Positions 1 to 41,188 of a DNA stretch of 41,188 nt are shown here, one piece after another. Source of the stretch: a bacterium (GTDB lineage: Bacteria > JAGOBX01); assembly GCA_036733285.1 (NCBI GenBank), contig DAINAU010000011.1, positions 1-41,188 on the forward strand, in the 5' to 3' direction. A program made the translations under genes and the position numbers. A model generated the notes under the pieces. That model was not told the DNA's origin. It ran no database searches and worked only from the letters and a program-made list of their open reading frames with translations. How positions within the stretch are numbered: the stretch's first letter is position 1; the number at the start of each line of letters is the position of its first letter.

Positions 1-99
1 TCTTATTTATTTTTAATGACTTAGCTGATTTGACTTCTGGTTATGTGAAATTAAAACATAAGATAATTAAACTAATAAAAATTATTAACTTTTTCATAA

Positions 100-1941
100 T
101 TAATTTCCTCCTCTATGACCGATTGGGTCGCATAAAATTTGTCCTGTAAATGTAGTTGAAGAATTTTGAGGCGCTATCCTTCCGCATTGAGTAGCGGGAT
201 ATAAAAAAGATGATATATACGAACTGGCGCCCCATTTATTTACATTATGATCCTCCAGAGCATCCCCATAATTATTTGCTCCTTGAATTCTTCGATATAC
301 TCCGCGCCTCCATTGTAAATGAAAATTATCTTCCAAAACGTCGATTTTCCACCAGAATCTCTGCCATATAGGAATATTAACGGATTCGTAGGCATATTCC
401 ACTAATCCATCGCAGCGTAAGTGAGTAATTTGTCTATGCAAATCTTTATCATCTATACTTTCATCAGCTAAATGTGATAAAACACCTTGCCATCTAATAT
501 TTTCGGGTTTTAACACTACCATTTTAGTGTATTCAAAGTCTGAATAATTTTTTTGATTTCTTAATTCTATTTTTCTCATTCGCGCAAGGACTATTAACCG
601 GTTTTTATAACCCGCGTCATTATCCGGCAAATACTGAGCGTTTGTAAAACAGCCCCAGGGTCCAAGATTAATCAAACTGCTTAATTGATTAACTTGAAGC
701 GCGGGAACGCCGTTCATCATTTCCATAATGTCAAAATTATCGGCGTTTAATAAATCAAACAAATGGGCTTTGCTATTATATCTGTATGTCAAAGCCGCAT
801 GACCAAAATGCTGTGTTCCAGTTAAATTCAAATCTCTATACGCGGCATTTCCAAGACGAATCATTACGCAAGTGAGTTTAACAACGTCTTTAAGATTTCC
901 AAGAATACCCGTATATTGAAGTTGTATTTCAATATCTTTTTGAGAGGCGCTTTTTTTTACGCCTTCAATCCATATTGACGATGGTAATTTAGGATCGTTG
1001 ACGCTGAATTTTTTATTAATCCAGCCGTTTGCGCTGCCGCCTGATTTGTCTTTATTTTTCCAGAATTTAATTTTATCCGCTCCTTTTGTAACGGCGATTT
1101 TAATTTGTCCTCCAACTTTTTTTAAAAAAGGATGGATTATCAAATCTATTTTTGTTAAATTGTCTTCGTTGTTGGTTTTAGTTGATTTTGATAAATCCGG
1201 TTTTGGATTATCAATTCTATTTAAGTTATTAAAATTTACTCCGAATTTATTATCATTGTCCCAATTAACCAATACGCAGGCTCCTTCAAATTCTTCTTTG
1301 TCTTCATTAAGCGGGATAGAAGGATCGTATCCGCTGTTTCCGCTTAAATTTTCACCGTTATCAAGATCGCCGCCGCCGTTGTATATACGCAAATCTAAAA
1401 GCAAATCCGCAATTACATTCACATCCGCTCCGCGCAAAGGCGCGTCAACATTATCCGGACTTTTTAAATCTTTAACCTTTATTTCAACTCCGTCTTTAAG
1501 CTCGAGAAAAACTATATTTTTAGGATTGGTCAATTCTTTTCGTATCCCGCCGACAAACCTGTATCCGACTCCAGGCGTAGCTACGTTAGCGGAAAATTCT
1601 TCGGGTTTATTGTCATTAGAACCAACCATATCGTATAACGTAATTAAAAGAGGAAAAATTATTTCGGCGCCGGAAGATAATCCTTCCGTATGAATCACAA
1701 ATTTTGCTTCGCCGCCGCTTCCGAGAGCGGTATTTTTATATTTATTTAATCCCCAATCTTCCGCGCCTTTGGGTCCAATATTAATCGGAATAGCTTCAAG
1801 CGTTATGTTCACAATGCCGTCGTTATATATCGGCATCGTATTTTGAATTGATTTTACGGAAGATTTGGATTTAGAATTTTTTTGAATTGGCGCGCAATAT
1901 ATTTCAGAGTTTGAAAATAAAAAAACGGTTTGCAAAATCAT
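100..1941 (-). CDS. Secreted or exported hypothetical protein, 613 aa; function unknown
   Basis: Long uninterrupted minus-strand ORF with a hydrophobic N-terminus (MILQTVFLFSNSEIYCA) followed by a polar, Gly/Asn/Asp-rich mature part. I do not recognise a strong family signature. The nested plus-strand ORF 998-1693 is low-complexity and treated as spurious. Confidence 0.5.
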   Translation of the reverse strand: MILQTVFLFSNSEIYCAPIQKNSKSKSSVKSIQNTMPIYNDGIVNITLEAIPINIGPKGAEDWGLNKYKNTALGSGGEAKFVIHTEGLSSGAEIIFPLLITLYDMVGSNDNKPEEFSANVATPGVGYRFVGGIRKELTNPKNIVFLELKDGVEIKVKDLKSPDNVDAPLRGADVNVIADLLLDLRIYNGGGDLDNGENLSGNSGYDPSIPLNEDKEEFEGACVLVNWDNDNKFGVNFNNLNRIDNPKPDLSKSTKTNNEDNLTKIDLIIHPFLKKVGGQIKIAVTKGADKIKFWKNKDKSGGSANGWINKKFSVNDPKLPSSIWIEGVKKSASQKDIEIQLQYTGILGNLKDVVKLTCVMIRLGNAAYRDLNLTGTQHFGHAALTYRYNSKAHLFDLLNADNFDIMEMMNGVPALQVNQLSSLINLGPWGCFTNAQYLPDNDAGYKNRLIVLARMRKIELRNQKNYSDFEYTKMVVLKPENIRWQGVLSHLADESIDDKDLHRQITHLRCDGLVEYAYESVNIPIWQRFWWKIDVLEDNFHLQWRRGVYRRIQGANNYGDALEDHNVNKWGASSYISSFLYPATQCGRIAPQNSSTTFTGQILCDPIGHRGGN

Positions 1942-2163
1942 AAAGATAAGAATAACAGAATAAATCTTTTTTTTCTTATAAATCAGGAGAAAGAAAGAAA
2001 GATAGAAAGGCTCGGATGAACTGACATAATAATCACCATCCTAATAAAAAAATTTTGTTTAGAAACTCGCCTCAAACTAATAAAAAATGCAATAAAACGT
2101 TTACCCTAAAAATTTACTTTATTATAATAATTATTATTAGATTTTTGTCAAATTATTTTTTTC

Positions 2164-2191
2164 TTGACAAAAAATAAAAAAAAACTACAAT
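2164..2191 (+). promoter_or_regulatory. Sigma-70-like promoter for the ECF transporter operon (TTGACA, 16 nt spacer, TACAAT)
   Basis: TTGACA at 2164-2169 and TACAAT at 2186-2191, about 40 nt upstream of the ATG at 2233. The -35 hexamer lies inside an 8-bp inverted repeat, tttgtcaa (2144-2151) and ttgacaaa (2164-2171). Confidence 0.45.
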
Positions 2192-2192
2192 T

Positions 2193-2216
2193 ACATTTTA
2201 ATGAGCATTAAAATGT
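2193..2216 (+). promoter_or_regulatory. Perfect 11-bp inverted repeat (acattttaatg-ag-cattaaaatgt) overlapping the predicted +1; operator-like or a 5' leader hairpin
   Basis: Read directly from the sequence. It starts 2 nt after the TACAAT -10 box and ends 16 nt before the start codon of the S-component gene. Confidence 0.4.
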
Positions 2217-2232
2217 AAAAAAGGCGGGATTT

Positions 2233-2796
2233 ATGAAGTTGTCTAACACGCAAATTATTTGCGTCTGTATTTTCGCGGCTATGTGGAGCGCGGTGGAAAT
2301 CTTTCTCGGTTCTCTTTTGCATCAAATTCCGGGAAAACCAATACCAACCGCTATGGCAGCTATGATATTTGCTATACCTATTTTAACGTTATTATATGAA
2401 ATAACGCAAAACGTCGAAACTATAATTCTCGCAGGTTGCATAACTGCGATTTTAAAAGTCTTTTCTCCTGGAGGCGTAAAAATCACGCCTTTTGTTTCAA
2501 TATTGCTTGAAACCGGAATTTTTGCCGCAATTATTTTTGTCATTCCAGATACTTTTAAAAAATTAAAAATTTTTGCCGCTGGAATAGCCGCTTCGGTAGG
2601 CGGCTCGGTAATAGGCGGTTTATTCGGAGCCGTAATGTTCGGACTTTTCAATACTGAAACAAGAAATTATATTTTAATTTTGTTCGCTAAAAAATTCGGA
2701 ACCGGATTATTGGGCGGAATTATCGGCGCTTTGATAGCTGTTTCAATAATTTCGCGGTTAAATAGACATCCGCTTTTCAAAAATAGAGAAAAGTAA
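2233..2796 (+). CDS. ECF transporter substrate-specific (S) component, small polytopic membrane protein; substrate not assignable
   Basis: 187-aa, very hydrophobic protein with 5-6 predicted TM segments. It sits immediately upstream of a fused EcfA1A2 ATPase (start adjacent, 2797) and an EcfT-like gene, which is the typical group-I ECF module layout. Confidence 0.6.
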   Translation: MKLSNTQIICVCIFAAMWSAVEIFLGSLLHQIPGKPIPTAMAAMIFAIPILTLLYEITQNVETIILAGCITAILKVFSPGGVKITPFVSILLETGIFAAIIFVIPDTFKKLKIFAAGIAASVGGSVIGGLFGAVMFGLFNTETRNYILILFAKKFGTGLLGGIIGALIAVSIISRLNRHPLFKNREK

Positions 2797-4107
2797 ATGA
2801 TTGATATAACGGATTTATTTTTAAAATACGATAACAGAATTATTTTTAATCAATTAAATTTGAAAATCAAAGCCGGAGAAATTATCGTTGTATGCGGTCA
2901 ATCCGGTTCCGGTAAATCGAGTTTTTTAAACTGCGTCGCCGGAGTTATACCGGAAATAATTAAAGCCGATATCTCGGGTAAAATAAATAAATCCTGCGAT
3001 ATTTCTATGGTTATTCAAAACCCTCACAATTCCTCGTTCGGAGATAACGTCGTTGAAGAACTTGCTTTTTATTTTGAGAATAAAGGTATGAAGCCCGACG
3101 ATATTTTTGATATTATATATCCGTTGGCTGAAGAATATAAAATTCATAAACTGTTATTAAAAGATTTAAACAAAATTTCCGCCGGACAAAAGCAAAGAAC
3201 CTCGATTGTTTCCTGTTTGTCTCAAAACAATAAAATTGTGATTATGGACGAACCTTTTACTCTGCTCGATAATTTCGGCAAATCGGAACTTATAAAATTT
3301 ATAAAAAAACTAAAACAGGAAGGCGCGGCTATAATCATATCCGAACATAACATTTCTTATATAGAAGATTTATTCGACAAGCTGATATACTTTAACGGAA
3401 AAACCGAAATATATGATAGAACAAGTTTTAAAACCAATAAAGAAAATCTTGAAAAAAAAATCAGAACGAAAAATTTTTCTATAAACGGCGGAAAACAATA
3501 TAGTTCAAGAGATACATCGTTAAATATTTCTAATTTGTCGTATAAAATCAACGGACAAATTTTATTTGATAATGTAAATCTCGAAATTCACAAATCAAAC
3601 ATAATCGGATTAACCGGAGAAAACGGAAGCGGAAAAACCACTTTGTTAAAAATGTTTGCGGGAATGAGCAACGGTTACAAAGGCAAAATAAAAAAAGATA
3701 AAAAAATTTGTTATATCGATCAAGACCCTGATAAATTAATTTACGCGGAAACCGTTGAAAACGAAATTAATTTTGAAAACAAATATTCAAAAAAAAACGC
3801 TACGGACATTATGAATAAACTTGGAATCGAACATTTAAAAGACAGGAATCCGCTTGATTTGAGCGTTGGAGAAAAACATAGAGTATCGCTTGCGGCCGGT
3901 TTAATAAACGAACCCGATATTTTATTGATTGACGAACCCGCCGCGGGTCTTGATAAAGAAAATTTAGAACGGTATTTTTCAGTCATCGAAGATTACGCGG
4001 AAATCAGAGGCAAAACCGTCATTACCGCGTTAACCGATTATGAACTTGCCGAGAGATATTGTTCGCGAATATATAAAATAGAAAATAAAAAAATAATGTT
4101 AGCTTAA
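2797..4107 (+). CDS. ecfA: Energy-coupling-factor ABC transporter ATP-binding protein, duplicated (EcfA1-EcfA2 fusion)
   Basis: Two nucleotide-binding domains, each with a Walker A (GQSGSGKSS; GENGSGKTT), an ABC signature (SAGQKQR; SVGEKHR) and a Walker B (IVIMDEP; LLIDEP). The start codon directly follows the S-component stop. Confidence 0.85.
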   Translation: MIDITDLFLKYDNRIIFNQLNLKIKAGEIIVVCGQSGSGKSSFLNCVAGVIPEIIKADISGKINKSCDISMVIQNPHNSSFGDNVVEELAFYFENKGMKPDDIFDIIYPLAEEYKIHKLLLKDLNKISAGQKQRTSIVSCLSQNNKIVIMDEPFTLLDNFGKSELIKFIKKLKQEGAAIIISEHNISYIEDLFDKLIYFNGKTEIYDRTSFKTNKENLEKKIRTKNFSINGGKQYSSRDTSLNISNLSYKINGQILFDNVNLEIHKSNIIGLTGENGSGKTTLLKMFAGMSNGYKGKIKKDKKICYIDQDPDKLIYAETVENEINFENKYSKKNATDIMNKLGIEHLKDRNPLDLSVGEKHRVSLAAGLINEPDILLIDEPAAGLDKENLERYFSVIEDYAEIRGKTVITALTDYELAERYCSRIYKIENKKIMLA

Positions 4108-4149
4108 AAATTTAAATCTGATAATACGTTATAAATTTAAAAAAATATT

Positions 4150-4806
4150 ATGAGCGCAAAATTTTCAAACGATAAATTTTTTATTTTTAAATCCATAATT
4201 GTTATAGCCGCGTCTATAGCGGTTTCGTTTATTGGAAATTTATATATTCTTGTCGGAATTTTAGTTGCATTATCAGCGATTTATAAAGTAGCCGGTTTAA
4301 GTTTTAAAATTTTTTTGGCGGACGTCAGAATTATTTTATTTATATTTATTTTAAGTTTGATTTTCCTTATTTTTTTTAAATATATAAATATTCGCGAATT
4401 AATTATAATCAGCTTAAGAATGGCGGCTCTGCTTTCAATTTTTTCTTTATTCATAAGAACGACGCATATTAACAATCTTATAAATTTTATGAGAAAATTC
4501 TGCGGACAACGCATAGTTTTCGCGTTATGCGCAAGTTTAAAATTTCTACCTCTATTAGCGAACGAAATGAAAGATATATATTATATCCAAAAAAACAGGG
4601 GAGTAAAATTACGATTTAAAAATTTTATTAACGGCTCATATTTTTTAAGTCTAATAATTCCGTTTATAATCGTAAGTTTAAAGATTATCGGGAATTTGAT
4701 TTTAACCGCGCATATCAAAAAACTTGATTTTTCCAAAAAACGGTCGAGCATTTATGAAAGCGGCAAACTAAAAAATTTAGCGCTGGAGGTGAAAGAAACT
4801 TTATAA
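4150..4806 (+). CDS. ecfT: ECF transporter transmembrane (T) component, EcfT/CbiQ-like
   Basis: 218-aa polytopic membrane protein immediately downstream of the ATPase; position and hydrophobicity fit EcfT. Confidence 0.6.
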   Translation: MSAKFSNDKFFIFKSIIVIAASIAVSFIGNLYILVGILVALSAIYKVAGLSFKIFLADVRIILFIFILSLIFLIFFKYINIRELIIISLRMAALLSIFSLFIRTTHINNLINFMRKFCGQRIVFALCASLKFLPLLANEMKDIYYIQKNRGVKLRFKNFINGSYFLSLIIPFIIVSLKIIGNLILTAHIKKLDFSKKRSSIYESGKLKNLALEVKETL

Positions 4807-4843
4807 AAAAAATGTGACTATTCAGCAAAAAAATAAATCAACA

Positions 4844-4883
4844 AAACCTATTTGCGAATTTGCGCAAATTCGCAAATAGGTTT
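4844..4883. repeat. 40-bp perfect palindrome with zero spacer (aaacctatttgcgaatttgc|gcaaattcgcaaataggttt)
   Basis: Checked base by base: 20 + 20 nt are perfectly complementary and centred between 4863 and 4864. It lies 38 bp downstream of the ecfT stop. No T-tract follows, so it is not a classical intrinsic terminator. Confidence 0.9.
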
Positions 4884-5006
4884 GTAATTCATAAGCAGGA
4901 GAAACGGAAGAAGTTTCTGATTATCAAGAATATTTTTGCTCAATAACAAGATTATTTGTAACATTTTAGTTGTTTGAATTAGCGTTCATAAAAAAATTAA
5001 AAATAT

Positions 5007-5160
5007 CGACCCTGAATGGGTCGAATTTAAAATTGTATTAAAATTCAACCCTTTCAGGGTTGGTAAGTTTGGTTTTTAGTTTTTTTGCGCCGCAGGTTTT
5101 CCTGCGCTCCGCGCAGTCTACCTGCGGTTATTTAAAATTCAACCGCTTTCGCGGTTGGGG
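5007..5160 (+). repeat. Repeat family A copy 1: roughly 150-bp intergenic element made of five consecutive short GC-stem hairpins (REP/MITE-like)
   Basis: Hairpins: cgaccc-tgaat-gggtcg; caaccct-ttc-agggttg; cgcagg-tttt-cctgcg; gcgcag-tctac-ctgcg; caaccgc-ttt-gcggttg. The reverse complement of 14313-14462 aligns over the whole length at roughly 85% identity. Confidence 0.85.
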
Positions 5161-5180
5161 ATTTTCTTAAAAATTGATTT

Positions 5181-5362
5181 AACCCGGATAATGCATTATA
5201 CATAAAGTGAAGTTTTTCAAAACATAAATGTATGCTTGTTAAAACTTCTAAAAACCCGAAAACTATTTGGTATGTTTTTAAGATTTTGAAAAATTGTCGA
5301 GAGCAAGTATTCTATAAGGTTTTCCCAATTTTTCAAAATCCTAACGCAGTTTCGGGTTTAAT
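5181..5362 (+). repeat. Repeat family B copy 1: structured element with nested perfect inverted repeats, in the 5' leader of the TonB-dependent receptor gene
   Basis: Homologous to 22478-22706 in the same orientation. Shared conserved blocks include ggataatgcatta, tgaagtttttcaaaacata, ttaaaacttctaaaaacccgaaaact, attttgaaaaattgtc, caagtattctat, caatttttcaaaatcct and gcagttttcgggtttaa. The outer helix (aaacccgaaaact / agttttcgggttt) and the inner helix (attttgaaaaattg / caatttttcaaaat) are both perfect. Confidence 0.8.
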
Positions 5363-5466
5363 GAACTGCTTCAAAAAATTAAAAAATCGCGAATATTTTT
5401 AATAAAGACGCTAAGAAGGCGGCTGAATAGTAATAAAATTCATTTATTAAAAGGAGATGTTTTAAG

Positions 5467-7482
5467 ATGAGAAAATTATTTTTATTTCTGGTTATATCGG
5501 TATTTAGCGGTATAATTTTTTTCAATAGGGTTAACGCCGACGAAAACAAATCAAACGTATTCAGTCTAGGAGAAATACTTGTTACCGGCGAAAAAATTCA
5601 AGCTCCGGTTCCATACAGCGTTTCAGAAATTTACCTTGACGAGTTCGCTAATTTTCAGCCGAGAAGCGTGGGCGAAATAATGGATTCAATCGAAGGCGTC
5701 GATATAAAATACGGCGGAAAAAATCAATTATATATTTATATACGCGGTTACGAACAACAAGCGGTAAAAGTTCTAATCGACGGAGTTCCAATGCACGAAC
5801 CTTATTTCGGTTTAATTGATTTGAGTATGATACCAATTGACAGCATCGCCAAAATTCAGGTTATTAAAGGCGCGTCATCAGTATTATACGGAGCAAACAC
5901 AATGGCTGGCATAGTAAATATTATCACAAAAAAATATGCCGGCGGTTTAAAAAATAACGCTGAAATATCGTTCGGAACCAACGGTTTAAAAAATTATAAG
6001 TATAACCGTTCTGATAAAATTGGGAAATTTGATTATTTTGTTTCTCTCTCAACGGTCAGGTTTGACGGATACAGACTCTCGTCGGATTTTGACCCTGCAA
6101 ATACTTTAACAGGATTAACAAGCTCTTACAGAGAAAACGGCGGTTCTCGCAATAACAGTTGGTATGAGAATAATAATCTTGGATTGAAATTTGGTTATAA
6201 AGTTTCAGATAAAACCCAGTTATATTTACTGGCAAATTTTGTAGACGCAGAGAGAGGATGTCCGATTGAAGCCAATAGAGCGTGGACTTTTAACAAATGG
6301 AAACAATGGGATATCAGTTTTATAAATACTCATAAAATCAACGATAAAATTAATCTAAAATTTCAAACGTTTTATGTCGACCATACGGACGAACTCGAAG
6401 ATGATACCGCTTTAACAGTTGTCGCTTATAACTCAAAAAGCTGGTTTGACAAATCCAAATATGAAGATTATTCTATAGGCGTAAACGCGCTTTCGGATAT
6501 TGTTATCAATGAAAACAACAAATTAAGTTTAGGACTCAATTATTTAAAAGACAATAATCATCAATTTGAAGTTAATACAAAAAAAGGAAATGGCAGTTTA
6601 GAATTTCCTGCTTTAAAAAATAAATGGCGCGACGCCGGCGAATACGTCAGCAATCTTTATTCGGCGGCTTTAGAATACCAGTTTAATATTAATAAATTAA
6701 GATTGCAATCCGGTATTTCATACGATTATTTTGAACCCGAAAGTTCGGAAAATGATACTTTGACGCAAAAAACCCTTGGCACAAAAAGTCCGGAATCAAC
6801 CGACGAAGTTAATTCGATGCTGAGCGCAACGTATTTATTTTCCGACAATTTTAACGTTTTTGCCGGGATAAGTAAAAAAAGCAGATTCCCCCGTCTTAAA
6901 GAATTATATAGCGTTCACGCAGGCGGTAATCCCGAATTAAAAACTGAAAAAACTACGGCAACTGAGCTTGGAGTAAATTATGCAAGAAATAAATTAAAAA
7001 CTAACGCCTCTATATTTTACGATAATATGAAAGATTACATTCAGACTAACGCTAATAAAGAATATGAAAATGCCGGAAAAACCAAAATCAAAGGATTTGA
7101 AAGCTCGGCTTCATATTTTTTAAATGAAAAAGATTATTTAAAAATTAATTATACATATCTAAGTATTAAAAATAAAATCACCGGACAAATACTTACCGGC
7201 AGACCCAAACACAAATTTTACGCCGGCGTTTCAAAACGTATATGGTATGATATTAATACTTTTTCATATATTAATTATACCGGCGAACAATATCTTTCAA
7301 CCGGAAAAATCGGCGGATTCACTTTATATAATTTAAATTTATCAAAACAGTTTCAATTAAAGGAGAAAGCGGATTTTGAATTGTTTCTAAATGTTAAAAA
7401 TATTTTTGATAAGAATTATACTGAAGGAAGCGGACCCGGCGAAGGCAGAAGTATTCTCGGCGGAGTAAAAGCTTTATTCTAA
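5467..7482 (+). CDS. TonB-dependent outer-membrane receptor (plug + 22-strand barrel), substrate unknown
   Basis: Signal peptide, an N-terminal TonB-box-like segment (GEILVTGEK), a plug domain, a long beta-rich region and a C-terminal aromatic residue (…GVKALF). A good RBS (aaaggag) precedes the ATG. Confidence 0.85.
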   Translation: MRKLFLFLVISVFSGIIFFNRVNADENKSNVFSLGEILVTGEKIQAPVPYSVSEIYLDEFANFQPRSVGEIMDSIEGVDIKYGGKNQLYIYIRGYEQQAVKVLIDGVPMHEPYFGLIDLSMIPIDSIAKIQVIKGASSVLYGANTMAGIVNIITKKYAGGLKNNAEISFGTNGLKNYKYNRSDKIGKFDYFVSLSTVRFDGYRLSSDFDPANTLTGLTSSYRENGGSRNNSWYENNNLGLKFGYKVSDKTQLYLLANFVDAERGCPIEANRAWTFNKWKQWDISFINTHKINDKINLKFQTFYVDHTDELEDDTALTVVAYNSKSWFDKSKYEDYSIGVNALSDIVINENNKLSLGLNYLKDNNHQFEVNTKKGNGSLEFPALKNKWRDAGEYVSNLYSAALEYQFNINKLRLQSGISYDYFEPESSENDTLTQKTLGTKSPESTDEVNSMLSATYLFSDNFNVFAGISKKSRFPRLKELYSVHAGGNPELKTEKTTATELGVNYARNKLKTNASIFYDNMKDYIQTNANKEYENAGKTKIKGFESSASYFLNEKDYLKINYTYLSIKNKITGQILTGRPKHKFYAGVSKRIWYDINTFSYINYTGEQYLSTGKIGGFTLYNLNLSKQFQLKEKADFELFLNVKNIFDKNYTEGSGPGEGRSILGGVKALF

Positions 7483-7552
7483 AAGATAAACAAATTATCA
7501 ATAGTCCTTTTAGATTACGGCGTTTAAAATAGATTCGTTATATTCGATAGGT

Positions 7553-7582
7553 TCGCGGGAGGAATTTTTTCCCGCAAAATTT
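7553..7582. terminator. GC-stem hairpin (gcggga-ggaatttttt-tcccgc) downstream of the TonB receptor gene; possible terminator
   Basis: A 6-bp GC-rich stem read directly. The flanking T/A tracts are not ideal, so assignment as a terminator is tentative. Confidence 0.35.
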
Positions 7583-7739
7583 CGAGGTTAATACATTATT
7601 ATACAGTTTCGACATAAAAATTGAATTTCAATACCTCTTTACTTATGTTTTTAGCAGCCTTTTTCAATCATTTTATAATATGATTTTTTTAGTTATTGAT
7701 ATATTATCATAAAATTATTTTATAAAGAGTTTTACAGAT

Positions 7740-8306
7740 ATGAATCCGAAACGCAAATTATGGAATGAAAAATTCTCGGATAAAAAAAAATATGTTTATG
7801 AACCTATAGCATTCATAAAAAACAATTGCTCAATATTAAAAAAAAACAGACTTCTTGATATCGCGTGCGGATACGGAAAAAACGGCGTTTTTCTCGCTGA
7901 AAACGGATTTAATGTTACCGGCATCGATATTTCTGATAAAGCGTTGCAGGTGTTTCGCAATGAAATTAGCGCGCGAAACTTAAATATAAAACTTGCGCAA
8001 TTGGAAGCCCGAGGTTTTGCTGAAACATTAAAACCTGAAATATTCGACAGCATTTTAATTTCAAGATTTAAACCCGACAATTTCTTAATAAACAAAATAT
8101 ATGACGCGTTGACAGTTGACGGAATTTTTATGTTAGTATCTTTTAATCTGAAGCATAATGAAGTAAATCCGCAGCCGAACCCAGAAAAATGTTTTTTAAA
8201 AGAAAAGGAATTCATAGATTCGCATCCGGGATTGCAAATTCAGATTTATGAAGAATTCCAATTTTCAGGCGGATTTTATAACGGATACGCGTTTAAAAAA
8301 ATTTGA
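7740..8306 (+). CDS. Class I SAM-dependent methyltransferase, TehB-like
   Basis: Motif I, LDIACGYGKNGVFLAENGFNVTGIDIS, closely follows the TehB/small-molecule methyltransferase glycine-rich SAM-binding motif; size 188 aa. Confidence 0.7.
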   Translation: MNPKRKLWNEKFSDKKKYVYEPIAFIKNNCSILKKNRLLDIACGYGKNGVFLAENGFNVTGIDISDKALQVFRNEISARNLNIKLAQLEARGFAETLKPEIFDSILISRFKPDNFLINKIYDALTVDGIFMLVSFNLKHNEVNPQPNPEKCFLKEKEFIDSHPGLQIQIYEEFQFSGGFYNGYAFKKI

Positions 8307-8351
8307 CTTATTAAAAAACTAAATAAACATACATTTTTAAGGAGATATGCA

Positions 8352-9185
8352 ATGGAAAAAATTATTTTTGAAAAACTTACGGAAGTATTGAAACAAAATA
8401 AAACCGCTGCTTTAGCGACTCTTACTCAAGTCGACGGTTCATCGCCTGGAAAAGAAGGTTTTATGATGCTTGTTTTGGAAGACGGGAAAACAATAGGAAC
8501 TATCGGAGGCGGCAACGTTGAGAATATCGTTATAAAACTTGCAAAAAACTGTCTTAAAAATTTCGAATCAAAAAAAATAAGTTTTGATTTAAGCGCAGGC
8601 GGAGACGCCGGAATGAGTTGCGGCGGAAAAAACGAAGTTTTCATAAAAGTATTTTTTTCAAGACCCAAACTGATTGTGGCAGGCGGAGGTCATATTGCAA
8701 TGGAATTATATAATTTAAGTCAAACCTTGAATTTCGCTATTTCAATTTTCGATAACCGTCCCGAATTTTGTAATAAGGAAAGATTTCCGAACGCTTCAGA
8801 ACTTTTTGCGGGAGATATAGCTGAAAATCTACAGAATTATCCGATCGACGAAAATTGTTATATTGTAATAGTAACTCACGGTCATATCTTTGACGAAGTA
8901 TCTTTACGAGCAGTTATCAAAAGCAAAGCCGCATATATAGGTATGATAGGAAGCAAAAAAAAAGTGCCGCTTGTTTTCAATAAACTTTTAAACGAAGGAA
9001 TAATCAAAGAATTGATAAAAAAAGTTTATTCTCCTATAGGTTTAAAACTTGGGGGCGGTTCTCCTTCGGAAATAGCCGTAAGCATAATGTCGGAAATTTT
9101 ATTATTAAAAAATAAAGGAAAATTCGAGCATTGCAAATTATCGGACGCTGAACTCGACGATATAAAATCACAAAAAAATAATTAA
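8352..9185 (+). CDS. XdhC/CoxI-family protein (Mo-hydroxylase accessory / Rossmann-fold chaperone family)
   Basis: An N-terminal XdhC_CoxI-type segment (AALATL…DGSSPGKEGFMMLV…GTIGGG) and a C-terminal Rossmann-like XdhC_C segment (LIVAGGGHIAMEL…YIVIVTHGH). No partner hydroxylase genes are in the window. Confidence 0.7.
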   Translation: MEKIIFEKLTEVLKQNKTAALATLTQVDGSSPGKEGFMMLVLEDGKTIGTIGGGNVENIVIKLAKNCLKNFESKKISFDLSAGGDAGMSCGGKNEVFIKVFFSRPKLIVAGGGHIAMELYNLSQTLNFAISIFDNRPEFCNKERFPNASELFAGDIAENLQNYPIDENCYIVIVTHGHIFDEVSLRAVIKSKAAYIGMIGSKKKVPLVFNKLLNEGIIKELIKKVYSPIGLKLGGGSPSEIAVSIMSEILLLKNKGKFEHCKLSDAELDDIKSQKNN

Positions 9186-9207
9186 GTCGAGTAGGGCAAG
9201 ATAGTGT

Positions 9208-9254
9208 CTTATCAAAAATATTCTTGAAATTTAAGTAAAAATATTTTTGATAAG
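9208..9254. other. 15-bp perfect inverted repeat (cttatcaaaaatatt … aatatttttgataag) with an 17-nt loop, between xdhC-like and the IS remnant
   Basis: Read directly. It could be a bidirectional terminator or the terminal region of the decayed IS. Confidence 0.5.
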
Positions 9255-9286
9255 ATTAATAACCTATTCTCCCGAAAAAGTTATAA

Positions 9287-10190
9287 CTATGCATCAATTT
9301 TTTTATAATCAATCACGAAAGATTTAAAGATTGTTTTTACTTTTTTTGATAGTTCATTGATAATATTTAATCCGCTTGCAAAGCGTGTAACTTTTAATTT
9401 TTTCAACTCATAAAAGATTTTGTTTTTCGTATAATCTTTGAGTTCTTTTGATGTTCTAAAGATTTTTTCAATTTGAGAAGTAATAATCAAAGCAATGAAT
9501 GTTAGAAAAATCTTTCCTTCTGTTCTTTTGCGCGACTGAACATATAGTCTATCTCTATCAATGTCGTTTTTCATTGTGTCAAATACCTTTTCAATATTTT
9601 TTTCCGCTTATACAAATCCAATGTTTTTTCTTTGGACAAATTTTCTTCGTTTGTTATTAAAATATATGTTCCGAACCTTTGAATTTGCGCGTCAATTTTT
9701 TTTGATTTTTTTTTATAAAATAAATATTATTTTTTTTATCGATTTCATAGAATTTTATATAATCCGAATAATTTTCTGAACAGTAGTTTTCAATTTCTTC
9801 GCGCGTTGAATAATTTTTTTCATTACATTTTTTTCTATACTTATTAATTGCTTGTAAAAACCTGTTACCCATTCATCATACATTTCTTTGTTTCTAAATA
9901 TATACGCCGTAAATATTTTTTCATGTTCCGTATATTTTTCGCCGTAGTCTGAATAAATAAAATCTTTATATATAATTAATTTCTCTTTGTTCTGAAGATT
10001 TAAATCGGCTTTAGCCAGCAATTCTATTGATTTCTTTGTTGAAAATGAAAGCGGAATAATAATTTTTCTTCTTTGAGGGATTTTATATCATCGCTACTGC
10101 AAAAGCCGCGGTCAACAACATATATAATTTTTTTATTCCCAAAAGGTTCATTTAATAATATTGCGATAAAACTAAACGGCAAATTCTATA
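9287..10190 (-). pseudogene. Decayed IS4-superfamily (IS4/IS1182/IS1634-like) DDE transposase, 5'-truncated and split over at least three frames
   Basis: Minus-strand translation gives …NLPFSFIAILLNEPFGNKKIIYVVDRGFCSSDDIKSLKEEK… (the characteristic vvDRGF second-Asp motif). It continues in shifted frames through ORFs 9755-10021, 9657-9872 and 9287-9574, the last of which is a C-terminal transposase-like tail (…FLTFIALIITSQIEKIFR…). No intact N-terminal half or first catalytic Asp region is present. Confidence 0.6.
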
Positions 10191-10404
10191 CTCCGCCTTT
10201 TTTTGCGGATTGCTTGATGGAATTATGCGAAAAAAATTAATCGAAGAAAAAAAAAATTATTGAAAAACGCCTATTTGAAAAAAATTTGGCGGAGGCGGAA
10301 GAAATATACTTATTCAATTCCGTAAGAGAAATAATACCGGTTAAATATGAAAAATGATATATACAATTCGTAACGAAGCGAAGTGTCTTTCCTTTTCCGA
10401 TAAA

Positions 10405-10488
10405 TCGGCTTAAACCGGAAGCGTAATTTTAAAAACGCCGCCTTTATCGGCTTAAACCGGAAGCGTAATTTTAAAAACGCTGCCTTTG
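10405..10488. repeat. 42-bp tandem direct repeat (2 copies, 1 mismatch) duplicating the 3' end of the histidine-kinase gene
   Basis: atcggcttaaaccggaagcgtaattttaaaaacgc[c/t]gccttt occurs at 10405-10446 and again at 10447-10488. The second copy encodes the last residues (…GKGSVFKITLPV*) of the kinase on the minus strand. The first copy lies outside the gene, beside the IS remnant. Confidence 0.85.
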
Positions 10489-12455
10489 CCCGGTTCGCTT
10501 ACTATATCAATTTTCGCTTTATGTTTGTCTAAATATTCTTTACATAAAAGAAGACCAAATCCGGAACCTTCCTCTCCGTCGGTTCCTAATGAAATATTTT
10601 TAGAATCGCCGTTAAAAATCGTTTTTATTTTACCGGCAGTCATACCCGTTCCGCAGTCTGCGATTTCAATTATGATTTTATTATTGTCCGTATGGCAGTT
10701 CAAATTTATCGTTCCGTTTTTAAAAGAAAATTTTATGGCGTTAGATAGAAGATTTCGGATAATAAGCGCAAATAAATTTTTATCTACTAAAGCCGTAGCA
10801 TCGCCGGCGCAATTAATATTTATTTTTATGTTTTTTAAGCCGGCAGATTCTTTAAGCTGTTCGACAGCTTCGCGAAATATTAATAAAATGTTTTCATTAT
10901 CAGGCGAAAAATTTGTTTTGCCGCTTTGGCTTCGCGACCATTCGAGCATATTATTTAAAAGATTAAAACCTTTATACGAGGTCTGTTTTAAACTTTCAAG
11001 AATAAGTTTTACTTTGTCTTCCTGAAAATCGTCGAGATTGTTTATTAAAAAGTCGCAAGTTGTTATAGAGGTTGTAAAAGGAGTTTTTAAATCGTGCGCG
11101 AGAATGGATATGAATTTGTCTTTTTCTTTTAGAAGTTTTTCAAGTTCGATAGTGCGTTCTTTGATTGTGTTTTCAAGCGAAAGTTTGTGTTTTTCAAGTT
11201 TTATTGAAAGCGATTCGACTTCGGTAAAAGAGAGCATTAAATTTTTAGCGAGAATAGCGGATTGGAACAAAATAAAAATAATAAGACCGATAGATTCCAG
11301 ATAATTCGTAAATATGAAATTTGAAGAATATAGAATATCGTTTAAAATAAAACCAAAGAAAATAATAAAAGCCGCAAGAAATGTTTTAGCGTTCAGCCGT
11401 TTGTTTTTTACGGTTTTAGACAAAGTAATAAAAACGTAAGTTGAAACAATAATAATCAGGATATACAAGAGATAAATCAATTGGGTAAATATAAAGACAG
11501 GCGTTATAAGAATTATTAAAATAATTGTTCCGACAATAATATCAAAAGAAATCACGGTTTTTTTTGAAGAATCAAGCGGATATAATTCATAGATATAATG
11601 TAAAATCAGCGGAACGAGTATGAAATGCGAAAAGTATAACGTTTTCATTAACAAAATCCAGCTCAAAAAATCGGGGAATATTTTTGATAAAGGCATTTCG
11701 CCGAATTCAATAAAACGCAGGCAGACTATAAAACATATCGCCGAGAAAAATAAAGAAGACTTGTCTTTTTTTCTCCAAAGATAAATAATTAAATAATAAA
11801 ACGAAATGATAAAAATCGAACCGGCTATGAAGAACTGAAAAATAAGCAAATTTGACGCTTGTTTTTGCATATCTTCAGCTAAACCGAAATAATAAGGTTC
11901 AAGAATGCCGCCTTCGCTGTGATGAAAATTCGAGAGTTGAATAAGAATGTCCACAGTTTGATTATCGGATTTTATAGGAATTGTCCTTTTGAATTTTTTA
12001 GGAATTTCTTCGGATTCGCTTCCGCCTAATTTTCCCGTTTCGATTCTCGCAATGCCGTCAACCCAAATTTTTATCGCCGAATAATGGTCGTTGATTTTTA
12101 ACGAGTATAATCCGTCGTTTTTCAATTTTATTTTAAATTTGAAAGTGGCATAACCAAATCCTTTTATGATTTCTTTTTTTCCATTATTGCGAATTGCGCT
12201 TCGGTTCCATGAACATGGAAAATCAATGTAATTTTGAACGACAAGCGTATCGGAATTAATGAAATCTTCGGGATTCAAGAATTGTTTCCAATAAAATTCT
12301 ATTTTTCCATGGAGCGGAATAATATTGTTTTTTAAATCAAATCCCGTTAAATCCAGAATTCCTTTTTCAATAACAGGATGTTTGATTGAGTTATTTGAAC
12401 AAGCCGCGAGATTAAAACAAATTATAATTAGATAAACCTGCAATTTGATTTTCAT
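10452..12455 (-). CDS. Sensor histidine kinase with an extracellular 7TMR-DISMED2-like domain, a 7TM region, HisKA and HATPase_c
   Basis: Lipoprotein-type signal (…FNLAACS); a roughly 180-aa extracytoplasmic domain; seven hydrophobic helices (residues about 200-400); an H-box (HDLKTP); and N, G1, G2 boxes (…NAIKFS…, DCGTGM, GSGFGL) at the C-terminus. Confidence 0.85.
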   Translation of the reverse strand: MKIKLQVYLIIICFNLAACSNNSIKHPVIEKGILDLTGFDLKNNIIPLHGKIEFYWKQFLNPEDFINSDTLVVQNYIDFPCSWNRSAIRNNGKKEIIKGFGYATFKFKIKLKNDGLYSLKINDHYSAIKIWVDGIARIETGKLGGSESEEIPKKFKRTIPIKSDNQTVDILIQLSNFHHSEGGILEPYYFGLAEDMQKQASNLLIFQFFIAGSIFIISFYYLIIYLWRKKDKSSLFFSAICFIVCLRFIEFGEMPLSKIFPDFLSWILLMKTLYFSHFILVPLILHYIYELYPLDSSKKTVISFDIIVGTIILIILITPVFIFTQLIYLLYILIIIVSTYVFITLSKTVKNKRLNAKTFLAAFIIFFGFILNDILYSSNFIFTNYLESIGLIIFILFQSAILAKNLMLSFTEVESLSIKLEKHKLSLENTIKERTIELEKLLKEKDKFISILAHDLKTPFTTSITTCDFLINNLDDFQEDKVKLILESLKQTSYKGFNLLNNMLEWSRSQSGKTNFSPDNENILLIFREAVEQLKESAGLKNIKININCAGDATALVDKNLFALIIRNLLSNAIKFSFKNGTINLNCHTDNNKIIIEIADCGTGMTAGKIKTIFNGDSKNISLGTDGEEGSGFGLLLCKEYLDKHKAKIDIVSEPGKGSVFKITLPV

Positions 12456-12566
12456 TGAGAAACAAAATAAAATATTAATAAAAAAAATTAAAGAAAAATA
12501 TATTTGAATATTTCAGATTTTGAAATATTATTTTATCAATTTAATACTGAAATCAAAAAAGGGGCA

Positions 12567-14267
12567 ATAATGGAACTCGAAAATCTAAAAATTTTATTGG
12601 TTGACGACGACAAATCCGAACAATCAATATTGTCAATGATGCTGGAAAAAATCGGATGCAGAGTAATAACCGCTTTGGACGGATACGACGGATTAATTAA
12701 ATTCAAAGAACAAATTCCCAATATCGTAATAACAGATATTAAAATGCCGAAATTTGACGGATTTGAAATGATAGATGAAATTCAAAAAATTGACGCGGAT
12801 ATTCCTATCATTTTATTAACATCATTTTCAGAAGAAGAATATTTAATAAAAGCCATAAATATGGGCGTAAAGCATTTTTTGAAAAAACCTCTTAATTTTG
12901 AGGAATTGGAAAAAACAATCCGGAAAACAGCGATAAATTTTCTGCAGTCTCAGGAAATAATGAATAAGAGTTTAATTATTGATTCTGCGCCATATGCGAT
13001 TTTTACCACGGATTTAAAAGGCATAATAAAAACTGCGAATAAATTCGTCGTTAAATTTTTTTTGATTAAAGCGCAAGAAATAATCGGAAAAAATATTTTT
13101 GAATTTTTAGGAATTGAATCATTAAAAAAAATTATTGATGAAGATAAAAATAATCCGGAAATTAATGATTTGGAGATTAATGTAAATGGACGGCGAAATT
13201 TCGTTAATTTCAGAATGCATAAACTTTACAATTTGAATAATGAAAAAAACGGGCATATAATTATTCTTCAGGATTTGACCGGAATTAAAGCGCTGCAAGC
13301 CGAGATATTTAATAATTACACTTATCAGAATATAATCGGAAAAAGCAAGCATATGACTGAAATATTCGATATACTGCCAAATATATCAACGGCTGATGTT
13401 CCGATCTTGATAACGGGCGAAAGCGGCGCTGGAAAAGAATTGCTTGTTAACGCTATTCACAATCTTAGTTTGCGCAATAAGAATTCGTTAGTTAAAATAA
13501 ATTGCGCGGCAATGCCTGAAAACCTTCTTGAATCCGAATTGTTCGGTTATAAAAAAGGCGCGTTTACGGACGCCAAACAGGATAAGCCAGGCAGAATCGA
13601 GGCGGCAGAAAAAGGAACTTTGTTTTTTGACGAGATAGGGGATATGCCGTTATCATTACAAGCAAAGATTTTGAGATTAATTCAGCAGAAAGAATATGAT
13701 ATTCTTGGATGCTGCGAAACAAAAATTGCCGACGTCAGAATAATAGCGGCAACAAATAAAAATCTTCAGAAATTGATACGCGAAGAAAAATTCCGCGAAG
13801 ATTTATATTATAGATTGTGCGTCGTGAATATCGAATTGCCTCCGCTGCGCGATAGAATGGACGATTTGCCGGAATTAATGGTTTATTTTATAAAAAAATT
13901 TAACATCAAATATAACAAGAATATCGAGCGATTTAATAATGAAGCCCTTGATATTCTTATGGATTATGATTATCCGGGAAATATCCGCGAACTTGAAAAT
14001 ATTGTCGAGCATTCATTTATTTTATGCAATAAAAATATTATTGATGAAACGCATCTTCCGAAAAAATATCTTAATCTGGCGAATGGCAGAATTACAGATA
14101 ATTTTTCAATTGATAAAAATGAAAATAACGGGCAAAGTCTGAAAACTCTGAAACTTTCAAAAGTGAACGAGCTTTTAACTAAATATTCAAATGATAAAAT
14201 AAAGGTCGCGCAGGAACTCGGGATACATTATACCACTTTGTGGCGCTGGCTGAAACGGCAGAAATAA
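12567..14267 (+). CDS. Sigma-54-dependent response regulator (REC-PAS-AAA+ sigma-54 interaction domain-Fis HTH)
   Basis: Receiver domain (ILLVDDD…D…K); a PAS-like middle region; Walker A (GESGAGKE); a GAFTGA-loop variant (GAFTDA); an ESELFG motif; and a C-terminal HTH (KVAQELGIHYTTLWRWLK). I start the gene at the internal Met (MELENLK), which is preceded by aaaagggg, rather than at the upstream ORF start 12504. It is divergent from the histidine-kinase gene. Confidence 0.85.
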   Translation: MMELENLKILLVDDDKSEQSILSMMLEKIGCRVITALDGYDGLIKFKEQIPNIVITDIKMPKFDGFEMIDEIQKIDADIPIILLTSFSEEEYLIKAINMGVKHFLKKPLNFEELEKTIRKTAINFLQSQEIMNKSLIIDSAPYAIFTTDLKGIIKTANKFVVKFFLIKAQEIIGKNIFEFLGIESLKKIIDEDKNNPEINDLEINVNGRRNFVNFRMHKLYNLNNEKNGHIIILQDLTGIKALQAEIFNNYTYQNIIGKSKHMTEIFDILPNISTADVPILITGESGAGKELLVNAIHNLSLRNKNSLVKINCAAMPENLLESELFGYKKGAFTDAKQDKPGRIEAAEKGTLFFDEIGDMPLSLQAKILRLIQQKEYDILGCCETKIADVRIIAATNKNLQKLIREEKFREDLYYRLCVVNIELPPLRDRMDDLPELMVYFIKKFNIKYNKNIERFNNEALDILMDYDYPGNIRELENIVEHSFILCNKNIIDETHLPKKYLNLANGRITDNFSIDKNENNGQSLKTLKLSKVNELLTKYSNDKIKVAQELGIHYTTLWRWLKRQK

Positions 14268-14312
14268 AGTTGTCCGACAGGGGCATTTTAAAATTTCTAT
14301 TTTTAGAAAAAT

Positions 14313-14462
14313 CGACAACCGCGAACGCGGTTGAATTTCATATAGTCGCAGGTGAACTGCGCGGAACGCGGGAAAACCTGCGGGATTAAACTCCGCCAAA
14401 ACAATCAACCCTGAAAGGGTTGAATTGTAAGAAAGTTTGAAATTCGACACTTATCAGGGTCG
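14313..14462 (-). repeat. Repeat family A copy 2 (inverted orientation), immediately downstream of the sigma-54 regulator gene
   Basis: The reverse complement aligns hairpin for hairpin with 5007-5160 (cgaccctga…gggtcg, caaccctttcagggttg, cgcaggttttcc(c/t)gcg, gcgcagt(t/c)cacctgcg, caaccgc(g/t)ttcgcggttg). ORF 14187-14450 overlaps it and is treated as spurious. Confidence 0.85.
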
Positions 14463-14587
14463 TTTGTTTTTGTTTTATTTTTTTTCGTATATTTCGGCCG
14501 CTTAATAGATACACGCAAAATTGCGTTGTATTTTTTCGACAATCAGATTAACGTTTAATAATACTTTTTCAGGTTTTTTGAAGTTAT

Positions 14588-14736
14588 AAATGCAACGACA
14601 AAATTCAATTTACATATTATATTTAATAAGCCGTTGCATTTAAATATAACGTCAATGACGTTATATATGCAAGAGCGCATATATGTTTTAGAAAAGGTTA
14701 AGCGATTCAAACTGGAATCGCTACTTCACTTTTTTA
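14588..14736 (+). ncRNA. Candidate small RNA: three consecutive hairpins, then a GC-stem hairpin and U-tract (intrinsic terminator) inside a 1.45-kb gene-free region
   Basis: aaatgcaacg…cgttgcattt (14588-14641); aacgtca-a-tgacgtt (14648-14662); atatatgc-aagagc-gcatatat (14663-14684); gcgattc-aaactg-gaatcgc (14702-14721) followed by tacttcacTTTTTT (to about 14736). There is no convincing ORF. Strand and extent are inferred only from the terminator orientation. Confidence 0.3.
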
Positions 14737-15716
14737 CATTATTCGGGATAAAAAGAAAATTAAACTGAGAATGTCTTATAAAATCAATCAACAAGTATTT
14801 TGGGATTGATTTAAATACAGTTCCGGACGGCGCCTACTATAGAAAAGATTTTAAAAAAGTTTCTTCAGCCGAATTGCAAAACTTTTTATTCTCAATGAAT
14901 GATGAAATAATCAGAAAAAAATTATAAAAAGAAAAGAACTTTTATTTGAAGAGTATTTTATGATTACATTTGATATGACGCGAACGCAGAGTTTATATTC
15001 GAATAAAACAAACAAAGGAAAAATAAAGGGTTTTTTGTGAGAAGAAAAAAATGAAGTTGAATATTAATTTAGATTTGTTTTAGAAGTTAAAATAACATTA
15101 TTCAACGGACTTTCCATACCGTTAGCGACAGAATTCGTCAGAAATTACGATACGGTTGACGGCGAATTTGTCAAACAGGATTGCGAATTAAAAGCGGCGT
15201 ACAGGGCGCTTCGAAAATTAAGAAAGCAATTTCCAAAATGAAAAACTTGTTTCTTTTAGATAGTTTATATGCCTGCGAAGAAATATTTTAATTATGTAAA
15301 AGGTATAAATTTAAATATATCTGTCAATAAAACCCAAGAAAATTCCTACGTTATTCAAAGAATTTTTAAGTAAAAAAAAGATTAAATTTAAAAAAAAATC
15401 TACCGAAAATCTTTATCGGAAAAATAAAATAATTACCGGATTAAATTATATAGGTTTCGATATGGCGCAAGGTCTGTCAAAATCCTGAAAAAAATGATTC
15501 GGATAAAATCAAAAAAAAATATTTTTTTCAAAAACTGTCGGTTCTTAGAATTTTATCATTTTTGTAGGAGGTATTTTTTTGTTTTCATACAGTATTTCAC
15601 TATGAGCGGCTTTGAGTCCTCGGTTTTGGAATTATTGACGTTCGTATTTGATTTTTTTTATTTTTTAATATATATTGAAGGTTAAATAATCAATTTTTCT
15701 GCGAGGAGAATTTCAA

Positions 15717-18056
15717 ATGAATTTAAAATTAAAAGGGAAACTTTTAAGCAGCTTCGGAATAACCGCTTTAATAACGCTTATAGTAGGATTAATTTCTTAT
15801 ATAAGCATTTCTACTATAAATAGAAGCGTCGATAAAATGGTCAGCAATAGTTTTCCGGGATTAGAAAATATTCTTATATTGTCGAGAGAACTTGAAGCTA
15901 TAAGAGCATCAATAAGGACTTTATTAAGTCCGAATATAAATCTTGAAAGCAGAGAGCGTCAGATTTCAAATATAACGACGTCGCGGAAAATATACGATCC
16001 GGCTTTTGAAAAATATGAAAAAATCGAAAAAAATGAAGAAACGCAAAAAGTATGGGATGAAGCGAAAATTTTAATCGCCGAATGGAAATCTATTAACAAT
16101 AAAGTAATGGATTTAAACAATCAACTAATCGAAATGGATATGTTAAATCCTATGGAGATAAGCCGGAATATAGAAAAATTCACAAAAGACCATTATAAAT
16201 TATTTTCCGAAATGATGGACGCGATAGAAACAAGAACCGTATTTGAAGGAGGCGACGACCATACTTTATGCAATTTTGGAAAATGGCTTCCAACCTTCAC
16301 AACAAAAAATAAAATAGTTAATGATAATATCAACGCTATGCGGGAATACCATCAGAAATTTCATTCAAGCGTAAAAACGGTTAAAACCCTTATAAAAAAG
16401 GGAAATTCGGACGGAGCTTTAAAAATTTTTAAAACTGAAACCGAACCCGCGGCTATGAACGTTTTTAAATCTTTCGAGCTTGTCAACGCCGAATGCGAAA
16501 AGGCTGTGGAAATTTTTAATCAAATGAATTTTCAGGCGATAAACGTTGCGCGGGAAGTTCTAAATAAAGCATGGCCGTTAATAGAAAAACTTGTAAAAAC
16601 CGAAGAAGAAACGGTAAAAAAAGAATCCGAATACGCGGAAATAATTCAAACGCAAAGCAAAATGATTTCAGTCGCGATAATGATATTGGCGGTAATAGTG
16701 TCGCTGTCTTTAGGATACATAATAGCGGCGTCGATAACAAAACCGGTTTATCAAATCTCGAATATAATGAAAAGCGTGTCTGCCGGAGATTTTACTGTGA
16801 AATGCGATATGAAAAGCAAAGACGAAATAGGCGAATTGGGGTCGAGCATAGATTCTACAATAGCGACGCTCGCCTCTTTGATTTCAGATATTAAAACCGC
16901 TTCGGATAAAGTAAATCAGTCGAGCCTGATACTTGAAGACAAAGTTCAGCATATTGCTTCGTCTTCTCAAGAAACAGCTTCAAGCGTTGAAGAAACTTCT
17001 TCGACAATATCTCAATTCAGTTCTAATTTAAAAACCGTTACGGAAAACGTAGAGTTTCAAGCGTCCGCGGTAACAGAAACAGTTTCCGCCGCCAATCAGA
17101 TGTCCCGTTCCGTGAAAAACGTTAATTCTTCCACAAAAGACGTGAATAATTCAGTTAACCAGACCTCCGCCGCGATAGAAGAAATGACTGCGAGTATCGG
17201 GTCTATAACAGAAAACATAAATGTGGTAAATGAAAAAGCAAAAGAAGGCGGAACCACGGCTAACGAAGGGAAAATTTCCGTAGGCCGTTCAAGCGAAGGA
17301 ATAGAAAAAATAAAAACAAGTATGACTGAATTAGTGAAAGTTATAGAAGGACTCGGAGCGCGCGCGGAAAATATCGGAAATATTGTGGAGGTCATCGACG
17401 AGATTTCCGAACAGACGAATCTGCTTGCTTTGAACGCGGCTATTGAAGCGGCCAGGGCCGGCGAACACGGAAAAGGATTTGCAGTCGTCGCGGACGAAGT
17501 TAGAAAACTTGCGGAACGCAGTTCAAAAGCCACTAAAGAAATCGCCGAGATAATACAGAATATACAGACAGAAACAAAAAAATCGGTCGTATCGACCCGG
17601 GAAAGTTCCAAACTCGCAGAAGACGGCGTTCAACTATCCAAAGAAGTGGAAAATTCGCTTGAAAATATAGTCGGAAAAATTCAGGAAATAACCGGTTTGA
17701 TTGTTCAAGTGGCAAACGCAATGAACGAACAGAATATAACAAGCAAACAAATTATTAAACAAGTCGAGACGATTCAATCTGCGACCAACAGCGTTTCATT
17801 GGCTACTCAAGAACAGGAAATCGGAGTGGGCGAAATAGTCAAAGCAATGGAAAATGTCGATAAAATGACCGTTCATATCAAATCCGCAATGACCGAACAA
17901 AAAACCGGAGTCGAACAAATACATCTTGCTATGTCGCAGATAAATATGGCGTCTCAGGAGAACGCTAAGAGTTCTGAAGAGCTTCAACTTGAAGCGAATA
18001 ATTTGAAAAATATTTCGACAAAATTAAGCGAATCAATATCAATTTTTAAAATATGA
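15717..18056 (+). CDS. Methyl-accepting chemotaxis protein with a periplasmic CZB (chemoreceptor zinc-binding) motif, HAMP and an MCP signalling domain
   Basis: TM1 at residues about 10-33 and TM2 at about 307-330. Between them sits H-x2-L-x22-C-N-F-G-K-W-x21-H-Q-K-F-H, a full match to the CZB consensus. The C-terminal signalling domain has the hallmark [36 protein letters not shown] and heptad methylation-region repeats. Confidence 0.9.
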
Positions 18057-18946
18057 AAGACGGATGTTTCATAGTAAATAAACAAGAAGGCTACACGTCG
18101 TTTGACGTCGTCAACGAAATAAAGAAAAAATTTAAACTCAAGAAAGCCGGTCATACAGGCACGCTTGACGTAATGGCTAAAGGGGTATTGGCGGTATGCG
18201 TGAACAACGCCACAAGACTTGTCGAGTATCTTACTTTAGACGATAAAGACTATTCTGTCATACTCCGGCTGGGATACAAATCAGAAACGCTTGACAGAAC
18301 CGGAAACGTTGAGAAAACCGGAATCCCGGAGGGATTAACAGAAGCGGAAATCAAAAAAGTTATCTTGACTTTTATAGGCAAGCAAAAACAGATTCCGCCG
18401 ATGTATTCCGCAAAAAAAATAAACGGAAAAAGATTATATTCTCTTGCCAGAAAAGGAATAACAGTAGAGCGCGAGCCTCAGGTAATTAATATAAAATTCA
18501 TTAAAATCGAAAAATTAGAAAAAACTGAAGATTATATCGACGTTCATTTTTTTACTACGGTAACAAAAGGCGCTTACATAAGATCTTTGTGCGACGATAT
18601 GGCGAAAAAAATTGGCGTCGACGGAATAATGCAGGATTTGACCAGAACCCGAGCCGGAAAATTTGATATAATTCAATCGAAAAAAATCGCAGATTTGACC
18701 GAATCGGATTTGCTAGATATGGAATCGTTTTCTCCGCTGCCAGTCGTTGAAATCCCGCTTTCAGCGGTTCCAAGATTTATGAACGGCAATAAAATAAGCC
18801 TTATAGAATTAAATAATAACGGTTATTCGGAATTTGCAAATCAAACCGTTCTTGTGAAAAGCAAAGGAGATATAATTATCGGCGCGGCTAAAATCACCGA
18901 TAACAAACAAAGCATAATCGAACCTCAAAAAGTTTTTAAATCATAG
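18053..18946 (+). CDS. truB: tRNA pseudouridine(55) synthase
   Basis: The [14 protein letters not shown] catalytic motif and a C-terminal PUA-like region. ATGA overlap with the MCP stop. The conserved truB-ribF-rpsO-pnp synteny supports the call. Confidence 0.9.
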
Positions 18947-18951
18947 AATTT

Positions 18952-19848
18952 ATGAAAATTTCCGATTCGCTTAATCAAATTAATTTAAATCATAAAACTG
19001 TCGTTACTATCGGAGTGTTCGACGGAATTCATCTTGGACATTCGGAACTCATAAAAAAAGTTATAGACATTTCAAAAGAATCAGATTATAAATCCGCGGT
19101 TATCACTTTTCAGACAAACCCGAAATTAATATTTTCGTCCAACCGGTTATACTCGAAACAATTGATTTCGTTTGAAAAAAAAAAAGAAATTTTTGAAAAA
19201 TCCGGAGTGGATTATTTTATTAATTTTAATCCTGAAGAACGGATTTTCGAGTATAGCGCCGAAAAATTTATTGAAGAGATTTTGATAAAAAAATTAAACG
19301 CGGAGTATATTGTCATAGGTTATGATTTTAAATTCGGGAAAGAAAAAAAAGGAAATCTCGAACTTTTAAAAAAATATTTTAAAACAAGAGCTATAAGTTT
19401 AGATAAAGTTATTATCGACGGAATAACCGTATCGTCGACAAATATAAAAAAAAATCTATTAAACTATAATTTTGAGTTTGCCAATAAAATGCTCGGATAC
19501 AAATATTGTTTTTCGGGAATAATTAAAAAAGGCAAGGAACTTGGAAGAACTATAGGATTCCCGACTATAAATATCGAATATCCTGAAAATGTAATCGAAT
19601 TGCGCGGAATATTTGAAACGACCGCTGAAATTAAAGGCAAAAAATATAGAAGTATTTCTCACATAGGAGAAATACCCACGTTTAACAGGTCTGAAAAAAC
19701 AATCGAAACGTATATTTTAAATTTTAACGAAAACGTCTACGGCGAGAACGCCGTTATTTATCCGGAAAAATTTATCAGAGAAATAATAAAATTTAATTCT
19801 ATTGACGAATTAAAAAAACAAATTATAATGGATATTTGTAAAATTTAA
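18952..19848 (+). CDS. ribF: Bifunctional riboflavin kinase / FMN adenylyltransferase
   Basis: An N-terminal nucleotidyltransferase motif (TIGVFDGIHLGH) and a C-terminal riboflavin-kinase domain (…GFPTINIE…). Syntenic with truB and rpsO. Confidence 0.9.
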   Translation: MKISDSLNQINLNHKTVVTIGVFDGIHLGHSELIKKVIDISKESDYKSAVITFQTNPKLIFSSNRLYSKQLISFEKKKEIFEKSGVDYFINFNPEERIFEYSAEKFIEEILIKKLNAEYIVIGYDFKFGKEKKGNLELLKKYFKTRAISLDKVIIDGITVSSTNIKKNLLNYNFEFANKMLGYKYCFSGIIKKGKELGRTIGFPTINIEYPENVIELRGIFETTAEIKGKKYRSISHIGEIPTFNRSEKTIETYILNFNENVYGENAVIYPEKFIREIIKFNSIDELKKQIIMDICKI

Positions 19849-19892
19849 ATTAATTATTATTTATATGCGCTTTTGGAGGTGTAAAAAGTAAA

Positions 19893-20162
19893 ATGGTTTT
19901 GACAGTAGACGATAAAAAAAAGGTGATAACCGCATATCAGAAGAATGAGAAAGATACGGGTTCGCCTGAGGTTCAAATAGCTATTCTTACTTCAAGAATA
20001 AACTATTTAACCGAGCATTTAAAAGTTCATAACAAGGATTTTCATTCGAGACGCGGACTTTTAAAACTGGTTGGAAAACGCAGAAAGCTGTTGGATTATT
20101 TAAAAAGAAAAAATAACGAAAGTTATCATGAGTTAATTTCAAAACTTAATATAAGAAAATAA
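19893..20162 (+). CDS. rpsO: 30S ribosomal protein S15
   Basis: 89 aa; …[50 protein letters not shown]… is canonical S15. Confidence 0.95.
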
Positions 20163-20227
20163 GTTTTATTTAACCCAACGCAAAGTTCCCCTCCCCCGCT
20201 CAAATTTATTTAGGAGGTTTATATATT

Positions 20228-22315
20228 ATGTATAATCCAATTATTATTGAAAAAGAAATAGCCGGAAAAAAAATTACGATTGAAACCGGCAGAATGGCTA
20301 AACAGGCTCACGGTTCGGTATTGATAAGCTGCGGAGGGACTTCCGTATTATCTACCGTATGTTATATGACGAGCGAAGACGACGCGGTAAGAGATTTTTT
20401 TCCGTTGACCGTAAATTATATTGAAAAATATTATGCGGCGGGAAAATTCCCGGGCGGTTTTTTAAAACGCGAAGGAAAAGTATCCGATAGAGAAACTTTA
20501 ATAGCCCGCCTGACCGACAGACCGATGCGTCCTTTATTTCCAAAATCATTCAAATCAGAGGTTCAAATCATATCTACGGTAATATCGAGCGATTCAGAAA
20601 ACTCAGCCGACATATTGTCTATGATAGGGGCTTCTACCGCCGTATGTATTTCCGAGATACCGTTTAACGGACCCGTAGGCGCCGTGAAAATAGGAAGAGT
20701 AAACGGAGAGTTTGTTATCAATCCTTCTCAAGAACTCCTCGAAAAAAGCGATTTTGAAATAATCGTAGCCGGAACAAGCGACGCAATTATGATGGTTGAA
20801 GGCGTGGCAAATATAGTTCCCGAAGAAGATTTAGTCGCCGCGCTTGAATACGCGCATAAATGCATTAAACAGATTGTTGATATGCAGAATGAATTGGTTT
20901 CAAAATGCGGCAAACCGAAACTTGAATTGACCGCTTCGTCGATTCCCGCGGAATTTGAAAAAGAAATCCGCGATTTTTTAGGAACCGGAATGGAAGCGGC
21001 TTTGTTCATCAAGGCAAAAAAAGAAAGAGCAAAAGCCCTTGGCGAATTGCTAAAAGGAGCAAAAGAAAAATTCTCCGAAAGAATAACAGCCGACGCGAAT
21101 TATACGAAATATATTATGATTCTATTTGAAGAATTGGAATATGAAATTTTACGCGGCGCGATACTGGAACGCGGACAGCGCGTGGACGGAAGAGGATTAA
21201 CTGAAATAAGACCAATTACTTGCGAAGCTCCGGTTTTAAAAAACACTCACGGTTCAGCATTATTTACGCGCGGAGAAACTCAAAGTTTAGGGATAGTAAC
21301 TTTAGGAACTTCTCAGGATATGCAGAATTTCGATTCTATAGAAGGTTCGGGTTCGCAGCGTTTTACTTTACATTATAATTTTCCACCGTTTTCAGTCGGC
21401 GAAGTAAAAAGAATCGGGTCGCCGGGAAGACGCGAAATCGGTCATGGCAATCTTGCAAAAAGAGCGCTTGAAGGCGTGCTTCCAAGTTTCGACGAATTTC
21501 CTTACGCAATCCGCGTAGTGTCAGAAATTCTCGAATCAAACGGTTCGTCTTCGCAAGCTTCGGTATGCTCCGGATGTTTGTGTTTAATGGACGCGGGCGT
21601 TCCTATAAAAGCTCCGGTAGCGGGAATCGCAATGGGTTTAATCAAAAAAGGCGACAATTATAAGGTATTGTCGGATATACTGGGCGCCGAAGATCATCTC
21701 GGAGATATGGATTTTAAAATAGCCGGAACAATAGACGGAGTTACGGCGATTCAAATGGATATCAAAATCGCAGGTTTGACTTTTGATATTATGAGAACCG
21801 CTTTAAATCAGGCAAAAGCAGGCAGACTTCATATTATTAACGAGATGAGCAAATGTCTTTCAAGTCCAAGACCGGAACTTTCTCCTAACGCTCCTAAAAT
21901 CACTCAAATGCAGATAGACGTGGATAAAATCAAGGATTTAATCGGACCTGGCGGAAAGAATATACGCGGTATCACTGAAAAAACAGGCGTTAAAATCGAT
22001 ATTCAGGAAAATGGAATGGTCAATATAGCGGGCAGCGATCAGCAGAAAGTTCAGGAAGCCATCAAGATGATAAAGGGCGCGGTTAAAGACGTTGAAATCG
22101 GAGCCGTATATGACGGCGTTGCGAAACGCGTTGAAAATTTCGGAGTGTTTGTTGAAATTATGCCTGGATGCGAAGGACTCGTTCACGTGTCCGAACTACA
22201 GAACGGTTTTGTTAAAAACGCGGCCGACGTCGTTAAAGTCGGAGACGCGATGAAAGTCCGTCTTCTTGAAATCGACAGACAGGGCAGACTTAACCTAAGC
22301 AAAAAAAGAGTTTAA
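20228..22315 (+). CDS. pnp: Polyribonucleotide nucleotidyltransferase (PNPase)
   Basis: 695 aa; two RNase PH domains, a KH domain (…IDVDKIKDLIGPGGKNIRGI…) and an S1 domain (…GAVYDGVAKRVENFGVFVEI…). Follows rpsO as in most bacteria. Confidence 0.95.
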   Translation: MYNPIIIEKEIAGKKITIETGRMAKQAHGSVLISCGGTSVLSTVCYMTSEDDAVRDFFPLTVNYIEKYYAAGKFPGGFLKREGKVSDRETLIARLTDRPMRPLFPKSFKSEVQIISTVISSDSENSADILSMIGASTAVCISEIPFNGPVGAVKIGRVNGEFVINPSQELLEKSDFEIIVAGTSDAIMMVEGVANIVPEEDLVAALEYAHKCIKQIVDMQNELVSKCGKPKLELTASSIPAEFEKEIRDFLGTGMEAALFIKAKKERAKALGELLKGAKEKFSERITADANYTKYIMILFEELEYEILRGAILERGQRVDGRGLTEIRPITCEAPVLKNTHGSALFTRGETQSLGIVTLGTSQDMQNFDSIEGSGSQRFTLHYNFPPFSVGEVKRIGSPGRREIGHGNLAKRALEGVLPSFDEFPYAIRVVSEILESNGSSSQASVCSGCLCLMDAGVPIKAPVAGIAMGLIKKGDNYKVLSDILGAEDHLGDMDFKIAGTIDGVTAIQMDIKIAGLTFDIMRTALNQAKAGRLHIINEMSKCLSSPRPELSPNAPKITQMQIDVDKIKDLIGPGGKNIRGITEKTGVKIDIQENGMVNIAGSDQQKVQEAIKMIKGAVKDVEIGAVYDGVAKRVENFGVFVEIMPGCEGLVHVSELQNGFVKNAADVVKVGDAMKVRLLEIDRQGRLNLSKKRV

Positions 22316-22334
22316 GTTTATAATTTTTTTTAGC

Positions 22335-22400
22335 GGAGTCCGCGATTTTTACAGATTGTTTTTACAATCGAATAAAAATTGCGGACTTTATTTTTTGGGG
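22335..22400 (+). terminator. Rho-independent terminator of the rpsO-pnp operon
   Basis: A long imperfect stem, agtccgcgattttt … aaaaattgcggact (13 bp with 1 mismatch), with the inner palindrome ttgtttttacaa, followed by ttattttttgggg. Confidence 0.6.
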
Positions 22401-22477
22401 CTTTTGACTCTCCAATTAATTGCAATTAAAAATATAAAATTGCAGATGCGGGCATTAGCTTGTTGACGACAGTTATT

Positions 22478-22706
22478 CAACCGGATTAATGCATTAGATG
22501 TAAAATGAAGTTTTTCAAAACATAGATGTAATATTGCGATTGAAAATCGCAATTTATATTAAAACTTCTAAAAACCCGAAAACTTTTTAAATTTACGGCG
22601 TTAGCCGTAAATCATATGTTTTTAATATTTTGAAAAATTGTCTGAAACAAGTATTCTATGCTGTCTGAACAATTTTTCAAAATCCTTATGCAGTTTTCGG
22701 GTTTAA
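22478..22706 (+). repeat. Repeat family B copy 2, in the 5' leader of manA, same orientation as copy 1
   Basis: Same conserved blocks and nested helices as 5181-5362. It carries two extra perfect hairpins, attgcgatt-gaa-aatcgcaat and atttacggc-gtta-gccgtaaat, inserted at positions where copy 1 has short linkers. Confidence 0.8.
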
Positions 22707-22748
22707 ACGCATTAAAAAATTTATAAAAATTCTATATACAAAAAGTTT

Positions 22749-23729
22749 ATGCCGAATTTCATTTCTTATCCGATAAAATTTTTTCCGATTTTCAAAGAAA
22801 ACGTTTGGGGCGGAAAAAATTTAAAAAATATATTGAATAAAAACCTGCCAAAAAATAAAAATATCGGAGAATCCTGGGAAATATCCACAGTAAAAAATAA
22901 TGTCAGCGTAATTTCAAACGGAAAATACAAAAGTTTACCGCTTCTCGAACTCGTCAGAAAATATCCGGTAGAATTGCTCGGATACAAATATAAAAATCAT
23001 AAAGAATTTCCTCTGCTCTATAAATTCTTGGACGCATCCGAAAACTTATCGGTTCAAACCCATCCGGATAATATTAGTTCCGGCAACAACAAATCGCTTT
23101 GCGGCAAATCAGAATGCTGGCATATTATTAATACTTCAAATAATAAAATCATACTTGGAGTCAATGAAAAATTTAATTTGAACAAGATTAAGAAACTAAT
23201 CAAATCCAACGACTTTGATTCTGTGTTGAATTACCGGAAAATAAAAAACGGCGATACTATTTATGTTCCTGCGGGAACAGTTCACGCGGTTTTAAAAGGA
23301 ACTTTAATCGCCGAGATTCAACAACCCTCAGATATAACCTATAGATTTTTTGACTGGAACCGGAATTTGCCGGAAAGACCCTTGCAAATTGGACAGTGTC
23401 TGAAATCAATCAAAAAAACAAGATTTAAAAATTTGACGCCGGCTCCAAAAGTCATTTTAAAAAATGACAATTTTGAAATAACCCGTTTATTAAAAAATAA
23501 ATTGTTCAACATAAACTTGGCCGTTTTTCAAAACGAATGTATTCTTGAAAATCTCAAAGACAGTTTTAGAATATTGTCGAATATAAGCCGCGATTGTAAA
23601 ATCCGTTTTTCTTCAGGAAAAAAAACTTACGGGTTTAGAAAAGGAGAAACGGTTTTAATACCTGCCGCCGTAAGCGGAAATTTAATTTTAAATTCATCCG
23701 GACAAACAAGAATATTGGATATTTCTTGA
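22749..23729 (+). CDS. manA: Mannose-6-phosphate isomerase, class I (cupin type)
   Basis: Matches to Bacillus-type ManA along the whole length: FKENVWGG, GESWEIS, FPLLYKFLD, SVQTHPDN, GKSECWHII, GDTIYVPAGTVHAV, IAEIQQPSDITYRFFDW. Confidence 0.85.
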   Translation: MPNFISYPIKFFPIFKENVWGGKNLKNILNKNLPKNKNIGESWEISTVKNNVSVISNGKYKSLPLLELVRKYPVELLGYKYKNHKEFPLLYKFLDASENLSVQTHPDNISSGNNKSLCGKSECWHIINTSNNKIILGVNEKFNLNKIKKLIKSNDFDSVLNYRKIKNGDTIYVPAGTVHAVLKGTLIAEIQQPSDITYRFFDWNRNLPERPLQIGQCLKSIKKTRFKNLTPAPKVILKNDNFEITRLLKNKLFNINLAVFQNECILENLKDSFRILSNISRDCKIRFSSGKKTYGFRKGETVLIPAAVSGNLILNSSGQTRILDIS

Positions 23730-23777
23730 TAGTAAAATAGAAATCAAATATTTTTTAATCTCATATTTTTATCCGGC

Positions 23778-24344
23778 TTATGATAAAGGTTCAATATAAG
23801 TAAAAGGAAAATCCACGGTTTGTTGTCCAAGAAAATTAAGCTGAACGCTTATTCTAAATTTACGCCAGTTTATTTTTACTATTTTGCTTATTTCATCTTT
23901 AAAAGGCCCAGCGATAAGTTTGACTTCATTCCCAACTTTCATTCCCACGGTATAATCGACAAAATCTTCTTTATTCAGCCATGTCATAACTTTTTCAATT
24001 TCTTTTCTTTCAAGAAAAATAGGTTTAAGAGTTTCGCTGTCTCTGAGAATTTTTATTAAACCTATGTTTTTTAATCTTAACATTTCTATATTGTCGATAA
24101 TTGAATCAACGTTTTTAATTTTTTCAATTAAAATAAACATATAACCCGGAAACAGTATTTTTAAAGTTTCCTTATATTCGTGTTTTCGTCTTTCAAGCAT
24201 TTTTTTTTTAGGAAGTTTTACAATTAATTCGTCTTTAAAATCCTCTTCAATGCAGAATTTTATTAATTCTTCTTTGCCGGTTATGACGTTTAACACATAC
24301 CAATAATAATTATCAACCAAATTAATTTCCATAAAATTTTCCAA
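23778..24344 (-). CDS. NusG-family transcription antitermination paralog (LoaP/UpxY/RfaH-like specialised NusG)
   Basis: An NGN domain (WYVLNVITGKE…LFPGYMFI) and a KOW motif (VKLIAGPFKDEISKIVKIN). 188 aa. It is not in a secE-nusG-rplK context and is the last gene of a minus-strand operon. Confidence 0.7.
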   Translation of the reverse strand: MENFMEINLVDNYYWYVLNVITGKEELIKFCIEEDFKDELIVKLPKKKMLERRKHEYKETLKILFPGYMFILIEKIKNVDSIIDNIEMLRLKNIGLIKILRDSETLKPIFLERKEIEKVMTWLNKEDFVDYTVGMKVGNEVKLIAGPFKDEISKIVKINWRKFRISVQLNFLGQQTVDFPFTYIEPLS

Positions 24345-24353
24345 AGTTTAAAA

Positions 24354-25601
24354 TTATCCGGATAATTTGTTTATTCGTTTGATTACAGACGGATGACTGT
24401 AATAAAAACTTTCATACGCGGGATGCGGATTGATGTTCGCACAATCGTTAATTATGAATTTTTTAAAAGACGATATTAACGGAACAGCGGAATTCATTGC
24501 GGTTTTTGAATATTTATCCGCGTCAAATTCGAATTTTCTCGATAGTCTGCTTGTAAGGGGCTGAACAAAATAAAAAATATTCTCGAAAAAAAAACCGGCA
24601 AACAGCAGTCCCGCAAAGAAAATTCTATTTATCCCCATAGAATTATAAGCAAAATCCGAAGATAACAAATAAAGTATAAAAGTTATAAATATAAAAAGAA
24701 CGGCGATAGAAAGAATCATTTGAATAAGTATATGTTTTTTTTTAGCGTGACCGATCTCGTGAGCAAGGACGGAAAGGATTTCATCGTCCGAATACTTGCC
24801 GTCGAGCATCGTGTCGAATATAATTATTTTTTTACTTTTTCCGAATCCTGAAAAACCGGCGTTAGCATGCGTTGATCTTAAGCTGGCGTCAACCGAATAA
24901 ATTCCTTTGATTTTAAAATTTAATTTATTTAATAACGCGTTGATTTTTTCAGTTAACGAATTGGATTCTATGGGTTTTATTTTGTAAAAAAAAGGAATGA
25001 TTATAACCGGAACAAGAAAAGTGAATAATATCAAGAGACAAGATATTATTATCCAGCCAGTAACCGCGTATTTCCATTTAAATTCGTTCAATTCGCCTCC
25101 GGTAAGATATAAAACCAAACTTAAAATAATTGATATTAGAATTATTTGAAGAGCTAAATTTTTTAAATTGTCTATAAACCATTTTTTTAAAGTATATTTA
25201 TTGAATCCGTATTTTTCTTCTATTGCAAAACTCGAATAATAGGACAACGGCAAATCGAAAAAACTATCAGCGATAATAAGTATGTAAAAAAAGATTAATC
25301 CTTTTAAAACGTAATGCAATTGAAGCGAATTAATCAGATTGACATATAAAACAAATAGCGGAGAAAACAAAAAAATAAACGCCAACACAATATCCAATGA
25401 ATCCGAAAAAATGGTAAATTTCATTTTTTCTTCGTTGTATTTTAAAGATTTTTCGCTTGTTTCGGATTTAACCGCGTCTAAAATTTCTTCGGGAATTGTT
25501 GCGGAAGCGCTTTTTAAATGTTTCAAATTTAAAATATTTAAAAATATATGAACCGCTGATTTTATTAAAAAAATTATTATAAAAAATAATTTAAAATCCA
25601 A
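24354..25601 (-). CDS. M48-family (Ste24/HtpX-like) integral-membrane zinc metalloprotease
   Basis: Multiple TM helices and an HEIGHAKKKH (HExxH) zinc-binding motif, followed by a downstream Glu-containing helix. 415 aa. Confidence 0.7.
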   Translation of the reverse strand: MDFKLFFIIIFLIKSAVHIFLNILNLKHLKSASATIPEEILDAVKSETSEKSLKYNEEKMKFTIFSDSLDIVLAFIFLFSPLFVLYVNLINSLQLHYVLKGLIFFYILIIADSFFDLPLSYYSSFAIEEKYGFNKYTLKKWFIDNLKNLALQIILISIILSLVLYLTGGELNEFKWKYAVTGWIIISCLLILFTFLVPVIIIPFFYKIKPIESNSLTEKINALLNKLNFKIKGIYSVDASLRSTHANAGFSGFGKSKKIIIFDTMLDGKYSDDEILSVLAHEIGHAKKKHILIQMILSIAVLFIFITFILYLLSSDFAYNSMGINRIFFAGLLFAGFFFENIFYFVQPLTSRLSRKFEFDADKYSKTAMNSAVPLISSFKKFIINDCANINPHPAYESFYYSHPSVIKRINKLSG

Positions 25602-25607
25602 ATATGT

Positions 25608-25898
25608 TTAACCTTCTTTATACACCGGCGATACGAAGTATCTAATTTTATTTTTCAATTCGGCGTTTTTTGATATTAAATTATCGAATAATTTTTCAAA
25701 TCCCGATAATTCCGATTCGTCTAAAGTGATAATCAAACCAATGCTTTTTTGCGGGCGGAGTTTATTGTCGGCAACGTCGAAATTCACGAAATCTATGTTG
25801 TCTGTAAATATATAATCGTTAATATTAGACTCGTCAAGAAATTTTTCCACCGTTTCCTGATATAAAGAACTATACCGCATCAATAAACAATATCTCAT
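25608..25898 (-). CDS. Hypothetical protein, 96 aa
   Basis: Tightly packed between the PilZ gene (ATGA-type overlap at 25895-25898) and the M48 protease gene. No recognisable motif. Confidence 0.4.
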   Translation of the reverse strand: MRYCLLMRYSSLYQETVEKFLDESNINDYIFTDNIDFVNFDVADNKLRPQKSIGLIITLDESELSGFEKLFDNLISKNAELKNKIRYFVSPVYKEG

Positions 25899-26311
25899 TT
25901 GCCTTTAAACCATAAACCGAATATTTTTGTTAAAAAGTTTTTTTCTCCGAATTTTTTTAAGAAATTTCGTATTGCCGACAATTCTCCGTCTCCGATTTTT
26001 TCAAAATAAATTCCGGCGTAATACTCCTTATTGTTTTCGGCGATTCTAATTTCTTTTCTAATAATTATTCCTTCGAAAAAAATTTCCGAAAAAATGTCCT
26101 GATTTTTTAAATTTTCGGGTATTTTAAGAATTCCGCGAAACCGTTCGAATAATTCAATGTCTTCGGGAATTTTTATAAAAGCGCCGCGTTCGCTTAAATT
26201 GATTGTTTCGACGCTAAAATTTTTAAAAGAACCGTTTATGGATTCCGCGTAGAATTTTATATGCAAATCATAGCGTTTATGCTTTCTTCTATCAGAAAAA
26301 TTATTCGTCAT
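25895..26311 (-). CDS. PilZ-domain protein (putative c-di-GMP receptor)
   Basis: RRKHKRY (RxxxR) and NLSERGAF (D/NxSxxG) motifs with PilZ spacing. I place the start at the internal Met (MTNNFSD), which forms an ATGA overlap with the upstream gene's TGA; the annotated ORF start 26350 would overlap it by 43 nt. Confidence 0.6.
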   Translation of the reverse strand: MTNNFSDRRKHKRYDLHIKFYAESINGSFKNFSVETINLSERGAFIKIPEDIELFERFRGILKIPENLKNQDIFSEIFFEGIIIRKEIRIAENNKEYYAGIYFEKIGDGELSAIRNFLKKFGEKNFLTKIFGLWFKGK

Positions 26312-28377
26312 TTTTGAGGTAAAATTTGTTTTTTCAGCATTCTCGACCAATAATATATCTGCCGCTCGACTTTGCTGTTTAAATTAGCGCTTTTCAAAAC
26401 CAAATCAAAATATTTAACCGCCTCATCGTTATTTTTTAAATTTTGAAAATTGATTAAAGCAGCCATATACAGAGCTTCCACATTATTAGGTTCAGATTTT
26501 AAAACTTCTTCAATTTGCGGAAGCAATTGAACTTTGTCAATTTTATTTGAATTATATTGTTTTACTATAGTCGCGTATTTTGGGCTGTATTCTCTACTTG
26601 CCATGTCGTTTATAAGATTATCGTCTGAAACCGCAGGACGCGCAGGTTTCCGGACTTCCTTAGGTTCGGGTTTTTCTTCAACAGGTTCGGATTTCCTTTT
26701 TTCAACTTTTTTAGGCGCGGGTTTCGGCGCTTCTTCCGCTTCTTCAGAATCCTCGTCTTCGCTTTCTTCTTTAGCCGCAGGTTCGGGTTTCTTTTTTTCT
26801 TCAGGTTTTTTCGCTTCTTTTTTTGGCGGTTCGGCTTTTTTTACCGGAGGTTGTTTTGGACTTTCTTCCTCGTCTTGTTCTTCGCCTTCGTCTTCTGCCG
26901 CTTGTTTATTGGCTGATTCCTTAATACTCTTTTTTTCTTCAGCCGGTTTTCCGTCTTCTTCGGATTCAGGAGTTTCCACCGCTGCGATTTCAGTTTTTGC
27001 AGGGGACATAATTGCAGTCATTATTTTCGCAAATATCATTTCGCCGGCTAATTTTAAATCTTTTTCATTAATTTTTAAAACCTGTTTGGCGAGTTTTCCC
27101 GAACTTACCGCTTTATTAAAATCTTCGTTAGTTTTCTTTTTATATTTTTCAGTTCCGGTTATGATGAAATCATTCTCGCCGTATTCGGCATTAATTGCAA
27201 AATCTGAAATTTGCAAAGTTAATTTGCCGATTCCCTCTATATTTTTTTCATAATTTATTCCGCTGAATTTTTTTTCCTCGTTATATGACAAATTTATTAT
27301 TTCGTTCGCATTTTCCGCTTCTATCTTTAATGATTCGACTAATCCTTCGTTATAGTTTAAAGACAATGAACTGTTTTTAGGTTCCGCGTCTTTTTCGGTT
27401 TCCAGCGTTGAAATTTTATTAATATTGCCGGATTCTCCGTATTCAAAAGTCGATACAATAGAAACCGGTTGATTTGTTTTAAAATTTTTTCCGGAAATTT
27501 CTATTTTTTCAATTGTAAAACTTTTTTTGTGAACAAATAAAATTATTGATTCCGGAGAATTGCCGGATTTATTTTTAGGCGTTAAAATAATTTTTACGTT
27601 TTGCGGCTCGCCTTTTTCTCTTGTGATTTCAAAGTTTTCCTTTATTTTATCAATTACTTTTTTATCTTTGGAACCTTCGTTTCCAGTTGTTTTTGGTTCG
27701 GCCGGCTGATTTTCCGGTTTCGCCTGTTCTTCAGAAACCTTTTTTTCGCCGTTTTCTTCATCTTTAGATTCTTCATCGCCGGATTCTTCGTCTTTATTTT
27801 CATTTTTTAATTCTGGTTCGCCCTTTGAGTTATTCATTGAAAAAGACGGAATCGGAAAAGGCAGCGTTTTAGCAAATTCTCCCGCAGACGCCGAATAAAT
27901 TTCTTTTAAATCGGGAAAACATACATTTGCCAATTCGTTAAAGGAAGAAATTTGAATTTTTTTAGAAACAACCGATTCCATCGCCAATAAAAAATTATTA
28001 TTTTTTTTGTCCGCGGTTAAACCCAAATTCAAATCGACATTTTTAAATTTTTGTAAGGGTTTGGGAAGTTCTTTTAAAAACTCATCTGTAAATTCGATAT
28101 TGGTTTTTAAGATAAATTTTAAAGACGTTAGTTCGCTAAATTCTTCAAGTCCAAAACTTTTTAGGGATGGCTCGAATATTTTTTCAAAAGCTTTTTCAAA
28201 AACTTTTTCCGGCGGCATTTGCTCGGCGGGAGCTTTCTGCGGCTGTTGCGGAGTTAAATTCGCCTCTTTTTTCTCTTCTCCCGTAAATAAGCCGATTATG
28301 GTATCCATATAGAAGAAACCTGCGCCGCCTATAACCAACAGTAAAACGACAGATAAAATGATTATTTTTTTATTCAT
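26308..28377 (-). CDS. Membrane-anchored protein with a long Lys/Glu/Pro-rich low-complexity region and a C-terminal TPR-like domain
   Basis: An N-terminal TM helix (IIILSVVLLLVIGGAGFFY); a central KE/PEPK-rich region of about 130 aa; and a C-terminal helical repeat (ALYMAALINFQNLKNNDEAVKYFDLVLK). The plus-strand ORF 26534-27253 inside it is low-complexity noise. Confidence 0.6.
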   Translation of the reverse strand: MNKKIIILSVVLLLVIGGAGFFYMDTIIGLFTGEEKKEANLTPQQPQKAPAEQMPPEKVFEKAFEKIFEPSLKSFGLEEFSELTSLKFILKTNIEFTDEFLKELPKPLQKFKNVDLNLGLTADKKNNNFLLAMESVVSKKIQISSFNELANVCFPDLKEIYSASAGEFAKTLPFPIPSFSMNNSKGEPELKNENKDEESGDEESKDEENGEKKVSEEQAKPENQPAEPKTTGNEGSKDKKVIDKIKENFEITREKGEPQNVKIILTPKNKSGNSPESIILFVHKKSFTIEKIEISGKNFKTNQPVSIVSTFEYGESGNINKISTLETEKDAEPKNSSLSLNYNEGLVESLKIEAENANEIINLSYNEEKKFSGINYEKNIEGIGKLTLQISDFAINAEYGENDFIITGTEKYKKKTNEDFNKAVSSGKLAKQVLKINEKDLKLAGEMIFAKIMTAIMSPAKTEIAAVETPESEEDGKPAEEKKSIKESANKQAAEDEGEEQDEEESPKQPPVKKAEPPKKEAKKPEEKKKPEPAAKEESEDEDSEEAEEAPKPAPKKVEKRKSEPVEEKPEPKEVRKPARPAVSDDNLINDMASREYSPKYATIVKQYNSNKIDKVQLLPQIEEVLKSEPNNVEALYMAALINFQNLKNNDEAVKYFDLVLKSANLNSKVERQIYYWSRMLKKQILPQK

Positions 28378-28486
28378 TATTTATTCATCTCCGGAAACAG
28401 TTTGAATTTCAAAAATTTTATATTTACAAATAATAAAAGTCAAATATAAATTGATTTTTTTTTAACTGCAAATAAAATGAAAAGCT

Positions 28487-41188: not shown

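What the first reader, a model, noticed from the sequence alone, without database searches (positions are those of the whole stretch)
23778..28377. Specialised NusG paralog as the terminal gene of a PilZ / M48-protease / KE-rich TPR membrane-protein operon
Specialised NusG paralogs (RfaH, LoaP, UpxY) normally sit at the 5' end of the long operon they antiterminate. Here the paralog (23778-24344) is the last of five tightly coupled minus-strand genes: a TM + KE-rich + TPR protein, a PilZ protein (ATGA overlap), a 96-aa protein, an M48 metalloprotease, then the NusG-like gene (9-nt gap). It converges on manA.

This suggests either a trans-acting antiterminator encoded with its own signalling partners (c-di-GMP receptor, membrane protease), or an envelope-stress and second-messenger module that includes a transcription elongation factor.
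Basis: partly seen in the sequence, partly recalled or inferred. Interest (0 to 1): 0.55.

Follow-up and report, generated by a model that had tools for sequence, protein, structure and literature searches.

The report
Divergent LoaP-like NusG paralog, operon-terminal
The last gene of this five-gene operon encodes a real, conserved, specialised copy of the transcription elongation factor NusG, closest to the antiterminator LoaP, but its position next to the PilZ/protease genes is a recent gene-order accident, so the case is only modestly unusual.

Summary
Five same-strand genes run TM/KE-rich/TPR protein, PilZ, a 96-aa protein (predicted P-II-like fold), a Ste24-type M48 protease, then a NusG-like gene. 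The array converges on manA.

The NusG-like protein is a specialised paralog, not a housekeeping NusG. It scores 54 bits on the NusG model (cutoff 136; true NusGs score 130-239) and 103 on LoaP (cutoff 125). It lacks the NusG FGR motif and keeps LoaP-type basic residues. Its AlphaFold model matches the LoaP-RNA complex 8f5g across both domains. It belongs to a tiny, monophyletic clade of about five sequence clusters, branching near the base of LoaP, in a deep-branching uncultured lineage. It is under strong purifying selection (dN/dS 0.07).

The proposed functional tie to PilZ/M48 is not supported. In the sister MAG the TPR-PilZ-96aa-M48 module is conserved on one contig, and the NusG paralog sits elsewhere with unrelated neighbours. 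Two more distant relatives place it in a secretin-TPR-[NusG]-PgpH-YbeY array.

Most likely this is a LoaP-type antiterminator acting on unidentified targets. It is a new member of a known kind, of modest interest.

The parts
23778..24332 (-). Specialised NusG paralog (184 aa; NGN + beta-barrel KOW), LoaP-like but divergent. An alternative TTG start lies at 24344.
   Evidence: Pfam NusG 34 bits. NCBIfam LoaP 103.4 (cutoff 125), NusG 53.7 (cutoff 135.7), UpxY 42, RfaH 19, calibrated. AF2 pLDDT 94.9. Foldseek best hit 8f5g, TM 0.76-0.82. dN/dS 0.07.
24354..25601 (-). Ste24-type M48 zinc metalloprotease (multi-TM N-domain + HEIGH catalytic domain)
   Evidence: Peptidase_M48_N 125 bits and Peptidase_M48 112 bits. 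Many 'STE24 endopeptidase' homologs.
25608..25898 (-). 96-aa protein with a predicted P-II/CutA/DUF3240-like ferredoxin fold
   Evidence: Single-sequence AF2 model, pLDDT 84. Foldseek hits to SbtB, P-II, CutA and DUF3240, TM 0.55-0.66. Weak NCBIfam PG0541_fam hit, E=0.006. 69% identical ortholog in the sister MAG.
25895..26311 (-). PilZ-domain protein (138 aa) with RxxxR and NxSxxG c-di-GMP motifs
   Evidence: PF07238 35.8 bits. Sequence MTNNFSDRRKHKRY...NLSERG. ATGA overlaps at both ends.
26308..28377 (-). 689-aa protein: N-terminal TM anchor, long K/E/P-rich low-complexity stretches, C-terminal TPR-like region
   Evidence: Translation. Sub-threshold TPR_16 hit. 51% identical ortholog in the sister MAG.
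28415..28463 (-). Promoter-like site TTGACT-17-TAAAAT (28443-28415) within a 45-nt block (28419-28463) that is 100% identical in the sister MAG. It is the likely operon promoter, or a shared divergent control region with the BMC-T gene.
22749..23729 (+). manA (class I mannose-6-phosphate isomerase), convergent on the NusG-like gene with a 48-nt spacer. Context only.
   Evidence: TIGR00218 127 bits. Sequence.

Best explanation
The gene at 23778-24332 (-) encodes a lineage-specific specialised NusG paralog whose closest characterised relatives are LoaP antiterminators.

Inferred mechanism:
- Its NGN domain binds elongating RNA polymerase in place of housekeeping NusG.
- A compact NGN-KOW surface carrying LoaP-type basic residues recognises a nucleic-acid signal. 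By analogy with LoaP this would be a small RNA hairpin in a 5' leader.
- The modified polymerase then reads through terminators in one or a few target operons.
- These targets are not in the window, so the factor most likely acts in trans.

Its position as the last gene of the TPR-PilZ-P-II-like-M48 operon is a recent gene-order event in this species and its closest relative, not a conserved functional module. The only likely consequence is that its expression is driven by that operon's promoter.

Shown here: the gene is real and under selection; it is not a housekeeping-type NusG; it has LoaP-like sequence signatures and a LoaP-like predicted fold; the linkage to the M48 operon is not conserved.

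Inferred: antitermination activity, RNA-based recruitment, trans action, and co-transcription with the operon.
For: Family scores:
- LoaP is the best-scoring family at 103 bits; NusG scores only 54.
- True NusGs score 130-239 on the NusG model and 82-102 on LoaP. RfaH scores 38 on NusG. True LoaPs score 132-197 on LoaP.
- 117 of the 136 nearest proteins from an exhaustive search of 1.84 billion are LoaP at E<=1e-30.

Signature residues:
- LoaP-like P-K-K, E47-R48 and R157-K158-x-R160 are present.
- The NusG F-G-R motif is replaced by L-G-Q.
- E40A and R41A abolish hairpin recognition in B. velezensis LoaP (PMC12691694). The mapping of those residues onto E47-R48 is my inference from the alignment.

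Structure:
- AF2 model with pLDDT 94.9 and pTM 0.85, with a beta-barrel KOW.
- It matches the RNA-bound LoaP structure 8f5g over both domains (TM 0.76-0.82, rmsd 3.4 A). Other NusG/RfaH entries fit one domain only.
- The 8f5g chain scores 185 bits on the LoaP model.

Selection and phylogeny:
- dN/dS 0.07.
- The clade is monophyletic in 95% of bootstraps.

Gene context varies among relatives while the M48 module is conserved without the paralog.

Stand-alone or oddly placed NusG paralogs that act in trans are already known (PMC7593976, PMC7819879).
Against: - The protein misses the curated LoaP cutoff (103 vs 125).
- It lacks the LoaP G-x-E-G motif.
- It is not robustly nested inside LoaP. It branches at the LoaP/NusG internode, with 67% NJ bootstrap support for grouping with LoaP.
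- No LoaP-type leader (UNCG hairpin plus terminator) was found in the window, and no biosynthetic or polysaccharide cluster is nearby.
- No target is known.
- The AF2 interdomain arrangement was derived from a LoaP-dominated alignment.
- In all four contexts the gene is tightly embedded in a same-strand array, which is also compatible with cis action.
- Presence of a separate housekeeping nusG in the same genome was not verified.
Confidence: 0.6

Rival explanations
1. One reading: the NusG paralog is a functional component of a c-di-GMP / membrane-protease / envelope-stress module. PilZ, the P-II-like protein, M48 and the TPR protein would control or be controlled by the elongation factor.
For: - Tight packing in one same-strand array, with no internal terminator-like site.
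- The same layout occurs in the 86% relative.
- All contexts of the clade contain envelope-associated genes: secretin, TPR proteins, a 7TM-HD receptor, a glycosyltransferase-like gene.
Against: - In the sister MAG (PNPase 91% identical) the TPR-PilZ-96aa-M48 module is intact on contig JAGOBX010000035, while the paralog is on contig JAGOBX010000096 with unrelated neighbours.
- No neighbour family is shared between the three types of context.
- The window's arrangement coincides with a synteny breakpoint.
Confidence: 0.12
2. Cis-acting, operon-embedded elongation factor. The protein loads onto the polymerase transcribing its own operon and promotes expression of downstream genes. In the window the downstream genes have been lost through rearrangement.
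For: - In L001, L003 and L013 the gene is followed by overlapping or near-overlapping downstream genes (GT-like; PgpH-YbeY).
- A cis-loading 'ancestral' mechanism has been proposed for NusG paralogs (PMC7819879).
Against: - In the window and in L004 nothing lies downstream on the same strand (convergent manA, or a TA pair), yet the gene remains under strong purifying selection (dN/dS 0.07).
- The downstream genes differ between contexts.
- pgpH-ybeY is a short housekeeping pair, with only one weak plus-strand terminator-like site, inside the pgpH-like ORF.
Confidence: 0.15
3. It is the sole, highly divergent housekeeping NusG of a deep-branching lineage.
For: - The lineage is deep-branching: PNPase is only about 55% identical to any named phylum.
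- No canonical nusG from the same MAG could be retrieved with the tools.
- The NJ tree places the clade near the LoaP/NusG boundary.
Against: - NusG model score of 54-60 bits for the whole clade, against 130-239 for real NusGs and 38 for RfaH.
- The FGR motif, invariant in the NusG-like group, is lost.
- The gene is not next to secE/rplK, and its neighbourhood changes between close relatives, unlike the invariant nusG locus (PMC7593976).
- It evolves faster than PNPase: 74% vs 91% identity to the sister MAG, and 56% vs 71% to the next MAG.
Confidence: 0.05

Closest known systems
LoaP (NCBIfam NF033641; B. velezensis / Thermoanaerobacter LoaP, PDB 8f5g)
   Same: - Best-scoring family model.
- The nearest sequence neighbours are bona fide LoaPs.
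- Shared basic signature residues: P-K-[KR], E-R, and R-K-x-R in the KOW domain.
- Same predicted compact NGN-KOW arrangement as the RNA-bound crystal structure.
- Loss of the NusG FGR motif.
   Different: - Scores 103 bits, below the 125 cutoff.
- Lacks the G-x-E-G motif.
- Branches outside or at the base of the LoaP radiation.
- Found in an uncultured diderm lineage, not in Bacillota, Actinomycetota or Spirochaetota.
- No adjacent polyketide or polysaccharide cluster.
- No UNCG-hairpin leader found.
- Sits as the terminal gene of an unrelated operon.
RfaH (E. coli; TIGR01955)
   Same: A specialised NusG paralog whose gene is not attached to its targets. E. coli rfaH is stand-alone and convergent on tatD. 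A trans-acting logic is the most plausible here too.
   Different: - Only 19 bits on the RfaH model.
- The KOW domain is predicted as a beta-barrel, not an alpha-hairpin.
- No evidence of ops-type DNA recruitment.
UpxY / TaA (operon-first NusG paralogs)
   Same: NGN+KOW paralogs encoded inside operons.
   Different: - These are the first genes of long polysaccharide or polyketide operons, and UpxY is paired with UpxZ.
- Here the gene is last or internal in short, unrelated operons.
- UpxY model score is 42, against a cutoff of 100.
Housekeeping NusG (TIGR00922; secE-nusG-rplK-rplA locus)
   Same: Same two-domain fold, with conserved W11, G19, FPGY and GP motifs.
   Different: - 54 bits against a cutoff of 136.
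- No FGR motif.
- Variable genomic context.

Membership tests
NusG/Spt5 superfamily | N-terminal NGN domain | tested here: met
   PF02357 34.2 bits against a cutoff of 22.2. The AF2 model shows an alpha/beta NGN fold that matches NusG/RfaH NGN domains.
NusG/Spt5 superfamily | C-terminal KOW beta-barrel | tested here: met
   PF00467 scores 20.4, just under the 22.3 cutoff. The AF2 model has a five-stranded barrel at residues 128-180 with pLDDT above 90.
Housekeeping NusG (TIGR00922) | Score at or above the curated equivalog cutoff (135.7 bits) | tested here: not met
   53.7 bits; the clade scores 54-60. Real NusGs in the same hit list score 130-200 and E. coli NusG scores 239.
Housekeeping NusG (TIGR00922) | KOW F-G-R-x-T motif (the Phe corresponds to the one needed for Rho/S10 contacts in E. 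coli NusG; from established knowledge) | tested here: not met
   The query clade has L/I-G-Q/H-x-T. The NusG-like group has F 100% and R 100% at these positions.
Housekeeping NusG (TIGR00922) | Conserved secE-nusG-rplK-rplA neighbourhood | tested here: not met
   The window and all relatives show other, mutually different neighbours. The E. coli reference locus is shown.
LoaP (NF033641) | Score at or above the curated cutoff (125 bits) | tested here: not met
   103.4 bits. Clade members score 103-118.5. It is the best-scoring family, but true NusGs also reach 82-102 on this model.
LoaP (NF033641) | Phylogenetic placement within the LoaP clade | tested here: inconclusive
   NJ with 100 bootstraps: the clade is monophyletic in 95%. 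It groups with LoaP against NusG+RfaH in 67%. About half of the replicates nest it beside a few LoaPs. No ML tree was possible.
LoaP (NF033641) | RNA-binding residues and compact NGN-KOW RNA-binding architecture | tested here: met
   The E47-R48 pair is conserved (E 5/5, R 4/5 clade members) and the basic R-K-x-R motif is present. The model superposes on LoaP-RNA complex 8f5g over both domains with TM 0.76-0.82. The residue mapping to BvLoaP E40/R41 is inferred (PMC12691694).
LoaP (NF033641) | Binds a UNCG-type hairpin in the 5' leader of its target and antagonises NusA-stimulated intrinsic termination | not testable with these tools
   The scan of the window found no UNCG hairpin in any leader. 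Targets are presumably elsewhere in the genome. Biochemistry is required.
LoaP (NF033641) | Gene located near a secondary-metabolite or polysaccharide operon | tested here: not met
   The window's 41 kb holds housekeeping, signalling and transport genes only. One relative has a weak glycosyltransferase-like gene downstream.
RfaH (TIGR01955 / NF006534) | Model score at or above 144.5; alpha-helical autoinhibitory CTD; ops recruitment | tested here: not met
   18.6 bits. The CTD is predicted as a beta-barrel, although AF2 cannot exclude fold switching. ops was not tested.
UpxY (NF033644) | Model score at or above 100; first gene of a capsule operon, followed by upxZ | tested here: not met
   42.3 bits. 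The gene is last in its array, with no capsule genes nearby.
PilZ c-di-GMP receptor (PF07238) | RxxxR and (D/N)xSxxG motifs | tested here: met
   35.8 bits. R9-K-H-K-R13 and N-L-S-E-R-G are seen in the translation. Binding was not tested.
Ste24-type M48 metalloprotease | Peptidase_M48_N membrane domain plus HEXXH catalytic domain | tested here: met
   125 and 112 bits. HEIGH and a downstream E-F-D-A-D are present in the translation.

The most novel reading that the evidence does not exclude
The five-cluster clade is a separate family of NusG paralogs, sister to LoaP and confined to a deep-branching uncultured diderm lineage from anaerobic digesters. It would have its own recruitment signal and be habitually embedded in envelope-related operons (secretin/TPR/7TM-HD; PilZ/P-II-like/M48). 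In the window, antiterminator dosage would then be set by the promoter of a c-di-GMP/P-II/protease signalling operon, linking envelope or second-messenger state to elongation control of distant operons.
Probability: 0.15. Interest if true: 0.55.

Novelty: new member of a known kind. Interest (0 to 1): 0.3.

Why it matters
Specialised NusG paralogs control costly long operons (capsules, antibiotics, secretion systems), and only a few of them (RfaH, LoaP, UpxY) are understood mechanistically. This case extends LoaP-like factors to an uncultured Gram-negative-type lineage outside the phyla where LoaP has been reported. It also gives a well-conserved, high-confidence model with LoaP-type RNA-binding features but no obvious target. 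It is a useful data point on how these genes move around genomes. It does not reveal a new kind of system, and the proposed PilZ/M48 coupling, which was the main reason for interest, does not survive comparison with relatives.

Tried and rejected
- Rfam gathering-threshold scan and tRNA scan of the window found nothing.
- A scan for UNCG-tetraloop hairpins found 29, almost all inside coding regions. The only intergenic one is on the antisense strand between pnp and manA, so there is no candidate LoaP leader.
- The terminator scan found no minus-strand site inside the operon. The 3' spacer folds into a long imperfect hairpin (z = -2.5) that is not a canonical intrinsic terminator.
- The genome-contig scan with the clade alignment returned only the sister MAG and an unrelated Dehalococcoidia NusG-family gene.
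- The metagenome-contig scan returned no confirmed relative.
- PADLOC gave no defence-system hits for any of the five proteins.
- I tried to locate this lineage's housekeeping NusG by looking up the most similar NusG-type hit (P0029). It lies on a 1-kb contig from an unrelated run and was uninformative.
- The LoaP structure paper (PMC11648650) and the original LoaP paper (PMC5913657) are not held. RNA-contact residues therefore come only from the mutants named in PMC12691694.
- A BLAST search for any shared neighbour between the window, L001 and L003/L013 found none, even at E<1.
- I considered the repeat upstream of manA as a possible shared leader or target element. I rejected this because the 86% relative lacks it.
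Full report
**Observation**

The gene calls of the public assembly from which the window derives (GCA_029560555.1, contig JAKQKR010000134.1) reproduce them, as do several JGI and Logan metagenome contigs from anaerobic digesters.

Reading the junctions:
- The TPR-protein stop and the PilZ start overlap as ATGA.
- The PilZ stop and the 96-aa start overlap as ATGA.
- 6 nt separate the 96-aa gene from the M48 gene.
- The M48 stop is 9 nt from a TTG or 21 nt from an ATG start of the NusG-like gene. The ATG at 24332 (184 aa) is the start supported by the gene callers and by the N-termini of the homologs.
- The gene ends 48 nt from the stop of the convergent manA.

The only strong promoter-like site on this strand, TTGACT-17-TAAAAT at 28443-28415, lies upstream of the first gene, and no terminator-like site lies inside the array. 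That promoter sits in a 45-nt block (28419-28463) that is 100% identical in the sister MAG, although the flanking proteins are only 51-85% identical. A five-gene operon is therefore likely, but co-transcription is inferred.

**The four upstream genes**

- The 689-aa protein has an N-terminal membrane anchor, long K/E/P-rich tracts and only sub-threshold TPR hits.
- The PilZ protein (138 aa) passes Pfam and shows the RxxxR and NxSxxG motifs.
- The 96-aa protein has no Pfam family. A single-sequence AlphaFold model (pLDDT 84) matches P-II, SbtB, CutA and DUF3240 folds with TM 0.55-0.66. This agrees with a weak NCBIfam PG0541 hit.
- The protease is a Ste24-type M48 enzyme with the membrane N-domain and HEIGH.

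**What the NusG-like protein is**

Pfam finds the NGN domain. NCBIfam ranks LoaP first (103.4 bits, cutoff 125), then NusG (53.7, cutoff 135.7), UpxY (42) and RfaH (19).

Because a LoaP score near 100 could be unspecific, I calibrated it:

| Protein group | NusG model (bits) | LoaP model (bits) |
|---|---|---|
| Housekeeping-type NusGs from the hit list, and E. coli NusG | 130-239 | 82-102 |
| E. coli RfaH | 38 | 40 |
| Bona fide LoaPs | 36-97 | 132-197 |
| Query clade | 54-60 | 103-118 |

The NusG score is what excludes a housekeeping identity. The LoaP-minus-NusG difference (+50 to +59) puts the clade on the LoaP side.

An exhaustive HMMER search of 1.84 billion representatives found only 533 proteins at E<=0.001. 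One close cluster (P0005) is 45% identical and everything else is about 25-38%. Of the 136 best full-length hits, 117 match LoaP at E<=1e-30 and 14 match NusG.

Column-by-column comparison shows:
- LoaP-like P-K-K, E47-R48 and R157-K158-x-R160.
- L-G-Q in place of the F-G-R motif, which is invariant in the NusG-like group.
- Absence of LoaP's G-x-E-G.

E40A and R41A abolish hairpin recognition in B. velezensis LoaP (PMC12691694). Their equivalence to E47-R48 is my inference from the alignment to 8f5g.

A bootstrapped NJ tree with E. coli NusG and RfaH gives the following:
- The clade is monophyletic in 95% of replicates.
- It attaches at the LoaP/NusG internode.
- 67% of replicates group it with LoaP against NusG+RfaH.
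- About half of the replicates nest it beside a few LoaPs.

It is therefore LoaP-like, but not demonstrably a LoaP.

**Structure**

With the 136-sequence alignment, AlphaFold gives pLDDT 94.9 and pTM 0.85, with an NGN domain and a beta-barrel KOW. Foldseek against the PDB puts 8f5g ('NusG-RNA complex') far ahead, at E 1e-15, TM 0.76-0.82 and rmsd 3.4 A over 177 columns covering both domains. All other NusG and RfaH entries either fit one domain or superpose with rmsd above 12 A. The residues of the 8f5g chain shown score 185 bits on the LoaP model, so it is a LoaP. This fits the LoaP-RNA crystal structure cited in PMC12691694. One caveat applies: the alignment that drove the prediction is mostly LoaP sequences.

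**Is the linkage to PilZ/M48 meaningful?**

Four types of evidence say no.

1. The 86% relative (L004) keeps M48 then NusG, but has a PhD/PIN toxin-antitoxin pair inserted before manA.
2. In the sister MAG GCA_017999075.1 (PNPase 91%, GlmS 85%), the whole neighbourhood is conserved on contig 35, ending at the contig edge. That neighbourhood is BMC-T, kinase and glmS, divergent from TPR-PilZ-96aa-M48. Its NusG paralog (74% identical) lies on contig 96. There it follows a 184-aa unknown protein and a divergent EutN/DeoC pair, and it precedes a weak glycosyltransferase-like gene. In that MAG, pnp is followed by P-II and an RND transporter rather than manA, so the window's junction is a synteny breakpoint.
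3. In GCA_964644095.1 (PNPase 71%, paralog 56%) and in an unbinned contig (paralog 45%), the gene sits 1 nt after a ~300-aa TPR_6 protein that follows a secretin. It overlaps a PgpH-like 7TM-HD receptor gene, which is followed by ybeY.
4. All-against-all BLAST finds no neighbour family shared between these three context types.

The paralog is nevertheless kept and constrained. Its dN/dS against the 86% relative is 0.07, the same as for M48. It diverges faster than PNPase.

UpxY and TaA are first genes of their operons and loaP lies adjacent to its targets. E. coli rfaH, however, is monocistronic, convergent on tatD and acts in trans (PMC7593976, PMC7819879). RfaH-like genes have highly diverse neighbours, including Tat, H-NS and toxin-antitoxin genes (PMC7593976). 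A NusG paralog away from any long operon is therefore not anomalous in itself.

**Most likely function**

This is a LoaP-type processive antiterminator. The NGN domain would bind RNAP, and a basic NGN-KOW surface would recognise a leader signal. In LoaP that signal is a UNCG-tetraloop hairpin, and LoaP antagonises NusA-stimulated intrinsic termination (PMC12691694). The targets are probably unlinked and remain unknown.

The window contains no biosynthetic or polysaccharide cluster, no Rfam element and no leader-located UNCG hairpin. The operon position probably only determines when the factor is made.

Rival explanations are a true PilZ/M48 functional module (0.12), cis action on its own operon (0.15) and a sole divergent housekeeping NusG (0.05). 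The model scores, the lost FGR motif and the unstable context make it very unlikely.

**Taxonomy**

PNPase identity drops from 91% and 71-73% in four MAGs or contigs to about 55% against Nitrospirota, Spirochaetota, Desulfobacterota and others. The NCBI labels are 'bacterium' and 'Candidatus Dependentiae'. A TonB-dependent receptor in the window, and a secretin and a porin in relatives, indicate a diderm. LoaP has been reported in Bacillota, Actinomycetota and Spirochaetota (PMC12691694), so this extends LoaP-like factors to another lineage.

**Verdict**

This is a new, divergent member of the known class of specialised NusG paralogs, in a non-conserved genomic position. Interest is modest (0.3).

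Noticed in passing
window 5010-5360, 22475-22703 and 14296-14460 (inverted): A composite interspersed intergenic repeat. Module 1 (5010-5177, and inverted at 14296-14460; 83-84% identical) is a string of short GC-rich hairpins. Module 2 (5177-5360 and 22475-22703; 81-97% identical) lies directly upstream of the TonB-receptor gene and of manA. The 86% relative lacks module 2 between pnp and manA, so it behaves as an insertion-type (MITE/REP-like) element at the synteny breakpoint next to the finding.
   Followed up: partly
window 28419-28463 (and 28469-28481): A 45-nt block, 100% identical to the sister MAG, in the divergent intergenic region between the BMC-T gene and the TPR operon. It includes the TTGACT -35 element. 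The flanking proteins are only 51-85% identical, which suggests a conserved promoter or operator.
   Followed up: partly
window 28487-29098 (+), with 29101-31982: A tandem-BMC-domain shell protein (CcmP/CsoS1D-like; NCBIfam 224 bits, below the 340 cutoff) sits alone next to an AmgK-like sugar kinase and glmS. This trio is conserved in the sister MAG. That MAG also has EutN + DeoC next to its NusG paralog, so the microcompartment genes appear dispersed in satellite loci.
   Followed up: no
window 25608-25898 (-): The 96-aa operon protein, with no Pfam family, is predicted to have a P-II/SbtB/CutA/DUF3240-like fold. The conserved module would then pair a PilZ c-di-GMP receptor with a P-II-like protein upstream of a Ste24-type protease.
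   Followed up: partly
L004 1785-2470: A PhD/YefM antitoxin plus PIN toxin pair is inserted between the NusG paralog and manA in the 86% relative. This marks the spacer as a permissive insertion site.
   Followed up: no
window 10404-10487: A 42-nt unit is duplicated in tandem at 98% identity (one mismatch), spanning the 3' end of the 7TMR-DISM histidine-kinase gene, which occupies 10452-12455 on the minus strand (family D5).
   Followed up: no
window 9287-10182 (-): A run of short consecutive minus-strand ORFs (95, 71, 88 and 52 aa) lies in a 1.27-kb gap between the XdhC-like gene and the histidine kinase. It looks like a fragmented gene, possibly a decayed transposase. This was not checked against any library.
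   Followed up: no
L003 10568-12732: The PgpH-like 7TM-HD gene is called as two overlapping ORFs (212 + 516 aa) in GCA_964644095.1 but as one ORF in L013. This suggests a frameshift or assembly error in L003.
   Followed up: no
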